From positions 288,001-352,000 of the forward strand of contig JAHQJS010000004.1 in the NCBI GenBank assembly GCA_019057385.1: 64,000 bases of DNA. Direction: 5' to 3'. Source of the stretch: Candidatus Borrarchaeum weybense. Its GTDB lineage: Archaea > Asgardarchaeota > Sifarchaeia > Borrarchaeales > Borrarchaeaceae. Numbering within the stretch: the stretch's first letter is position 1; each line of letters begins with the position of its first letter. This document shows, in pieces, positions 1 through 64,000 of the stretch. The translations under genes were made by a program, and so were the position numbers. The notes below the pieces were generated by a model. The model had not been told where the DNA came from, made no database searches, and worked only from the letters and a program-made list of their open reading frames with translations.

Positions 1-652
1 CTGCAAATAAAATTGACATCATATTTTGTTTTTGCCAAATTAGCAAAGCGATTGATATTGGAATTAGAAATAAAATGAAAATCAACACTGTCAGACGGTG
101 CGTGAGTAGTAAGAGAAGAAAAAACACGAATGAAAAACTTGACTTCTTAAGTGGTTTTTTGCTGGAAAGATGCTCTACCCATGGATATAGTGAAAAATTC
201 ATGAAGATGAGCCCTAGCATTTCCGGCCAAAGTAGGTTTGTAGCAAATACAAATCTATCTGCAACGAGCCCCAAAAAGATCCCTGTGATAATTGCGATTG
301 AACAACTTTTGGTCAATTTTTGTGTAAAGATCATAACACTTAGTGTAGCTACTGTGCCCAATAATATGGGACTATATTTTGCAACAGATAATAGAGAAGT
401 ACCCGTTAGCAACTTCAGGTATGCAAGAATTATGTGAACCGCAAAATTTGCTCCGTGATATTCCAAATCAATTTTTCCGCTATTTATTAGTTTATCTGCA
501 ACCTGAATGTGAATCCAAGGATCAAAAGCAGAATTAAGGTTTGGGAATCTAATGATGTTATATACTCTGATAAGAAGGGTTGCTAACAAAACTAATCCTA
601 ACATAACGTATGTTGTCTTCTGATGAAACGTCCTACGCCTTATTCTTATCAT
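1..652 (-). CDS. multi-pass membrane protein, probable GT-C type glycosyltransferase (runs off window start)
   Basis: Manual translation from ATG at 652: MIRIRRR...LLATLLIRVYNIIRFPNLNSAFDPWIH..., hydrophobic helices with a DPW motif after TM1; sits among glycosylation genes. Confidence 0.55.
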   Translation of the reverse strand, partial: MIRIRRRTFHQKTTYVMLGLVLLATLLIRVYNIIRFPNLNSAFDPWIHIQVADKLINSGKIDLEYHGANFAVHIILAYLKLLTGTSLLSVAKYSPILLGTVATLSVMIFTQKLTKSCSIAIITGIFLGLVADRFVFATNLLWPEMLGLIFMNFSLYPWVEHLSSKKPLKKSSFSFVFFLLLLLTHRLTVLIFILFLIPISIALLIWQKQNMMSILFA

Positions 653-683
653 TAAAACACCATTCGTTATTGCGAATGCAGTG

Positions 684-1826
684 TTAGATTGTGAGTCCTT
701 TCTTTTTTAGTTCGGCTTCAGCAGTTTCAAATTTGTCGATTACCTTTTCTTTTTCAAGTCCCTTAACCCATGGCAACAAATCTTTAAGACCTTCTTTTAA
801 TTCTATTTCTGGAGAGAATTCTAAATATTTTCGTGCTAATGAGATATCAGCATAACAATGCCTGACATCTCCAATTCTGAATTTCTTAGAGATCACTGGT
901 GAGATGTCTGAATTATATATTTCCAAGATTAACTTAGCCAAGTCTTTTATTGTGATATATGTACCAGTTCCTATATTATAGGCTCTATACGCTGCATTCA
1001 TGCTTTTTAAGGCAAGTAAGTTTGCTTTTGCTATATCTTTAACATGTACGAAATCACGTTTCATGTTACCGTCTTCATAAATTATTGGTTGATTTCCATT
1101 TAAGATTCTGCTTGAGAAGATTGCAGCGACACCTGTATACGGATTTGAAAGTGCTTGTCGAGGACCATAAACATTGAAATATCTAAGAGCAATAGTGGGA
1201 ATACCGTAAGTCTTTCCAATCAGCAGACACATTTCCTCTTGATGTCTTTTAGACATCGCGTAAATCGATGTTGGCTTAAGTGGTTTTTTCTCATCAGTAG
1301 GTGCTGGCGTTGCAATCTTGTTACACTTAGGACAACGAAGTTCCCATTCATTTCTTTTCATTTGCTCATTTGAACGAAGTTCTGGAGAAACTAATCCGCA
1401 ATCTTCACAAGTATATCGTCCTTCTCCATAGATGGACATGGAAGATGCAACAACTAACTTCTTGACATTATGTTCTTTATTAACGAGCATATCCAGAAGA
1501 TTGGCTGTTCCTAAGGTATTAGAGTGGACATATTTTGTAATTTGGTACATGGACTGTCCTACACCTACTGCAGCTGCCTGATGAAATATGGCATCAACAT
1601 CATCAAGCATTTCATTAAGATCTTCTTGGACTCTTAAATCTCTTTTTTGGAACGTTGCTGAAGAATTAAGATATTCAGGAGGAGTTTGTCTAGATCCGTG
1701 AACCTGTTCTTCGAGATTATCAAAAATAATTACGTTATAACCTTCTTCAATCAATAAGTCCACGATATATGATCCAATGAATCCTGCTCCTCCGGTAACC
1801 AGAACATTTTCTATTCCTGATGGCAT
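684..1826 (-). CDS. NAD-dependent nucleotide-sugar epimerase/dehydratase
   Basis: VTGGAGFIG, YAMSK (YxxxK), LRYFNVYGP. Confidence 0.92.
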   Translation of the reverse strand: MPSGIENVLVTGGAGFIGSYIVDLLIEEGYNVIIFDNLEEQVHGSRQTPPEYLNSSATFQKRDLRVQEDLNEMLDDVDAIFHQAAAVGVGQSMYQITKYVHSNTLGTANLLDMLVNKEHNVKKLVVASSMSIYGEGRYTCEDCGLVSPELRSNEQMKRNEWELRCPKCNKIATPAPTDEKKPLKPTSIYAMSKRHQEEMCLLIGKTYGIPTIALRYFNVYGPRQALSNPYTGVAAIFSSRILNGNQPIIYEDGNMKRDFVHVKDIAKANLLALKSMNAAYRAYNIGTGTYITIKDLAKLILEIYNSDISPVISKKFRIGDVRHCYADISLARKYLEFSPEIELKEGLKDLLPWVKGLEKEKVIDKFETAEAELKKKGLTI

Positions 1827-1910
1827 TAAAATACTTCCTAAAGGCTTTTGAGTATCTAATTAAGCTATCTTTAATAACTGTTTCTCTTTAAAACTCAAAT
1901 TGGCAAAGAA

Positions 1911-2783
1911 TTACGAAATTAGCTGAAAGTCAATTTCTAAAGATGCCTTAGTTAAATTGACTTCTTTCTTCATTTGAACAGGTTTTTTTGTGACTTCTGC
2001 TATTATACCTGCTAATGCGCCACACAGCGGACAACTAATCTTTTTACAATCAAAATCGCTCTTTGTGATTTCTTCACATACGGCTACAAATCTGTTACCT
2101 TCTATCTTTACAGAGAAGTTATTTGACTCCTGACTAATGGTCACTATATCTGCTATTTCAAGGCCCTCAGTCATAAGCGGTGGTAAATATTCGCAAAGAA
2201 AGTCGGTGGAAATTCTACTAAAATCTATTGCAAGTTCTTCTTCCATGAGCCCAAGTAGACTATCTCCCATCGAAGGTATGATAAGTCCTTTTCCAGGAAA
2301 TATTAGTTTGTTTTCAGAGTAAAAATTGGGTATGTCCTTATCATCTTGGTTAAAAGGTAAAAACATTTTTCCCTTTTCGCCATCCTTATTTGGTGGTAAA
2401 TAAATTTCAGATCCTTGCACATCAAATTGTTTTACTATGGAATATATCACCTTAATTGGAGCGAAGATAGTTGTTCCCACAACATCTCCTTTTATTGAAT
2501 CTCCAATCCTTGAAAAAAGAAGAGAAAAACCAGTAAAAAAGAGCATAATACCAATTATTTCTAAAATGGGGTTCCAAGCTTCGAAGGCATAGATCATGGC
2601 CAAGAGTGCACTTGTAACGAGGATTGCGCCACCAACTCTAGTTAATTGTAGTCTTGAGAGCCATATCTTCTTAATTAATGTTGCTTTTTCCCTTCTATGT
2701 TTCTCTTCTATTCTAGACTTCTCCGCCAGTACTTTGAGAATTTCCTCGTCATTAGTAGTAGCTTTCGTTTCTTTTTCTGTCAT
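1911..2783 (-). CDS. hypothetical membrane protein (2 TM, C-terminal Cys motif)
   Basis: 290 aa ORF with two hydrophobic segments and a C-terminal CPLC. Confidence 0.6.
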   Translation of the reverse strand: MTEKETKATTNDEEILKVLAEKSRIEEKHRREKATLIKKIWLSRLQLTRVGGAILVTSALLAMIYAFEAWNPILEIIGIMLFFTGFSLLFSRIGDSIKGDVVGTTIFAPIKVIYSIVKQFDVQGSEIYLPPNKDGEKGKMFLPFNQDDKDIPNFYSENKLIFPGKGLIIPSMGDSLLGLMEEELAIDFSRISTDFLCEYLPPLMTEGLEIADIVTISQESNNFSVKIEGNRFVAVCEEITKSDFDCKKISCPLCGALAGIIAEVTKKPVQMKKEVNLTKASLEIDFQLIS

Positions 2784-3067
2784 AATTCCAGCCTGCTAAT
2801 TCTTGTGGTCTTATTTCTGTCTTCATTTGTTATATTAGAATTTCAATCTTGCGTATCTTACTTATCGTTTCATTTTTAAAATACTAATTTCTAATTGCGC
2901 GCGCTCTCTATAATAGTAGACATTATTTTAAAAGATAAAATATTAAGGAACAAAAAATATAATATGCGTTAATCTGTATGCCCATCTACTTTCAGTAGTA
3001 ATCAATACGATATGTTTATCTTATAAATGGCATGATATACCGATGGTTTTACAATTTGGTGTAAATA

Positions 3068-4108
3068 ATGGGTAATCCAAAGATTTGGTTCGATATTGGT
3101 ACTCCTTTTAATTGTAATCTCGTCGACGCTATTTTACAACACCTTGGCGATTTTTCTGAAACTCTTATTACTTGTCGAGATCACGATCACATTATTGATA
3201 TTCTATCTGCTAAAAAGATGGATTTCATTCCTATTGGAAAACACGGAGGTAAAAGCCTAAAAGGTAAATTAAAAGCATACGCTGAACGTGTGACATTATT
3301 GGCTGATGTTGTTGAAAAAGAAAAACCTAATCTTTTGATTACTGAACGTGATCCAAGTGCTGTGAGAACGGCATTTGGTTTTGGTACCCCTGCATGGACC
3401 GTTTTTTATGATGAACGGGAATATCACACTAATTGGATGGTTTTTCCACTCTCCAATAGAATTTTTGTACCTAGCTTTTATGATTCTCCCGAGCTGGTGC
3501 AAAATGGAGTAACTCTCAACAGAGTTACATGGTTTAATGGTTTTCATACCGCATTTTTAAAAGATGAATGGTCTCAACTTAGTGCAAAGAACTCTTCTTC
3601 ACACGATAAATTAAAGATACTCATACGACCAGAATTTGAATTTGCAACGTTTTTTAATACCGAAAAAAACCCCATACTGGAACAAGTTGTTGATCTTCTC
3701 ATAGCGAATGATCATAACGCTGAACTTTTAATATTTCCAAGAACTGAATCACAACGAGAACTATTTTCTAAATATCCTGGCGTTATATTTATTGAAGAAA
3801 ATACAATGGATTGTCCAGTGCTTGATGTAGATTTAGTGATCGGTGCAGCAGAGACTATGTTAATGGAAGCGTTTGTACTTTTGAAACCTGCAATTTCAGC
3901 AATATACTGGACACAATCTAAACCAGTTCAATATCTATTGCAGTATATCGATCACAGCACGGATCCGAAATCTGTTGTTCAACTTGCAGAAAAATATTTT
4001 GATAAGAATGAACGAGAGAAATTCAGTCACAAAGCGAAAGAAGTTGTGGATAAGATGGATAACTTGGGTCTTCTGATGGCAGAAGAAGTGAAAAAGCATT
4101 TCTCGTGA
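3068..4108 (+). CDS. DUF354 family glycosyltransferase-like protein
   Basis: KIWFDIGTP, ITCRD, IGKHGGKSLKGKL, TMLMEA motifs. Confidence 0.8.
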   Translation: MGNPKIWFDIGTPFNCNLVDAILQHLGDFSETLITCRDHDHIIDILSAKKMDFIPIGKHGGKSLKGKLKAYAERVTLLADVVEKEKPNLLITERDPSAVRTAFGFGTPAWTVFYDEREYHTNWMVFPLSNRIFVPSFYDSPELVQNGVTLNRVTWFNGFHTAFLKDEWSQLSAKNSSSHDKLKILIRPEFEFATFFNTEKNPILEQVVDLLIANDHNAELLIFPRTESQRELFSKYPGVIFIEENTMDCPVLDVDLVIGAAETMLMEAFVLLKPAISAIYWTQSKPVQYLLQYIDHSTDPKSVVQLAEKYFDKNEREKFSHKAKEVVDKMDNLGLLMAEEVKKHFS

Positions 4109-4153
4109 ATCCATTTCTCAAAGCATAAGAAAATTGAAAAAAAGAGATTTTGG

Positions 4154-5017
4154 CTAAAAGAACTTCTTCAGCAAATCCTTGAACTGAGATGGGTTATGTG
4201 CTTTTTGTAGATCCACTAGCGTCCCTTTTTGAAGAGGTACATAGTCATCCTTTAGAATAGGTCTTTTAAAAAGAGAGATCACTCCAATAGGAATTTTTTC
4301 ACCCCATTCTTGAGATTTTTGAAACGCAGCCAACTTGTCTGTAGGATCATAGTCGTCGCCCAATTTATACACGCGTTCACGATACCATTGGTAAGTATTG
4401 AGCTTGTTCCAAGTAACACAGGGTTGTAAAATGTCCACAAAAGCAAAGCCCTTATGTGTAATCGCCTTTTTCAAGATTTCTTTTGTAAAATCTACATCGC
4501 CAGCGAAAGATCGCGCGACGAAAGAGCAATCAAGTGCGATTGCCATCGCTAATGGATTCATTGGAGGTATTTTTATGCCAACAGGTTCATCTTTTGTTTT
4601 CATCCCATAATCGGTTGTTGGGGACGCCTGTCCTTTTGTAAGGCCGTAGATTTGGTTATTCGTAACCATATACATCATATTCGGATTCCGTCGTATCGCA
4701 TTTATCCAATGATTACCGCCTTCGCCGTAACCATCTCCATCTCCACCTACTCCAATAACAACTAATTCGTGATTTGCGAGGCTTAATCCTGTAGCTGCTG
4801 GCAGTAAACGACCATGAAGTTCGTTGTATTCACTAACTCTCAGATAGTGCGGCAGTTTGGAACTTTGACCAATTCCAGAAACCATTGCAACTTGCCACGG
4901 CTCTAGATTTAGTTCAACAAGTGCCTGTTTTAGAGCATCAAGGATCGGAAAGTTTCCGCACCCTGGACACCAAGCAATATCTTTTACTCTAGATTCATAA
5001 TCTTCAAGTGTGACCAT
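4154..5017 (-). CDS. 2-oxoacid:ferredoxin oxidoreductase beta subunit
   Basis: WCPGCG, GDGD TPP motif, NNQIYGLTKGQASPT. Confidence 0.95.
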   Translation of the reverse strand: MVTLEDYESRVKDIAWCPGCGNFPILDALKQALVELNLEPWQVAMVSGIGQSSKLPHYLRVSEYNELHGRLLPAATGLSLANHELVVIGVGGDGDGYGEGGNHWINAIRRNPNMMYMVTNNQIYGLTKGQASPTTDYGMKTKDEPVGIKIPPMNPLAMAIALDCSFVARSFAGDVDFTKEILKKAITHKGFAFVDILQPCVTWNKLNTYQWYRERVYKLGDDYDPTDKLAAFQKSQEWGEKIPIGVISLFKRPILKDDYVPLQKGTLVDLQKAHNPSQFKDLLKKFF

Positions 5018-6763
5018 TTAAACCACCATCCTCCTTTTTATTTCTTCAACTATGTTTTCTGGGGCAAACGGCCTCCCATCGTATTTATTTATTCTACCGC
5101 TTGGCAATTTACCGGTATAAGCTCGAATTATATTAGCGTACTGCCCAGTATAGTTATTTTCTACTACGAAACTTCTCTTTGCTTTTGCAACAAAGTCCCC
5201 AACTGCTTTATGAACTGGAAATACTTCAGTGGCATGCATCATATTGGTAATTATCCCTTCTTCGATTAGTATATCTACAGCTTCTCTGATGGAGCCATAG
5301 GTTGATCCCCACCCAATAAGAGAGATGTCCGCCGTTTCAGGTCCATATATTAAAGGTTCTTGTATTTCTTTCATCAGTGCATCTAATTTTCGCATTCGTT
5401 TTTCCAGTTGCTCATTTCGTGTTTCAGCGTCTTCGATAATATGCCCATATTCATCATGTTCATCTCCAGCAGTGGCTACAATAATTCCTTTTGTCCCTGG
5501 AAAGGCTCTAGGAGAAACACCTGACTCTGTGACGAGGTGAGTTTTGAAATCCATGCTTGCTTTTAATTGCTCATCAATGGCCATTGGTCCTCTATCTATC
5601 TTTATTTCGTCAATGCTGAAGTCGGCAGGATCAACTGAGCGATAAGAGTCTGCTAAATGTTGATCTTGAAGAATTACTACTGGCACATGATATTTTTCAG
5701 CAATATTGAACGCTTTCACAGTCAATCTAAACGCCTCTTCTTGACAACTAGGCGCAAAAATAACTCTGGGAAATTCACCATGGCCTGCATGCAGTACATA
5801 TTCTAAATCACTTTGTTCAGTACGGGTAGGCAGACCTGTTGCGGGTCCTGGTCTACTTACCAATGCAACAACGATTGGTGTCTCTGTAGCACCCGCCAAA
5901 CTAAATCCTTCGTTCATAAGGGCAAAGCCTCCACCAGATGTCGTCGTCATAGTTCTAACTCCTCCGTAGGCCGCCCCAAGAGCCATATTTATTGAAGCAA
6001 GTTCATCTTCTGTTTGTACAAAAACAAAGTCATCATGGGCTAACGCTTTCATGGTAACCCAAATGCTTGTGCTAGGCGTCATCGGGTAAGCACTTACGAA
6101 TTTACAGCCTGCAAATAGAGCACCAAGACCAACCGCTTCATTAGAAGTCAAAACCATTTTCTTTGGAGCAGTTCTAGGTTTGATGGTATAGCAGCAAGTT
6201 CCTTTGTAATTTTTTTGTGTAAACTCATAGCCTGACCTTGCCGCTTTCACGTTTTCGTCGATTATCGTTTGTCCTTTTTTCTTAAACTCATCAGTTATTA
6301 AGCCCGTTAGAATATCGAAATCGAATTCAATCAGACCTAGAGCGGCTCCCATGGCAACAGTGTTCACATAAAGTTTGTTCCCAGCCTCTACTGCAAGATT
6401 CATTAACGGGACATCAAAAATATCATGGATACGTTCTACCTCGGGGTCTACCTCTCTCAACTGTCTGTCACAAATGATAACGCTGTTCGGAACCATTACG
6501 TCTTGATGAATTTCAATTGTACGATCGTCTAAGGCGATGAGCACGTTGACTTCATTGGGTGCAGTATAAACAGGCTTGTCACTTAGTCGTAAATGAAAAA
6601 AACTGTGTCCTCCACGAATTCTGGATTCGTAATCTTGATGTGTAAAGATATGATAGCCGCCGCGTGCAAAAGTTTTCGATAAAATCCCACCGATAGATTG
6701 TACACCCTGTCCTGCTGCGCCTCCTACACGAAAATTCAAATCAATACTAAACTCTGTACTCAA
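5018..6763 (-). CDS. 2-oxoacid:ferredoxin oxidoreductase alpha (gamma-alpha fusion) subunit
   Basis: GGAAGQG, YESRIRGGH, YPMTP, EDELA, RPGPATGLPT. Confidence 0.95.
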   Translation of the reverse strand: MSTEFSIDLNFRVGGAAGQGVQSIGGILSKTFARGGYHIFTHQDYESRIRGGHSFFHLRLSDKPVYTAPNEVNVLIALDDRTIEIHQDVMVPNSVIICDRQLREVDPEVERIHDIFDVPLMNLAVEAGNKLYVNTVAMGAALGLIEFDFDILTGLITDEFKKKGQTIIDENVKAARSGYEFTQKNYKGTCCYTIKPRTAPKKMVLTSNEAVGLGALFAGCKFVSAYPMTPSTSIWVTMKALAHDDFVFVQTEDELASINMALGAAYGGVRTMTTTSGGGFALMNEGFSLAGATETPIVVALVSRPGPATGLPTRTEQSDLEYVLHAGHGEFPRVIFAPSCQEEAFRLTVKAFNIAEKYHVPVVILQDQHLADSYRSVDPADFSIDEIKIDRGPMAIDEQLKASMDFKTHLVTESGVSPRAFPGTKGIIVATAGDEHDEYGHIIEDAETRNEQLEKRMRKLDALMKEIQEPLIYGPETADISLIGWGSTYGSIREAVDILIEEGIITNMMHATEVFPVHKAVGDFVAKAKRSFVVENNYTGQYANIIRAYTGKLPSGRINKYDGRPFAPENIVEEIKRRMVV

Positions 6764-6971
6764 AATACTCTATCCTCCCTACTATTATCTAGGGCGAAAA
6801 ATAACTAAAATTGAACTCATTTTTGACTTTTCTGTTTTTTATAGTTATGCGTCTGCGCAATCAATTAGTATCCACCAGGGAGCTTATACCATTGGTCTCG
6901 TTGCGTAAATCACAAACTTTATTGTTTAGGGCATATGTAATCAAAATAACTAATATTTAGAGGTAATAACT

Positions 6972-7307
6972 TTGTCAAGAATAAGGTTTATTTCGATTGA
7001 AAAACTTCTTGAGATGCAAGCCAATGATCAGGACTTTAAGCTTATAGATGTTCTATCAGAAAATAGCTATAATGAGAGTCATATACCTGGAGCGATTAAT
7101 ATTCCAGTTGATAATCTGAATGAAGATACTCTTTTAGAAAAACAAATTACGCAAGAAGATACAATTATTGTTTACTGTGCTAGTTATGCTTGTCCAAAAA
7201 GCACAAAAGCAGCTAAAAGGCTTTTAGAAATGGGCTATAAAAAAACTTTCGACTTTAAGGCCGGCAAGAGAGAATGGAGACGTGCTGGTCTTCAATTAGA
7301 GAAATGA
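6972..7307 (+). CDS. rhodanese-like domain protein
   Basis: HIPGAINIP, VYCAS. Confidence 0.85.
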   Translation: MSRIRFISIEKLLEMQANDQDFKLIDVLSENSYNESHIPGAINIPVDNLNEDTLLEKQITQEDTIIVYCASYACPKSTKAAKRLLEMGYKKTFDFKAGKREWRRAGLQLEK

Positions 7308-7324
7308 TGTCTTCATTTCACAAT

Positions 7325-8455
7325 TTAAATGGCAATACCGACCAGACTACCTATGATGTATGTAATTATCGCTGCACCAGTACCGATCAAAAACATCTCA
7401 ATTCCGCTCTTCCAGGGGTTTCTTCCGGTCGCAAGTGTTCTGCCTATACCAATGAAGAAAAAGCCTCCCAGGCTCATTATAATTGAAATGTAGAACGCCC
7501 AAATACCAGGAAATATTATCCATGGAACAATAGGGATAAGAGCACCAAACGTAAAAAAGATACCAGAAGTTATTCCTGCTTTAAGTGGGCTTCCTAACTC
7601 CTCTGGAGCAAATCCTAATTCCTCACGTGCCATAGTGTCAAGGGCTGATCCTTTATCTGTAAAAATCTGTTTTGCCATCTCCCTAGCATGCTCTGGGTCA
7701 ACACCCTTCAATTCGTATCTTAGAGCTAACTCTTCCATTTCCAACTCTGGCATTGCAGTTATTTCGTATTTTTCCATTTCAAGGTGCTTTTCCATTACTT
7801 CTTTTTCAGCACGTGTTGAAACAAATGCACCTGCAGCCATACTTATTGCTCCAGCAATCGCTCCAGCAACACCTGCAAGTAAAACTATGGTATTTCCTAC
7901 TGCAGCACCGCTAACGCCAGCGACAAGGCTGAATGTTGATAATAATCCATCATTCATGCCGAAGATTGCGTCACGAATAGAACCGCCACCATGATGCCAT
8001 CTTTCCCCTGCAATAGGATCATCTTCAAATTGTCCACTCATTTCAGAGAGCACGGCAAAATGACTTTTTTCGTCTATTGCTATGGAACTTAGATTCTCTT
8101 TGAGTCCTTTTTCTATAGCTTCCGATGCATGCTTTGCATAGCCTGCTATAGCCTCATCTTCTCCTCTCACAAGGCTTCTTAAAAGAGACGTATGACCAAA
8201 TATTCTTCCAAAAAGACTAAGGAATCGTGTTCTCCATCTTGGCTTGAATTTTAGTTTGGTTGTATCAACTCCTAGCTTCTCCATTTCTATCTCTAGTAAC
8301 TCGGCATGCCCTTTCTCAATTTCAGCTAGTTTTTTGTAAACATTTTTCTTCTTCAGATCTGTTTCACTTGAAGCCATCTGTTCATACAACATCGATGCTT
8401 CTTTCTCATCGTTCCAACTGTCTATCAAGAATTTCTTCAGTTGGGATTCATTCAT
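7325..8455 (-). CDS. rubrerythrin/ferritin-like domain fused to VIT1/CCC1 iron exporter
   Basis: ExxH motifs at the N-terminus; IRDAIFGMNDGL and AISMAAG VIT1 motifs. Confidence 0.88.
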   Translation of the reverse strand: MNESQLKKFLIDSWNDEKEASMLYEQMASSETDLKKKNVYKKLAEIEKGHAELLEIEMEKLGVDTTKLKFKPRWRTRFLSLFGRIFGHTSLLRSLVRGEDEAIAGYAKHASEAIEKGLKENLSSIAIDEKSHFAVLSEMSGQFEDDPIAGERWHHGGGSIRDAIFGMNDGLLSTFSLVAGVSGAAVGNTIVLLAGVAGAIAGAISMAAGAFVSTRAEKEVMEKHLEMEKYEITAMPELEMEELALRYELKGVDPEHAREMAKQIFTDKGSALDTMAREELGFAPEELGSPLKAGITSGIFFTFGALIPIVPWIIFPGIWAFYISIIMSLGGFFFIGIGRTLATGRNPWKSGIEMFLIGTGAAIITYIIGSLVGIAI

Positions 8456-8630
8456 TCGAATTCCTCGCCTGTGAATAGGATGCCCTCTCTTTTAATTTTA
8501 ATCATTTCGTCAAGAACATTCCACTGTCATATTTTTTATGCCAATGAAAGAATTTAGTTGAAGAAAATAATTGAAGACAGATGCTCAAAAATGATATTTC
8601 GTTTAACTTCATTTTCAGTGCATCTTTCCA

Positions 8631-9407
8631 TTAATCGGCTACATATCTAGGATACGTTTTTTTTGCATCTTGAGCAATTTTTAGGTCGATTTCTCGCGTG
8701 ATGAAGGGCTCTTGATCTGAAGTTACGCCCAGAACGTTACCTTCAGGGTCAATGATCCAACCCTGTCCTCCAAATCTTATATTTTTGTTCTGAGTATCTT
8801 CTCCAGTACGATTTGATGATAGATTATATGCCCCTCCAATCATTGCTGAGACTCTTCCGGCAGCAAGCCACTTATCTCTGGTAATTACTTTAGTTGCACG
8901 TGGATTTACAATAATATGTGCACCTTGTTTACAATAACTCCTACTAAGCTCCATGAACCAAATTTCTGTACAGATTACAAAGCCAATCCGTGCTTCACCA
9001 CATAACACAGTTGTATAGTCTTTTGTTCCAATATCGTACCAAGAGGCTTCCCAATATTCTTTTTGATCTGGTACATTATGTTTTTGATGAAACTCAATAA
9101 TTTCGTCATTTTCGGACCAGACAAATGCTTTGTTGTAGCGTTTGTCGCCCTCATTGACCGGTCTAGTACCAAGTACGTAAGGGCATTTTAATTCATGAAG
9201 ACGTTTCATCCATCCATCGTGCGCTAGAATAGCAGCCTGCCATTGTTCATTATTAAACTCAGGTCTAGCAGCAAACCATTCATAGAACGGCATTTCTGGC
9301 AGTAGCACTAGGTTACTTTTTTCTTGTTGAACATGTGCCTTTAGCATTTTCCAGTCTTTCGTAAATAAATCAGGTTTGTTATTTAATTGGCAGACGGTGA
9401 TCTTCAT
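8631..9407 (-). CDS. carbon-nitrogen hydrolase family protein
   Basis: LPE, K and ICTE catalytic triad pattern. Confidence 0.88.
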   Translation of the reverse strand: MKITVCQLNNKPDLFTKDWKMLKAHVQQEKSNLVLLPEMPFYEWFAARPEFNNEQWQAAILAHDGWMKRLHELKCPYVLGTRPVNEGDKRYNKAFVWSENDEIIEFHQKHNVPDQKEYWEASWYDIGTKDYTTVLCGEARIGFVICTEIWFMELSRSYCKQGAHIIVNPRATKVITRDKWLAAGRVSAMIGGAYNLSSNRTGEDTQNKNIRFGGQGWIIDPEGNVLGVTSDQEPFITREIDLKIAQDAKKTYPRYVAD

Positions 9408-9644
9408 ATTTTATCCACTCTAGTTAGTTTTGCCCCATATTTTGTAAAAGGAATGTTAAAAACTATCTTTTACCTATTTTGGTTTTTGAATTGCATCAAA
9501 CTCCTCTTTCATGCAATTCATAACTTATAAAAAATTATTTTTAATTTCCTAAAATTGATATTAACAGAAATCACGTCAATTTGCTCTTGAAACCATCTAC
9601 TCAAATATTAACTGAAAAAAATGAAATAAAAAAACTTTAAAGTT

Positions 9645-10061
9645 TCATTTGTTTTGTAATAGTTCTAGCATTTCACCAATTGTTATAATTTTTAGTTCTC
9701 TGAATTCCTTTAAGGCTAAAAGATGTTTATCACCTGTCACAATATATTCTGCTTTTCCATCATACGCTGTTCTTAACACAATATCGTTATCGGGGTCTTC
9801 TTTTATAACCTCAAAATTTGACTTTATTATTATGAAATGTGCTAGACTTGCTAAAGCTCTTGTAAATTCAGCGATTTCCCTTTCGTCTACATATTCTTGA
9901 AAATACTCTCGACTAGCTACATTTATGAATTCATTAAGGATTTCTATTGATAGAATTAGCATAAATTTATTCTTGTAGGCTTGACGTAAAAGTGTTCTAG
10001 GTTTACCTTTACTGATTAAGGCGGAGATTAAGACATTGGTGTCCAGGAGCACTCTGAGCAT
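9645..10061 (-). CDS. PIN-domain toxin (VapC-like)
   Basis: VLLDTNVLIS, DPDND, IVTGDKHLL. Confidence 0.88.
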   Translation of the reverse strand: MLRVLLDTNVLISALISKGKPRTLLRQAYKNKFMLILSIEILNEFINVASREYFQEYVDEREIAEFTRALASLAHFIIIKSNFEVIKEDPDNDIVLRTAYDGKAEYIVTGDKHLLALKEFRELKIITIGEMLELLQNK

Positions 10062-10077
10062 TCATCTACGCCTTTTT

Positions 10078-10356
10078 TCACTTTTCCTTTCTATAGTTTT
10101 GAATCTCTTCTAGAATTTCATCTTCTGTTAGCTTACGCTTGTCCGCTGATTTTTTATCTATCTCATCCCATAGAGTTTCCAGTTCGCGTTCCACATCCGG
10201 CAGTTCAAGTCTCTTCATGATTATTGTGTCTCCATAACCATAAACCAATAATTTTGTCTCAGGTGTTAATCCAAGCATATCTCGCAGTTTTTGCGGGATG
10301 ATAACTTGTCCTTTCTCACTTATGGTAGTGATCTCAGGCTCACTCATCCATATCAC
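10078..10356 (-). CDS. AbrB/MazE/SpoVT-type antitoxin
   Basis: TISEKGQVIIPQKLRDMLGL; directly upstream of the PIN gene. Confidence 0.88.
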   Translation of the reverse strand: MIWMSEPEITTISEKGQVIIPQKLRDMLGLTPETKLLVYGYGDTIIMKRLELPDVERELETLWDEIDKKSADKRKLTEDEILEEIQNYRKEK

Positions 10357-10427
10357 CGTCTGACAATATTATTTTACGCTCTTGTCTAAAAGATACGTTT
10401 ATTTCGCTTTTTTATAGCCTCAGAACA

Positions 10428-10640
10428 TTAATAAAGATGCTGATTCTCAGGAATTCCTTTCTTTAATCTCTCTTTGATTTCCTCAAAAGATAGTGTAATC
10501 TCATCTCGACGTTCAGCAATAATAGCGAGGTCATGTAGATCTGCCAAGAGTTCTTCATATTCTTGGATTGGAAGAACTACTGCTGTTTTTTGGCCGTTTT
10601 CGTCTACAATATATTTTGTTTGGGAGTTCGTGTCACTCAT
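10428..10640 (-). CDS. putative antitoxin (RelB/addiction-module-like), no adjacent cognate toxin
   Basis: YIVDENGQKTAVVLPIQEYEELL pattern. Confidence 0.6.
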   Translation of the reverse strand: MSDTNSQTKYIVDENGQKTAVVLPIQEYEELLADLHDLAIIAERRDEITLSFEEIKERLKKGIPENQHLY

Positions 10641-10971
10641 GTTATCATCCTTCTAATCTTAGTAAGATCTAATTCGGTTAAATGTTTTGTCACTATATTT
10701 CAATAGGGATAATTGCGGCGATGCTAATTTTTGTGAGTTTTCAGTTATTAAATAGAAGGATTTTATGAGTTTAAGGAAGAGTAAACGGTTAGTTTTTTTG
10801 CTTCAAGAGTGCTTCTTTCTATAGTCATATATGTCTAAGTGCAGTATTATTTTTGCTAGGGTCGAAAGGAAAATTTAGAGCTAGTCACAAGTTTCCTCTG
10901 AAACCTAGACGAATTTGCCCTTATGATAAGTTTAAAGACTTAGAGTTGAGATCAAATTAATAGAAGTGTGA

Positions 10972-12486
10972 TTGGAGGAAAAGGAAATGAGTTTTTTATT
11001 TGATCAAAACTTTACTAAAATGAAGGCACCTGAATTTCCTAAGTTTTTCGACTGGCTAAATACAGAAGAGGAGTTGTCTCTTGAAAAACTTAAAGGACAC
11101 GTCGTTGTTCTGGATTTCTGGACCTATTGTTGCATTAATTGTATGCATGCGCTCCCAGTCCTTGCAGAACTTGAGAAAAAATATGAACACAAGCCTGTTG
11201 TGTTCATTGGAGTGCATTCTGCCAAGTTTGAAAATGAGCAACTTACACAAAATATAGAGCTGGCCATTGCGCGCTATGAGATCTATCATCCAGTTGTTAC
11301 AGACGAGGAAATGACTATCTGGAGGAGTTATGGTGTTAATGCATGGCCTACTATCGTTATTGTAGACCCTAAAGGAGATATATTCTTTAGAAGATCTGGA
11401 GAGCCTCAAAAAGAGGCATTAGAAGACGTGATCGATATTCTCTTGGAGGAATATGCCAAGAAGGGAGTCCTCGCAAAAGAACCAATAGAAATTAAGTATA
11501 AACCTGTAGAGATCACATCAACACTAGCTTTTCCTGGGAAGATATCCATATCAGAGGATGGCAAGATCGCCTTAAGCGATTCTAACCACAATAGAATCCT
11601 TGTGACTGATCTTTCAGGGAAAATTGAACAGATCATCGGCAAAGGAGAGATTGGCTTCACGGATGGAGACTTTGAGACTGCTACTTTATTTAGACCGCAA
11701 GGTGTACTCTGGAAAGATGGAGATATTTTCGTTGCAGATACTGAAAACCATGCTTTGCGCAGAATAGATATGAAAAATCAAACAGTAATTACACTTGTAG
11801 GCACTGGAGAACAAGGTCCATGGCTTTCAGAAGGTGGGAAAGGCAGAGACATCGCCATTTCTTCCCCGTGGGATTTAGCCAGTAAAGATGATCTGATTTT
11901 CATTGCTATGGCTGGAAATCACCAAATTTGGGTGTACAATGTAGAAACTGAAATAGTTAGACGATTTGCGGGAAGTGGACGCGAGAATATAGTTGATGGA
12001 AAAAATCTTGAAGCACAGCTTGCGCAGCCAAGTGGGCTCTCGATATTCAGCAACAAATTGTACTTTGCAGATAGCGAGGTTTCAGCGATCAGAGAGGTAG
12101 ATCTTACACAAAAGCAGGTTAAAACAATAGTTGGTCAAGGGTTATTTGTATTTGGACATCAGGATGGCCCTGTAGACCAGGCACTATTTCAACATCCTCT
12201 AGGCGTCTTTGCAACCGTTAACAAGATTTATGTTGCGGATACTTATAACGGCGCTATCCGTGTAATTGACTTGATGACAAAAGAAGTTTCTAGTCTTATA
12301 GGAAAACCCGGAATGAAAACCGTTTGTAAGGTTGACGACCCTGACTGTGATAAATTAGGCTTATACGAGCCAAGCGATGTTGAATTATTTGATAATATGT
12401 TGTATATAACAGATACAAATAATCATCTTGTCAGGGTGTACGATCTGGAGAAAAATATTCTACAAACGCTTGATATTAGAGACTAG
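10972..12486 (+). CDS. thioredoxin-like + NHL-repeat protein (NHLRC2-like)
   Basis: DFWTYCCINC followed by NHL beta-propeller repeats. Confidence 0.9.
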   Translation: MEEKEMSFLFDQNFTKMKAPEFPKFFDWLNTEEELSLEKLKGHVVVLDFWTYCCINCMHALPVLAELEKKYEHKPVVFIGVHSAKFENEQLTQNIELAIARYEIYHPVVTDEEMTIWRSYGVNAWPTIVIVDPKGDIFFRRSGEPQKEALEDVIDILLEEYAKKGVLAKEPIEIKYKPVEITSTLAFPGKISISEDGKIALSDSNHNRILVTDLSGKIEQIIGKGEIGFTDGDFETATLFRPQGVLWKDGDIFVADTENHALRRIDMKNQTVITLVGTGEQGPWLSEGGKGRDIAISSPWDLASKDDLIFIAMAGNHQIWVYNVETEIVRRFAGSGRENIVDGKNLEAQLAQPSGLSIFSNKLYFADSEVSAIREVDLTQKQVKTIVGQGLFVFGHQDGPVDQALFQHPLGVFATVNKIYVADTYNGAIRVIDLMTKEVSSLIGKPGMKTVCKVDDPDCDKLGLYEPSDVELFDNMLYITDTNNHLVRVYDLEKNILQTLDIRD

Positions 12487-12546
12487 AGCAAATTTTTTTG
12501 TTAGATTTACTTTTTTATTTTTTTCTTTTTTTGAGTTTTATTCTCG

Positions 12547-13119
12547 TTACGTATTAGAAGCGGTTATTTCATAGTCTGAAGCTACATCTTCCAAAATAGT
12601 ATTCTTGAACCTAGTTCCATCTAAGATTGCACCACGAAGATCAGAACCTGTTAAATCTACATCTTCCATGTCGGTGTTAGTGAGATTAGCCTTACTTAAG
12701 TCACAATTAATCATTTTGGATCTGGAAAAATCAGCATTAGAAAAGTCTACTCCTTCAAAATTTGATCCTGAATAATCTGAATCTGTACTAAGACTACCAG
12801 TTAAATCGGTATTTCTTAAGTTTTGATTCCTGCAAAGGACTCCAACAAGATCTGCATAAGTGAGTGACGTATTCTCTAGATTTAGTTTTTCTAGGTTTGT
12901 ATGGCTTAGTTTGAGTTGTTCACCTTCAGAACCTTTGGCACCCACGTAAACTCCAAATATTGAACCTTCTTTCATGCCACCTTTAGTCACAAAAGTCTCC
13001 CATCTGCCACCTGAGTTTATAAATTTATGATGCTTTTCAAGTTCTATATCAAATTCTTCTTGAGTCATTGGTTCAGCTGATTCCCGTAAATGTACCATCA
13101 TTTCGTATATTCTTGCCAA
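12547..13119 (-). CDS. pentapeptide-repeat protein
   Basis: A(D/N)LS-type 5-residue repeats in the C-terminal half. Confidence 0.85.
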   Translation of the reverse strand: MARIYEMMVHLRESAEPMTQEEFDIELEKHHKFINSGGRWETFVTKGGMKEGSIFGVYVGAKGSEGEQLKLSHTNLEKLNLENTSLTYADLVGVLCRNQNLRNTDLTGSLSTDSDYSGSNFEGVDFSNADFSRSKMINCDLSKANLTNTDMEDVDLTGSDLRGAILDGTRFKNTILEDVASDYEITASNT

Positions 13120-13247
13120 GTGAAAGACCTCACCAAGCGGAAATAAACTTCCCGCCGTCTAATGTGGATGTATTTATTATTATTGCCATCCTAATAAACC
13201 TTCAAGAATTATTTATAACTAAAAGAAAAAACCTCTGAAAATTAGGA

Positions 13248-14567
13248 GTGAAGGATTTGTTTTCAATAAGCGAGGCGTCCAGAAAAGGAGTAACTATGGA
13301 TAAACATGCACCTACGATCGAAAATCAATTATTAACTGAGACATTGCTATTCGATAACGTGTTGCTAGCATCACCTCACCTAACATTCGATTTTGTTTAT
13401 AAACGCATCTTACTTTTTGAAAACGAATTGTTTTTGTTTTTAATAGATACTGATGTGACCAAAACTGAGGAGTATCTCGATAGGTTGTACAATAGAACAA
13501 TAGAGGAAGAATTCCCTGAATACCCCTATCTCTCAGCACTTGAAAATGCTGCCTTTACTATGATGAGCCGAAGTGAATCAATAGCTCGGTATGCCAGCGA
13601 GTTTTATGGAATAGATAGTGCAAAAATCGGTGCATTAGAAAAATATGAAGGGATGTTGAAGTTTTATAAGATGCTTTCACCTCAGATCATAAATCGCCAA
13701 TATTCGCTTAAAGATTTACGTGATGCTTATTCGGACAACCCTTTCAAGGATAGAGAGAAGGTATTTGATATCGTTAAAGCACTTTTCGAACGAAATGAAG
13801 TAGAGTTTGAAAAGTTTTGGATGTTAGTCCCGGAGGATGAGAAAGAATTATCGTTTCGGACCATAAATAGAGCCCCTTTGATTTACGATGCTTGTTTTTT
13901 GCGAAAGAACAATAATGTCTTTCCAGTGATTAGTTGTTTCGAGGAAGCGCAAGACCTTAATCCACTATTTTTCGCAAATCTTAAAGAAGTAGAAACCATC
14001 CGTGAATACTTGAAAATCGTAAAAGAAGATAAAACGTGTAAAGAACTAATAGACGCTGGAATTGAAAAGGAAATTTCTACAATATTGAATTTTGAACTTG
14101 TCATACCACCTATTGAACTTGAAAATGATCAGATCTTGAAAATACGAAAGGCAAAGGAAATAGAAACTTTACGAACATCTTTAGCAGATCTTACAAAAAA
14201 CATTGAAACAGGAGAGTTCGAAAAGGCTTGTGCAATAAAAAAGGAACTTATCGAATCGGAATTGCCTGATAGCGTATCAACTATTATATTGGACTCCGTA
14301 AGAGAATTAACTAAATCAACCATTGAGACAATGAAAGTTTCTTATGGATGCACATTGGTTATTCCTCTAATGCTATTTCAGGGTCTCGAACGAGAGAAAA
14401 TCAGCTTAATACTAAATAAAGAGACAAATGAATACTTACGTAGTCACCCACATTTTTATGTTCAAGAGCATCGAGATGAATACAAGAGTTTTGGAATTCG
14501 ATCACTTCAGCTGTTGTTTGAGTCAGATAGCGGCACTGATTTTCATTTCTTCTTTTATAATTCCTGA
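13248..14567 (+). CDS. hypothetical protein
   Basis: 439 aa ORF, acidic, no recognised motif. Confidence 0.6.
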   Translation: MKDLFSISEASRKGVTMDKHAPTIENQLLTETLLFDNVLLASPHLTFDFVYKRILLFENELFLFLIDTDVTKTEEYLDRLYNRTIEEEFPEYPYLSALENAAFTMMSRSESIARYASEFYGIDSAKIGALEKYEGMLKFYKMLSPQIINRQYSLKDLRDAYSDNPFKDREKVFDIVKALFERNEVEFEKFWMLVPEDEKELSFRTINRAPLIYDACFLRKNNNVFPVISCFEEAQDLNPLFFANLKEVETIREYLKIVKEDKTCKELIDAGIEKEISTILNFELVIPPIELENDQILKIRKAKEIETLRTSLADLTKNIETGEFEKACAIKKELIESELPDSVSTIILDSVRELTKSTIETMKVSYGCTLVIPLMLFQGLEREKISLILNKETNEYLRSHPHFYVQEHRDEYKSFGIRSLQLLFESDSGTDFHFFFYNS

Positions 14568-14582
14568 ACGTTGTCGACGTGT

Positions 14583-15482
14583 TTACAAAGAGAGGTGATC
14601 TTTACAGATTTTCTCAGAAACAACCAGATAATTGACTTCATTTGCTTTCTTAAAGCGCTGTGAGTGTCTAAATGAACTTTTTCCAAATAGATCGTGAAGG
14701 TAGAACCTGTCGACTGGGGTGTCTTCTAATTTCCTAAAAGTTTCCCAAAGATTTGATAAAAAACTAATTGCTTCAATTTTGGATATTTCAGGATCTAACA
14801 TTTCTTTTTCGATCATATCTTCAGTAATTTGACTCACAGAAATTGAATTCTCAATCCTGAGATTTGCCGCAAATGAAGGAAATTCTTGTCTTGACTCTTC
14901 AAACATCTCATTTAAAATATCAAGACAATATCCGATGTTTTCATTTCTAGAGGCTAGCAGTAGAATATAGCCTTTTAAGTGTAGCCATGCAGCCTTGTCT
15001 CCTATAGTTTCCAAAATATTCTCAGGAAGATCGCCTTCAAATTTCATCTGAATAGTACTAAATCTTTCCTTAAGTTCGTCGATTTGATTCAAAATCTGCC
15101 CTTCTGCTGCGAGTGTCTTTAGATCTACATCAGGGAGTGATCTAATATATAATAACCTTTGAAATAGCCCTCGATATTCCTTTAACATCGATATAATTTG
15201 AGGTTCAGATGTTTCTATTACTCTTGACTTGATATTCCTTTCAATAGTTGTGAGGCTCATATTTTCTGCCATAAAATACATGTGTGATTCTGGCGGTACA
15301 TGATTTGGTCCAAAAAATGCATGATCTTCTCTTTTGAGGATGTCTCCCATAGTAACATCCTTATACTTGTCAGTATAGTTCCAAATTCTCCATGCTCTAG
15401 TTTCCTTTGGTTCATTTCCAGCTTTGATTGTAAACAATGTTAATTTAGGAAGTAAATTAGTTAGCTCTGTAAGCTTGTACAT
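14583..15482 (-). CDS. hypothetical protein
   Basis: 299 aa ORF, no recognised motif. Confidence 0.6.
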   Translation of the reverse strand: MYKLTELTNLLPKLTLFTIKAGNEPKETRAWRIWNYTDKYKDVTMGDILKREDHAFFGPNHVPPESHMYFMAENMSLTTIERNIKSRVIETSEPQIISMLKEYRGLFQRLLYIRSLPDVDLKTLAAEGQILNQIDELKERFSTIQMKFEGDLPENILETIGDKAAWLHLKGYILLLASRNENIGYCLDILNEMFEESRQEFPSFAANLRIENSISVSQITEDMIEKEMLDPEISKIEAISFLSNLWETFRKLEDTPVDRFYLHDLFGKSSFRHSQRFKKANEVNYLVVSEKICKDHLSL

Positions 15483-15772
15483 GTCAGTTCCCTCTTCGTG
15501 AAAGAAATACAGTTTGTTATAATATTTTAAATTGATTTTTTAATTAATAGGATAATCTTCTACACAAGTGAAAAGAAAAACACAGATTTTACACAAAACT
15601 AGAACTAAAGCAATTGAAAGCAATATGAAAATGCAGGTACACATAAGTATACAATTGTATACCAAAGAAAGCAAAATGATGGAAACATCTTGAACTAATG
15701 TCAAAAACAAAATTGTTAAAGTTTAATTGATTGTGTAGATATTCCTAGATGATTTGATAAGAGGAACTTATA

Positions 15773-16198
15773 ATGTCGGTAGAAGAGCATCTTGAAAAAG
15801 GATATGAATATTTCAATCAAAATCAGTACAAAAAAGCTATCGAAGAATATGAAATGGTTCTTGAGATCCAACCTGAATATGCGGATGCGTGGTATTTCTT
15901 GGGTAAAACCTATGGAAGGTTAACCGAGTATGAAAAAGCAATAGAATGCTATCAAAGAGCAATCGAGATTGATCCTGATCTTGATGAAACATGGCTGTTC
16001 ATGGGATGGGCTTATTATAAACTAGATAGTCTTGAAAAAGCAATTGAGTGTTTTAAACTCGCAGTGAAAATTAATCCTAAATTAACCATAGCATGGTACA
16101 ATCTAGGACTTGTTTATGATACATTGCACGATCACGAAAAGGCAGTTGAATATTATAACAAGGCAGAAGAACTAACTTCTTCTGCTGATTCCAATTGA
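15773..16198 (+). CDS. TPR repeat protein
   Basis: 34-aa repeats of the AW..LG..Y......A...Y type. Confidence 0.9.
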   Translation: MSVEEHLEKGYEYFNQNQYKKAIEEYEMVLEIQPEYADAWYFLGKTYGRLTEYEKAIECYQRAIEIDPDLDETWLFMGWAYYKLDSLEKAIECFKLAVKINPKLTIAWYNLGLVYDTLHDHEKAVEYYNKAEELTSSADSN

Positions 16199-16259
16199 GT
16201 TAAAAGAAATAACAGTCGTTTAAATCTAAGTTAGCAATGAGTTTTCGTTGCAAAATCAT

Positions 16260-16535
16260 TTAAATCTCTTTTTCAGAATTTAATTCTTTTCTTTCGTAAA
16301 TCTGATAGTGCATGGCAAAAATAAGAATTAAGCAGAGTAAAATCCCTACTAATATCCAGAACCAAATACCATCATAAAATGGAATCAACACATTCCAAAA
16401 TCTTGCTGGTTCAGGAAAATACAATAGTCTGAAAGTAGCTGGAATGTGCCAGTAGACATAATTAACGATTAAAAGGATTGATAAAACAGTAATCAAGACT
16501 ATCCAAAGGTTTAATGACCTTAACAGATCTCTCAT
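16260..16535 (-). CDS. small membrane protein
   Basis: two hydrophobic segments. Confidence 0.5.
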   Translation of the reverse strand: MRDLLRSLNLWIVLITVLSILLIVNYVYWHIPATFRLLYFPEPARFWNVLIPFYDGIWFWILVGILLCLILIFAMHYQIYERKELNSEKEI

Positions 16536-16539
16536 AAAC

Positions 16540-16779
16540 TTACACTTTTAAATCTTTATTTATAACCTCGAAAACCTCATCCCATAACTCTAAACTTTCA
16601 ACTGCTTCTTTTTTACTCAGTTTACTGATGGCATATCCTGTATGTACTATGACATAATCCCCTACATTGACATCTTTAATCAAGGTAACGATTATCTTGC
16701 GCCTAACGCCGCCAAAATCGGCGATAGCATAATCATTATCCTCTAGTTCAATAATTTCTGCTGGAATAGCTAAGCACAT
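16540..16779 (-). CDS. hypC: hydrogenase maturation chaperone HypC
   Basis: MCLAIPA start and VGDYVIVHTGYAI. Confidence 0.93.
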   Translation of the reverse strand: MCLAIPAEIIELEDNDYAIADFGGVRRKIIVTLIKDVNVGDYVIVHTGYAISKLSKKEAVESLELWDEVFEVINKDLKV

Positions 16780-16926
16780 TCGATCACAACCTTTTGACAC
16801 CAAGCCGTCAATTTTCAATGTTTCACTCGTCCTATTAAGGCTTATGTTTTAGGCTACATCTTTTGTACGTTGGGAAAAATCTAAAAAACGAGGATTAGTT
16901 TGCATCTAATTATTTGAGGACTAATA

Positions 16927-17421
16927 ATGATTCGCATTTTAACTTCTTCAGATAATAAAACTATTTTTGGAGTGATAAATGATGCAGCGCAAGCATATGA
17001 AGGAATAATTCCCGCTGATAGATGGAAAGAACCATACATGCCAATGGAAGAACTAAAGGAAGAAGTTGACGCGGGTGTAAAATTCTTCGGTTGGGAAGAA
17101 GGCGACGTCTTAATTGGAGTAATGGGATTTCAACCCATTAAAGATACTACTTTGATTAGACATGCTTACGTACTTACAAAATACCAAAAGCGAGGAATTG
17201 GCAGGAAACTTCTCTCATATTTGATGAGTTTGGCGAAGACTCCTGAAATTTTAGTAGGAACTTGGGAGGATGCAACTTGGGCAATTCAATTCTATGAGAA
17301 ATATGGGTTCAAGTTAGTGGCACCTAAAGAAAAGGACAGACTTCTTCGTAAATATTGGAATATTCCCGAAAGACAAATTGAAACATCAGTTGTATTGAAG
17401 TTTGAAAGATCATCTGTATAG
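16927..17421 (+). CDS. GNAT N-acetyltransferase
   Basis: YQKRGIG acetyl-CoA motif; FYEKYGF. Confidence 0.88.
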   Translation: MIRILTSSDNKTIFGVINDAAQAYEGIIPADRWKEPYMPMEELKEEVDAGVKFFGWEEGDVLIGVMGFQPIKDTTLIRHAYVLTKYQKRGIGRKLLSYLMSLAKTPEILVGTWEDATWAIQFYEKYGFKLVAPKEKDRLLRKYWNIPERQIETSVVLKFERSSV

Positions 17422-17470
17422 TTGAAAAACTAAGAAAAGGCAATTTAAAGATTATACAAGGGGAAAAAGA

Positions 17471-18142
17471 ATGTCAAAGGAGATAGAAATTGAGATATAT
17501 GCAGAACAACTTCGAAAAACATTCCTCAAATATACAAGGAAGGCTTTTGAAATATTACCAAAGATAAATAACCCCCGAATTCTTGATATTGGCTGTGGTT
17601 CGGGAATTCCAACTTTAGAATTGGCAAGATTAAGCAATGGTGAGATAATTGGAATAGATATTGATCAAAGTGCTTTGGATGAATTAAAGGAGAAGGCAAG
17701 AAAATTGGGTTTATCTAGCCGTGTTAAAACTATAAATTGTTCATTATTTGAACTTGATTTTGAAAGTGAGAGCTTTGATATAATATGGGCAGAAGGCGCA
17801 CTCGCTCCTATCGGCTTTGAAAGAGCGTTAAAGGAATGGAGGAGACTGCTTAAGATTAAGGGTTTCATTGTGGTTCATGATGATGTGCAAAATAAGGAAA
17901 GAAAACTAAGAATTATTCCAAAATATGGCTATGTACTCATAAATCATTTTCACTTACCTGATGATGTGTGGTGGACTGAGTATTATGAACCCTTAGAAAA
18001 ACGAATACATGAGGTTCGTAACAAACATAAGGACGATCAAAAGGTACCTGAGGTAGTTAAAAGCTATCAAAATGAAATTGACGCATATAAGAAAAATCCT
18101 AAGGCTTTCCGATCCATTTTTTATATCATGCAATTGCGCTAG
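17471..18142 (+). CDS. class I SAM-dependent methyltransferase (last codons replaced by inserted DNA)
   Basis: ILDIGCGSG, FDIIWAEG; the alternative ending IMQKTN* lies at 18293-18313. Confidence 0.88.
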   Translation: MSKEIEIEIYAEQLRKTFLKYTRKAFEILPKINNPRILDIGCGSGIPTLELARLSNGEIIGIDIDQSALDELKEKARKLGLSSRVKTINCSLFELDFESESFDIIWAEGALAPIGFERALKEWRRLLKIKGFIVVHDDVQNKERKLRIIPKYGYVLINHFHLPDDVWWTEYYEPLEKRIHEVRNKHKDDQKVPEVVKSYQNEIDAYKKNPKAFRSIFYIMQLR

Positions 18143-18292
18143 GTTTAGATGGTTTAGAGTGATAAAGTCTATAAGTACCTACGGGGCGTAGGGATTTTAA
18201 GCCTGTGGAGATAAGACCTCCGTAACCCGCCAAGGGGATCGAGTCTGTCGCAGAAGCAGGAAGCCTCAAGGCTTTAGCACGAGGTAGCTCAC
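18134..18292 (+). mobile_element. IS200/IS605 (TnpB) right-end / omega-RNA remnant
   Basis: TnpB-like tail IALGLDGLE*, then GTACCTACGGGGCGTAGGG...GCCTGTGGAG...GAAGCAGGAAGCCTC...GAGGTAGCTCAC ending in TCAC; flanked by ATCATGCAA repeats at 18125-18133 and 18293-18301. Confidence 0.75.
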
Positions 18293-18417
18293 ATCATGCA
18301 AAAAACAAATTAATCTTAGAGGTTTTAGTTGGTCAACTAATCTCTAAGATTATTTAATCTATTTAAATGCATTAAACCATTTAGCTGACAGAAGTTAAAT
18401 CAAATTTCTCTATTATC

Positions 18418-19158
18418 CTAATTTTGCATTATGTAGAAAACAATCCCGTAGTATTTAAAACCATATTTTCTGAAATAATCTATTTCGTTTTGGTTCATAT
18501 CTAATTCTCTCTTAAATTTGTTCCCATATTTTTCCCGTAAAGTTAGAATCTTTTTTTCTAGTGGAGAACAGCAATTATCCCACCAATCAGACTCTGGAAG
18601 CGTAAAACTACTTATTAATTTGTATCCCTGTTTTTCGATAATTTTGAGAATTTCATTATGGGATTTAATAGATGGGTATACTTTTTCCCAATACTTCTTT
18701 GCGTCAACTGGAGGGTTGTCTTTCAGTTTTGCGATAATAGAAACTACCAAAAACCCACCTTTTTTTAGAAAAAAACGCCATTCTTTGAGTGCTTTTTCAA
18801 AGCCGACGATAAATATACTATTTTCCGACCATATCACGTCAAAACTGTTTTCTTCAAAATCCATGGAAAACATTGACTTGTTGATGGTCTGGATGTTATC
18901 TGCAACACCCTGTGCCGCAGCGTTATTTCTTAGTATATCAAGAAAAGTTTGGTTAATGTCTAATGCAACTACTTTGGCAGACATTTTTGCGAGTTCGATA
19001 CTCGACATACCTGTGCCGCAGCCTACATCTAAAATAGTAGGCTCAGGAGGTAAGCCTTTTAACATTGAAAGCGCCTTTTTTGTGGTTTCAGCCTTTCCAA
19101 GCTTAGGAATGTCCTTATAAAGTTCAGCAAGAAAATCGCTTTCATACTCTTGAGACAT
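18418..19158 (-). CDS. class I SAM-dependent methyltransferase, paralog of 17471-18142
   Basis: ILDVGCGTG, FDVIWSE, shared C-terminus FYIMQ. Confidence 0.88.
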   Translation of the reverse strand: MSQEYESDFLAELYKDIPKLGKAETTKKALSMLKGLPPEPTILDVGCGTGMSSIELAKMSAKVVALDINQTFLDILRNNAAAQGVADNIQTINKSMFSMDFEENSFDVIWSENSIFIVGFEKALKEWRFFLKKGGFLVVSIIAKLKDNPPVDAKKYWEKVYPSIKSHNEILKIIEKQGYKLISSFTLPESDWWDNCCSPLEKKILTLREKYGNKFKRELDMNQNEIDYFRKYGFKYYGIVFYIMQN

Positions 19159-19858
19159 GATTAGTAGATAGGTGTTTTTGGCTTAAATATTTGATTACTT
19201 TCTGATAAACGATTGCGGGAAGAGATCTAAACGTTATTTCCTTTGTAGTAATTCCTAAAATGTGCATTCTTTCATAGATTTTCTGTGCAACTTCATTCAT
19301 ATCGGTTCCCCATGCTTCCAGCTCTCCCAAATAACCGACACTTTGACCTTGAGAGTAAATGTTCTCGAGAGCAATAACAAACTCTCCTATTGATTTGTTT
19401 TTGATTTTGTACAATTCACCGTTCCTTTTTTCAACGATAAACCATTCTTCGAATTCCCAATCTTTTAATAATTCTTCTGCGTATCTTTTCTCACCACGGA
19501 ATAACTCCAATTTACCTTGTGGATAGACTGTTCTCTTATATTGAAGGTCATTCCATTCAAGAATCTCTGTTTTTGAAAAAAGAATTTGTGAATATATCTC
19601 AGGATGACTCCAGGCTCGAAGTCTCATGGTTTTTCGACTTGGATCCCAGTCTTCTATTGATCCTTTTCTAGGCTTGTAGCAGTGATCATTGAAACGATAA
19701 GAAAGAACGGATTCTGCGTTGAGATTTTTTAGTTTTTTACGAAAAGCAGTGATATCCTTTACAAAAATTCTGACTTCAGATTCAAAATTTTTTGATATAC
19801 TTTGATTCACATTAAATTTCTCCTTTAGAGCTAAAAACGTGACTTGCAAAAAGCACAC
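19142..19858 (-). CDS. CYTH-like domain protein
   Basis: N-terminal ESEVR (ExExK-like), D..Y, MRLR, ELE; start codon uncertain. Confidence 0.55.
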   Translation of the reverse strand: MCFLQVTFLALKEKFNVNQSISKNFESEVRIFVKDITAFRKKLKNLNAESVLSYRFNDHCYKPRKGSIEDWDPSRKTMRLRAWSHPEIYSQILFSKTEILEWNDLQYKRTVYPQGKLELFRGEKRYAEELLKDWEFEEWFIVEKRNGELYKIKNKSIGEFVIALENIYSQGQSVGYLGELEAWGTDMNEVAQKIYERMHILGITTKEITFRSLPAIVYQKVIKYLSQKHLSTNHVSRV

Positions 19859-20132
19859 TGGCTTACTTTATCTTACTATCTTTAGTTTTTAAGGTTTTTA
19901 AACTCAAAACAACAAAGAACTTCTGATACTAATGAATAACTTCCAATTCTATTTGCCTGCAAGCCCACTGTAGTATTTAGGTTTAATTAACGGCTCATGC
20001 TGCACTCTGTCTTCGTGGGCGATAGTACCTGGCGTATCACCGGATACAATAATTAAATGATAAATTTTTTTAATTAAGACCACGAAAAAAGAAAAAAGAG
20101 TATGGCTTCCTTTGCAGTTTTACAGTTTTTTG

Positions 20133-20852
20133 TTATGAAATCTCTTTTATCATTTCGATGCAGATATAGACGATGGCATGTAAAATTTCTATTAGGGTAA
20201 GCGTCCAATCCAATCCGTTCCATAGTCTTTCAAACGTGAATTTTTGAGGTGGAATTTTTCTTTTCCTATCAAAGAATACTACCCACACATTCATGTCTTG
20301 CACTACAATAAAATAGTCGCTGTGTGCTATACAGTTCCTAATCAAGCGAAAGAGTTGGTTTCCTGCGGTTAATTCTTCAAAAATAGTTTTTATCGCAGGG
20401 TAATTATCTGCATAAGCTAATCCCTTTGTAATGAGATTACTAAGAAATTCCTGAGTGGATTCTGCCCAAGTTACCTTAATGCCCTCATCTATTCCTAAGA
20501 GAAACGTAATCACTGAGAGTTGTCTTTTAAGAGGACCTTCGATCTCTTGCAAAAAAATAGGAAGAAAAATATCTAAGAAATTCCGTTTATTGAAAGTTAA
20601 GCCATCAATCTTTTTTCCAAAACTTGTATCCCATAATTTTAAAAACTCCCTATACGTCTCTGACCTAGAAATAAAGTAAAGCAAAGTCTTAACGGATTCA
20701 TCCTGCGGTATGAAGTTAATTTCGTTGAAATTCTTTTTTATGCAATTTTCAAATAATCTCACCATGTCATCTACTATTGGTTTTGAGTCAGGATGTTTTT
20801 CTACAATTTTATCTTTAATCTTGTTTTTATCAATAAACTCTGGCAAAATCAA
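20133..20852 (-). CDS. hypothetical protein with HEPN-like R-X4-H motif
   Basis: helical protein with IRNCIAHS near the C-terminus. Confidence 0.55.
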   Translation of the reverse strand: MILPEFIDKNKIKDKIVEKHPDSKPIVDDMVRLFENCIKKNFNEINFIPQDESVKTLLYFISRSETYREFLKLWDTSFGKKIDGLTFNKRNFLDIFLPIFLQEIEGPLKRQLSVITFLLGIDEGIKVTWAESTQEFLSNLITKGLAYADNYPAIKTIFEELTAGNQLFRLIRNCIAHSDYFIVVQDMNVWVVFFDRKRKIPPQKFTFERLWNGLDWTLTLIEILHAIVYICIEMIKEIS

Positions 20853-21039
20853 TACACATCCGAGATCAATAATTCAGATCAATGAAATGTTATTAACCTC
20901 TAATTTTTAATTTTCTAAATTTCTTCATAGTAAATTCTGTTACTGTTTTTGCTCTAAGATAGGAGTTATTATTATTGATCGATGAGGGAAAAATACATAT
21001 ACTACATAATACATATTATTAAGTATATAGGGGTATTAC

Positions 21040-21357
21040 ATGACAAACCTCAAGAATGAACTAAAAATACCTCCTGAAGATACAAATCTTCAGGAGGAGT
21101 GGAAAATAAGAATACACAAAGAAGGCACAAAAGGGCTGACAATTGCTAGTATAAAACAAGGAACATGGCTCACAAAAAAACTATGGTCGGAGTGGGGTTG
21201 GAAAGAGGTTTTATCAAAAGTAGGAATAACTTGGCAGAAATTCATGGAAGCATGGTCTTATTGCAGTCATAATTTTGTGTATTGGGCGAAAGGGAATTTC
21301 AGTTGGCAATCTGCTGTGAATCGCTTGATAGAGGAACTTGAAATGGTGATCAAATGA
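21040..21357 (+). CDS. hypothetical Trp-rich protein
   Basis: 105 aa ORF with an upstream AT-rich promoter-like region. Confidence 0.5.
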   Translation: MTNLKNELKIPPEDTNLQEEWKIRIHKEGTKGLTIASIKQGTWLTKKLWSEWGWKEVLSKVGITWQKFMEAWSYCSHNFVYWAKGNFSWQSAVNRLIEELEMVIK

Positions 21358-21501
21358 ATTTCAAGAAAATTTGAAATTAAAAGAGCGCTCAATTGTTTTT
21401 GGGCTGATATAAATATGCACAAAAATACAATTTATGCCATAAAATTGCTGAAAAGTGACGATAGTTGTCGTACAAGTGTAAAAAGAGTTAGGTGAATTAA
21501 A

Positions 21502-22281
21502 ATGCCTGTTATAATGGCTTCTAAAACAGTTTCTTATACAGATATAGGTTATTATGTTGACCTGAATGGATTACATGATAAATTTCCTCATTTATCTAGA
21601 GACAGAGGCCTCGAAATTTATCTCGTTGAACTTAGGGACGAACAAAATAAACTTATAAAGAGACTCAAACCATTTGAGAGACTTCAGTTAAAAACAGATC
21701 AATATTGGAATAAGGGATTAAATAAAAACGTACTATGCTTATTGTTACCTGAAAATATGGTCTCAAAATTTAACATCGGAAAAAACTACAAAATAACATT
21801 CATCATTATAAAATACGACGGAAAACCGTTCTTACCCTTAGAAAACAGAATAATAGGCTATAACACTTTTAGAGTATCAGAATATTTCTCTAAAATTGAA
21901 GCTAATTTGCTTTTATTAAGTTTAGAGCAACCTATTCTTAATAAGGCTAGTAGTTACTTATGGGATGCTTGGTTAAGGTTAGAAGAAGGTGACATTGAAG
22001 GTGCCAGGACTGCTATAAGAAATTCTCTAGATGTATTAAAACAGAAGTTTCTACCACAATTAATACTTCTGGAAGGGGCTGAAGAATCAAGCGAATTTCC
22101 CAGCAAATTAAGGAACTTAGCGACCGCCATTAGCAACTTTTTACATTATGGAGGGCCTCATCCAGGACCTGCTCCAAAATCAACTACTGAGCTGACTCTT
22201 TCGCTGACTATAGACTTAATACGATATCTTGCCATAGCACTAAGGCAGGGGCTTATCGTATTTCAAGAAAACGAGAAGTAA
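21502..22281 (+). CDS. hypothetical protein, C-terminal HEPN/DUF4145-like helical domain
   Basis: GGTGA SD; ARTAIRNSL...SNFLHYGGPH pattern. Confidence 0.5.
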   Translation: MPVIMASKTVSYTDIGYYVDLNGLHDKFPHLSRDRGLEIYLVELRDEQNKLIKRLKPFERLQLKTDQYWNKGLNKNVLCLLLPENMVSKFNIGKNYKITFIIIKYDGKPFLPLENRIIGYNTFRVSEYFSKIEANLLLLSLEQPILNKASSYLWDAWLRLEEGDIEGARTAIRNSLDVLKQKFLPQLILLEGAEESSEFPSKLRNLATAISNFLHYGGPHPGPAPKSTTELTLSLTIDLIRYLAIALRQGLIVFQENEK

Positions 22282-22534
22282 GCATTAAAATTACGAAAAC
22301 ATATTGCTTACAATTCTGTCAAAGCAGGAGTCATCAACGGGTCTAATTAACTGCATAAGTAGGAGTTAACTGCATAAGCCCAAAATTCTGCCAAATTGAT
22401 GACAGGATGATGCCCCCTATCAATTTTCTCCTATTTGAACTCAATGCTTTGTGCGATAAGGTGCGAGATGTGTACTAAATTGTGTGGTTTATTAATGAAC
22501 TGTCCTCTAAGATATAAAGGAGTCGTCGATCACC

Positions 22535-24061
22535 ATGATACAGACCATCAAATTCCGAATGTATCCCGATGAGATACAAAAACATCAACTCCATGAGATC
22601 CTCACCATCTATAACCGCGTGAAACGCATCGGCTATAACCTGTTGTTTCATGGCGAGAACTATATGACCGCACGATTTGGTGAAGTTAAAACTATCCAGC
22701 AGTGTTTGATGAGTCTATGTCATAACAACCCCTATGTTAACACCATCCTGATCGATAACAAGCAGAAACTGGAAGCACAAAAAACATGGCTGGAAAAACG
22801 ACGGAACTACATGACCACACAACTAAAAACCATTACTAAAAAAATCAACACCATAAAGGAACAGAATAAACATGACCGACGGTTAAAGGGCTTATACGCC
22901 CGCAGATCCTCGATAATGGCCAAACTACGCAAGTTACACCTTGAACCCGTGGTGTTTGGCACCAAGAAATTGTTCAGAGACAGAATACTCGGTAAAATAA
23001 GTAGAGAAGACTTTAGAATACAGCGAGATTCCTCTTTTAGTTGTGTGGGAATAAAGCAAAAGGGTGCTAAAAACTGGAATATCAAAATATTTCCAGATAA
23101 AACAGTTAAGCTACGAACTTTTTCCAAGCAAAAAGGGCGCAAATGGCTGATCATTCCCTTGTCTGTCAACCAAGTACAGGAGAAATGGTTTCAGGAAATC
23201 CTTAATGCTGATAAATACACGGTAACCGTAAAAAGGAAGCTCTTCAAGGGTGAAGTGTGCTATTTTGTCCATGTGTCCTATGAGATCCCCGAACCCGCAC
23301 CAAATTATGGATATGAACATGGTGCCATCGGAATAGATTTCAACTATAATTTTGTGGCGTTAACCAATGTGGATAACAACGGCGAATTACTCTCCTACCA
23401 TAGCATTTCGTTTGACAACCTTCATACCTATAGAACCGATAAGTGTAACGATTATATCTCCTATAAGATGGATAACATCGTCAATTATTGTATCAATAAG
23501 GGCAAAGGCATCGTGGTCGAGGACTTACAATTCGACCAAGAGTTTTCCTACAATACAAAACGCAACCGCAAATTGAGCAATATAAAAACCACCGCTCTAC
23601 CATTACTGGAGCGGAAGTGCAAAAAGCGCGGTGTGTCCTTTCGAAAGGTATTCCCGGGATATACCTCCCTCATCGGGAAATACAAGTATTCCCGATTATA
23701 TAATTTGTCAATCCATCACCTTGCAAGTTATGTAATAGCTCGAAGAGGGCTGGGTTTCAAGGAAGCAATTCCAGCCGTCTACGATTGGGTGCTCTCACAC
23801 GTTGAGGAGTACATCGAGCCTCATGTGAAAAAGAGTAGTCCTTACCATAGCTAGGCGATGATCCATGACCTCTTCGAGCACAGCGGGATAACCTCCTTCA
23901 AGACTGCTGAGATACTGTGCAAAACGGTATTAATGAAGCATGTGTTGAACTCGGTGACGAGCGCACAGCCCGATAACCTTAAGGCTGGTCTTTCCTCTCA
24001 CGGAAAGATTGAGGATTATCATAAAACGTGGAATGTCGTTAATAATTTCACAGTTTTATAA
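22535..24061 (+). pseudogene. TnpB-related RuvC protein (IS200/IS605/IS607 accessory type) with internal stop at 23852-23854
   Basis: IGIDFN, VVEDL, YTSLIG...HLASYVIARRG; TAG where the paralog at 35084 has TGG; the frame continues to 24061. Confidence 0.85.
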
Positions 24062-24162
24062 ATAATCGTAAGGTTTGCCTGCAAGAATTGTATAAGCCTG
24101 TTTAGCTTCACTTCCATGTCATTAGTGTTTTAATATTTTTAAACAAAAACAACAAAGAAATC

Positions 24163-25308
24163 ATGATTCTAATGAATGGCTTTAAATTTTATTTGCCCAC
24201 TAGGGTTGTTTTTGAAAAAGGCGCACTGTCAAGAATCGGCGAATTTGCCTCTAGATTTGGAAAGAAATGTCTTTTAATGACAGGCAAAAATTTCGCAAGA
24301 AAACATGGCTATACCGATGATATTTTAGAGAAACTTAGCAATTTTGAATTACGAACACACCTATTCGAAGAAGTTGAACCAAATCCGACTAAGAAAACTG
24401 TGTTAAAGGCTGTTGATAACTTCTTAAATAATGAATGTGAGGTAATAATAGCTTTTGGTGGAGGAAGCGTTATTGACGCAGCAAAGGCGGTTGCACTTAT
24501 TTCAAAATTAGGAGGTCAAATTGAAGACTATTTTTTTCCAAATATTGTTGAAAAAGAAATATATCCTGTTATCGCAATTCCTACGACATGTGGCACTGGG
24601 AGTGAAGCAACTAGGTATGCAGTTATAACAGATAATGATGAAGGATTAAAAAAAACAATTTCAGGTGATCCGCTCGTTCCTAGAATTGCTTTACTTGATG
24701 TAAACAATCTGAAGCATATCCCTAAAGAGGTTTTTTCCAATACAAGTGCTGATACCTTTTGTCATGCAATTGAATCATTTGTGAATATCAAATATACACA
24801 TCTCTCGGATCTATTTGCTAAGGAATCAATCAAATTTGCCTTTGATAATGTTGTTGAGGCATACAAAGGAAACGAAGATAGCAAAGAACATATGTTATAT
24901 GCCAGTCTTTTAGCTGGAGTGGCAATTAACTTCTCTGGTTCAACTGCAGTTCATGCTCTTGGATATTATTTGACCTCAAAACACGGAATTCCTCATGGGT
25001 TAGCCAGTGCCGTATTCTTGCTACCTGTCTTAGAATACGAAAAAGACAGCATTTCTGATAGGATTTATGAACTTGCGTATGCAATGCGGCTCAAACAGAC
25101 AGATCCCGAATACTTTATCAATGCATTAAATCAGAAATTTCATGAAATTGGTATAATTAGATCTCTTTTAGACCTAGGCATCGGATATGGGGAGAAGGAA
25201 AATATTATCAGGAAAGCTCTTTTGTTTTCAAGAAACCTTGACAATAATCCAGTAAAACTAGAGGTAAAAGACTTGACAACAATTGTTGACATGGCGTATA
25301 CTCGATGA
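24163..25308 (+). CDS. iron-containing alcohol dehydrogenase family protein
   Basis: GGGSVIDAAK, IPTTCGTGSE, HALG, PHG. Confidence 0.92.
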   Translation: MILMNGFKFYLPTRVVFEKGALSRIGEFASRFGKKCLLMTGKNFARKHGYTDDILEKLSNFELRTHLFEEVEPNPTKKTVLKAVDNFLNNECEVIIAFGGGSVIDAAKAVALISKLGGQIEDYFFPNIVEKEIYPVIAIPTTCGTGSEATRYAVITDNDEGLKKTISGDPLVPRIALLDVNNLKHIPKEVFSNTSADTFCHAIESFVNIKYTHLSDLFAKESIKFAFDNVVEAYKGNEDSKEHMLYASLLAGVAINFSGSTAVHALGYYLTSKHGIPHGLASAVFLLPVLEYEKDSISDRIYELAYAMRLKQTDPEYFINALNQKFHEIGIIRSLLDLGIGYGEKENIIRKALLFSRNLDNNPVKLEVKDLTTIVDMAYTR

Positions 25309-25339
25309 CAAGAAAATAGAAGAACTTGCTAATGATCTT

Positions 25340-26296
25340 TCATATAAGGACCAATATTCCAGCCAGATCAACTAAAATAGCATAAAATCGTGCGAGAATT
25401 GAGAAGGCAGATGAACTAGCGGCTTCTTGTCCAAAGACCAAAGTAAAGATAATTACGATTCCTGATTCTTGCAATCCAAGACCTGCAGGTGTAATAGGAA
25501 CGAAAGAAAGTGCAGTGAGAAGTGGATGAATCATTACAAACCCGAAATATGAAATACCAGTTATGTTAAGTGAGAGTGCGATTAAATACCATTGGAGCCC
25601 TTTAAGAAGCCAAGATACCGAAGTAAAGCCTATTGCATGTGGGATCACTGGTTTTATTTTCTGGCCTTGTTGTTGAAAATCAGAAAATTTAGGTAGCAGC
25701 TTTGCTAGTATCTTTCCGATTAGAGGAATCTTGCATAACCATTGAACAATACCTTCAGCTTTTTCAGACCAGACAATAATGCCAAGTATTACCGCCACAA
25801 TAAAGAGGAATATGGTTCCAATAAGTAATACAATAAACAAAATCTGATTCTCAATAGTGAAACCAATGAAGATTAATCCGATTCCACATCCAAATACTTT
25901 AATGAAGAATTCCAAAGACTGAAGACCAATGATTGCAGATAGACTTGAAGAATAGGCAACATTTGCTCTTTTTTTGAGGAAGTAAGGGACTGTAAAATAG
26001 CCAACGCGTCCAGGAGTTACATCGCTATAGAGCATGCCCCCTAGATGACACAGAAAGACTTGTACGAAAGGAACCTGAATGTCCATATATTTTAGAACGA
26101 AATGATAACGAAATGCCAGAACTAAATTGTCTATCGCATAAAACACTAAAGCTAAGATGAAGAGTGATAACTCGATGCTCACGATGGCGTCAAGAAAATC
26201 ACTCCATCCTACTTGCCACAAGAGAAGTATGAGAATCGCAATACCTAATAGCGCTTGCAATATAACATTGCGTTTGGAAGAGATTACGTTTGACAA
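25340..26296 (-). CDS. UPF0104/lysylphosphatidylglycerol synthase TM family membrane protein
   Basis: VTPGRVG, PITPAGLGLQE, multiple TM segments. Confidence 0.85.
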   Translation of the reverse strand: MSNVISSKRNVILQALLGIAILILLLWQVGWSDFLDAIVSIELSLFILALVFYAIDNLVLAFRYHFVLKYMDIQVPFVQVFLCHLGGMLYSDVTPGRVGYFTVPYFLKKRANVAYSSSLSAIIGLQSLEFFIKVFGCGIGLIFIGFTIENQILFIVLLIGTIFLFIVAVILGIIVWSEKAEGIVQWLCKIPLIGKILAKLLPKFSDFQQQGQKIKPVIPHAIGFTSVSWLLKGLQWYLIALSLNITGISYFGFVMIHPLLTALSFVPITPAGLGLQESGIVIIFTLVFGQEAASSSAFSILARFYAILVDLAGILVLI

Positions 26297-26415
26297 AAAA
26301 TCTCACCAATTCTAAATTGAGTTATATGAATGAATTGTGAGAGACAATATCTTATTTTTAAGTTTTGGGACAGATGGGATGAGGGATTCTATTGAAAGAG
26401 AGTGGTTGCCAAAAA

Positions 26416-27339
26416 TTATAACTTTTCGAAAAACGCAATAAACTTAACATAACAAGAAGTGTCTACTTCTTTTTCGTTTTGAATGATGTAAAGAGTCAAT
26501 TTTAGGTCTTTTAAATTCTTTCTAATTCTTTCAATTAGATGTGGAATATCATAAAAGCGGCCGTGCCGATTCACATAACCTTTTGCACAATATAACGTAG
26601 CCTCTCTTTCAAAATTTATACCGCTTCGTGGTAGAACAATTGGATCTGTTTGTATTGCGTACTTGGTAAAAAGATAAAGAGGTAAGATACAAAGTTTTCC
26701 TCCTTTTCTAAGAACCCTGCTAGCTTCTTTGATGAATTTAATATCTAAATTTCCCTCAAAATGCTCAAAAGAACAGTGTAAAGCCATTTTCGTGCAAAAA
26801 TCATCATCTACAGGCATATTAGACGCATCACCACCGATAGTGTTTCCATGAATACCCCTCGGAAATGCTAAATCCTGTCGATACGCCTTACATCTGTATA
26901 ATTTCTGATATATCCCTGAGGTAGGAGAGTTCCCGCTGGCAATATCTATGTATATATCGTCTTTAGAAAGATCTAATAGATTTGCCGCTAAATAATGTTC
27001 AAGGGATTTCTCAATAAAATTCTTCGCGTTACGATCTTTATAGTAATCTGGAAATTTGTGATATTCTGCCTTTCTCATATATTGCTTATAGTCCGCTATA
27101 TTAACTTCCAAATTGATAATATTGAAATTATTCGTTTTTATCTCACCTAAAATTGCATTTACAATTTCAGGATCATCGTGAGGAACCCAGGATTTTACCT
27201 TGGGTTCACGAAGAGAATAATATCTATAGTTCCAGAGTATCATATCCTTCACTTTTCGCAATATTTGAAAAGAAGGATTATGTACTCTATGTAAATATCT
27301 GTCGCTACTATAAGATTTACTCATACGAAATTTCAACAT
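26416..27339 (-). CDS. SAM-dependent methyltransferase-like protein
   Basis: IDIASG, SFEHF, RVLRKGG. Confidence 0.75.
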   Translation of the reverse strand: MLKFRMSKSYSSDRYLHRVHNPSFQILRKVKDMILWNYRYYSLREPKVKSWVPHDDPEIVNAILGEIKTNNFNIINLEVNIADYKQYMRKAEYHKFPDYYKDRNAKNFIEKSLEHYLAANLLDLSKDDIYIDIASGNSPTSGIYQKLYRCKAYRQDLAFPRGIHGNTIGGDASNMPVDDDFCTKMALHCSFEHFEGNLDIKFIKEASRVLRKGGKLCILPLYLFTKYAIQTDPIVLPRSGINFEREATLYCAKGYVNRHGRFYDIPHLIERIRKNLKDLKLTLYIIQNEKEVDTSCYVKFIAFFEKL

Positions 27340-27389
27340 CCAAACAAAAATTTCCCCTGATAACCTTATTAGAGTGTTTATATGATTCT

Positions 27390-27962
27390 TTATTTAGTTT
27401 TTTTCTTTCGCATAATAACTCTTTTATTTAATAAAAGCTCAAGATACGAGCGTCTTTCAAGATCCTCAAAAGGGACACCTAAAATTTCTAAAAAATTCAA
27501 TATCTTTGATCGTTCGCTCGCAATTTCTTTTTGTGTTTGAACTAGAACTTCGACTTCTATGAATTCTCCTAAATCCTTAACAAAATCTATTGAAATATAA
27601 AGATCGTTAAATCGGAAAAGTAAGCGTTTTTTTAATACCTTTGTAACAGGCTGAAATCCTATTTTCTCCAAAATAACTTGAATAACCTGAAGTGTTTTTT
27701 GATCTTTAATTTTTACTGAAATTTCTTCTCTAGTTTTATCGATAAGGTTACCTATTTTAGGACCTTTATAGGTTAAAGCAGATTCTTCTCCTGATGAAAT
27801 TCTAATTCGCAATGCTTCATCTGTTATTTTAAAATCTCTATCTGGCGCGTTAAAATAAATGTCTTCTTGGTAGATTTCCTTAAGGAATGTGGCTTGAGTG
27901 TTGAGTCGCTTTATGATCTCATTTGGATGCGAAATTTTCGCTTTTACCTCAACTTCTATCAT
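27390..27962 (-). CDS. cyaB: class IV adenylate cyclase/CYTH protein
   Basis: MIEVEVKA, DEALRIR, TYKGPK, RSYLELL. Confidence 0.9.
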   Translation of the reverse strand: MIEVEVKAKISHPNEIIKRLNTQATFLKEIYQEDIYFNAPDRDFKITDEALRIRISSGEESALTYKGPKIGNLIDKTREEISVKIKDQKTLQVIQVILEKIGFQPVTKVLKKRLLFRFNDLYISIDFVKDLGEFIEVEVLVQTQKEIASERSKILNFLEILGVPFEDLERRSYLELLLNKRVIMRKKKTK

Positions 27963-28029
27963 CTGGCTCTTCGAACTCCTTTTGCTATTCACAAAAAATC
28001 TTGAGGGCAACAATTCCACTCGCAAACGA

Positions 28030-28920
28030 TTAATATTCTTCACATTCTGGATGGCCAGCAGGACCTATATGAACTGTGACATCGCGAACACCTGGTACTT
28101 TTTCTATTAAGGTTTTTTCTACTTTATCTGCTATGTCATGTCCATCATGCACAGAGATTTCTGGATCAACCATTATATGAAGGTCGATTAAGATTTTGTT
28201 ATATTGCCCCCTCGATCTGATTTTGTGGGAGTCAACAACGCCATCAATTTGATTTACAATTGACTTTATCTTTGCCGGATCTATTACGGATGTATCTACA
28301 AGAATATGGATGCTCTCGTGTGCGATCTCAATACCAGTGTGAAAAATCATTACAGCTACGAAGACTGCTATTATGGAATCAAGTATAGGGACTCCTAACA
28401 AAATCCCAATAAAACTCACAAGAACAGATGCGGAAACAAAAATGTCGCTACGGGTATGAAGTGCATCCGCCATAAGAATTGAACTTTCGAGGGTTTTTCC
28501 CTTGTTTTGTTCGTATATTGTCGTGATGAAATTGACGATTATGGTGCCTATGACGATGACAAAACTGAAAATGTCGACTCTTGTCGTTTCAGGAACCATA
28601 AATCGTTCTATAGCGCTTTGTATAATTTCTATGCCTGTTAAAAAGATCATGGCAGCAATTACTATCGCGGCAACCGTTTCATATTTCCAGTGCCCATAAG
28701 GATGTTCGGTATCGGCAGGTTTTGTAGCCAGCCTAATGCCAATCAGACCAATAACATTGGAACTTGCGTCGAAGAGTGAATGAAATGCGTCCGCAGTCAG
28801 GCTTAGAGAGTTAGTGATACTTCCGTAGATGCCCTTTGAAAGCGCTACTGAAAGATTTACAATTAGAATAATTATGAGCGTTCTTTTGATAGCCTGATAA
28901 CGATCAAACACGTGCATCAC
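28030..28920 (-). CDS. cation diffusion facilitator transporter
   Basis: DAFHSLFD, HPYGH, DALHTRSD. Confidence 0.93.
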   Translation of the reverse strand: MMHVFDRYQAIKRTLIIILIVNLSVALSKGIYGSITNSLSLTADAFHSLFDASSNVIGLIGIRLATKPADTEHPYGHWKYETVAAIVIAAMIFLTGIEIIQSAIERFMVPETTRVDIFSFVIVIGTIIVNFITTIYEQNKGKTLESSILMADALHTRSDIFVSASVLVSFIGILLGVPILDSIIAVFVAVMIFHTGIEIAHESIHILVDTSVIDPAKIKSIVNQIDGVVDSHKIRSRGQYNKILIDLHIMVDPEISVHDGHDIADKVEKTLIEKVPGVRDVTVHIGPAGHPECEEY

Positions 28921-29103
28921 TCCCGTATGCTTCTCTTGAAGCTTTGCATTCTAAAAACTTTTCCTTTTTTAGCGAACTAAATAGCATGTTCCTCTTTCTC
29001 AAAAAATATAAGCAGAGAGTACAAAAAAAAGAGTTTTATTCAGAATGTTGTGCCCAGAAATCATTTGCTTATTAATTGAAATATTCTTGAAGGAGGTAAA
29101 CAT

Positions 29104-29217
29104 ATGACGAAAGTGGGCGAGCAATATCTTTGTGAGATCTGCGGAAATAGAGTAAAGGTACTAGAATCGGGAGTTGGAACGTTAGTTTGTTGTGGAGAAG
29201 ATATGGTTCTTCAGTAA
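29104..29217 (+). CDS. desulforedoxin-type FeS4 iron-binding small protein (below ORF-track cut-off)
   Basis: [37 protein letters not shown]; GGAGG SD. Confidence 0.9.
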
Positions 29218-29234
29218 AGATCGGTATTTTATAA

Positions 29235-30197
29235 TTGCAAAAGCATTTAGCGGTGAACGATTTGGCAAACTATGATGAGCTTGAAGTTGTAGAGATGTTA
29301 GAAAAAGTAAGCCTTAGTGTGGTGAATATAGGTACCCTAAAACTTATGCAACGCAATTTCTATCAAGCGGTACCCGTTCGAGGAGCGGGATCAGGCATCA
29401 TAATAGAAGAAGACGGACTGATTTTAACAAATAGACACGTTATTGAAGGTGCTAAGGAGATCGCGATAGCATTTACAGATGGAAGTGTAGTAAAGGGCAT
29501 TATCATTGGCGGTTGCACAACCCATGATATCGCTGTGATCCAAGTTGAGAAAAAAGATCTCCCTGTCGCTGAATTGGGAGATTCAGAAAAAATGCGTGTG
29601 GGTCAAAGAGTTTATGCAATTGGTAATCCATTAGGGCTTGTAGGAGGACCCTCTGTCACTTTTGGAGTTGTAAGTGCGCTGAACCGAACTATTAAAACAC
29701 AAAAAGGCATGATTGAAGGTCTCCTCCAGACCGACGCGGCTATTAACCCAGGTAACAGCGGTGGTGCATTGGTTGACATACAAGGAAATATTATCGGTGT
29801 CAACACCGCAATTATTCCCTTTGCCCAGGGCATCGGCTTCGCAATCCCCATGAATATAGCTAAACAATGTAGCACCGAAATTGTTGCCAATGGAGCTCAT
29901 ACAAAAGCCTTTCTAGGTATCAGTGGATTAACTTTAACAAAAGAAGTAGCAGCTTATTATGGTTTCCCAACAGAACAGGGCGTTTTTCTCGCACAAGTTG
30001 GCAGAGGAAGTCCTGCAGAAAAGGCTGGAATAATTCCTGGCGACATTGTTCTCGAATTTAATTGAAAAGAAATAAATACGGCTGAAGAATTAGTAGCTGA
30101 AATCGAGAAAATAAATCCTGGGGATAAAGTGGAAATAGTAATTCTTCGCCAGGCTAAGAAACGAACTGTTTCAGTAATTCTAGAAGCAACGCCATGA
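29235..30197 (+). pseudogene. HtrA/DegP serine protease with in-frame TGA in the PDZ domain
   Basis: TNRHV, DIAV, INPGNSGG; after TGA at 30063-30065 the frame continues KEINTAEEL...LEATP*. Confidence 0.8.
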
Positions 30198-30308
30198 AAT
30201 AGCAAAAACGCGACTATTTTGTGGAACGTTCCATATCTTTTTATTTTTTTTCCCAATATGTCCGCAAGATATTTTCTTATGTTATTGCTTTGTTAATTCT
30301 ATGCAAGG

Positions 30309-31286
30309 ATGTTGAGGCACTTGTCTGTTGACGAAGGATTAGTAAAAGAACTTGCAGGAAAGTACAGATATCTTAAATATATGATAAAGCGTTATTTGGA
30401 AATGTTTGGGAAAGAAGAAACCGTACAGTTTCTTGAAGCAAATGAACAACGATTAATGCCTACCTTGCGCTGCAATACGCTACGTATTGATGAAGAGGAT
30501 TTTGTTAACTTATTTACTAAGAAAGGCTTTATTCTTGAAAAAATTCCTCGTATCGCATATGGTTATAGAGTTTTCAAAATCCCCTTTCCTTTAGGGGCTA
30601 CAAATGAATATCTACTAGGTTTTTATTTTCTACAATCCGAAGCTTCTATGATTCCTGTTCAGGTTCTTGATCCAAAACCAGGCGAGATTGTAATTGATTT
30701 AGCTGCCGCGCCAGGCGCAAAAACCACCCAGATTGCTCAATTTATGAAAAATAAAGGAGTTATTATTGGTATTGACATTAATCGAAAGCGTACTAAAAGT
30801 CTTCGATCAAACCTGTCTCGATGTGGTGTATATAATGCATTGATTATTCGTATGGATGGTCGTCAAATATCTGGTCTTGGTATACAAGCCGACAAAGTAT
30901 TATTGGACGCACCGTGTACTGGTGAAGGACTTATTCCTCGTGATCCTACACGAAAGACAAGTCGTGAATTAAAAGATATATTGTATGTCTCTGAATTGCA
31001 AAAAAGTCTTATAGATGCCGCAGTAGCCTGTTTAAAACCAGGTGGAAGTCTAGTCTATTCGACATGTGCAATTGCGCCTGAAGAAAATGAGTTTGTGATA
31101 GATCATGCACTCAAGAATGAAGATATTCATGTTAGAAAGATGGATTTTAATGGAGGATCCCCTGCCTTTTCTGATGTAATATTCGAAACAACGCTTCATC
31201 CTTCAATCAAAGAAGCGCGAAGACTTTATCCTCATAAAGATGGAACTGAAGGGTTTTTTATTTGCAAACTTCAAAAGGATAGCTGA
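30309..31286 (+). CDS. NOL1/NOP2/Sun RNA m5C methyltransferase
   Basis: AAAPGAKT, LDAPCTG, YSTC. Confidence 0.93.
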   Translation: MLRHLSVDEGLVKELAGKYRYLKYMIKRYLEMFGKEETVQFLEANEQRLMPTLRCNTLRIDEEDFVNLFTKKGFILEKIPRIAYGYRVFKIPFPLGATNEYLLGFYFLQSEASMIPVQVLDPKPGEIVIDLAAAPGAKTTQIAQFMKNKGVIIGIDINRKRTKSLRSNLSRCGVYNALIIRMDGRQISGLGIQADKVLLDAPCTGEGLIPRDPTRKTSRELKDILYVSELQKSLIDAAVACLKPGGSLVYSTCAIAPEENEFVIDHALKNEDIHVRKMDFNGGSPAFSDVIFETTLHPSIKEARRLYPHKDGTEGFFICKLQKDS

Positions 31287-31833
31287 AAAAATGATTAAGT
31301 TTCGACTTTCAACTCACGAAGAACTCAAGTTTATTCAAAATGCTATTGATAACCTATTTGGCGAAAAAATTGCAGAGAAGTTTATTCAGAATAAACATCT
31401 CATCATCGGAGAAGGAAAGTGGAAAGAAATCTTTTTAGTATCTGACAGAATGATTACGATTTTAGAAGCGATAGCTGATAAAAAGCAGCCGTACTCTATA
31501 GGGATGCAAATAGGAGAGCTAGACAAAAACAAAAAATTTAAATTGAGTCTCGAAGCCGTTTTTGAGATAGTGAAATTTACTTCGCATAAAATTCAACTAA
31601 CCGCAAAAGGAGCACAAACTATTCTCTATGGAAGAAATATTTCCTTTTCTGCAGTTGATAAAATATGTTATAAAGCAAGAAAAGGTGATTATGCCATCCT
31701 TCTTGATGAAAACGGCTTTCCAATAGGGCTTGGTAAAATCCTCCATGATTTTGCGAAAATGCAACGAAATCGATTTAAAATATGTATAAAGAATATGATA
31801 GATCTTGGATGGTATCTAAGAAAAGGAGAATAG
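31240..31833 (+). CDS. NIP7-like PUA ribosome biogenesis protein
   Basis: ILYGRNI, DLGWYLR; follows the Nop2 homolog; start may be downstream. Confidence 0.8.
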   Translation: MELKGFLFANFKRIAEKMIKFRLSTHEELKFIQNAIDNLFGEKIAEKFIQNKHLIIGEGKWKEIFLVSDRMITILEAIADKKQPYSIGMQIGELDKNKKFKLSLEAVFEIVKFTSHKIQLTAKGAQTILYGRNISFSAVDKICYKARKGDYAILLDENGFPIGLGKILHDFAKMQRNRFKICIKNMIDLGWYLRKGE

Positions 31834-31851
31834 ACAATAAGGGTGTTAAAA

Positions 31852-32250
31852 GTCAATCACCCCCTCACTTGTGAGGGGGCTTGTTCCGTGAGGAACAAGA
31901 GTAATTGGTTGATTAGCCTAAGAGAGGTCGTGGTGGAACACACATGACGGTATCTACGTTATCAGGAGAGTTAAAGAACACACCAAGGGATGCTTCTCTA
32001 GTCCCGTGCTCTGTAAACGGTGGTTTAAACAGAGAGGAAACTCTCAGTGATCACCGTAGAGTACTGACTGATAACTTTGGCGAAGAGAACCTACTCCCCT
32101 GGTGTTGGGAGCGGCGGGACTTGCGAGTACCCGTCATTAAAACACCACCCGAGGTTGGGTTACACCAATCCCTGTCTCCGCAGAAAGGGTTGTGTGGTCA
32201 AATACCTGACCTCAATTCCTCCCCCCAACACGGTGGGGGGTTTCCTTGAG
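31852..32250 (+). mobile_element. non-autonomous IS200/IS605 element carrying an IscB/IsrB-type omega (HEARO-like) RNA, no nuclease ORF
   Basis: Starts GTCAATCACCCC with hairpin; internal CTACGTT, GGATGCTTCTCTAGTCC..CTCT and TTGGCGAAGAG motifs; ends CAATTCCTCCCCCC...GGGGGGTTTCCTTGAG followed by GTAA (TTAC on the minus strand). Confidence 0.85.
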
Positions 32251-32258
32251 GTAATCTT

Positions 32259-32963
32259 ATGAGCGAATCAGAAGAAATTGAAATAAATAAAGGTGACTTT
32301 GTTCTTATCGATTATATTGGGAGGATAAAAGATACGGGCAAAATATTTGCCTTGACGAATGAAGAAATTGCGAAAAAGGAGAAAATGCATCGTGATGATG
32401 GGATCTACGGCCCAGAACTAGTTGTAGTTGGGGAACGTTGGGTCGTGGAGGGTCTCGATGATAGTCTTTTGACGCTTAAAGTTGGGGAGCAGGATGCTAT
32501 CGTAGAAATTCCTCCCGAAAAAGCGTTTGGAGGACGAGATCCTTCGCGTGTAAAGACCGTTCCTATACGTGAGTTTAGAAAAAGAGACCTCAAACCTCAA
32601 GCAGGGATGACATTCCGATATAAAGGTTCATTGGCAACTGTTCAAAGTGCCTCAGGCGGTCGAGTTCGCCTAGATTTAAACCATCCATTAGCTGGTAAAG
32701 TTCTCAGTTATGAAGTAACGGTTCTTAGAAAGATAGAGGACATGACCGAAAAAATAAAGGAACTGATGAAACGTAGACTTTCAACTCTCTCTGAGACGAT
32801 TGAAATTGACGTGCAAGAAGATAAAGTATCAATCAAAATACCAAAAGAGATGTTTTTCGCAGAGGGAATTCAATTTGCTAAAAGCGGTATAGCTGGCGAT
32901 ATTCACAAATTTTTCGAAGATATCACTTTAGTGGAATTTTTAGAAGTCTACGAACGTTCTTGA
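32259..32963 (+). CDS. FKBP-type peptidyl-prolyl isomerase (archaeal long SlyD type)
   Basis: IPPEKAFG, DLNHPLAGK. Confidence 0.92.
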   Translation: MSESEEIEINKGDFVLIDYIGRIKDTGKIFALTNEEIAKKEKMHRDDGIYGPELVVVGERWVVEGLDDSLLTLKVGEQDAIVEIPPEKAFGGRDPSRVKTVPIREFRKRDLKPQAGMTFRYKGSLATVQSASGGRVRLDLNHPLAGKVLSYEVTVLRKIEDMTEKIKELMKRRLSTLSETIEIDVQEDKVSIKIPKEMFFAEGIQFAKSGIAGDIHKFFEDITLVEFLEVYERS

Positions 32964-33409
32964 GGAGAAATTCTAGCAACCAAAGCAATTGATATGTCGT
33001 TTCCTTCACTGCATTCTACTTTTTGTATGATATCTAGGATACGAACCTTATCTCCCTCTTTAAGTCCTGCGGGAACACAAAACTTTCGGAACTCACAAAT
33101 TTCGGAACAATCCTGCGGCTGAAAGGATATAGTTGCTCCTGAGAAGGTTATATTGGTTGGAATACCAACTTCTTTTTCTGTTTCTTTTACGCGAACCACT
33201 TTAATCTGTTCTTCGTGTAGAGGGCACTCAAACTCATTCTCTAAGACCTCTATCACTTCATAAATGCGTTCTGCTTCTAATGGTTGAATACAAACGTGAT
33301 ACATTTTGCAGGTCTTGCATTGTTCTAAGTCTCCCATATGTTGAAACTTATAACCAGATTTTGCCAGGTTTTTTGCGATGAATGTTATCACTGGTTCTGT
33401 ATCTTCCAT
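32948..33409 (-). CDS. UPF0179 family protein
   Basis: LAKSGYKF, CxxC, CPLHE; conserved neighbour of egsA. Confidence 0.85.
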   Translation of the reverse strand: MEDTEPVITFIAKNLAKSGYKFQHMGDLEQCKTCKMYHVCIQPLEAERIYEVIEVLENEFECPLHEEQIKVVRVKETEKEVGIPTNITFSGATISFQPQDCSEICEFRKFCVPAGLKEGDKVRILDIIQKVECSEGNDISIALVARISPQERS

Positions 33410-33424
33410 ATAATCCCACTCTTA

Positions 33425-34504
33425 TCAGTTTATTACGCCTGTCACATTCGCTAATCGAGTTGCAGCCTCTTTTGTTAAGCCTTTTTCGCCTAGAATCGTA
33501 TATCTGTCAGGTCGGATTTTATGACACGTGGTTAGTGCTTCAATAACATATTTTGGTTCAATTCCTAACTCACCAGCAGTTGTTGGCGCACCTATCTTGC
33601 GCAAAGCATCTTTTATGCGCTCCCAATCACCGCCATGGAGATACATCGTCATAATAGATCCTACGCCTGCTTGTTCTCCATGTAATGCTGGAGGCATTCT
33701 TCCTTCCTTAATATGAATTTGATCCAGAGCATGTGAAAACATATGTTCGGCACCGCTTGCTGGGCGACTGCTTCCTGCAATACACATAGAAACCCCACTA
33801 CTGATTAATGCTTCCATTACAATCCGCACGCTTCCTGGCATGCCTAATCTTATTTGATTTGCTCTTTCAATAATAATTTTTGCACTCATAGATGCAAGAG
33901 ACGCGGCATACTCTCCATAATATTCGTTTCGGAGTTTATGTGCAAGTTCCCAGTCCAAAACTGCAGTAGAGTTGCTTATTATATCCCCACAGCCAGCAGC
34001 TAGTAACCGATAAGGAGCTTTTGCGATAATTTCGGTATCAGCGATAATAGCTATTGGAGGTTTAGCAGGAATTGAGTGTGGTATCATGGGTTTTTTAATA
34101 GACGCTCTTGGCGAGACGATTCCGTCATGTGATCCTGCTGTAGGTACACTAATAAAAGGGATGCTCAAATTCATGGCAGAGACTTTCGCCACATCTATGA
34201 CCTTTCCTCCACCAACTCCTAAAACGATATTGATGTTCGATTCACGGATTCTTTTCTCAACTATTTCTACTTGCTCTAAATTAGAATCTTTGATGATCAA
34301 CTTAAGCGGTTGAAATCCCTCATCTTCCAGTGAAGCAAGAACTGTATTTCCTGCAATATCAATTGTAATTTCGTCGGCAAGGACTAACGGCGCTTTTCCA
34401 AAATCTAATTCTGTGCATACTTTTCCAACATCAGTAATTACGCCTCCGCCAATTAGTACTTCACGCGGAAGTTGAAACCGATGTTTTGCTTCAGATGCTT
34501 CCAT
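33425..34504 (-). CDS. egsA: sn-glycerol-1-phosphate dehydrogenase
   Basis: GGGKVIDVAK, SHDGIVS, SRPASGAEH, HGEQ. Confidence 0.96.
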   Translation of the reverse strand: MEASEAKHRFQLPREVLIGGGVITDVGKVCTELDFGKAPLVLADEITIDIAGNTVLASLEDEGFQPLKLIIKDSNLEQVEIVEKRIRESNINIVLGVGGGKVIDVAKVSAMNLSIPFISVPTAGSHDGIVSPRASIKKPMIPHSIPAKPPIAIIADTEIIAKAPYRLLAAGCGDIISNSTAVLDWELAHKLRNEYYGEYAASLASMSAKIIIERANQIRLGMPGSVRIVMEALISSGVSMCIAGSSRPASGAEHMFSHALDQIHIKEGRMPPALHGEQAGVGSIMTMYLHGGDWERIKDALRKIGAPTTAGELGIEPKYVIEALTTCHKIRPDRYTILGEKGLTKEAATRLANVTGVIN

Positions 34505-35083
34505 TTAATGCACTATCCTCGCATTTACAATAATAATAGTGATGATAATAATTTTGTGTATCAATTTTATTTTTCTCAATAAGTAGTCAAATTCAATTTG
34601 CGTATAAACATGACTTGTAGCACCATGAACTTAAAGGTATTCCTTTATTGCGGTAGTCGTTATGATTCCCGATGAGAGCAGAATGTTATGACACAGCGTT
34701 GAAAGAGATGTTATATAAAGTTAAAACCATGTAAAGCGTAATTTTAAAGAAAGAAGTTAAGAAAGGTTTGTGATTGCCTTTAAAAATGAGATAAAACCTT
34801 TTTTCTTCCGTTACTGAACGTAAAAAGACCTTAACTTTAATCATAACGTTGAAAAAAACTCATTTCTTTATAAACGAACATCATGTCTTTATAAATAAAG
34901 CGCGGCCGCAGTTCATTTGAGTATATAAAGTCCGCGATTTTTGGTGGTGCTTAAATTACTTTGTAAAATACCAGATAGTAACTCAATCTGAGTTAATTAA
35001 AAGTGAGATAACAAGCAGAAAGTTGAGGAACTCCAGGCGCAATTACAAGAACAAGAAGGCAAGGGGCAAGGGGATTACTAGGA

Positions 35084-36610
35084 ATGATTTATACAGCCAA
35101 ATTCAGGATCTATCCCGACAAATTACAGGAACGTAAACTCCATGAGATTTTTACCATCTATAATCGAGTGAAACGCATCGGTTATAATCTGTTGTTTCAC
35201 GGCGAGGATTACATGACAGCACGCTTCGGTGAAGTACAAATCATCCAGCAGTGTTTGATGAGTCTGTGTCATAACAACCCTTATGTCAACACCATCTTAA
35301 TCGATAACAAGCAGAAACTGGAAGCACAAAAAACGTGGCTGGAAAAACGACGGGACTACATGACCAAACAGCTAAAAACTATTACTAAAAAAATCAACAC
35401 CATAAAGGAACAGGATACACACGACAGACGGTTAAAGGGCTTATACGCCTGCAAATCCTCGATCATGGCGAAATTACATAATTTACACCTCGCACCCGTA
35501 GTATTTGGCACTAAGAAATTATTCAAAGACCGAATACGCGGCAACATAACTAGGGAAGAATTCAGGATACGACGGGATTCATCTTTCAGGTGTGTTGGAG
35601 TGAAAGCTAGAGGTGTAAAAAACTGGAATATCAAAATATTATCCGATAAAACAGTTAAGTTACGCACCTTTTCTAAACAAAAAGGTCACAAATGGTTGAT
35701 TATCCCATTGTCCGTAAATTCTGTGCAGGAAAAATGGTATCAAGAAATTCTTAATGTTGATAAATACACTGTGACCGTAAAAAGGAAGGTCTTTATGGGA
35801 GAAATACGTTACTTTGTCCATGTGTCTTACGATATTTCAGAACCAAAACCCACTTACGGCTACGAAAACGGCGCGATTGGACTGGATTTCAATTATAATT
35901 TTGTAGTGTTAACCAATGTGGATATGCACGGCAATTTACTCTCCTATCATAACATCTCGTTTGGCAACCTTCACACTTATAGAAAAGATAAACGAACTGA
36001 TTATATCTCTTATAAGATGGATAAGGTCGTCAATTATTGCATCAATAAGGGTAAAGGCATTGTGATCGAGGATTTACAATTCGATCAAGAATTTTCCTAT
36101 AATACAAAACGCAATCGGAAATTAAACAATTTGAAGACCACCGCCCTGCAATTATTGGGGCGAAAGTGCAAAAAACGCGGTGTGTCCATCCGAAAAGTAT
36201 TTCCAGGATATACCTCCCTCATTGGGAAATACAAATATTCACGATTACATAATTTGTCAACCCATCATCTCGCAAGTTATGTAATAGCTCGAAGAGGACT
36301 GGGTTTCAAGGAAGCAATTCCAGCCGTCTACGATTGGGTGCTCTCACAAGTTGAGGATTTTATAGAGCCTCATTTGAAAAAGGGCGGTCCTTACCGTAGC
36401 TGGGCGATGATCCATGACCTCTTTGAGTATAGCGGGATAACCTCCTTCAAGACTGCCGAAATACTGAAAAAAACGATATTGATGAAGCAAATGTTGAACT
36501 CGGTGACGAGCGCACAGCCCGATAACCTTAAGGCTGGTCTTTCCAAAAACGGAAAGATTGATGATTTTCATAAAGCGTGGGATTTCATAAACGATTCCGC
36601 TGTTTTATAA
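35084..36610 (+). CDS. TnpB-related RuvC protein (intact paralog of 22535-24061)
   Basis: IGLDFN, VIEDL, HLASYVIARRG; no Zn finger; homology with copy 1 extends to GGTTTGC at 36627. Confidence 0.85.
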   Translation: MIYTAKFRIYPDKLQERKLHEIFTIYNRVKRIGYNLLFHGEDYMTARFGEVQIIQQCLMSLCHNNPYVNTILIDNKQKLEAQKTWLEKRRDYMTKQLKTITKKINTIKEQDTHDRRLKGLYACKSSIMAKLHNLHLAPVVFGTKKLFKDRIRGNITREEFRIRRDSSFRCVGVKARGVKNWNIKILSDKTVKLRTFSKQKGHKWLIIPLSVNSVQEKWYQEILNVDKYTVTVKRKVFMGEIRYFVHVSYDISEPKPTYGYENGAIGLDFNYNFVVLTNVDMHGNLLSYHNISFGNLHTYRKDKRTDYISYKMDKVVNYCINKGKGIVIEDLQFDQEFSYNTKRNRKLNNLKTTALQLLGRKCKKRGVSIRKVFPGYTSLIGKYKYSRLHNLSTHHLASYVIARRGLGFKEAIPAVYDWVLSQVEDFIEPHLKKGGPYRSWAMIHDLFEYSGITSFKTAEILKKTILMKQMLNSVTSAQPDNLKAGLSKNGKIDDFHKAWDFINDSAVL

Positions 36611-36750
36611 ATAGTTGTAAGGTTTGCGTATAACATTAATGTTTTTAAAAGTGATACATTTTTAAAAAATAGAATACAAGCAAACATCTGCTTTCTTGCT
36701 CATCAAAAAATCAAAATGATTTCAAAATCAATTTGGGGAGATTCAAACTA

Positions 36751-37593
36751 ATGCCTGAAGGACCTGAAGTCGAATGCACTAGACAATATCTACAGTCATT
36801 AATTGGGAAGACAGTGAAGAAAATTCAATTAACAGAACTTTCACAAAAATATCCCAAATACCAAAATAGGCAATCAGACTTTGATTGGTTCAAGGGACAA
36901 CGAGTAACTGATATTGAGAGGATAGGTAAATTTTTAGTTTGGCATTTTAATGGAAAGATTATTTTAAATCACCTAGGCATGTCAGGTAAGTGGATTCTCT
37001 TAAAAAAAGGTAATCAGAAGTTGCCTTCACATTCTAAGGCTCTGATGTACTTTGAAAAATACCCTCAATATGCTGTTTTTGATGATATTAGAAATTTTGG
37101 ACAGTTTAAAGTCTTTGAAAGTTATGAAAAAGTGATGCAGCACGACCCAATAAGAAAAATGGGTATAGATGGATTAGCAAAACCATTCCCGATGAAAGAA
37201 TTTCTCGCCAAAATCAACAAGCCAAACTACGCAAATAGGGAAATTGGCGCGGTATTAGTGGATCAGAAATTAGTAGCGGGGGTAGGCAACATCTATAAGT
37301 CAGAATCATTAGCTTTGGCAAAAATAAATCCAACTCGACTTGTAAAAACCCTCACCAAAAAAGAAAGAAAAGAACTTGGTTTAGCAATATCAAAAACGCT
37401 CTGGAAGGCAGTTGATTGCAATGGAAGTACCTTTAGCACGTTTCAAATTCCAACAGGTCAAGAAGGATCTGCGCAAAACTGGCATAAAGTCTATGGTAAA
37501 CATGGTGAAATATGCCAAAACTGTAAAACAGAAATAATCCGTATTGTCCAAAATGGAAGAAGTACCTTTTTTTGCGCTGAATGCCAAAAATGA
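36751..37593 (+). CDS. mutM: Fpg/Nei DNA glycosylase
   Basis: MPEGPEV, HLGMSG, GVGNIY, C-terminal Zn finger. Confidence 0.9.
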   Translation: MPEGPEVECTRQYLQSLIGKTVKKIQLTELSQKYPKYQNRQSDFDWFKGQRVTDIERIGKFLVWHFNGKIILNHLGMSGKWILLKKGNQKLPSHSKALMYFEKYPQYAVFDDIRNFGQFKVFESYEKVMQHDPIRKMGIDGLAKPFPMKEFLAKINKPNYANREIGAVLVDQKLVAGVGNIYKSESLALAKINPTRLVKTLTKKERKELGLAISKTLWKAVDCNGSTFSTFQIPTGQEGSAQNWHKVYGKHGEICQNCKTEIIRIVQNGRSTFFCAECQK

Positions 37594-37623
37594 GTAAGAT
37601 TATAGAAAAAAGAAGAAATTAGG

Positions 37624-37860
37624 TTATTTTTTCTTGACTAGGGCAACAATCTCATATCCTTCTTTGTGGACTTCTAGCAATTCATTTCCAGTGTTTTTTG
37701 CCCATCTTTTAATGTCTTCCAGAAAAGCTGGGTCATCTGCAATAATCTTCAAAACCTGACCTGATGATAATTTATTAATTTCTTCGCGGGTACGAAATAT
37801 AGGTTCTGGACAGTAGAGCCCACTGCAGTCCACTACATTATCCGCCTTTTCTTCTGACAT
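37624..37860 (-). CDS. TusA family sulfur carrier
   Basis: DCSGLYCPEP, ADDP. Confidence 0.9.
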   Translation of the reverse strand: MSEEKADNVVDCSGLYCPEPIFRTREEINKLSSGQVLKIIADDPAFLEDIKRWAKNTGNELLEVHKEGYEIVALVKKK

Positions 37861-38173
37861 AGAAATCTCCTCTACTTATTCTTCTTCTCTTCAAAAGGTA
37901 AATAAAGATAATCTCTTCGTATATTTAAGGATTTATTTTGGAGCAATCGGTACTTTAGGGAACCATTTAATGTTTTGTGGTATGAAAGAATCTATACAAG
38001 AAATGCACGAAGAAAAGGCTTTAAAAAGTAGAGCTACGTCTTTAACCTCCAAGGTAAAAATCGAAATTTATTTAAAGACTGGGGATAGAGTAGAGACGAG
38101 GCTTACTCTTTTTCCTCATAAAGTTAATTTAGATTCATATTTTTAATTTAATTCATTATGCTAAGGTGTTTGG

Positions 38174-38785
38174 ATGACCACGACTCTTGGTTTAGTCCTA
38201 CGCGATGGAGTGATTTTAGCAACTGATATGCGGGCCACAGCAGGCTATTTCATTTCACATAAACATGCACAAAAACTCTTCAAGATTGATGATCATCTTG
38301 GTGCTACCATAGCTGGAAGAGTTGCAGACGCACAGCAAGTCATGGATTGGGCTCAAGTTGAAGCATCACTCTATAAACTGCAGCGCGGAGTTCCAATGCC
38401 AGTTAGGTCAGCAGCACGTTTGATTGCTAATATTCTTTTTCAATCAAGATACATGCCTTATTATCTCCAAAGCTTGATTGCTGGAGTTGATTCTACAGGT
38501 CCTCACTTATTCATACTGGATCTTCTTGGAAATCTTGTAGAGGAGAAAAGTATTTCGACGGGTAGCGGATCCCCGTTCGTTTTTGGACTATTAGAGGATC
38601 AATATGATGAAGGAATGACTGTTGAAGAGGGAAAGGATTTGGCAGTCAGAGCTGTACATTCCGCGATGGAACGCGATGCTGCATCTGGTGATGGCATTGC
38701 AGTTGCAGTCATTTCTGCGGAAAAAGGCTTTACACCAGTATCTGAAGATGAAATTAAGCAGATTTTGAATGGATCGAAGCGATAA
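38174..38785 (+). CDS. psmB: proteasome beta subunit
   Basis: MTTTLG, DMRAT, GSGS, RDAASG. Confidence 0.95.
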   Translation: MTTTLGLVLRDGVILATDMRATAGYFISHKHAQKLFKIDDHLGATIAGRVADAQQVMDWAQVEASLYKLQRGVPMPVRSAARLIANILFQSRYMPYYLQSLIAGVDSTGPHLFILDLLGNLVEEKSISTGSGSPFVFGLLEDQYDEGMTVEEGKDLAVRAVHSAMERDAASGDGIAVAVISAEKGFTPVSEDEIKQILNGSKR

Positions 38786-38909
38786 ACCCCGTATATGTAT
38801 ATGGATGTTTTCTTTCTACATTTCGCTCTTTTCATTGTTCAAGAGTACCTAGTCTTCCTTAAGTTATAGTAAACAGTAGATAACATAGTTTATCATTATT
38901 GGTGATTTA

Positions 38910-41900
38910 ATGTTTTTAAACGACGAATTTAACAAGATAAAACACACAATTCTAGAAAGTATTCCTAAAGACGCAAGTGTTTCTGATATTGAATTTGAGG
39001 GTCCTGAGATTGCTATTTATTCAAGAAATCCAAAAGTTTTGTTAAATAATGGCGATATCATAAAGGTACTTGCTAAACGTTTACGGAAACGGTTGGTTAT
39101 TCGATCTGACCCTGCATTACGAATGCCTCCGCAACAGGCTGAAGCAGAAATCAAAATGATAGTTCCAGAAGAAGCAGAAATAAGTTCCATTAACTTTGAT
39201 GACAATGTCGGAGAAGTTATTATTGAAGCAAAAAAGCCTGGATTAGTTATTGGCCGTAATGGAACTACACTCAAGGAAATCACACGTAAAATATTTTGGC
39301 GTCCTTCTGTTATACGAACTCCTCCTATTCAGTCCCGAATTGTTTTACAACTAAGACACGCTCTACAAAAAGACAGCGAGAAACGAAGAGGGATTTTAAA
39401 AACAATTGGTCAACGAATCCATAGATCAGTCATAATGCGCAACGGTTGGTTGCGTTTTACAGCATTGGGAGGCTTTAGAGAAGTTGGTAGAACATGTCTC
39501 TTTGTACAAACTGCAGAAAGTAATGTTTTAATTGATTGTGGTATAAATGTTGGTACTTCTAGCCAAGGTAATTCTTTTCCTCGATTAGACATGCCAGAAT
39601 TTGATCTTGATGAATTAGATGCCGTTATCATTACTCATGCTCACTTAGATCATTGTCTCCCGCCCGATACTCCTATTCGAATGGCGGATGGCCGTTGGAA
39701 ACCAATTGTTGATGTTGAACCTGGAGAGCAGGTAACCAGCTTCAATTGGGAAACTGGTGAATTTGAGCCAGCAAAGTGCACTGGAAAAACTGTAACAAAC
39801 GGCCATCAAGAAATATTAGAAATTATTACACCTTATCACCAACTCGTTGCTTCTCCTAATCATCGTTTTTTCACAATTCAAGAACTTGAAGTTCGTGAGG
39901 TTGAAGCTCAAGATTTGCAGGAAGGGATGCTTCTACCTATTCAGCGTCCTATAATGGTTGAAAAAACCTCACCTGTTAAATTGGTAACTGATATTCAATA
40001 TGAAGGATTAATCCCTCTCACTACTGATATAGGGGAATTCTTACGAGAACTTCGCTTAAAGCGACATCTCAAGCAAGCACAAGTAGCTAAAAGTGTTGGT
40101 GTTCATGTAAACACAATTTCGAAAATTGAGACTAATCCTACTTCTACAACTCTGCCTGTTATTCGCGCCATAACTGAGTTTTATAACATCGAATGGAAAA
40201 CTTTTGCTGAAAAATTTGAATTTCCTAGACTTCCTGAGACTCTCACTCCTGAACTTGCTCGATTAGTCGGGTACATTCAAGGTGATGGTCACAAATCTAA
40301 TGAATATTCCTTCCGCATTACTGAAATGGATCAAATGCTAATATTAAGTTATTCCAGATTAATAACTCAACTATTTCGTGTTAAACCTTCTGTTAGAGAG
40401 AGAAAAGATACACAGACACCGACATATACAATTTCAGTAAACAACGCGCAAATCCTTAGGTTCTTAGAAAGTAATTTCTCCACTATTTTCTCAAAGAGTA
40501 AAGACCTTGAAGTCCCTGAAATAATCCAAGATGCTCCACTATCGATAAAACAAGAATATCTCAAAGGATTGTTTGACGCCGAAGGAACAGTTGTAATTGG
40601 AATCAAATTCTGTAGTTACAGCCATAAACTTTTACGTCAAGTCCAGTTTCTCCTTTACCAGCTTGATATACCTTCCTCAGTACACCTTAAAGGCAATGTA
40701 ATACGTCTAGCTAGTCCCTATGCCCTTAAACGATTTTCCGAATTGGTAGGTTTCACCGCTCCAACGAAAAACAAGAAGTTAGAAAAGAGGCTTTCATCAT
40801 TCTCTGACGAAAGATTTGTTTATCCATCGTCACTTATACCTATTTCTTCAAAGGATCTTGAAACCATTCTACGAGAAATTGGAATACTTGGTAGGATACA
40901 TAACAGTCCTCGCATAACAGAACTTCCTATGGCAATTCTCGATTGGTATCGTCGCAAAAAAGGATATGTTACACGACCAACTGTTGAACAACTTTTAGAA
41001 GTTCTATTGGAACGTTATAATTCTATTGAACTCCTCAAAGGAACGCTAAAACATAATCTACTTACTGCCCGTCAACAACTCACGATCCCTCGATCAATAG
41101 TCGCTGAGGCAACTGGCCTATCTACAATGCAGATTCAATACCGCGAGGAAGGCAATTTATATGATTTTGCAACCGAAGAAATCGAAGAATTCCTAAAAAC
41201 ACAAATAGACAGAATCCAAGACAGCATTCGTGATATTGTCCAAAAGATTCATCATATTCTCACACTCAATGTCGAATGGCATCGCATAAAACGTATCAAT
41301 AGTTCTCCCAACACCAAACCTCTAATTGACATCGAAGTGCAACCCAACCGCAGTTTCGTCGCAAAAGGAATAGTTATCCATAACTGCGGCTTTGTTCCTT
41401 TTCTATATAAATATGGTTATCGAGGTCCCGTTTATTGTACCAAGGCTACTCGTAATTTAATGACCTTGTTGCAACTCGATTACCTAGATGTTGCTGAACG
41501 CGAGGGAAAACTCTCTCCATACAAGCAAAAAGATGTGAAAAGCGTTGTTCTCAATACTATCCCTCTTGATTACGGGGAAGTGACAGATATCAGCCCTGAC
41601 GTAAGATTGACTCTCCATAATGCAGGACATATACTTGGAAGTTCTATATCACATCTCCACATAGGAGACGGCCTATACAATGTCGCTTATACGGGCGATT
41701 TTAAATTTTCTAAATCAAGATTACTAGAGGCTGCCACATCACATTTTCCTAGGCTTGAAACCCTTATTTTAGAAAGTACTTATGGAAATGTAGATGATAA
41801 CTTGCCTTCTCGACGTGAATCTGAAAGACGATTGATTCATGCGATTAATAGAACCATTCAACAAAGAGGAAAGGTTCTAATACCTGTTCTAGCAGTAGGT

Positions 41901-42557
41901 AGGGCTCAAGAAATAATTGTTTTATTAGAAGAGGCGATAAGGCACAAAATCATGGAAGAAGTTCCGATCTTCATTGAAGGTATGATTTCTGAAGCCACAG
42001 CCATCCATACAACACATCCAGAATATCTTGCCCATGATCTACGTGATAAAATATTCCATTATGGTCTAAATCCATTTCTAGCAGATTGTTTCACCCAAGT
42101 AGACTCTTCAAAAGCGCGTCCTGATATAGTAGAGGGTGAACCATGTGTTATACTGGCAACATCTGGAATGCTTTCAGGCGGTCCTTCGGTCGACTATTTC
42201 AGATATCTGGCACCTGACCCAAAAAACACGGTCATTTTTGTATCATACCAAATCGAAGGAACTTTAGGAAGAAGGATACAGAAGGGTCAAAAAGAAATTC
42301 CTATGACTGGTGGAAAGAATTCTAAACCACAGATAGTTAAAGTTGCCCTCAATATTGAAACTGTAGAGGGCTTTTCAGGTCATTCTGACAGAAGACAATT
42401 AATAAACTATACAAAACAAGTTACACCACGACCTGAGAAAGTTATAACATGCCACGGCGAAAAATCAAAGTGTATAGGTCTAGCAAAGTCACTTAAAAAG
42501 ATATTAAGGACTGAAACTCACGCCCCAACTAATCTTGAAACACTTCGCCTTGTTTGA
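38910..42557 (+). CDS. fttA: beta-CASP ribonuclease aCPSF1 (FttA) containing an intein
   Basis: KH domains, HAHLDH, AGHILG, FSGHSD, HGE; follows psmB as usual in archaea. Confidence 0.95.
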   Translation: MFLNDEFNKIKHTILESIPKDASVSDIEFEGPEIAIYSRNPKVLLNNGDIIKVLAKRLRKRLVIRSDPALRMPPQQAEAEIKMIVPEEAEISSINFDDNVGEVIIEAKKPGLVIGRNGTTLKEITRKIFWRPSVIRTPPIQSRIVLQLRHALQKDSEKRRGILKTIGQRIHRSVIMRNGWLRFTALGGFREVGRTCLFVQTAESNVLIDCGINVGTSSQGNSFPRLDMPEFDLDELDAVIITHAHLDHCLPPDTPIRMADGRWKPIVDVEPGEQVTSFNWETGEFEPAKCTGKTVTNGHQEILEIITPYHQLVASPNHRFFTIQELEVREVEAQDLQEGMLLPIQRPIMVEKTSPVKLVTDIQYEGLIPLTTDIGEFLRELRLKRHLKQAQVAKSVGVHVNTISKIETNPTSTTLPVIRAITEFYNIEWKTFAEKFEFPRLPETLTPELARLVGYIQGDGHKSNEYSFRITEMDQMLILSYSRLITQLFRVKPSVRERKDTQTPTYTISVNNAQILRFLESNFSTIFSKSKDLEVPEIIQDAPLSIKQEYLKGLFDAEGTVVIGIKFCSYSHKLLRQVQFLLYQLDIPSSVHLKGNVIRLASPYALKRFSELVGFTAPTKNKKLEKRLSSFSDERFVYPSSLIPISSKDLETILREIGILGRIHNSPRITELPMAILDWYRRKKGYVTRPTVEQLLEVLLERYNSIELLKGTLKHNLLTARQQLTIPRSIVAEATGLSTMQIQYREEGNLYDFATEEIEEFLKTQIDRIQDSIRDIVQKIHHILTLNVEWHRIKRINSSPNTKPLIDIEVQPNRSFVAKGIVIHNCGFVPFLYKYGYRGPVYCTKATRNLMTLLQLDYLDVAEREGKLSPYKQKDVKSVVLNTIPLDYGEVTDISPDVRLTLHNAGHILGSSISHLHIGDGLYNVAYTGDFKFSKSRLLEAATSHFPRLETLILESTYGNVDDNLPSRRESERRLIHAINRTIQQRGKVLIPVLAVGRAQEIIVLLEEAIRHKIMEEVPIFIEGMISEATAIHTTHPEYLAHDLRDKIFHYGLNPFLADCFTQVDSSKARPDIVEGEPCVILATSGMLSGGPSVDYFRYLAPDPKNTVIFVSYQIEGTLGRRIQKGQKEIPMTGGKNSKPQIVKVALNIETVEGFSGHSDRRQLINYTKQVTPRPEKVITCHGEKSKCIGLAKSLKKILRTETHAPTNLETLRLV
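39654..41384 (+). mobile_element. intein (577 aa) with LAGLIDADG homing endonuclease and HTH insertions
   Basis: HAHLDH|CLPPDT ... SPNHRF ... GYIQGDG, GLFDAEG ... IVIHN|CGF. Confidence 0.93.
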
Positions 42558-42664
42558 GCATATCTTTCGTACTTAAATTAACTCAGAGATCTAATCTGTT
42601 TTGAATTAGTTACTGATGTTCTAGTTTAAAATGTGAGGGTAATAAAAAAATTAAAAGAGCTCAA

Positions 42665-43060
42665 TCACTCTCTCCAGATACGGATAAACGATGGAGTTAC
42701 TATTAAGGTTTCACCACCGACAATGTGACCTATATCTCCGCCAACGAAGCGTAAAATGCCACGTATTTGCTCAATTGCTCTCATACATTCACGTGGTCTT
42801 TCATAAAGCCCCGTTAGGTGAACTATCAAAATATGTCCTCGTTTAAGCTCCTTTTCTATCCCTGAGATATCTTCCAAACAAGTAGGATGTATTGATTTAA
42901 CATAAATTTCAGTGTTTCCCATTAATTCTGTTATATTTTCTCCTTCCTGATCAAACATCTCAAATTTGTCTAAGTATTCACCGATGTCTTCGTCGAATGA
43001 AATTTCCTCGACTTCTTTTCCCCTAAAAAAATTTCTGAATATTGACGTAATAAATCTCAC
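42665..43060 (-). CDS. sepF: archaeal SepF family cell division protein
   Basis: IEKELKRGHILIV, GGDI, LIVTPSFIRI. Confidence 0.8.
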   Translation of the reverse strand: MRFITSIFRNFFRGKEVEEISFDEDIGEYLDKFEMFDQEGENITELMGNTEIYVKSIHPTCLEDISGIEKELKRGHILIVHLTGLYERPRECMRAIEQIRGILRFVGGDIGHIVGGETLIVTPSFIRIWRE

Positions 43061-43231
43061 CCCTTATTGTATTTCCATACGAAATTAGACTATTTTTTTA
43101 TCGAATCTCATTATTCTATAACAGAATTGTGACGGATTCTTTTATGAAAGATAATATTATACCCGTATCTCTCTAGATATTATTGTTCCCGCAAAAAAAA
43201 GTATTATGTCGGAAACAAATCGTTAAGTTAT

Positions 43232-43735
43232 TCAAATCCCAGCTAACTCAAAATATTTATCTTTTATGTAATGTAGATTTTTAATCGCTTTTCCATGAGT
43301 TGTATTTTTAATTTCATCACTGCTCATAAGCGCTATTCCTATTCCAATGGGCTTATTTTTAAATTCCTCATTAACAGTTATTACATCGCCTTCGGCAAAT
43401 TGATCACTTCTCGTTATTCCTGGAGCCATCATATCTGCCCCATTCAAAAACGCTTTGACGGCTCCTTGATCGACATAAACTGCTGGAAGCTCAATTTTCC
43501 TCTCATAAATCGAGAAAAGAGAAGGAATAAATTCGTCGCTAATTTTAAGCAGCTGTAAATTTTCGTCTACAAAGTATGCAGTTTCATTATTAGATATTTG
43601 TATTCTTTCAACTCGACTTTTTTTTGGGAAAAGTGTTGCCCCAAGATCTCCAAATCTCATTAACACCTCGTTTCTCAGTCGTTTAATGTCAGAGGATTTC
43701 ATGAAATGACGTTTCAATTTCAAAGTATCGACCAT
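43232..43735 (-). CDS. PUA-domain RNA-binding protein (DUF1947/MCT-1-like)
   Basis: VDQGAVKAFLNGADMMAPGI, HYIKD. Confidence 0.88.
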   Translation of the reverse strand: MVDTLKLKRHFMKSSDIKRLRNEVLMRFGDLGATLFPKKSRVERIQISNNETAYFVDENLQLLKISDEFIPSLFSIYERKIELPAVYVDQGAVKAFLNGADMMAPGITRSDQFAEGDVITVNEEFKNKPIGIGIALMSSDEIKNTTHGKAIKNLHYIKDKYFELAGI

Positions 43736-43922
43736 TCTTTTGTGTTTTTTATTCCATAGGGCTTATTGGATCAAATTCCTATTACTTCTGAAGTTTAAAA
43801 ATAGATTTAAAGATATCTTGTTTTTGAAATACTGGAATGAACAACCCAAGCAAAAAACAAAACTTTTTAAATATTCTATTACAACTTTTCCCTCCGTTAA
43901 ATTACTGAAGAGGTTGGATATA

Positions 43923-44153
43923 ATGTCAGCTGCAGATAAGCCAATAGAACTCTTACAACGATCTTTAAATGCAATCGTCCTGATAAAACTCAAAGGAGGA
44001 CGTGAAATTCGTGGAAAACTCCGTTCCTATGATCAACATATGAACCTTGTGCTAGAAGAGGCCGAGGAATTTAGGGCCGATGAGATAAAGGCTCTTGGAA
44101 AAATCATCGTTAGAGGCGATAATGTTATACTTATCTCACCACCTCCACGTTAA
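43923..44153 (+). CDS. Sm-like archaeal protein (SmAP/Lsm)
   Basis: GKLRSYDQHMNLVL, IVRGDNV. Confidence 0.95.
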   Translation: MSAADKPIELLQRSLNAIVLIKLKGGREIRGKLRSYDQHMNLVLEEAEEFRADEIKALGKIIVRGDNVILISPPPR

Positions 44154-44200
44154 TTACTATGCTATAAGGCTAAACTAACTTAACTACCAAGGTGAATACA

Positions 44201-44386
44201 ATGGGTAAAGGAACTCCCTCACTTGGAAAGAAAAATAGAAAGGTTCACATAATGTGTAGAAGATGTGGTCGTCGTAGTTATCACGTTCGCAAAAAACAGT
44301 GCGCCGCATGTGGTTTCGGTCGATCGAAAAGAATTAGACGTTATTCATGGACAAATAAGAAGGTAAACAAAGTAAGAGTAGTTTAG
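44201..44386 (+). CDS. rpl37e: 50S ribosomal protein L37e
   Basis: [19 protein letters not shown]. Confidence 0.96.
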
Positions 44387-44410
44387 CCTTTATTGTTATG
44401 TCAATTTTGT

Positions 44411-44548
44411 GGGCCGGTAGCTCAGCCTGGAAGATCGCCGCGTTGGCATCGCGGAGGAGCAGAATAGATGTTCTATTCTTCGCCGACCCGAGGGTTCAAA
44501 ATGAATTGGGATGACTTCCAATTCATGAAAATCCCTCCCGGTCCACCA
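44411..44548 (+). tRNA. tRNA-Ala(GGC) with two non-canonical introns (variable region and T-loop)
   Basis: GGGCCGG/CCGGTCC acceptor with G3:U70; CCGCG-TTGGCAT-CGCGG; GAGGG/CCCTC T-stem; encoded CCA; two ~30 nt hairpin inserts. Confidence 0.9.
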
Positions 44549-44583
44549 TTAATAAAAACACCCCTTGTGTAATTAATGTATAC

Positions 44584-44721
44584 GGGCGGGTGGTCTAGTT
44601 GGTTATGACGCCGCGTTGACGTCGCGGAGTATTCATACACTTGATGTATGGACCCGAAAGTCGTGAGTTCAAAGGAAAAAGGAGAGAATCTATCTTTCTG
44701 AAAATCTCACCCCGCCCACCA
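44584..44721 (+). tRNA. tRNA-Val(GAC) with two non-canonical introns (variable region and T-loop)
   Basis: GGGCGGG/CCCGCCC acceptor; CCGCG-TTGACGT-CGCGG; GTGAG/CTCAC T-stem; CCA. Confidence 0.9.
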
Positions 44722-44872
44722 TCTTATCCTAACTGTTTTTGACGAATAATTCAGTAAATAAGAATTATTAATCGTTAGATGAATATAGATCACACTAAAA
44801 TCCACTAGATTTTTAAATAGTCGAAAAACAATAAGGGAAAATGGCAAATAAAATTTTAAGTGGTGATCTTTT

Positions 44873-45319
44873 ATGAAAATTGGCGATCTTGAATTTCCCG
44901 AAGATCTATATTATTATGCAGAACATCATATTTGGTTGAAACAAGAAGAAGAAGAAGATAAAGTTAAAGTTGGTATGGATGCCTTTGGACAGAAGATAGC
45001 AGGTAAGATCCTTTTTGTGAGACTCCGTCCCGCAGGCAAAGCTACAAAAGTTGGAAAAACATTTGGAACACTGGAGACGGGGAAATGGGTAGGACCTTTG
45101 AAGTCACCAGTCGCTGGAACTATCGCCGAAGCTAATCCCGCAGTTAAAGACAATCCTTCCTTAGTTAATGATGATCCTTACGGCGAAGGATGGCTTCTTG
45201 TCGTTGAGCCTTCAGCTTTAGATGCCGATCTTGCAGGTCTCATAAAAGGCTCAGACCAGGACGCGATTACAAAATGGATCGAAGAAGAACAGCAAAAATA
45301 TGCTGACAAATTGGAGTAA
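44873..45319 (+). CDS. gcvH: glycine cleavage H-like lipoyl carrier
   Basis: LETGKW lipoyl lysine, SPVAG, NDDPYGEGW. Confidence 0.9.
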   Translation: MKIGDLEFPEDLYYYAEHHIWLKQEEEEDKVKVGMDAFGQKIAGKILFVRLRPAGKATKVGKTFGTLETGKWVGPLKSPVAGTIAEANPAVKDNPSLVNDDPYGEGWLLVVEPSALDADLAGLIKGSDQDAITKWIEEEQQKYADKLE

Positions 45320-45361
45320 AACGTATTTCTTTATTTCAATTTTCATTTCCACTTTTTTATA

Positions 45362-45814
45362 GTGGTGTTTGTAGTTATGTCACGAATCTATCCATGGAAG
45401 CATTATAGCCTTGTAGGTGTAGTAATCACTATATTTGGGCTTTCTCTAGTAGCTCAACTTCCAACTCTGTATCACGCTAGCCAAATTCTAGCAATTCAAA
45501 GCGCATCTATACTTATTTCAAGTCTTATTGGAGGCGGTCTAGCAGTTACTGGAGCAGCAATTCTGTTCACCGAAGGAATTGCCCGTAGAAGTAACCTTAG
45601 CGAAAGTCAAATACTTTATCCAACGTTAGGTGGATCTTTTATCTCCATCACAATCTATCTAGGAATCTATATGCTTTTTGCAGTGATTCTTTATATTCGC
45701 AAAATCCCGTACCTTTCCTTTGTTGATCCAGTTTTCCAGTTTTTGTTTTTAGTGATTGTTGCAGCTTTTGTGCTTCTACTTAGTGCGGCACTATTTGAAG
45801 AGAGAACCCGCTGA
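45362..45814 (+). CDS. hypothetical membrane protein
   Basis: four hydrophobic segments. Confidence 0.6.
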   Translation: MVFVVMSRIYPWKHYSLVGVVITIFGLSLVAQLPTLYHASQILAIQSASILISSLIGGGLAVTGAAILFTEGIARRSNLSESQILYPTLGGSFISITIYLGIYMLFAVILYIRKIPYLSFVDPVFQFLFLVIVAAFVLLLSAALFEERTR

Positions 45815-45934
45815 GTCAACGATCTAATTTCATTATGATACAGGACTTTGTTAAGAAACTGAGTGTTAGGTGCAAAAATTTATATACGAAGCCAGACTTT
45901 TCTGTCTAAGTCGAAAAAGTAATGGACTAAACAG

Positions 45935-46037
45935 GCGGCTGTAGCTTAGACAGGGAGAATTAAATAATCCTTTAATTACCTATAGCGTCGGACTGAAGAT
46001 CCGATTGTCGCAGGTTCAAATCCTGCCAGCCGCACCA
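45935..46037 (+). tRNA. tRNA-Phe(GAA) with D-arm intron
   Basis: GCGGCTG/CAGCCGC acceptor; TCGGA-CTGAAGA-TCCGA; GCAGG-TTCAAAT-CCTGC; AT-rich hairpin insert in the D arm. Confidence 0.9.
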
Positions 46038-46081
46038 TATTTCTTTTTAAAAATGCTTTGTGATACTTATCGCTTGAAATA

Positions 46082-46480
46082 TTATCCTCCTTGCATTTTT
46101 ACAAATAGTTTTCTATTACGTGGTCCATCGAATTCGCAGAAATATATTCCCTGCCAAACTCCTAGAGCAAGAGCACCATTTTCTATGATTACTGTACGAT
46201 CTGGACTAAAAAGTGATGACTTAATGTGAGCTGGAGAATTGCCTTCACTATGTTTATATGTGGCGTTAAATGGAACGATTTCATTTATGGATTCGATTAT
46301 ATCGCGAATAACATCCGGATCTGCATTTTCATTAATGGTAACGCCTGCCGTTGTATGTGGGACAAAAATAACACAAATGCCTTCTTGAATCCCTGATTTT
46401 CCAACCACTTTCTTGATCTGACTCGTGATATCAATTAGATCAACTTTTTTGTGGGTTTTAATTTCAAGTTTTTCTAACAT
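46082..46480 (-). CDS. YjbQ/UPF0047 family protein
   Basis: HTTAGVTINENADP, HSEGNS, LGVWQGIYFCEFDGPR. Confidence 0.93.
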   Translation of the reverse strand: MLEKLEIKTHKKVDLIDITSQIKKVVGKSGIQEGICVIFVPHTTAGVTINENADPDVIRDIIESINEIVPFNATYKHSEGNSPAHIKSSLFSPDRTVIIENGALALGVWQGIYFCEFDGPRNRKLFVKMQGG

Positions 46481-46534
46481 TTTTTATTCCTCCTTCTCTT
46501 AGAATAAAGTTATAACTAATTAATAAAAGGAGAT

Positions 46535-46671
46535 TGGTGCGGCCGCCGGGAACTCCCAATAGAAACGATATGTTCCTACTTTTTGAACCCGGGTTACTGA
46601 CTTGGAAGGCGTCCTCCGCATTTCCTCTTGAATATACGGCAGAGTCCTAAACCGCGCTAGACTACGGCCGC
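46535..46671 (-). tRNA. tRNA-Gly(TCC) with introns in the anticodon stem and T-loop
   Basis: GCGGCCG/CGGCCGC acceptor; CTG[insert]GC-CTTCCAA-GTCAG; CCGGG/CCCGG T-stem; CCA. Confidence 0.85.
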
Positions 46672-46730
46672 GCATTAATTTATAAAGATATAAAATCCAA
46701 TTCTGTTCCAAGATATATACCGAACTAAAA

Positions 46731-46837
46731 TGGTGCGGCTGCCGGGAATCTCAAAATGGGTTATATACCTCAATTTTTTTGAACCCGGGTCATCGACGTG
46801 GCAGGCCGAAGTCTTAGCCAGGCTGGACTACAGCCGC
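46731..46837 (-). tRNA. tRNA-Gly(GCC) with T-loop intron
   Basis: GCGGCTG/CAGCCGC acceptor; TCGGC-CTGCCAC-GTCGA; insert after TTCAA; CCA. Confidence 0.9.
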
Positions 46838-47040
46838 ACAATGTAAACTATATTCTAAGGAATTGAAACGTTTAACTTTTATTCAATTCAATTCCTATAT
46901 AGAGAAAAAGCTGTTTAAAAATGTTATGACAAACTGAAAATGCGATTTCTACTCATAACACATTTCTAGCAAACGGTATTTTGAAAAAAGAACTACTTAA
47001 TTTAGCAAAATCATTCGAGATCAACGCATAATGATTCAAT

Positions 47041-47745
47041 CTAAAAATCATTATTAAAGTCTATTTTTGATGATATTTCGTAAGAATAGAGTACTCTTGA
47101 TATAGCAACATGAGCATCCAGTGATATTTTACTTATAGAAACTACTTCATCTGCAATCTCCAATGTTTTCTTTTCAAATTGACCATGTGGGAATCCACCT
47201 ACAATAATTGCCAGTGGTTTGATTTCAACTGCCTTTTTCATTAAATTGTTTAATTCAACCTCTTTGCCTGTTTTAGAGAATAAAATTGTATGTTTTGGCT
47301 TTATTTCATCATGAAGTTCTTTTAAAGTCATTTCATGAATAGTAAGTAAACTGGATCCTTTTGGAGGTACTTTCCCCATCATGAACAATTGACTCATTAA
47401 CCCCGAAAAGCGGACATAATTACGTGGGAGTCTTACATTGGGATCTACCTGGATAACAAGATCATTCAAAGTATGTATGAAGATTTTTATGTATCCTGAT
47501 TTACATAGCGGTGTGCCTAAAATTGATAGAAGTGAGATATGTACTATATCAGGGCGTCCTCTTTTCTCATATGCTTTTGGATTATCTATAAAAAACGAGT
47601 GAATAGATTTGTCAAAAACAATGGTTTCTGGGGATTTTTTCTGTTTTTTAGCATATCTTCGAAATTTTGCCAGATTTCTAAATTCGACGGGGATTGATTC
47701 CAGTGCGGATTCTGCTAAAATGAAGTATAAAATAGAGTCTTTCAT
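47041..47745 (-). CDS. nep1: rRNA small subunit methyltransferase Nep1/EMG1
   Basis: RGRPDIVH, RLPRNY.RF.GL, GGFPHG. Confidence 0.93.
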   Translation of the reverse strand: MKDSILYFILAESALESIPVEFRNLAKFRRYAKKQKKSPETIVFDKSIHSFFIDNPKAYEKRGRPDIVHISLLSILGTPLCKSGYIKIFIHTLNDLVIQVDPNVRLPRNYVRFSGLMSQLFMMGKVPPKGSSLLTIHEMTLKELHDEIKPKHTILFSKTGKEVELNNLMKKAVEIKPLAIIVGGFPHGQFEKKTLEIADEVVSISKISLDAHVAISRVLYSYEISSKIDFNNDF

Positions 47746-47879
47746 TTTTTCTCCTTTAATAATGAAATATCTTTTAAATACAACTGGTTTTCGGTCTTCA
47801 TTGAAGCTTGACTACAAAAGGGAATAATTTTATAGATTTTCGTTCATATCACTTTTATCAAAGTTTTTGTGAGATCGTC

Positions 47880-48215
47880 ATGAAACGTCGTAGAAGAATA
47901 AATACTCGCTCCATAAAGAAAATTGCACGTGAAAGGATCGAACATCTTCTTGAATTAGCTAAGGCAGTATTTAGTACAGATAGTAATCTGGCACAAAGAT
48001 ATGTACAACTTGCCTTACGGATTGGTATGCGACATAAGGTCCGAATTCCACGATCTCAACGTTGGCAAATTTGTAAACATTGTCATTCATTATTAATTCC
48101 GGGTGTGACCTGTCACTCAAGATTACGTAACAAACGTGAACCACACATAGTTATAACATGCTATAAATGCAAAAATTACAGTAGATATCCCTATAAAGTG
48201 AAAAAACAACGTTAG
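47880..48215 (+). CDS. rnp4: RNase P protein component 4 (Rpp21)
   Basis: IARERIEHL, CKHC...C..C, RYPY. Confidence 0.92.
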   Translation: MKRRRRINTRSIKKIARERIEHLLELAKAVFSTDSNLAQRYVQLALRIGMRHKVRIPRSQRWQICKHCHSLLIPGVTCHSRLRNKREPHIVITCYKCKNYSRYPYKVKKQR

Positions 48216-48275
48216 TACTGCTTTCTCATGTAAAATTGAATCATTATTATGGGAGAAATATTTTAAACACTAGTA

Positions 48276-48998
48276 ATGGTATTAGGCTTCAATTACTCGA
48301 ATTATCCAGAGGGCTTTGATTTGAAGATTACAATTCTTATTCCTGCTTATAATGAAGCACATTCGATCAAAGAAGTAATTCGAAGAATAAAAGCCCTCAA
48401 TCTTGGTTATAAGTACGAAATTCTTGTTGTAGATGATGGATCAACTGATGAAACATCAGAAATCGTCAAAAAAATGAATAATGTAAGACTAATTACGCAT
48501 AAAATGAATAAAGGTAAAGGTACAGCATTAAAAACTGGTTTTAACGCCGCAAATGGGGATATAGTTGTTATCCAAGATGCAGATATGGAGTATTTACCGA
48601 AAGATATCCCGAGTTTAATTAAACCTTTGATTGAAGGTAAAGCCGATGTAGTTTATGGATCAAGATTCAAAGGAAAACTTTATGGTATGACTTTTTCTCA
48701 TGCTTTAGGCAACTTAGGACTGACTTTGGCAACATCTTTACTTTTTGGTACAAGGGTAACAGATATGATGACTGGATATAAGGTTTTTCGAAAATATGTA
48801 CTTGAAAACATCAATATACAGGCAGAACGATTTGAGGTTGAACCTGACATTACAGGAAGAATATTATTGAATAGATATCGATTAGTCGAATTGCCTATCG
48901 AATATCATAAACGGAAAAAAGGAAAAGCAAAAATCAGTAAACTTGATGGTGTACGGTCCCTGATTTGGTTGTTAAAAATTCGCTTTAGGCGTCATTGA
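48276..48998 (+). CDS. GT2 glycosyltransferase (DPM1-like)
   Basis: IPAYNE, VDDGSTD, QDADMEY, GSRF. Confidence 0.92.
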   Translation: MVLGFNYSNYPEGFDLKITILIPAYNEAHSIKEVIRRIKALNLGYKYEILVVDDGSTDETSEIVKKMNNVRLITHKMNKGKGTALKTGFNAANGDIVVIQDADMEYLPKDIPSLIKPLIEGKADVVYGSRFKGKLYGMTFSHALGNLGLTLATSLLFGTRVTDMMTGYKVFRKYVLENINIQAERFEVEPDITGRILLNRYRLVELPIEYHKRKKGKAKISKLDGVRSLIWLLKIRFRRH

Positions 48999-49018
48999 AT
49001 TAGATTGCATTGAGTTAA

Positions 49019-49945
49019 TCAAAGAAGCAATGTTAGAATTGCCTTTTGTGCATGTAATCTGTTTTCCGCTTGATCCCACACAACTGAATTAGGTCCATCA
49101 ATCACCTCGTCAGTAATTTCTTGACCGCGATGTGCTGGAAGGCAATGCATTACAATGACATTTATTAGTGCATTGTTTAGTAATTCTTGATTTACTTGAA
49201 ATGGTGGAAAAACTTCCATTCTTTCCTCTGCTTCAGCCTCTTGCCCCATTGAAATAAAGGTATCAGTATAGACAACATCTGCATCAAGAACTGCGTCTTG
49301 AGGATCGTGAACTATCTGAACTTCAGAATCAAATATTCTTGCGTTGTCTTTTGCTAAATCAATAACATCTTCTAATGGTTCATAGTTTTCCGGACAGCCC
49401 ACTGATATATTGATGCCTAGTTTTGAGCATCCTATAAGTAAAGAATTACAGACATTATTTCCATCTCCAACATAGCTTATCTTCAAATTCTCAAAATTTT
49501 TCCTCTTCTCCTTAATAGTCAAAAGGTCAGCCAATATTTGACAGGGATGGAATAAATCACTTAGACCGTTTATAACTGGGACTTGTGAGAAATCTGCAAG
49601 ATCTAATAAGTCTTCATGTGAGTAAACACGTGCCATAATTCCATCTACATATCGGGCTAGTGTACGCGCAGTATCAGGGATAGTTTCTCCTCTACCAAGT
49701 TGCAAATCTTTTGCGCCTAAAAATAGGGCATAACCTCCCAATTGGCGCATAGCCACTTCAAAGGATACACGAGTTCTAGTACTTGATTTTTCAAAAATCA
49801 TAGCTAATGTTTTTCCATTTAGTATCTCAGACGACTCTCCACGAAGATACATCTTCTTAAGATCGCTCGCAATATCCAACATATAATGAATTTCTTCAAA
49901 TGAAAAATCTTGCAATGTAAAGAAATCCTGTCCTCGAATATCCAT
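49019..49945 (-). CDS. argF: ornithine carbamoyltransferase
   Basis: STRTR, HPCQ, HCLP. Confidence 0.96.
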   Translation of the reverse strand: MDIRGQDFFTLQDFSFEEIHYMLDIASDLKKMYLRGESSEILNGKTLAMIFEKSSTRTRVSFEVAMRQLGGYALFLGAKDLQLGRGETIPDTARTLARYVDGIMARVYSHEDLLDLADFSQVPVINGLSDLFHPCQILADLLTIKEKRKNFENLKISYVGDGNNVCNSLLIGCSKLGINISVGCPENYEPLEDVIDLAKDNARIFDSEVQIVHDPQDAVLDADVVYTDTFISMGQEAEAEERMEVFPPFQVNQELLNNALINVIVMHCLPAHRGQEITDEVIDGPNSVVWDQAENRLHAQKAILTLLL

Positions 49946-50010
49946 AAGGTCCTCCTCCTTTTTCTAAATAGGAGTTAACTAACTTAATTTAAGATCTAAT
50001 AATAATTATA

Positions 50011-50940
50011 TTATATAGCACTTTCTGGTACGATCTTTTCAGCAAACTTTTTAGGATAAAATGCATCTAGATCTTTGTATTCTTGACCGATTCCAATAAA
50101 TACAATGGGCTTTTTCGTAACATGAGCAATAGAAATAGCAGCCCCTCCTTTTGCATCAGCATCAACTTTAGTCAGTATTGAAGCATCAATACCTACAGCC
50201 TCATTGAATTCGCGAGCTTGTTCGACGGCATCATTACCAGCAAGACTGTCTCCTACAAAGACTGTAATCACATTCGCGTCTTCGATTCGTTTAAGAACAC
50301 GAACGATCTTTTCCATCTCTCCCATAAGGTTCTTATTGGTTTGCATTCTCCCAGCAGTATCAATTAGAACAATATCTATGTTTTTTGCAATTGCATGACT
50401 AACAGCATCAAAGGCAACAGCAGCAGAATCCGAGCCATATTTGTGTTTGATTACTTTAACTCCAAGTTTGTTTGCATGAATTTCTATTTGCTCTATGCTT
50501 CCTGCACGGAAAGTATCCGATGCTGCAAGGACTACAGAAAAACCCTTTTTTTGGAATAGACTAGTAAGCTTGGCTAAAGTTGTTGTTTTTCCTGTACCAT
50601 TAACTCCTAAAAATACAATCGCTAAAGGTTGCCCCTGTTCTTTGCCTTTTTTTGCTAACTCAAAAAGATCTATACCCTCTACTTTAAGGATTTCTAGAAT
50701 TGTATTTCTTAAGGCACTATAGACGAATTTCTTTGTGCTCTTAAGACGACCTACCTTCTCACCAGTCAACTGTTGTTTCATAAGTTCTCCAATTTCAGCT
50801 GCCACGGAAAATGCAACGTCGTTTTGTATTAATATTATTTTCAAAGATTCAAGAACATCCTCTAACTGGTCTTCACTCAATGTCTTCGATGATATTTTTT
50901 CTGTAAAACCCTGAAGACCACTTCTTAGTTTTTCAAACAT
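50011..50940 (-). CDS. ftsY: SRP receptor FtsY; first ~38 codons apparently supplied by the integrated element
   Basis: GVNGTGKTT, DTFRAG, DTAGR, TKVD; start at MFEKL by homology with the fragment at 61407. Confidence 0.95.
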   Translation of the reverse strand: MFEKLRSGLQGFTEKISSKTLSEDQLEDVLESLKIILIQNDVAFSVAAEIGELMKQQLTGEKVGRLKSTKKFVYSALRNTILEILKVEGIDLFELAKKGKEQGQPLAIVFLGVNGTGKTTTLAKLTSLFQKKGFSVVLAASDTFRAGSIEQIEIHANKLGVKVIKHKYGSDSAAVAFDAVSHAIAKNIDIVLIDTAGRMQTNKNLMGEMEKIVRVLKRIEDANVITVFVGDSLAGNDAVEQAREFNEAVGIDASILTKVDADAKGGAAISIAHVTKKPIVFIGIGQEYKDLDAFYPKKFAEKIVPESAI

Positions 50941-51309
50941 AGATGTTTTCTCTCCGAGCATATGAAGCATTAAGGATTGATTGATTGCTTGACGCAAGTT
51001 TGTGACATATCAATCAGGTTTTTTAATATACGTTTTGATTCCGAATTTGAAAACTCAATTTTATCGAATAATTATTCAAAGAACATTTTAACACGCATTC
51101 ATCTCTTGTTGAATTATAAAAGATGTTATATCTGATGAGGATGTCTTACCTATTTTATAGTATTCTTGAGCAATAGTATGAATATATGTCGAATAGCTTT
51201 CTTTTATAAAAAATGTGAAAAATGCCCTTTTTCTCTTATATCAGATAATAATTAAGAATAACGAAAGGAGTGAGATGATCAGCACAAAACCGATCATCTC
51301 CTTTTGGAT

Positions 51310-51475
51310 GATTTCAGCTGCGACAGAAAGCGCGACATCGTTTTCGTGGGTATGACATTTTTCGTCCCTTGCGAGTCATCCGTCCCCTTCGATGAGGCGT
51401 CGGACCTCTCAGGTTCAGTCTCATGCACAAGAACGTGTCCCTCATGTTTTATGAGGAACATACCGCCTTGCAACT
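51310..51475 (-). ncRNA. putative guide RNA 1: structured scaffold (51346-~51475) plus 3' guide matching ftsY (51310-51345)
   Basis: Scaffold repeated at 52452-~52585; TATA box TTTATATAGG at 51496-51505; guide is 28/36 identical to 50791-50826. Confidence 0.75.
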
Positions 51476-51541
51476 CATATATTCGCTTACAAAGACCTAT
51501 ATAAACACCACTCTTCATAACAAGGACTCCCAGTTCCATAC

Positions 51542-52354
51542 TTACATGTCCTCTTTCAGGTCATCAAGATAAAGGTTGACCATTAATAAGAGATGGTTTT
51601 TCAAAGAAGAAAAACCATAGGTTAGTGCTTCGTTGATTTTATCAAGGTCATTGCATTTTCGAATAAAGGTATAAAGTGCAAAAGGAGAGTATTGGCGCAG
51701 TTCTATCTCTCTTTTTAACGCGTTGAAATCTATCTCTTCTGATTCTGCTACATGATAACGTGAAAATGCAGTCCATCTAAATTTTCGAGAAATCATTGCA
51801 GACCATCTATCATAATTTTGTAGTAAAGAAAGCAGAGGAAAGTCTTTTTCATCTATAGTATAATTATGATGGTTCTTTGCGAGCTGATAGACTTCGTCAT
51901 TAATTATATCAACATCAGTATAAATTTTGCTTGGATGTCGATCAGTGCTTACAAAATCATGCAGGAGCATTGCTATAATTAACTTTTCCTGCACATCTGA
52001 GAGTTTTGGAAGTTTCTTACGTATGTTAATCTTTCTCGAAATATAGAGGGGTTTTTTCTTGAATTCACTCACAGAAGTCCAAAAGATTTGTCCCACCCCC
52101 TCACATGTATAACTCCCGACACTATCAATAGCTAGTGCTTTTTCAAGTTTATGTTCTGGAACGATGAACTCAACATTACCAAACCATGCCCTAAAGGTCA
52201 TTGGAGCACGTCTTTGTCCTACCGTTAATTTTCCGAATACCCTGGGACGACCATTTATAGTCATCGCACCAACATCGGTAACTCCAAAATGTCTACGCCT
52301 TGAAACGATAGGAGTTTTTGTATAACCAATCAATTTAAAGTATTTTTGTGACAT
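51542..52354 (-). CDS. reduced Cas5-like RAMP fused to HD domain
   Basis: N-terminal strand + TP, Gly-rich VGSYTCEGVGQI loop; then LLHD, HH and D residues of an HD hydrolase. Confidence 0.65.
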   Translation of the reverse strand: MSQKYFKLIGYTKTPIVSRRRHFGVTDVGAMTINGRPRVFGKLTVGQRRAPMTFRAWFGNVEFIVPEHKLEKALAIDSVGSYTCEGVGQIFWTSVSEFKKKPLYISRKINIRKKLPKLSDVQEKLIIAMLLHDFVSTDRHPSKIYTDVDIINDEVYQLAKNHHNYTIDEKDFPLLSLLQNYDRWSAMISRKFRWTAFSRYHVAESEEIDFNALKREIELRQYSPFALYTFIRKCNDLDKINEALTYGFSSLKNHLLLMVNLYLDDLKEDM

Positions 52355-52417
52355 TTATTCCCCTCATTTGAGGTTTTACCTCCTCTTTAAACAAAAGAGA
52401 GGAGATATAAACCTTGC

Positions 52418-61921: not shown

Positions 61922-62158
61922 TTATATTCGTGATAATTCAGAAGTAAGGCTCTTCAGTACAGGATCGGTAATATCTTCATCTTGAATTTGTGAAATTTCA
62001 GTTATTTTTATGAATTTTCTTGGAACTTTGTGTTTACTCCCTATAAGGGATAAAACGTTTTCAATTGCATGGGTTTCTTTTAGGGCTTTGATCTCTTTGG
62101 CGAATGGGATCTTTTTACTCTTTGCTCTATAGACGCCCTTAATCCGAAATACTGACAA
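61922..62158 (-). CDS. rpl18a: 50S ribosomal protein L18Ae/LX (eL20)
   Basis: FRIKG, FAKEIKA, GSKHKVPR; TTG start after a GAGGTG SD. Confidence 0.9.
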   Translation of the reverse strand: MSVFRIKGVYRAKSKKIPFAKEIKALKETHAIENVLSLIGSKHKVPRKFIKITEISQIQDEDITDPVLKSLTSELSRI

Positions 62159-62404
62159 TAAAAACACCTCTATTTTCAGTGAAACCTTTTGTGCACATCT
62201 TAACATATTATCTTTTAACCTTTTACATTTGGGTTGAGAATTTTTGCTTTGTAAAAAAACTCTTGCTGTGAAAATTGGTTTTTAAATTGCACAATGAAAA
62301 GCTTAATAATTTTTATCCTAGCAAGGTCATTCATCTTGCAAAGACTTCGTTCTGAGTGATATTTATCTGGCGAGAGTCCTTTCTGAGAGTAAAATGGATT
62401 AACA

Positions 62405-63085
62405 GTGTACCTGGTGAACTGTGTGGTTATTGTTCAGAATAACTTTAATGGAATCGCCTCAGTCGGCATAATCTCACTGGCTACTGATAGTTATGTATTG
62501 GTTCCAAGAAACCTTCCAAAAAGAGTAGTCAATAAGCTACATGAGGTATTTGCTGCGCCAATTATCAAAACTTCAATTTATCAATCGCATCTAATTGGAA
62601 TATTAGCCGCTGGTAATAAATTTGGTCTATTAACTCATTTTCTTTCTGATGATGATGAGATTGAATATCTTAAGAAGGAAATTGGTATCCCTGTTGAAAG
62701 AATGAAAAGTAAACTAACTGTCGGAAATTGCATTCTTGCTAATGACAAAGGCGCAATTGCTGCGGATGAATTTGGTAAAGAAGACATTAAGCAAATCACT
62801 GATATTCTCAATGTAGAAGTTTTGCAAGGAAAGATCGTCAATTCATCTTTAATCGGATCACTTGGAGCAGCAAGTAATGAAGGCGCTATGGTGCACCCAT
62901 TAGCTACCGAAAAGGAATTAGAATGGATTAGCGAAGGCTTGAAAGTACATTCTGATATTGGGACCGTTAACAGAGGTGTTCCATATGTCTCAACAGGAAT
63001 CTTAGTTAATTCACAGGGGTGCGTTACAGGCGAAGAGACTACAGGTCCTGAATTAGTAAGAATCTCACAAACATTCGCACTTTAA
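62405..63085 (+). CDS. eif6: translation initiation factor 6 (aIF6)
   Basis: GNCILANDKGA, VHP, GTVNRG, TTGPEL. Confidence 0.95.
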   Translation: MYLVNCVVIVQNNFNGIASVGIISLATDSYVLVPRNLPKRVVNKLHEVFAAPIIKTSIYQSHLIGILAAGNKFGLLTHFLSDDDEIEYLKKEIGIPVERMKSKLTVGNCILANDKGAIAADEFGKEDIKQITDILNVEVLQGKIVNSSLIGSLGAASNEGAMVHPLATEKELEWISEGLKVHSDIGTVNRGVPYVSTGILVNSQGCVTGEETTGPELVRISQTFAL

Positions 63086-63167
63086 ACTCTTATTTATTAT
63101 TGAGTATATAGTAATTACATTAATTTTTGAAAAAACAAAAAGAGAAATATCTATTGAAATAAAATGT

Positions 63168-63455
63168 TCATTTTGCTAAGTAAACTTCACATATCCCTTC
63201 GGTGTCCTTCACTGCCCTAACTCTTATTTTTCTCGGAGGTTTTTCGATACCTCGCTTCCAAAGTTCTTCATTGAGTTCTGGATCAATTCGAATGTCAATA
63301 GGATTTACTTTCATATGACGTTCTATGTAGTGTTTCAGAATCTTTATCGCACGAACTGTGCGTTTATGCCGTGGGGCGTGCTTTACGTCACGAAATGGAA
63401 TAGTATATAACTCTTCTTTTTCAATTTCTTCATCTAATATTTCTTCATCTGACAT
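63168..63455 (-). CDS. rpl31e: 50S ribosomal protein L31e
   Basis: YTIP, RHMK, LNEELWKRGIEKPPRKIRV. Confidence 0.96.
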   Translation of the reverse strand: MSDEEILDEEIEKEELYTIPFRDVKHAPRHKRTVRAIKILKHYIERHMKVNPIDIRIDPELNEELWKRGIEKPPRKIRVRAVKDTEGICEVYLAK

Positions 63456-63476
63456 TTCGTTTACGCATCCTTTCTA

Positions 63477-63632
63477 CTATTTCTTTAAGCGTGTACGTCG
63501 CCAATGCCTACTTTTAGGATGTGTACGCACTCTTCTTCGAGTTCTAACAACTATCCATGCAGGAACGCTTCTTGATTGCTTCAGTGCTTTTCCTAGTCGC
63601 AATTTTTTTCCTAAAGGTTTATATCGTGCCAA
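63477..63632 (-). CDS. rpl39e: 50S ribosomal protein L39e (not in ORF track)
   Basis: TTG start; [25 protein letters not shown]...[10 protein letters not shown]. Confidence 0.95.
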
Positions 63633-63645
63633 TGACAAGAATCTC

Positions 63646-63990
63646 CTATTTTCGTGTGATTTTAATATCTCTTTGTTTATCAGTCAATCTTCGTAAAATG
63701 GTTTTTAATTGGTCATCAGTTAATACATTGCCAAGTCGTCCAGCTTGTGCAAGTTGAATTAATTGAAGTTCAACCGCTTCAGCCAATTCGGGTTTTACAA
63801 TTTTTATTCGATTCAATCGTTCTCTTGCTTCAGGAGTCAATATCTGTCGGAGTATTGCTTGTTTCTGGGCTTCTAGTTCCTGTTGCATTTGTGCTTGTCG
63901 TTCTTGTTCTCCTTGTTGCTGTTGTAACTCAAGCATACGTCTTTTCTTTAATTCTTCAAGTTCTTCATCCGACAAGGTTTTTCCCTCCAA
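63646..63990 (-). CDS. PDCD5-like DNA-binding protein
   Basis: [21 protein letters not shown]. Confidence 0.93.
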
Positions 63991-64000
63991 GTTAAAAAAT

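Follow-up and report, generated by a model that had tools for sequence, protein, structure and literature searches.

A mobile ARAMP element within archaeal ftsY, its putative guide RNA and a rescue copy of the gene's start

How can a mobile element reside inside a gene that its host probably cannot do without? The question is raised by ftsY in Candidatus Borrarchaeum weybense, in a stretch of 64,000 nucleotides that we analysed as a whole (hereafter the window, to which all positions refer). The working gene lies on the reverse strand (50940 to 50011), encodes 309 amino acids with an SRP54_N and an SRP54 GTPase domain, and is single-copy in the genome, where the sole other match is the SRP54 paralogue (28%). 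For its closest FtsY proteins, the sources give the names Sifarchaeia or Promethearchaeota. On the same strand lies pfdA, the prefoldin alpha gene (a 141-aa ORF, 61895 to 61470), which is the native left flank of ftsY. It is followed directly by a native ftsY leader (61408-61469) and by a dead fragment (61407 to 61294), the displaced codons 1-38 of the native gene. The native promoter, too, is stranded there. An earlier note on this DNA had described this fragment as ending in an early stop, and translation confirms it, with three extra sense codons before the stop. The note had also given 23 of 38 amino acids as identical between the fragment and the start of the working gene, and CTTCATA...GAGAGAAA as common to both leaders. 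Both statements hold on re-reading the sequences, and the identity is 70/114 at the nucleotide level. Among 22 conserved residues other than Met, 16 are encoded by different codons (dN 0.28), so that synonymous sites between the two starts are saturated. An excess of synonymous recoding, suggested by an NG pS of 1.0, was rejected, since 16/22 by codon count is ordinary saturation.

The two starts differ in their affinities. The fragment matches the P0003 protein at 38/38 amino acids and the L044 allele at 111/114 nucleotides, and its homology to native ftsY ends exactly after codon 38. Compared with L059, the nearest native allele, identity is 92.9% across the left flank (pfdA to codon 38) and 94.8%, by nucleotides, in codons 51-236 of the working gene, i.e. 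93-95% in the flanks against 67% for codons 1-49 of the working gene. The latter is made of three parts, all on the reverse strand: element-borne codons 1-38 (50827 to 50940), a version of codons 39-50 to which we return below (50792 to 50826), and the native body (50011 to 50791). It is preceded by an element-borne spacer, the putative promoter and leader (50941 to 51266), which is 96% and 84% identical in two other occupied sites (L023 and L022, respectively) and dissimilar to native leaders except for an SD-like GAGAGA. When the region 50827-51344 was searched as DNA in 400 genomes of the phylum, we found just the homology of the ftsY start and chance matches, and the junction of the window's ftsY occurs in no other representative genome of this set.

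Sites without the element show what was there before. Six such sites or pairs of sites, in genomes of the same genus and on metagenome contigs (G004, G002, L042/L043, L044, L059 and L060), have an N-terminus of the fragment type with pfdA directly upstream. None carries the working type, which is the outcome on which the earlier note had staked its claim, and pfdA and ftsY are contiguous in G004 and G002. A contig from a run of another study (X5) is an exact empty site, joining position 50825 to 61294 across a single C and skipping 10,468 bases. Hence, about 10.5 kb (50792 to 61293, reverse strand) are missing from empty sites, with the right boundary between 50806 and 50792. The occupied site in turn lacks the native codons 39-50 (35 bp). 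Two details given earlier must be amended. The empty site does not read CTTCTT|CAAAAC but CTTCTT|GAAAAC, and the element-borne part of ftsY does not end at 50827 (codon 38/39): it extends beyond codon 38, as far as codons 44-50 (in the window to between 50806 and 50792, codons 45-50), which places the junction within codons 39-50 or at their end. Residues Q39 and F44 are found in all four occupied ftsY alleles and in no native one.

One might suspect that a duplicated gene start is the product of an assembly chimera or of a collapsed mixture of strains. The genome is indeed a metagenome bin with 7% estimated contamination, and related strains coexist in the same samples. Yet, Logan contigs of the source run, built from the same reads by a different assembler, bridge both junctions with 0 differences. 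The same right junction is found in independent samples (L022 and L023), three independent samples in all hold it, and an independent scaffold (L061) contains a whole second occupied site. The duplication is therefore not a chimera, an explanation whose probability is negligible and that we regard as refuted for practical purposes. Among the contigs examined there were no joints of circles or excisions, though contigs cannot show that these are absent.

Where does the working N-terminus come from? Empty sites carry the fragment type, so the working type is foreign, and the comparisons support the view that it travels with the element. It is nearest to the sister lineage P0017/L021 (30/38 amino acids, dS 0.5), where this type is native and stands behind pfdA. 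The leader is unlike that of L021, so the captured homology begins at the ATG. In a tree of the ftsY body, the working-type N-terminus occurs in two separate clades, P0001/P0002 with P0003/P0004 and P0005 with P0014 (support 99/99). In every case it stands behind one and the same succession of scaffold, guide, hairpin and leader. The body of the window's gene groups with the F-type natives P0003/P0004. Occupied alleles have a dN/dS of 0.19 among themselves. The earlier proposal that the element carries a captured and diverged ftsY N-terminus is thus supported both by the empty sites and by the body tree, and element-borne rescue of ftsY, by a leader together with codons 1 to about 49, is very probable.

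Rebuilding a target gene from a diverged end carried by the element is a hallmark of integrative elements. Phage 21 and e14 rebuild icd in E. coli in this way, and archaeal elements at tRNA genes do likewise. There too the native gene end is left as a fragment and the diverged copy keeps the gene whole. A tyrosine or serine recombinase, maybe encoded elsewhere, might therefore have recombined an attP containing the 5' end of ftsY with an attB in ftsY. This is at odds with several observations. No ORF of at least 75 aa in the insert matches a recombinase or transposase family, the junctions vary in position and have no common att core, and the target has lost 35 bp. Moreover, unlike in phage 21 and e14, it is the 5' end of the gene that is replaced, with its promoter, and an RNA of the element matches the lost target. 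We consider classical integration very improbable.

The gene content of the insert identifies it, as far as domain and motif matches go, as an ARAMP cassette, a kind of element already in print. ARAMP (Asgard RAMP) systems are CRISPR derivatives of Asgard archaea that have no array and whose Cas1 is distinct (Makarova et al. 2020 CRISPR J, summarised in PMC8730458 and PMC12669027). A Cas7-like RAMP protein (52609 to 53418, reverse strand) matches PF03787 (RAMPs, E 4e-6, 27.9 bits, cut-off 22.1) and has eleven paralogous copies in the genome. A protein of 270 aa (51542 to 52354, reverse strand) resembles a fusion of a Cas5-like RAMP with an HD nuclease at the level of motifs: in 9 paralogues, a G-rich loop and H..HD..H..NHH..YD do not vary, and there was no Pfam match and no useful match in the ESM Atlas. 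A third gene (53765 to 57775, reverse strand, likely start ATG at 57754) encodes a helicase-Cas1 fusion of 1336 aa. It matches DEAD (E 3e-26), Helicase_C (E 1e-14) and, at residues 958-1234, PF01867 Cas_Cas1 (E 1e-7, 31.9 bits, cut-off 22.3). By eye, the EG, H and D/E motifs of Cas1 are visible in the translation, and a phmmer search of the Cas1 domain against PDB gave nothing relevant. The protein has six or more paralogues in the genome, and homologues at 90% and 82% are found on other contigs.

To the left of these genes lies variable cargo on the forward strand. A TPR protein of 746 aa (58229 to 60469, Pfam TPR families) ends in what looks by eye like a D...ExK motif of Mrr-like nucleases (Mrr_cat E 0.007, below cut-off), and an HhH-GPD-like ORF (60641 to 61207) matches PF00730 with an E of 4e-4, below the curated cut-off. 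The left region including this last ORF is not shared with the element of L061. We found no CRISPR array in the 64-kb window (TRF) or in 50,000-62,000 (repeat search). The resemblance with ARAMP thus extends to the Cas7-like RAMP, the Cas5-like/nuclease partner, a divergent Cas1, which in this element is joined to a helicase, the lack of an array, the Asgard host and a PD-(D/E)xK-type nuclease motif nearby. The accounts of ARAMP in PMC8730458 and PMC12669027 call the mechanism enigmatic and suggest only links to mobile elements; unlike what we describe here, they include no RNA component, target, insertion site or rescue of a target gene.

The missing 35 bp of ftsY reappear, in slightly different form, within the element. 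Between the Cas5-like gene and the spacer lies a structured RNA of roughly 120 nt (copy A, 51346 to 51470, reverse strand), and a second copy with a core 95% identical is found further upstream (copy B, 52452 to 52575, reverse strand). There are about 23 copies of this scaffold in the genome, with a covarying 5' hairpin, and no Rfam family matched in 50,000-62,500. Predicted pairs include 130 G-U against 3 A-C, a tally that favours the gene-sense strand and is biased by the structure having been predicted for that strand. It follows that the tail has mRNA sense and should pair with template DNA only. Downstream of copy A the 35-nt tail (51311 to 51345, reverse strand) corresponds in mRNA sense to native ftsY from codon 39 position 1 to codon 50 position 2. 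It begins at the exact point where the stranded fragment stops, and it is followed by a terminator-like hairpin with a T-rich run (51267 to 51301, reverse strand), read from the sequence, whose conservation extends to L022 and L023. Other scaffold copies, too, have comparable hairpins after their tails, and the tail always stands between conserved scaffold and hairpin; an exact-pattern scan of JGI metagenome contigs for the hairpin after the guide gave no match. For copy B, the 3' tail (52380-52451) is similar to sequence found upstream of the RAMP gene (53454-53506, 27/32). A scaffold-like stretch of 35 nt at 61230-61261 belongs to a separate small repeat, also found at C3:20289-20365.

We compared the tails with the genome by ungapped scans, blastn-short being too insensitive for interrupted matches. 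The ftsY tail fits native alleles better than the copy beside which it stands. It matches L059 at 33/35 positions, with mismatches only at positions 12 and 24, L044 at 31/35 and the working copy at 28/35 (differences at 1, 9, 12, 15, 16, 21 and 24). Elsewhere in the genome no match exceeds 24/35, so that the match to ftsY is unique. The tail is identical in the window and L023. In L022 and L061 the guide matches the native allele of its own host at 28/35; apart from those at sixth positions, its mismatches are at 1, 2, 4 and 15. The version of codons 39-50 carried by the element mismatches the guide at 5-8 positions outside the multiples of six. The nucleotides 5' of three definable protospacers are CTT, ATT and TTT, and those of rescue copies ATA/TTA and ATC. 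This gives some support to NTT as a candidate flank motif, in three sites where the placement of guide starts is partly free. The recoding of the protospacer itself would be a clearer basis for immunity than the change of flank.

The genome contains further copies that allow these features to be compared. At a PRC-barrel gene, a second element (C3:98503 to 91548) repeats this geometry. The guide of this element matches the native sequence of G004 at 31/33 and the working copy at 26/33, its 30-nt match, counted in the ATC register, has mismatches to natives at positions 6 and 18, and its left junction lies 1-2 nt before the protospacer. In a copy on C6 the scaffold directly abuts the native flank and ends about 10 nt away, and G004 provides the empty site. 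A copy at C4:423777 has its boundary at the 3' end of the guide; the closest native sequence matches about 26/34 by eye, the gene looks truncated and rescue is not evident, and on account of this fit and this truncation we did not count it in support of the geometry of guide and rescue. The tail of a pyrD copy (C3:65746) matches the working gene at about 27/28 by eye, which seems to fit regulation better than cleavage. Several copies in the genome are without the helicase-Cas1 gene.

Does the tail choose the target, or is it a leftover? The cassette might be a passive island without target choice that spreads by homologous recombination through pfdA and ftsY, its tail being the relic of an old junction without present function or with a regulatory one only. 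Much in the locus would be expected of such an island: in the native gene the tail (39-50) takes up where the fragment (codons 1-38) leaves off, which is what a simple insertion long ago would produce; the guide keeps the codon frame, and where the guides of different elements differ they do so at codon-like positions, as expected of a relic of the gene; the right boundary is not fixed but shifts within codons 44-50; and the pyrD tail fits regulation. Exchange with a diverged donor by general recombination should, however, bring SNPs of that donor into the flanks. We could compare an occupied (L061) with an empty site (L042) of the same study: the left 3,111 nt are 100% identical up to codon 37, and direct comparison shows identity on the right as well, beginning at codon 44 position 2 and extending over at least 110 nt. 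L022 is identical to L042 from codon 50 onward over more than 1.2 kb. Hence, no donor SNP is found in 3.1 kb on the left and more than 1.2 kb on the right. A passive island is also hard to reconcile with the recurrence of the geometry in an element whose gene and guide are both unrelated, with the constant position of the tail, and with guides that fit natives better than rescue copies and differ from the nearest natives at every sixth position. We regard it as quite unlikely.

A related idea is that the guide is displaced native DNA, or that the 35 bp are a target-site duplication around a rescue segment of 484 nt. This was rejected, because the flanks of L022 and L061 are 100% identical to the empty allele and yet the guide differs at 7/35 positions, and because the same guide sits in the window and in L023. 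Choice of the target by a guide RNA is, from these comparisons, the likely alternative to a leftover.

How would the element then have entered ftsY? It could have been integrated by the helicase-Cas1 protein, with a ribonucleoprotein marking the 35-bp target and Cas1 joining the element's ends near the edges of the protospacer. The intervening target would be lost, the rescue segment would be part of the inserted DNA and homologous recombination would be unnecessary. In spacer integration Cas1 makes staggered joins across the CRISPR repeat. The domain is present here with its motifs, the junctions lie at or near both edges of a target roughly as long as a CRISPR repeat, the flanks of L061 and L022 equal the empty allele right up to the junctions, and copies at many sites imply real transposition at some stage. 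But Cas1 chemistry should duplicate the target, and there is neither a target-site duplication (35 bp are deleted) nor, in a repeat search, terminal inverted repeats at the ends of the element. The left ends of the elements of the window, L061 and C3 are unrelated sequences, so that an integrase would have no conserved end to hold. The right junction varies, being at codon 44 in L061 and at codon 49 in L022, and the helicase-Cas1 gene is missing from several copies. Integration of this kind is rather unlikely. L022 and L061 differ by just 9 nt, all in codons 37-49, and in two elements compared, one of them that of L061, the left-hand cargo differs and the junctions are at most 3 nt apart. These near-coincident junctions and the differences confined to codons 37-49 hint that the right junction has undergone recombination. 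That the element was copied by recombination, and not joined by Cas1, is our tentative preference, held with a little less than even confidence.

The best reading of the locus, and one we hold to be somewhat probable, is that of a selfish element directed by a guide, whose rescue copy of its essential target mismatches that guide. The scaffold RNA with Cas7 and Cas5-HD would recognise the template strand of a native, empty ftsY beside an NTT-like flank and break the DNA. The occupied allele, lacking a matching target, would be immune. Empty alleles would be converted by break-induced copying from the occupied allele, with the sequences from pfdA to codon 38 and from codon 50 onward as homology arms, and Cas1 may assist or serve moves to new sites. 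The element would be hard to lose because ftsY is probably essential. The overall effect would be "cleave and rescue", or homing, in a natural setting. For break-induced copying, a cell of this organism would have to hold two alleles, through polyploidy or exchange of DNA. RNA production, cleavage and movement are steps that we infer, all from comparative evidence.

Parts of this arrangement are known from other elements. IS200/IS605 elements follow a logic of retention by cleavage. As in these, with their TnpB/IscB proteins and omega RNA/reRNA, a scaffold RNA at the end of the element would have a 3' guide given by the adjoining target, which is literally so in the C6 copy. In both there is no target-site duplication, and insertion parts the short flank from the target so that only empty sites would be recognised. 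Here, however, the proteins are Cas7, Cas5-HD and helicase-Cas1 instead of a RuvC nuclease and TnpA (Pfam finds no such domains), the elements are 7-10 kb long, and in the copies at ftsY and the PRC-barrel gene the guide lies inside the element with a rescue segment after it. A review of the TnpB family is given in PMC10691335. Tn7-like CASTs that carry homing spacers (for archaeal Tn7 elements, see bioRxiv 10.1101/2025.07.27.667033) are likewise mobile, with CRISPR-derived effectors and a guide that matches the occupied chromosomal site. In contrast to them, the present element has no TnsA/B/C or TniQ (TnsB, TnsC and TniQ are absent from the Pfam results), CRISPR repeat, 5-bp duplication or offset of 50-70 bp. 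Its junctions lie at or within the protospacer, which is lost, whereas CASTs insert at a fixed offset and leave the target intact. CASTs avoid breaking genes, whereas the ftsY element breaks and repairs its target gene. A casposon would differ by its family B DNA polymerase, of which there is none among the element's ORFs, by its terminal inverted repeats and by a target-site duplication of ~14-15 bp.

The closest parallels in logic are homing endonuclease genes in introns and inteins and the synthetic cleave-and-rescue or home-and-rescue gene drives, where a conserved site in an essential gene is the target, the occupied allele is functional and uncuttable, and empty alleles are converted. 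Unlike in homing endonucleases, recognition would here be made by RNA, and gene function would be kept by replacing the gene's start, not by splicing. Synthetic drives are man-made analogies, not relatives.

For annotation, these results mean that ftsY of this genome is a functional chimera and that the short ORF after pfdA is a relic. More generally, the locus shows that a mobile element can live inside a single-copy, probably essential gene. On the reading favoured here, a diverged promoter and 5' coding end taken from another lineage would double as immunity to the element's own guide. The locus gives ARAMP a testable mechanism, with a defined RNA, a 35-bp target and a candidate flank motif, and it offers natural resistant and sensitive alleles of one gene. 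It is possible, at somewhat less than even chances, that ARAMP systems at large are RNA-guided selfish elements, instead of or beside having a role in defence, whose non-CRISPR scaffold RNA directs Cas7 and Cas5-HD to a conserved part of a host gene and whose guide-resistant rescue takes the place of that part and of the gene's start, so that occupied alleles are protected and empty ones are cut and converted. If so, they would be a new class of RNA-guided element made from class 1 CRISPR parts, and a natural prokaryotic counterpart of engineered cleave-and-rescue drives, in which cleavage of an essential gene is coupled to a recoded rescue. This would provide a function for the long-unexplained array-less Cas1/RAMP systems of Asgard archaea.

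The window carries two starts of ftsY. The working gene (50940 to 50011, minus strand), whose start the earlier note had quoted correctly, encodes a 309-aa FtsY with SRP54_N and SRP54 GTPase domains. The second start (61407 to 61294, minus strand), with pfdA (prefoldin alpha; 61895 to 61470, minus strand) directly upstream, runs for 38 codons and ends in three unrelated codons and a stop. As that note had claimed, the two share 23 of 38 residues (70 of 114 bases), and their leaders have CTTCATA...GAGAGAAA in common. Synonymous sites between them are saturated, since 16 of the 22 conserved non-Met residues use different codons (dN 0.28). There is no second ftsY in this genome (4.18 Mb, 8 contigs), where the sole other match is an SRP54 paralogue; the closest FtsY proteins bear Sifarchaeia/Promethearchaeota (Asgard) names.

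The working start is foreign, because native genes have the fragment-type start and identity to the nearest of them, L059, drops precisely there: the window and L059 agree at 92.9% between pfdA and codon 38 and at 94.8% in codons 51-236, against just 67% in the working gene's codons 1-49. Uninterrupted ftsY with a fragment-type start lies immediately behind pfdA in two genomes of the same genus (G004 and G002) and in the metagenome contigs L042/L043, L044, L059 and L060. The stranded fragment itself is identical to P0003 (38/38 aa) and matches L044 at 111 of 114 nt. None of these natives has the 50940-type start, which upholds the proposal of a captured ftsY N-terminus carried by the element. 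The arrangement is not an assembly artefact. Read support for both junctions, a check proposed in the earlier note, comes from Logan contigs of the source run, made from the same reads by a different assembler, which bridge each with 0 differences (records covering 50300-51432 and 57730-62000). Furthermore, a contig from another study's sequencing run (X5) joins 50825 to 61294 via one C, with a depth of ~44-49 over the flanks and zero over the insert. This is an empty site; one had been predicted as CTTCTT|CAAAAC, one base off from the CTTCTT|GAAAAC that the gene strand reads.

Working-type starts occur in three other public FtsY proteins, P0002, P0005 and P0017. Upstream of the first two (loci L023 and L022) lie a scaffold, 35-nt tail, hairpin, spacer and leader as in the window, at 96% and 84% nt identity, respectively. 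In the third (L021; 81% aa identity) the working-like start is native, directly behind pfdA, and agrees with the window's working start at 30 of 38 residues (dS 0.5, omega 0.28). Since its leader is unrelated to that of the element, the captured homology begins at the ATG. In a tree of the FtsY body (residues 39-309), P0002 and P0001, which also carries the working start, group with the fragment-type natives P0003/P0004, and P0005 groups with P0014, likewise a native of fragment type (support 99/99), so that one foreign start sits on two host ftsY backgrounds. With a dN/dS of 0.19 among occupied alleles, this start is under purifying selection.

Pairs of empty and occupied alleles locate the junctions. 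L022 and the empty L042/L043, from one study, are 100% identical from codon 50 to the contig end (>1.2 kb) and 51-79% identical before codon 50. A full second occupied site, L061, whose helicase-Cas1 is 90% identical to the window's, matches L042 on the left over 3,111 consecutive bases with 0 mismatches, to ftsY codon 37; on the right, by direct comparison, identity resumes at codon 44 position 2 for at least 110 nt. Between the window and its nearest native, differences end after codon 45. This puts the left junction behind codon 38 (window) or codon 37 (L061) and the right one within codons 44-50, and the occupied allele lacks native codons 39-50. The element-borne part of ftsY had been placed at 50827-50975; foreign codons 1-38 stand, and the extent was too short, as the part comprises the leader and codons 1 to ~49. 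The junction comparison and a repeat search of 50,000-62,000 revealed no target duplication, shared core or terminal inverted repeat at the insert ends. L022 and L061, both occupied and from one study, differ by 9 bases in 2.3 kb, all in codons 37-49 (39 nt around the recoded protospacer). This cluster marks either a hot spot of recombination or conversion, or diversification of the sequence that the guide targets.

Products of the insert are a 1336-aa DEAD-helicase/Cas1 fusion (PF01867, E 1e-7), a Cas7-like RAMP (PF03787, E 4e-6) and a 270-aa Cas5-HD protein, in which a glycine loop of RAMP type is joined by invariant HD-type motifs; the left-hand cargo is variable and includes a TPR protein bearing a weak nuclease motif that is Mrr-like. 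The set is the ARAMP system known from Asgard archaea, described as array-less, type III-derived, joined to a distinct Cas1 and enigmatic in mechanism (PMC8730458; PMC12669027). There is no CRISPR array in the 64-kb window (TRF) or in the repeat search of 50,000-62,000. Integrase elements are known to rebuild a target gene with a diverged end of their own, as is seen here at ftsY, but a classical integrase is less likely: among the insert's ORFs of 75 aa or more there is no recombinase, transposase or polymerase. TPR-repeat genes point away from helicase-Cas1, in divergent transcription, in three related elements (window 58229-60469, plus strand; L061 7352-10000; C5:125159-126124 of the same genome); they are unlike in length and sequence, and the window's gene has a D...ExK motif of nuclease type at its end (Mrr_cat E 0.007). 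The 4.2-Mb genome bears a very large load of this element family, with six or more helicase-Cas1 genes (one of them split), 11 RAMP genes, ~11 Cas5-HD paralogues and ~23 scaffolds (contigs C3, C4, C5, C6, C7), and many scaffold copies occur in the same-genus G001, G003 and G004.

The scaffold, a ~120-nt structured element, follows the RAMP gene and again the Cas5-HD gene; its ~23 genome copies have a covarying 5' hairpin, and no Rfam family matches it (50,000-62,500 scanned). The RNA most likely has the polarity of the genes, because their strand gives the better fold (-10.1 against -6.0) and predicted pairs include 130 G-U against 3 A-C, a tally biased toward the gene strand, for which the structure was predicted. 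A 60-80-nt repeat whose GAC-N7-GTC hairpin resembles that at the 3' end of the scaffold is found 32 nt inward of the left junction (61199-61260) and in one other genomic place (C3:20289-20365); a contig of run X5 leads from it into C3-like sequence.

Directly after scaffold A, the last in the insert, comes a 35-nt tail (51345 to 51311, minus strand), followed by a hairpin with a T-rich run. It equals native ftsY codon 39 position 1 to codon 50 position 2, beginning exactly where the stranded fragment ends and ending about where native sequence resumes. The tail matches L059 at 33/35 (mismatches 12, 24), L044 at 31/35 (12, 24, 28, 30), the window's working copy at 28/35 (1, 9, 12, 15, 16, 21, 24) and the next best site anywhere in the genome at 24/35. 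Q39 and F44 (tail positions 1, 15, 16) are found in 4/4 occupied alleles and in no native one. Tail, native target and mismatched rescue copy correspond. Being in the mRNA sense, the tail cannot base-pair with the ftsY mRNA, and its possible DNA partner is the template strand. The scaffold B tail (52380-52451, minus strand) resembles a stretch just upstream of the RAMP gene (53454-53506, minus strand; 27/32). The same resemblance recurs in the C3 and C5 copies and in three on C4, and it could mean autoregulation, or simply a promoter or leader common to both genes.

A 7-kb copy on C3 (~98503 to 91548; helicase-Cas1 73% identical) interrupts a PRC-barrel gene, whose start codon and leader are new. 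At the element's left end, G004 native upstream DNA maps to 1-2 nt before the protospacer, and native sequence is back where the tail finishes on its 3' side. This tail matches the native gene of G004 at 31/33 and of G002 at 30/33, against only 26/33 for the resident copy. Over the 30 nt counted in ATC register, it mismatches G004 at 6 and G002 at 6 and 18. In the register of the ftsY tail each sixth position is a codon wobble base, and class 1 effectors leave every sixth base unpaired by the Cas7 backbone. Multiples of six account for all four distinct mismatches to nearest natives at the two loci (chance ~1 in 16 if only wobble varies), which is suggestive and no more. Passive spread of an island by general recombination is less likely. 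The bases before three protospacers are CTT, ATT and TTT, and those in rescue copies ATA/TTA and ATC (three sites only). A C6 copy, without helicase-Cas1 and with an empty site in G004, has native flank adjoining the scaffold directly, like omega-RNAs of IS605-type elements. The relation is looser elsewhere: the L022/L061 guide matches its own host's native allele at only 28/35, and guide, native and resident are ambiguously related at C4:423777. A reduced copy (L051, C3:64937-66982; RAMP and one scaffold, no Cas1 or HD protein) precedes a dihydroorotate-dehydrogenase-like gene (pyrD); its tail is not mismatched to the resident gene's first 10 codons (~27/28, by eye), and it may serve gene regulation or use proteins supplied in trans. 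On L062 (ENA ERZ23499174 scaffold_287), an 82%-identical helicase-Cas1, a RAMP and a single scaffold lie ahead of a TatD gene, with a tail resembling a non-coding stretch ~110 nt further on; the sample of L062 also holds the empty ftsY site.

At ftsY, then, an element has inserted, a 35-bp target is lost, and an element-borne diverged promoter and 5' end keep the sole copy of this probably essential gene whole. We propose that the RNA, with Cas7 and Cas5-HD, would recognise native ftsY DNA, that the element would enter empty alleles at a break, and that occupied alleles would be immune because target and flank are both changed. Entry may proceed by break-induced copying from an occupied allele, which we favour because the right junction shifts within a stretch of partial homology, different elements have unrelated left ends and a duplication is absent. 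Direct joining of element to target by Cas1 is a live rival, with Cas1 present in the element and the flanks perfectly clean. Guides matching the element's own site are known from CASTs and TnpB elements. ARAMP was known as a gene set, and in the literature searched we found no description of an array-less class 1 derivative combined with a non-CRISPR scaffold RNA bearing a native-target tail and a guide-mismatched rescue of the interrupted gene. What is new here are the pairs of empty and occupied sites, the corrected junctions, the relation between native target, guide and rescue copy, and its repeat at a second gene.

Follow-up and report, generated by a model that had tools for sequence, protein, structure and literature searches.

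A predicted scaffolded RNA of an ARAMP island in Candidatus Borrarchaeum weybense carries a putative guide to the unoccupied ftsY allele

Why does a 36-nt segment at the edge of an inserted island repeat, in diverged form, twelve codons of the neighbouring ftsY gene? The question arises in a 64,000-nt stretch of DNA from Candidatus Borrarchaeum weybense (the window, to whose positions coordinates refer unless a contig is named), part of a 4.18-Mb genome (G000) that we compared with three congeners (G001, G002 and G004), one relative (G003) and a near-conspecific metagenome contig (L081) with flanks 93-95% identical to G000. The segment, guide 1 (51310..51345, minus strand), is a copy of native-type ftsY codons 39-50 and forms the variable 3' tail of a structured RNA, scaffold B; its counterpart in the resident gene lies at 50791..50826 on the same strand. 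A sequence-only reading had proposed that the tail is an RNA guide derived from the ftsY of a related host, that it abuts the insertion junction, and that it would pair with DNA. That model appears largely right as regards guide, junction and DNA pairing, and mistaken in making the guide the foreign party.

The alignment of 51345..51310 with 50826..50791, both on the minus strand, is confirmed at 28 of 36 identical positions, six of the eight mismatches being third codon positions. They fall at guide positions 1, 9, 12, 15, 16, 21, 24 and 36, and the two segments translate as ENDVALSVAAEI (guide 1) and QNDVAFSVAAEI (resident target); a repeat search of the window recovered the same pair. The match exceeds chance, since ftsY is the sole non-self match of the tail in a genome-wide blastn search (E = 7.5e-4, 519 nt away) and since its local score of 22 compares with a maximum of 12 for the same tail against the DNA downstream of about 40 other scaffold loci. 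It begins, as had been claimed, at the first base past the scaffold, 8 nt beyond the terminal GAC-N7-GTC hairpin.

The surrounding gene is split. Functional ftsY occupies 50011..50940 on the minus strand, with its ATG at 50940 (TIGR00064, 1e-95), while a displaced native leader with ftsY codons 1-38 lies directly after pfdA at 61294..61469 (minus strand). The pfdA and ftsY genes are contiguous in G004, G002, G001 and L081, which represent empty sites. Homology of the window to these empty-site genomes breaks at 61294, after ftsY codon 38, and resumes at the ATG at 50940, so that about 10.5 kb has been inserted between codons 38 and 39. The insertion is thus polymorphic among relatives, and its junction is as first described: the displaced fragment (61407..61294) ends with codon 38 and the 36-mer starts with codon 39.

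Which of the two copies is native can be read from the empty alleles. Codons 1-38 of the displaced fragment are identical to L081 at 111 of 114 nucleotides and to G004 at 107 of 114; the same codons of the working gene agree with L081 at only 70 of 114. An N-terminus of the type found in the working gene is native on contig L079, where it stands in an ordinary context after prefoldin. From the L081 comparison and the L079 N-terminus it follows that working ftsY is a chimera, in which the native remainder is fused in frame to codons 1 to about 44 of xenologous origin (50811..50940, minus strand, including the first 16 nt of the guide-matching segment), preceded by a leader and promoter that are likewise xenologous. 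Within the target, resident ftsY differs from L081 at positions 1, 9, 15 and 16 and is identical to it from position 17 onward, whereas guide 1 agrees with L081 at 32 of 36 positions (mismatches 12, 21, 24 and 36). The protein reading of the guide, ENDVALSVAAEI, is that of native FtsY in G001 and L081; in the working gene the reading is QNDVAF. Derivation of the guide from the ftsY of another host is therefore not supported. On these comparisons it is the resident ftsY that is foreign and guide 1 that is of native type, and the guide-resident mismatches are orthologue divergence extending 16 nt into the target, not drift of an imported guide.

Upstream of the xenologous codons lies a non-coding part of the same module (50941..51253, minus strand), composed of an AT-rich stretch, a presumed promoter and a leader that is homologous to the native pfdA-ftsY leader yet diverged from it. 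We refer to the whole as the rescue module. Its non-coding part occurs only once in the genome and recurs in strains L078 (about 98% identity) and L080 (about 82%), both of which have the same island end and the QNDVAF type in their working gene; the island and guide of L078 are the same as here (guide 36/36 identical), and L080 carries a diverged copy. As to the origin of the module, we found no second copy in the genome or its relatives and no pfdA remnant inside it.

The 36-mer has the surroundings expected of the end of a small RNA. Scaffold B (51354..51470, minus strand) is separated from guide 1 by an 8-nt tag (51346..51353, minus strand), which runs from the terminal hairpin to the guide. 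A TATA-like box (51498..51505, minus strand) lies about 28 nt upstream of the scaffold 5' end, overlapping last codons in the P270 gene region, and by reading of the sequences a box at this distance recurs at other class-B scaffold copies. Nine nucleotides past the guide, a terminator-like hairpin (51300..51272; -19 kcal/mol) followed by a T-rich run occupies 51254..51300 on the minus strand, and the hairpin is conserved in L078 and L080. Scaffold B is about 95% identical to scaffold A of the same island; they follow the P270 gene and the RAMP gene, respectively. The genome holds 24 scaffold copies, with further ones in relatives. In an alignment of 35 distinct copies, the 5' end forms a 10-bp hairpin, several of whose pairs show compensatory changes; a long-range helix is conserved, there is an inner GAGGU/GCCUC hairpin, and the terminal GAC-N7-GTC hairpin is followed by eight semi-conserved bases. 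Together with the family-wide mismatch period described below, the TATA box, covarying scaffold and terminator support the proposal that the 36-mer would behave as a guide, and we infer that the RNA is transcribed and processed.

The scaffold is covered by no Rfam family. A profile search with nhmmer recovered it within its own genus and in a single further genus of the class, and detected none beside the P270 homologues of more distant genera. The sole Rfam match in the window is a HEARO (IscB-type omega) RNA at 31852-32094 (plus strand; 131 bits, above the Rfam gathering score), which is unrelated to the ARAMP island. Two small ORFs that overlie the scaffolds (51294-51539 and 52376-52612) were rejected as spurious: they belong to no family, and the ftsY-like reading is in another frame than the ORF. 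A mini-scaffold with only the TATA box and terminal hairpin part (61228..61279, minus strand) lies at the insert's left end, and homologues of it stand upstream of purA in G000 (C3:20289-20365) and in G003 (L036:1470-1530), the latter with a tail, terminator and rescue arrangement. Elsewhere, in G001 (contig C73; L051:1185-1453, minus strand), two tandem scaffolds are found directly upstream of rps19e, and because the second ends 8 nt before the ATG, rps19e would be transcribed there as a scaffold fusion; the corresponding site in G000 has no scaffold.

The proteins of the island identify it as an ARAMP system. ARAMP (Asgard RAMP) systems with divergent Cas1 were reportedly described by Makarova et al. 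in the CRISPR J in 2020. Here, three genes are encoded on the minus strand: a Hel308/Ski2-like helicase fused to Cas1 (53765..57775, 1336 aa; Cas1 domain PF01867 at 1e-7), with six paralogues in the genome; a Csm3/Cas7-like RAMP (52609..53418, 269 aa; PF03787 at 4e-6, PADLOC Csm3 at 3e-7); and P270 (51542..52354, 270 aa), to which the structure model and homologues assign an N-terminal RAMP fold and a C-terminal HD-motif domain. The P270 model has a pLDDT of 91, with an N-terminal half similar to class 1 RAMP subunits. Foldseek gave only weak matches to it, the best at E 0.007 and none reaching 0.001, but most among the matches listed are class 1 RAMP subunits. The HD motif (H132, D133, H140, H163, D182) is invariant across 24 homologues. 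The P270 family comprises only 82 clusters at 50% identity. Of 85 genera of this phylum, 7 yielded homologues. Thus the scanned ORFs hold a Cas7-like RAMP, a second RAMP with an HD nuclease motif and a Cas1; Cas2 was absent from the Pfam matches of the scanned island ORFs, and no array-like repeats were found at 44000-64000. A search of the literature found no report of a helicase-Cas1 fusion. The left 3.5 kb of the island contains, besides the mini-scaffold, a 746-aa TPR protein (58229-60469) and a 188-aa ORF (60641-61207) with an HhH-GPD match below the cutoff (E = 4e-4), both on the plus strand. A different ARAMP island, on contig C3, is flanked by repeat families of about 320 and 350 nt (L055; G000 C3:99117-99436 and C3:90932-91285) that resemble MITEs and have dozens of copies in congeners.

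The mismatches between tails and targets follow the geometry of a Cas7 filament. In complexes with a Cas7 backbone, every sixth base of the guide is left unpaired, so mismatches at multiples of six (6, 12, 18 and onward) are tolerated; the crRNA of such class 1 systems also has an 8-nt 5' handle, cut from the repeat at the base of a hairpin. When positions are counted from the 9th nt after the GTN of the terminal hairpin, skipping the 8-nt tag that sets the register, every locus falls into the same phase, and no fit is obtained unless the guide is taken to begin 8 nt past that hairpin. Across independent loci, 25 of 38 tail-target mismatches occupy multiples of six, each other phase having two or three. 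Class-B tails, compared with the nearest reference of each locus, have 14 of 23 mismatches in phase (p = 2e-6), and non-coding targets 14 of 18 (p = 2e-8). As a control for codon wobble, 9 of 11 wobble mismatches at in-frame coding loci lie on even multiples of three (p = 0.03). The individual class-B mismatches are at 18, 24 and 30 (purA), 18 and 20 (pyrD), 3 and 12 (L037), 6 (PRC-barrel gene), 26, 29, 36, 42, 48, 60, 65 and 72 (L035), and 12, 21 and 24 (ftsY against L081). Taken by itself, guide 1 shows no significant period: of its four differences from L081, three occupy multiples of six, and all four are wobble positions. The wobble mismatches had been taken as the signature of a foreign guide, an interpretation that is not supported. 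Because the phasing is that of the Cas7 backbone, the tails would be working guides with an 8-nt handle, and we consider this periodicity the strongest evidence for such a role.

Counted in this way, guide 1 has a single pairing-position mismatch to the empty L081 allele, as against five (1, 9, 15, 16 and 21) to resident ftsY.

What kind of nucleic acid the guides would pair with is suggested by the other scaffold of the island. Scaffold A (52405..52576, minus strand) carries a class-A guide (52451..52405) that also contains the P270 promoter and that matches the BRE/TATA region of the RAMP gene promoter (53455..53501, minus strand), about 1.05 kb upstream, with mismatches at 6, 12, 18, 22 and 30. 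In a second lineage, represented by three paralogous loci, class-A tails mismatch at 6, 9, 18, 24, 30, 36, 42 and 43. Since the target lies upstream of the transcription start and has the same sense as the guide, the partner must be DNA. This supports the earlier proposal that the same-sense guide 1 would also pair with DNA rather than with the transcript, and it suggests that the class-A guide is autoregulatory, acting on the promoter DNA of its own RAMP.

The arrangement at ftsY recurs. Elsewhere a scaffold leads into a 25-78-nt tail and a hairpin, beyond which come a new gene end or promoter and then, within the adjacent gene, the tail sequence for a second time. At no fewer than six loci besides ftsY the segment repeated by the tail lies in that gene, at the right junction or close to it: pyrD, the PRC-barrel gene, a locus on contig C5 of G000, the purA 5'UTR (G003, L036), a small ORF in G004 (L035), and L037. 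The PRC-barrel island, a second autonomous element of 6.9 kb, is absent from G004 and G002, whose native sequence matches the tail at 31 of 32 positions, the sole mismatch being at position 6. The resident copy mismatches at 6, 13, 15, 18 and 22, of which 13, 15 and 22 are pairing positions, so defined; the empty alleles have no pairing-position mismatch. The resident targets at pyrD, purA and L037 lack the first 7-13 guide positions, lost through the insertion itself. The insert beside pyrD (L054, G000 C3:60790-66040) is 5.25 kb long, replaces a 130-nt intergenic region between pyrD and a divergent gene, and supplies new start codons and promoters to both. L037 (G004:C24:10162-10700, also L097) is a protein-less element of about 540 nt near a gene 3' end, made up of a scaffold, a 30-nt tail and a hairpin. 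Its target segment of 22-30 nt exists in three copies, namely left flank, tail and right flank; the tail is contiguous with neither flank, and the right-junction copy is a dead 3' gene fragment. At L025, neither the tail nor the terminator is related to the flank.

Not every copy carries a guide of its own. At nine or more additional loci the scaffold end is followed immediately by native host DNA, and a separate tail module or terminator is lacking; on this evidence the scaffold marks the right boundary of the inserted DNA, and the tail at these loci is simple flank. A strong hairpin with a T-run starts 24-46 nt past the scaffold in 13 loci, an enrichment over random sites that is modest overall (p = 0.008), and the loci fall into two classes, one with the hairpin and one abutting the flank. 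The junctions vary too. Duplications are absent at ftsY, measure 8-9 bp at the PRC-barrel gene, and amount to 22 bp inside the target at L037, and no single integration chemistry accounts for the junctions at ftsY, the PRC-barrel gene, L037 and pyrD. Simple Campbell-type, circle and target-duplication models, worked through by hand, all needed additional assumptions to yield left flank, island, guide, rescue and target in that order.

We propose the following reading of the ftsY locus. A small RNA with a dedicated promoter, comprising about 125 nt of scaffold, then the 8-nt tag, the 36-nt guide and a terminator, would belong to the ARAMP island with its helicase-Cas1 fusion, Csm3-like Cas7 and RAMP-HD protein. 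The island lies exactly at the 5' edge of the wild-type sequence of the guide and has split ftsY at codons 38/39. The rescue module (terminator, promoter, leader and ftsY codons 1 to about 44 of another lineage) rebuilds the essential gene and leaves the resident copy mismatched to the guide at five pairing positions. A Cas7-like filament loaded with the RNA would recognise the double-stranded DNA of an unoccupied, native-type ftsY; recognition would direct or favour insertion of the island, with helicase-Cas1 as the putative integrase, and the occupied allele would be spared. This homing reading fits the finding that, in every case examined, the guide has a better target in the empty site than in the occupied one. 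We regard it as the best explanation, although we put its chances at about even: the guide may find unoccupied ftsY alleles, and the rescue module may both restore the gene and escape the guide.

The same RNA could instead act on the gene that the cell has. The ribonucleoprotein would then bind the resident host gene in the manner of CRISPRi, and guide 1 would dampen expression of ftsY from its island-borne promoter. Non-destructive binding does seem to be part of the system, as class-A guides pair near-perfectly with their own RAMP promoters outside the every-sixth positions, and at purA (L036), pyrD and L037 the resident copies match the guide at all remaining pairing positions. Yet these same three residents have lost the initial guide positions, the right-junction copy at L037 is a dead gene remnant, and at ftsY and the PRC-barrel gene the resident copies carry five and three pairing-position mismatches where the empty alleles of other strains have one and none. 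In strain L080, moreover, identity between tail and resident has decayed to 22 of 33 without compensating changes, and we consider regulation of the resident gene unlikely. Another possible role is exclusion or defence, in which the guide steers an HD-nuclease ribonucleoprotein against incoming native-type ftsY DNA and so protects the occupied allele, with no part in insertion. The retained HD motif of P270 and the better match of the guide to foreign native alleles than to the resident one would suit such a role, and a defensive function of ARAMP has been considered in the literature (PMC8730458). It is nevertheless improbable in our judgement: the guide lies at the exact junction of a polymorphic insertion, no examined tail matched foreign (non-host) sequence, and a multi-copy system with protein-less mini-elements fits mobility better than defence.

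A further possibility is that the 36-mer guides nothing. It could be a remnant of native ftsY left by two separate events, insertion of the island at codon 38/39 and insertion or recombination of a foreign ftsY 5' module after codon 50, while the scaffold RNA works without a specific tail. The displaced fragment and the tail are indeed exactly contiguous, and native host DNA does stand directly at the scaffold end in the flank-abutting loci. The tail also evolves at about the rate of neutral spacer, its identity between G000 and L080 (81%) being close to that of AT-rich spacer (82%), which counts against the homing reading. Against this stand the phasing across the family, which points to selection on tails as guides, the L037 tail that continues neither flank, the L025 tail and terminator without relation to the flank, and the recurrence of a 25-45-nt tail followed by a strong hairpin, which chance debris would not be expected to produce. 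In its pure form, with the tail as in-situ flank between two independent insertions, the idea is further weakened by the periodicity, the three copies at L037 and the tail-specific changes at 12, 24 and 36, and we think it quite unlikely that guide 1 is only a remnant.

How the homing reading relates to known systems can now be considered. To our knowledge, ARAMP and HRAMP have long been catalogued as array-less CRISPR derivatives with no known RNA or mechanism. The island shares with ARAMP its gene set (an unusual Cas1 together with two RAMPs, one Cas7-like and the other bearing a nuclease domain), the lack of a CRISPR array, and the occurrence of multiple copies in few genera of one archaeal phylum; it differs in having a structured scaffold RNA with guides, putative targets identified by sequence, and insertion polymorphism. 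Reviews describe ARAMP as array-less and mechanistically enigmatic and mention no RNA component (PMC8730458, PMC12669027), and our search of this review literature found no description of an ARAMP-associated RNA.

Among mobile elements, the CRISPR-associated transposons (CASTs; types I-F3, I-B and V-K with homing spacers) offer a close parallel, in that a nuclease-poor RNA-guided complex resides in a mobile island and a guide matches a conserved host gene right beside the island end. Here a guide of the element matches the attachment site by its end at ftsY, the PRC-barrel gene, pyrD, purA, L035 and L037. In contrast to CASTs, there are no Tn7-type genes among the island ORFs scanned (TnsA/B/C and TniQ were absent from the Pfam matches of these, a subset of all island ORFs), the candidate integrase being the helicase-Cas1 fusion; an array is replaced by a scaffold of only about 125 nt; and insertion is at the target edge, not 50-65 bp away, with the island rebuilding the gene that it splits. 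The omega RNAs of IS200/IS605 and IS607 elements (TnpB, IscB) likewise have a scaffold at the outward end of the element, adjoining host sequence as guide, the unoccupied site as target, and a presumed role in homing or retention. The effector here is of multi-subunit Cas7 type, not a RuvC nuclease, the island proteins described being helicase-Cas1 and RAMPs, and many copies carry an internalised guide and terminator behind a scaffold without an Rfam match. Casposons combine Cas1 with a family B polymerase and terminal inverted repeats; here no PolB was found among the scanned island ORFs and no terminal inverted repeat by repeat search, and the duplications of 0, 8-9 or 22 bp compare with 14-15 bp in casposons. 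Guides that regulate Cas genes (tracr-L of Cas9; CreR and mini-array guides of types I and V) resemble the class-A guide in its partial complementarity to the promoter of its own effector, which implies autorepression. That likeness extends only to the sister RNA (52451..52405); the best match of guide 1 is a host allele that the cell no longer has.

A further parallel is artificial. Synthetic home-and-rescue and cleave-and-rescue drives link a guide against a wild-type essential gene to a recoded rescue copy, mismatched to the guide, within the gene. Outside engineered gene drives, we know of no other case in which a wild-type-specific guide is paired with a rescue copy of an essential gene that mismatches it. 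The ftsY island would share with them both the guide specific for the wild type and the mismatched rescue copy in an essential gene, differing in being natural and prokaryotic, and on sequence grounds it looks like a natural RNA-guided "home and rescue" element. Whether the idea extends to ARAMP islands at large is a more tentative matter, and we think it possible rather than probable that they are Cas1-based RNA-guided mobile elements, in which a scaffolded non-CRISPR guide on a Cas7-like filament marks the wild-type allele, helicase-Cas1 integrates at the guide-target edge, and essential genes receive a recoded rescue, as in a natural home-and-rescue drive.

In summary, the scaffold RNA with its Cas7-signature tails would supply the guide that ARAMP systems had seemed to lack, and would name DNA targets for it, namely the promoter of the system itself and specific host genes. 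If helicase-Cas1 is the integrase, Cas1 would be tied to RNA-guided mobility for the first time, and ARAMP would take a place between casposons, CRISPR adaptation and CASTs, with a compact guide format free of arrays.
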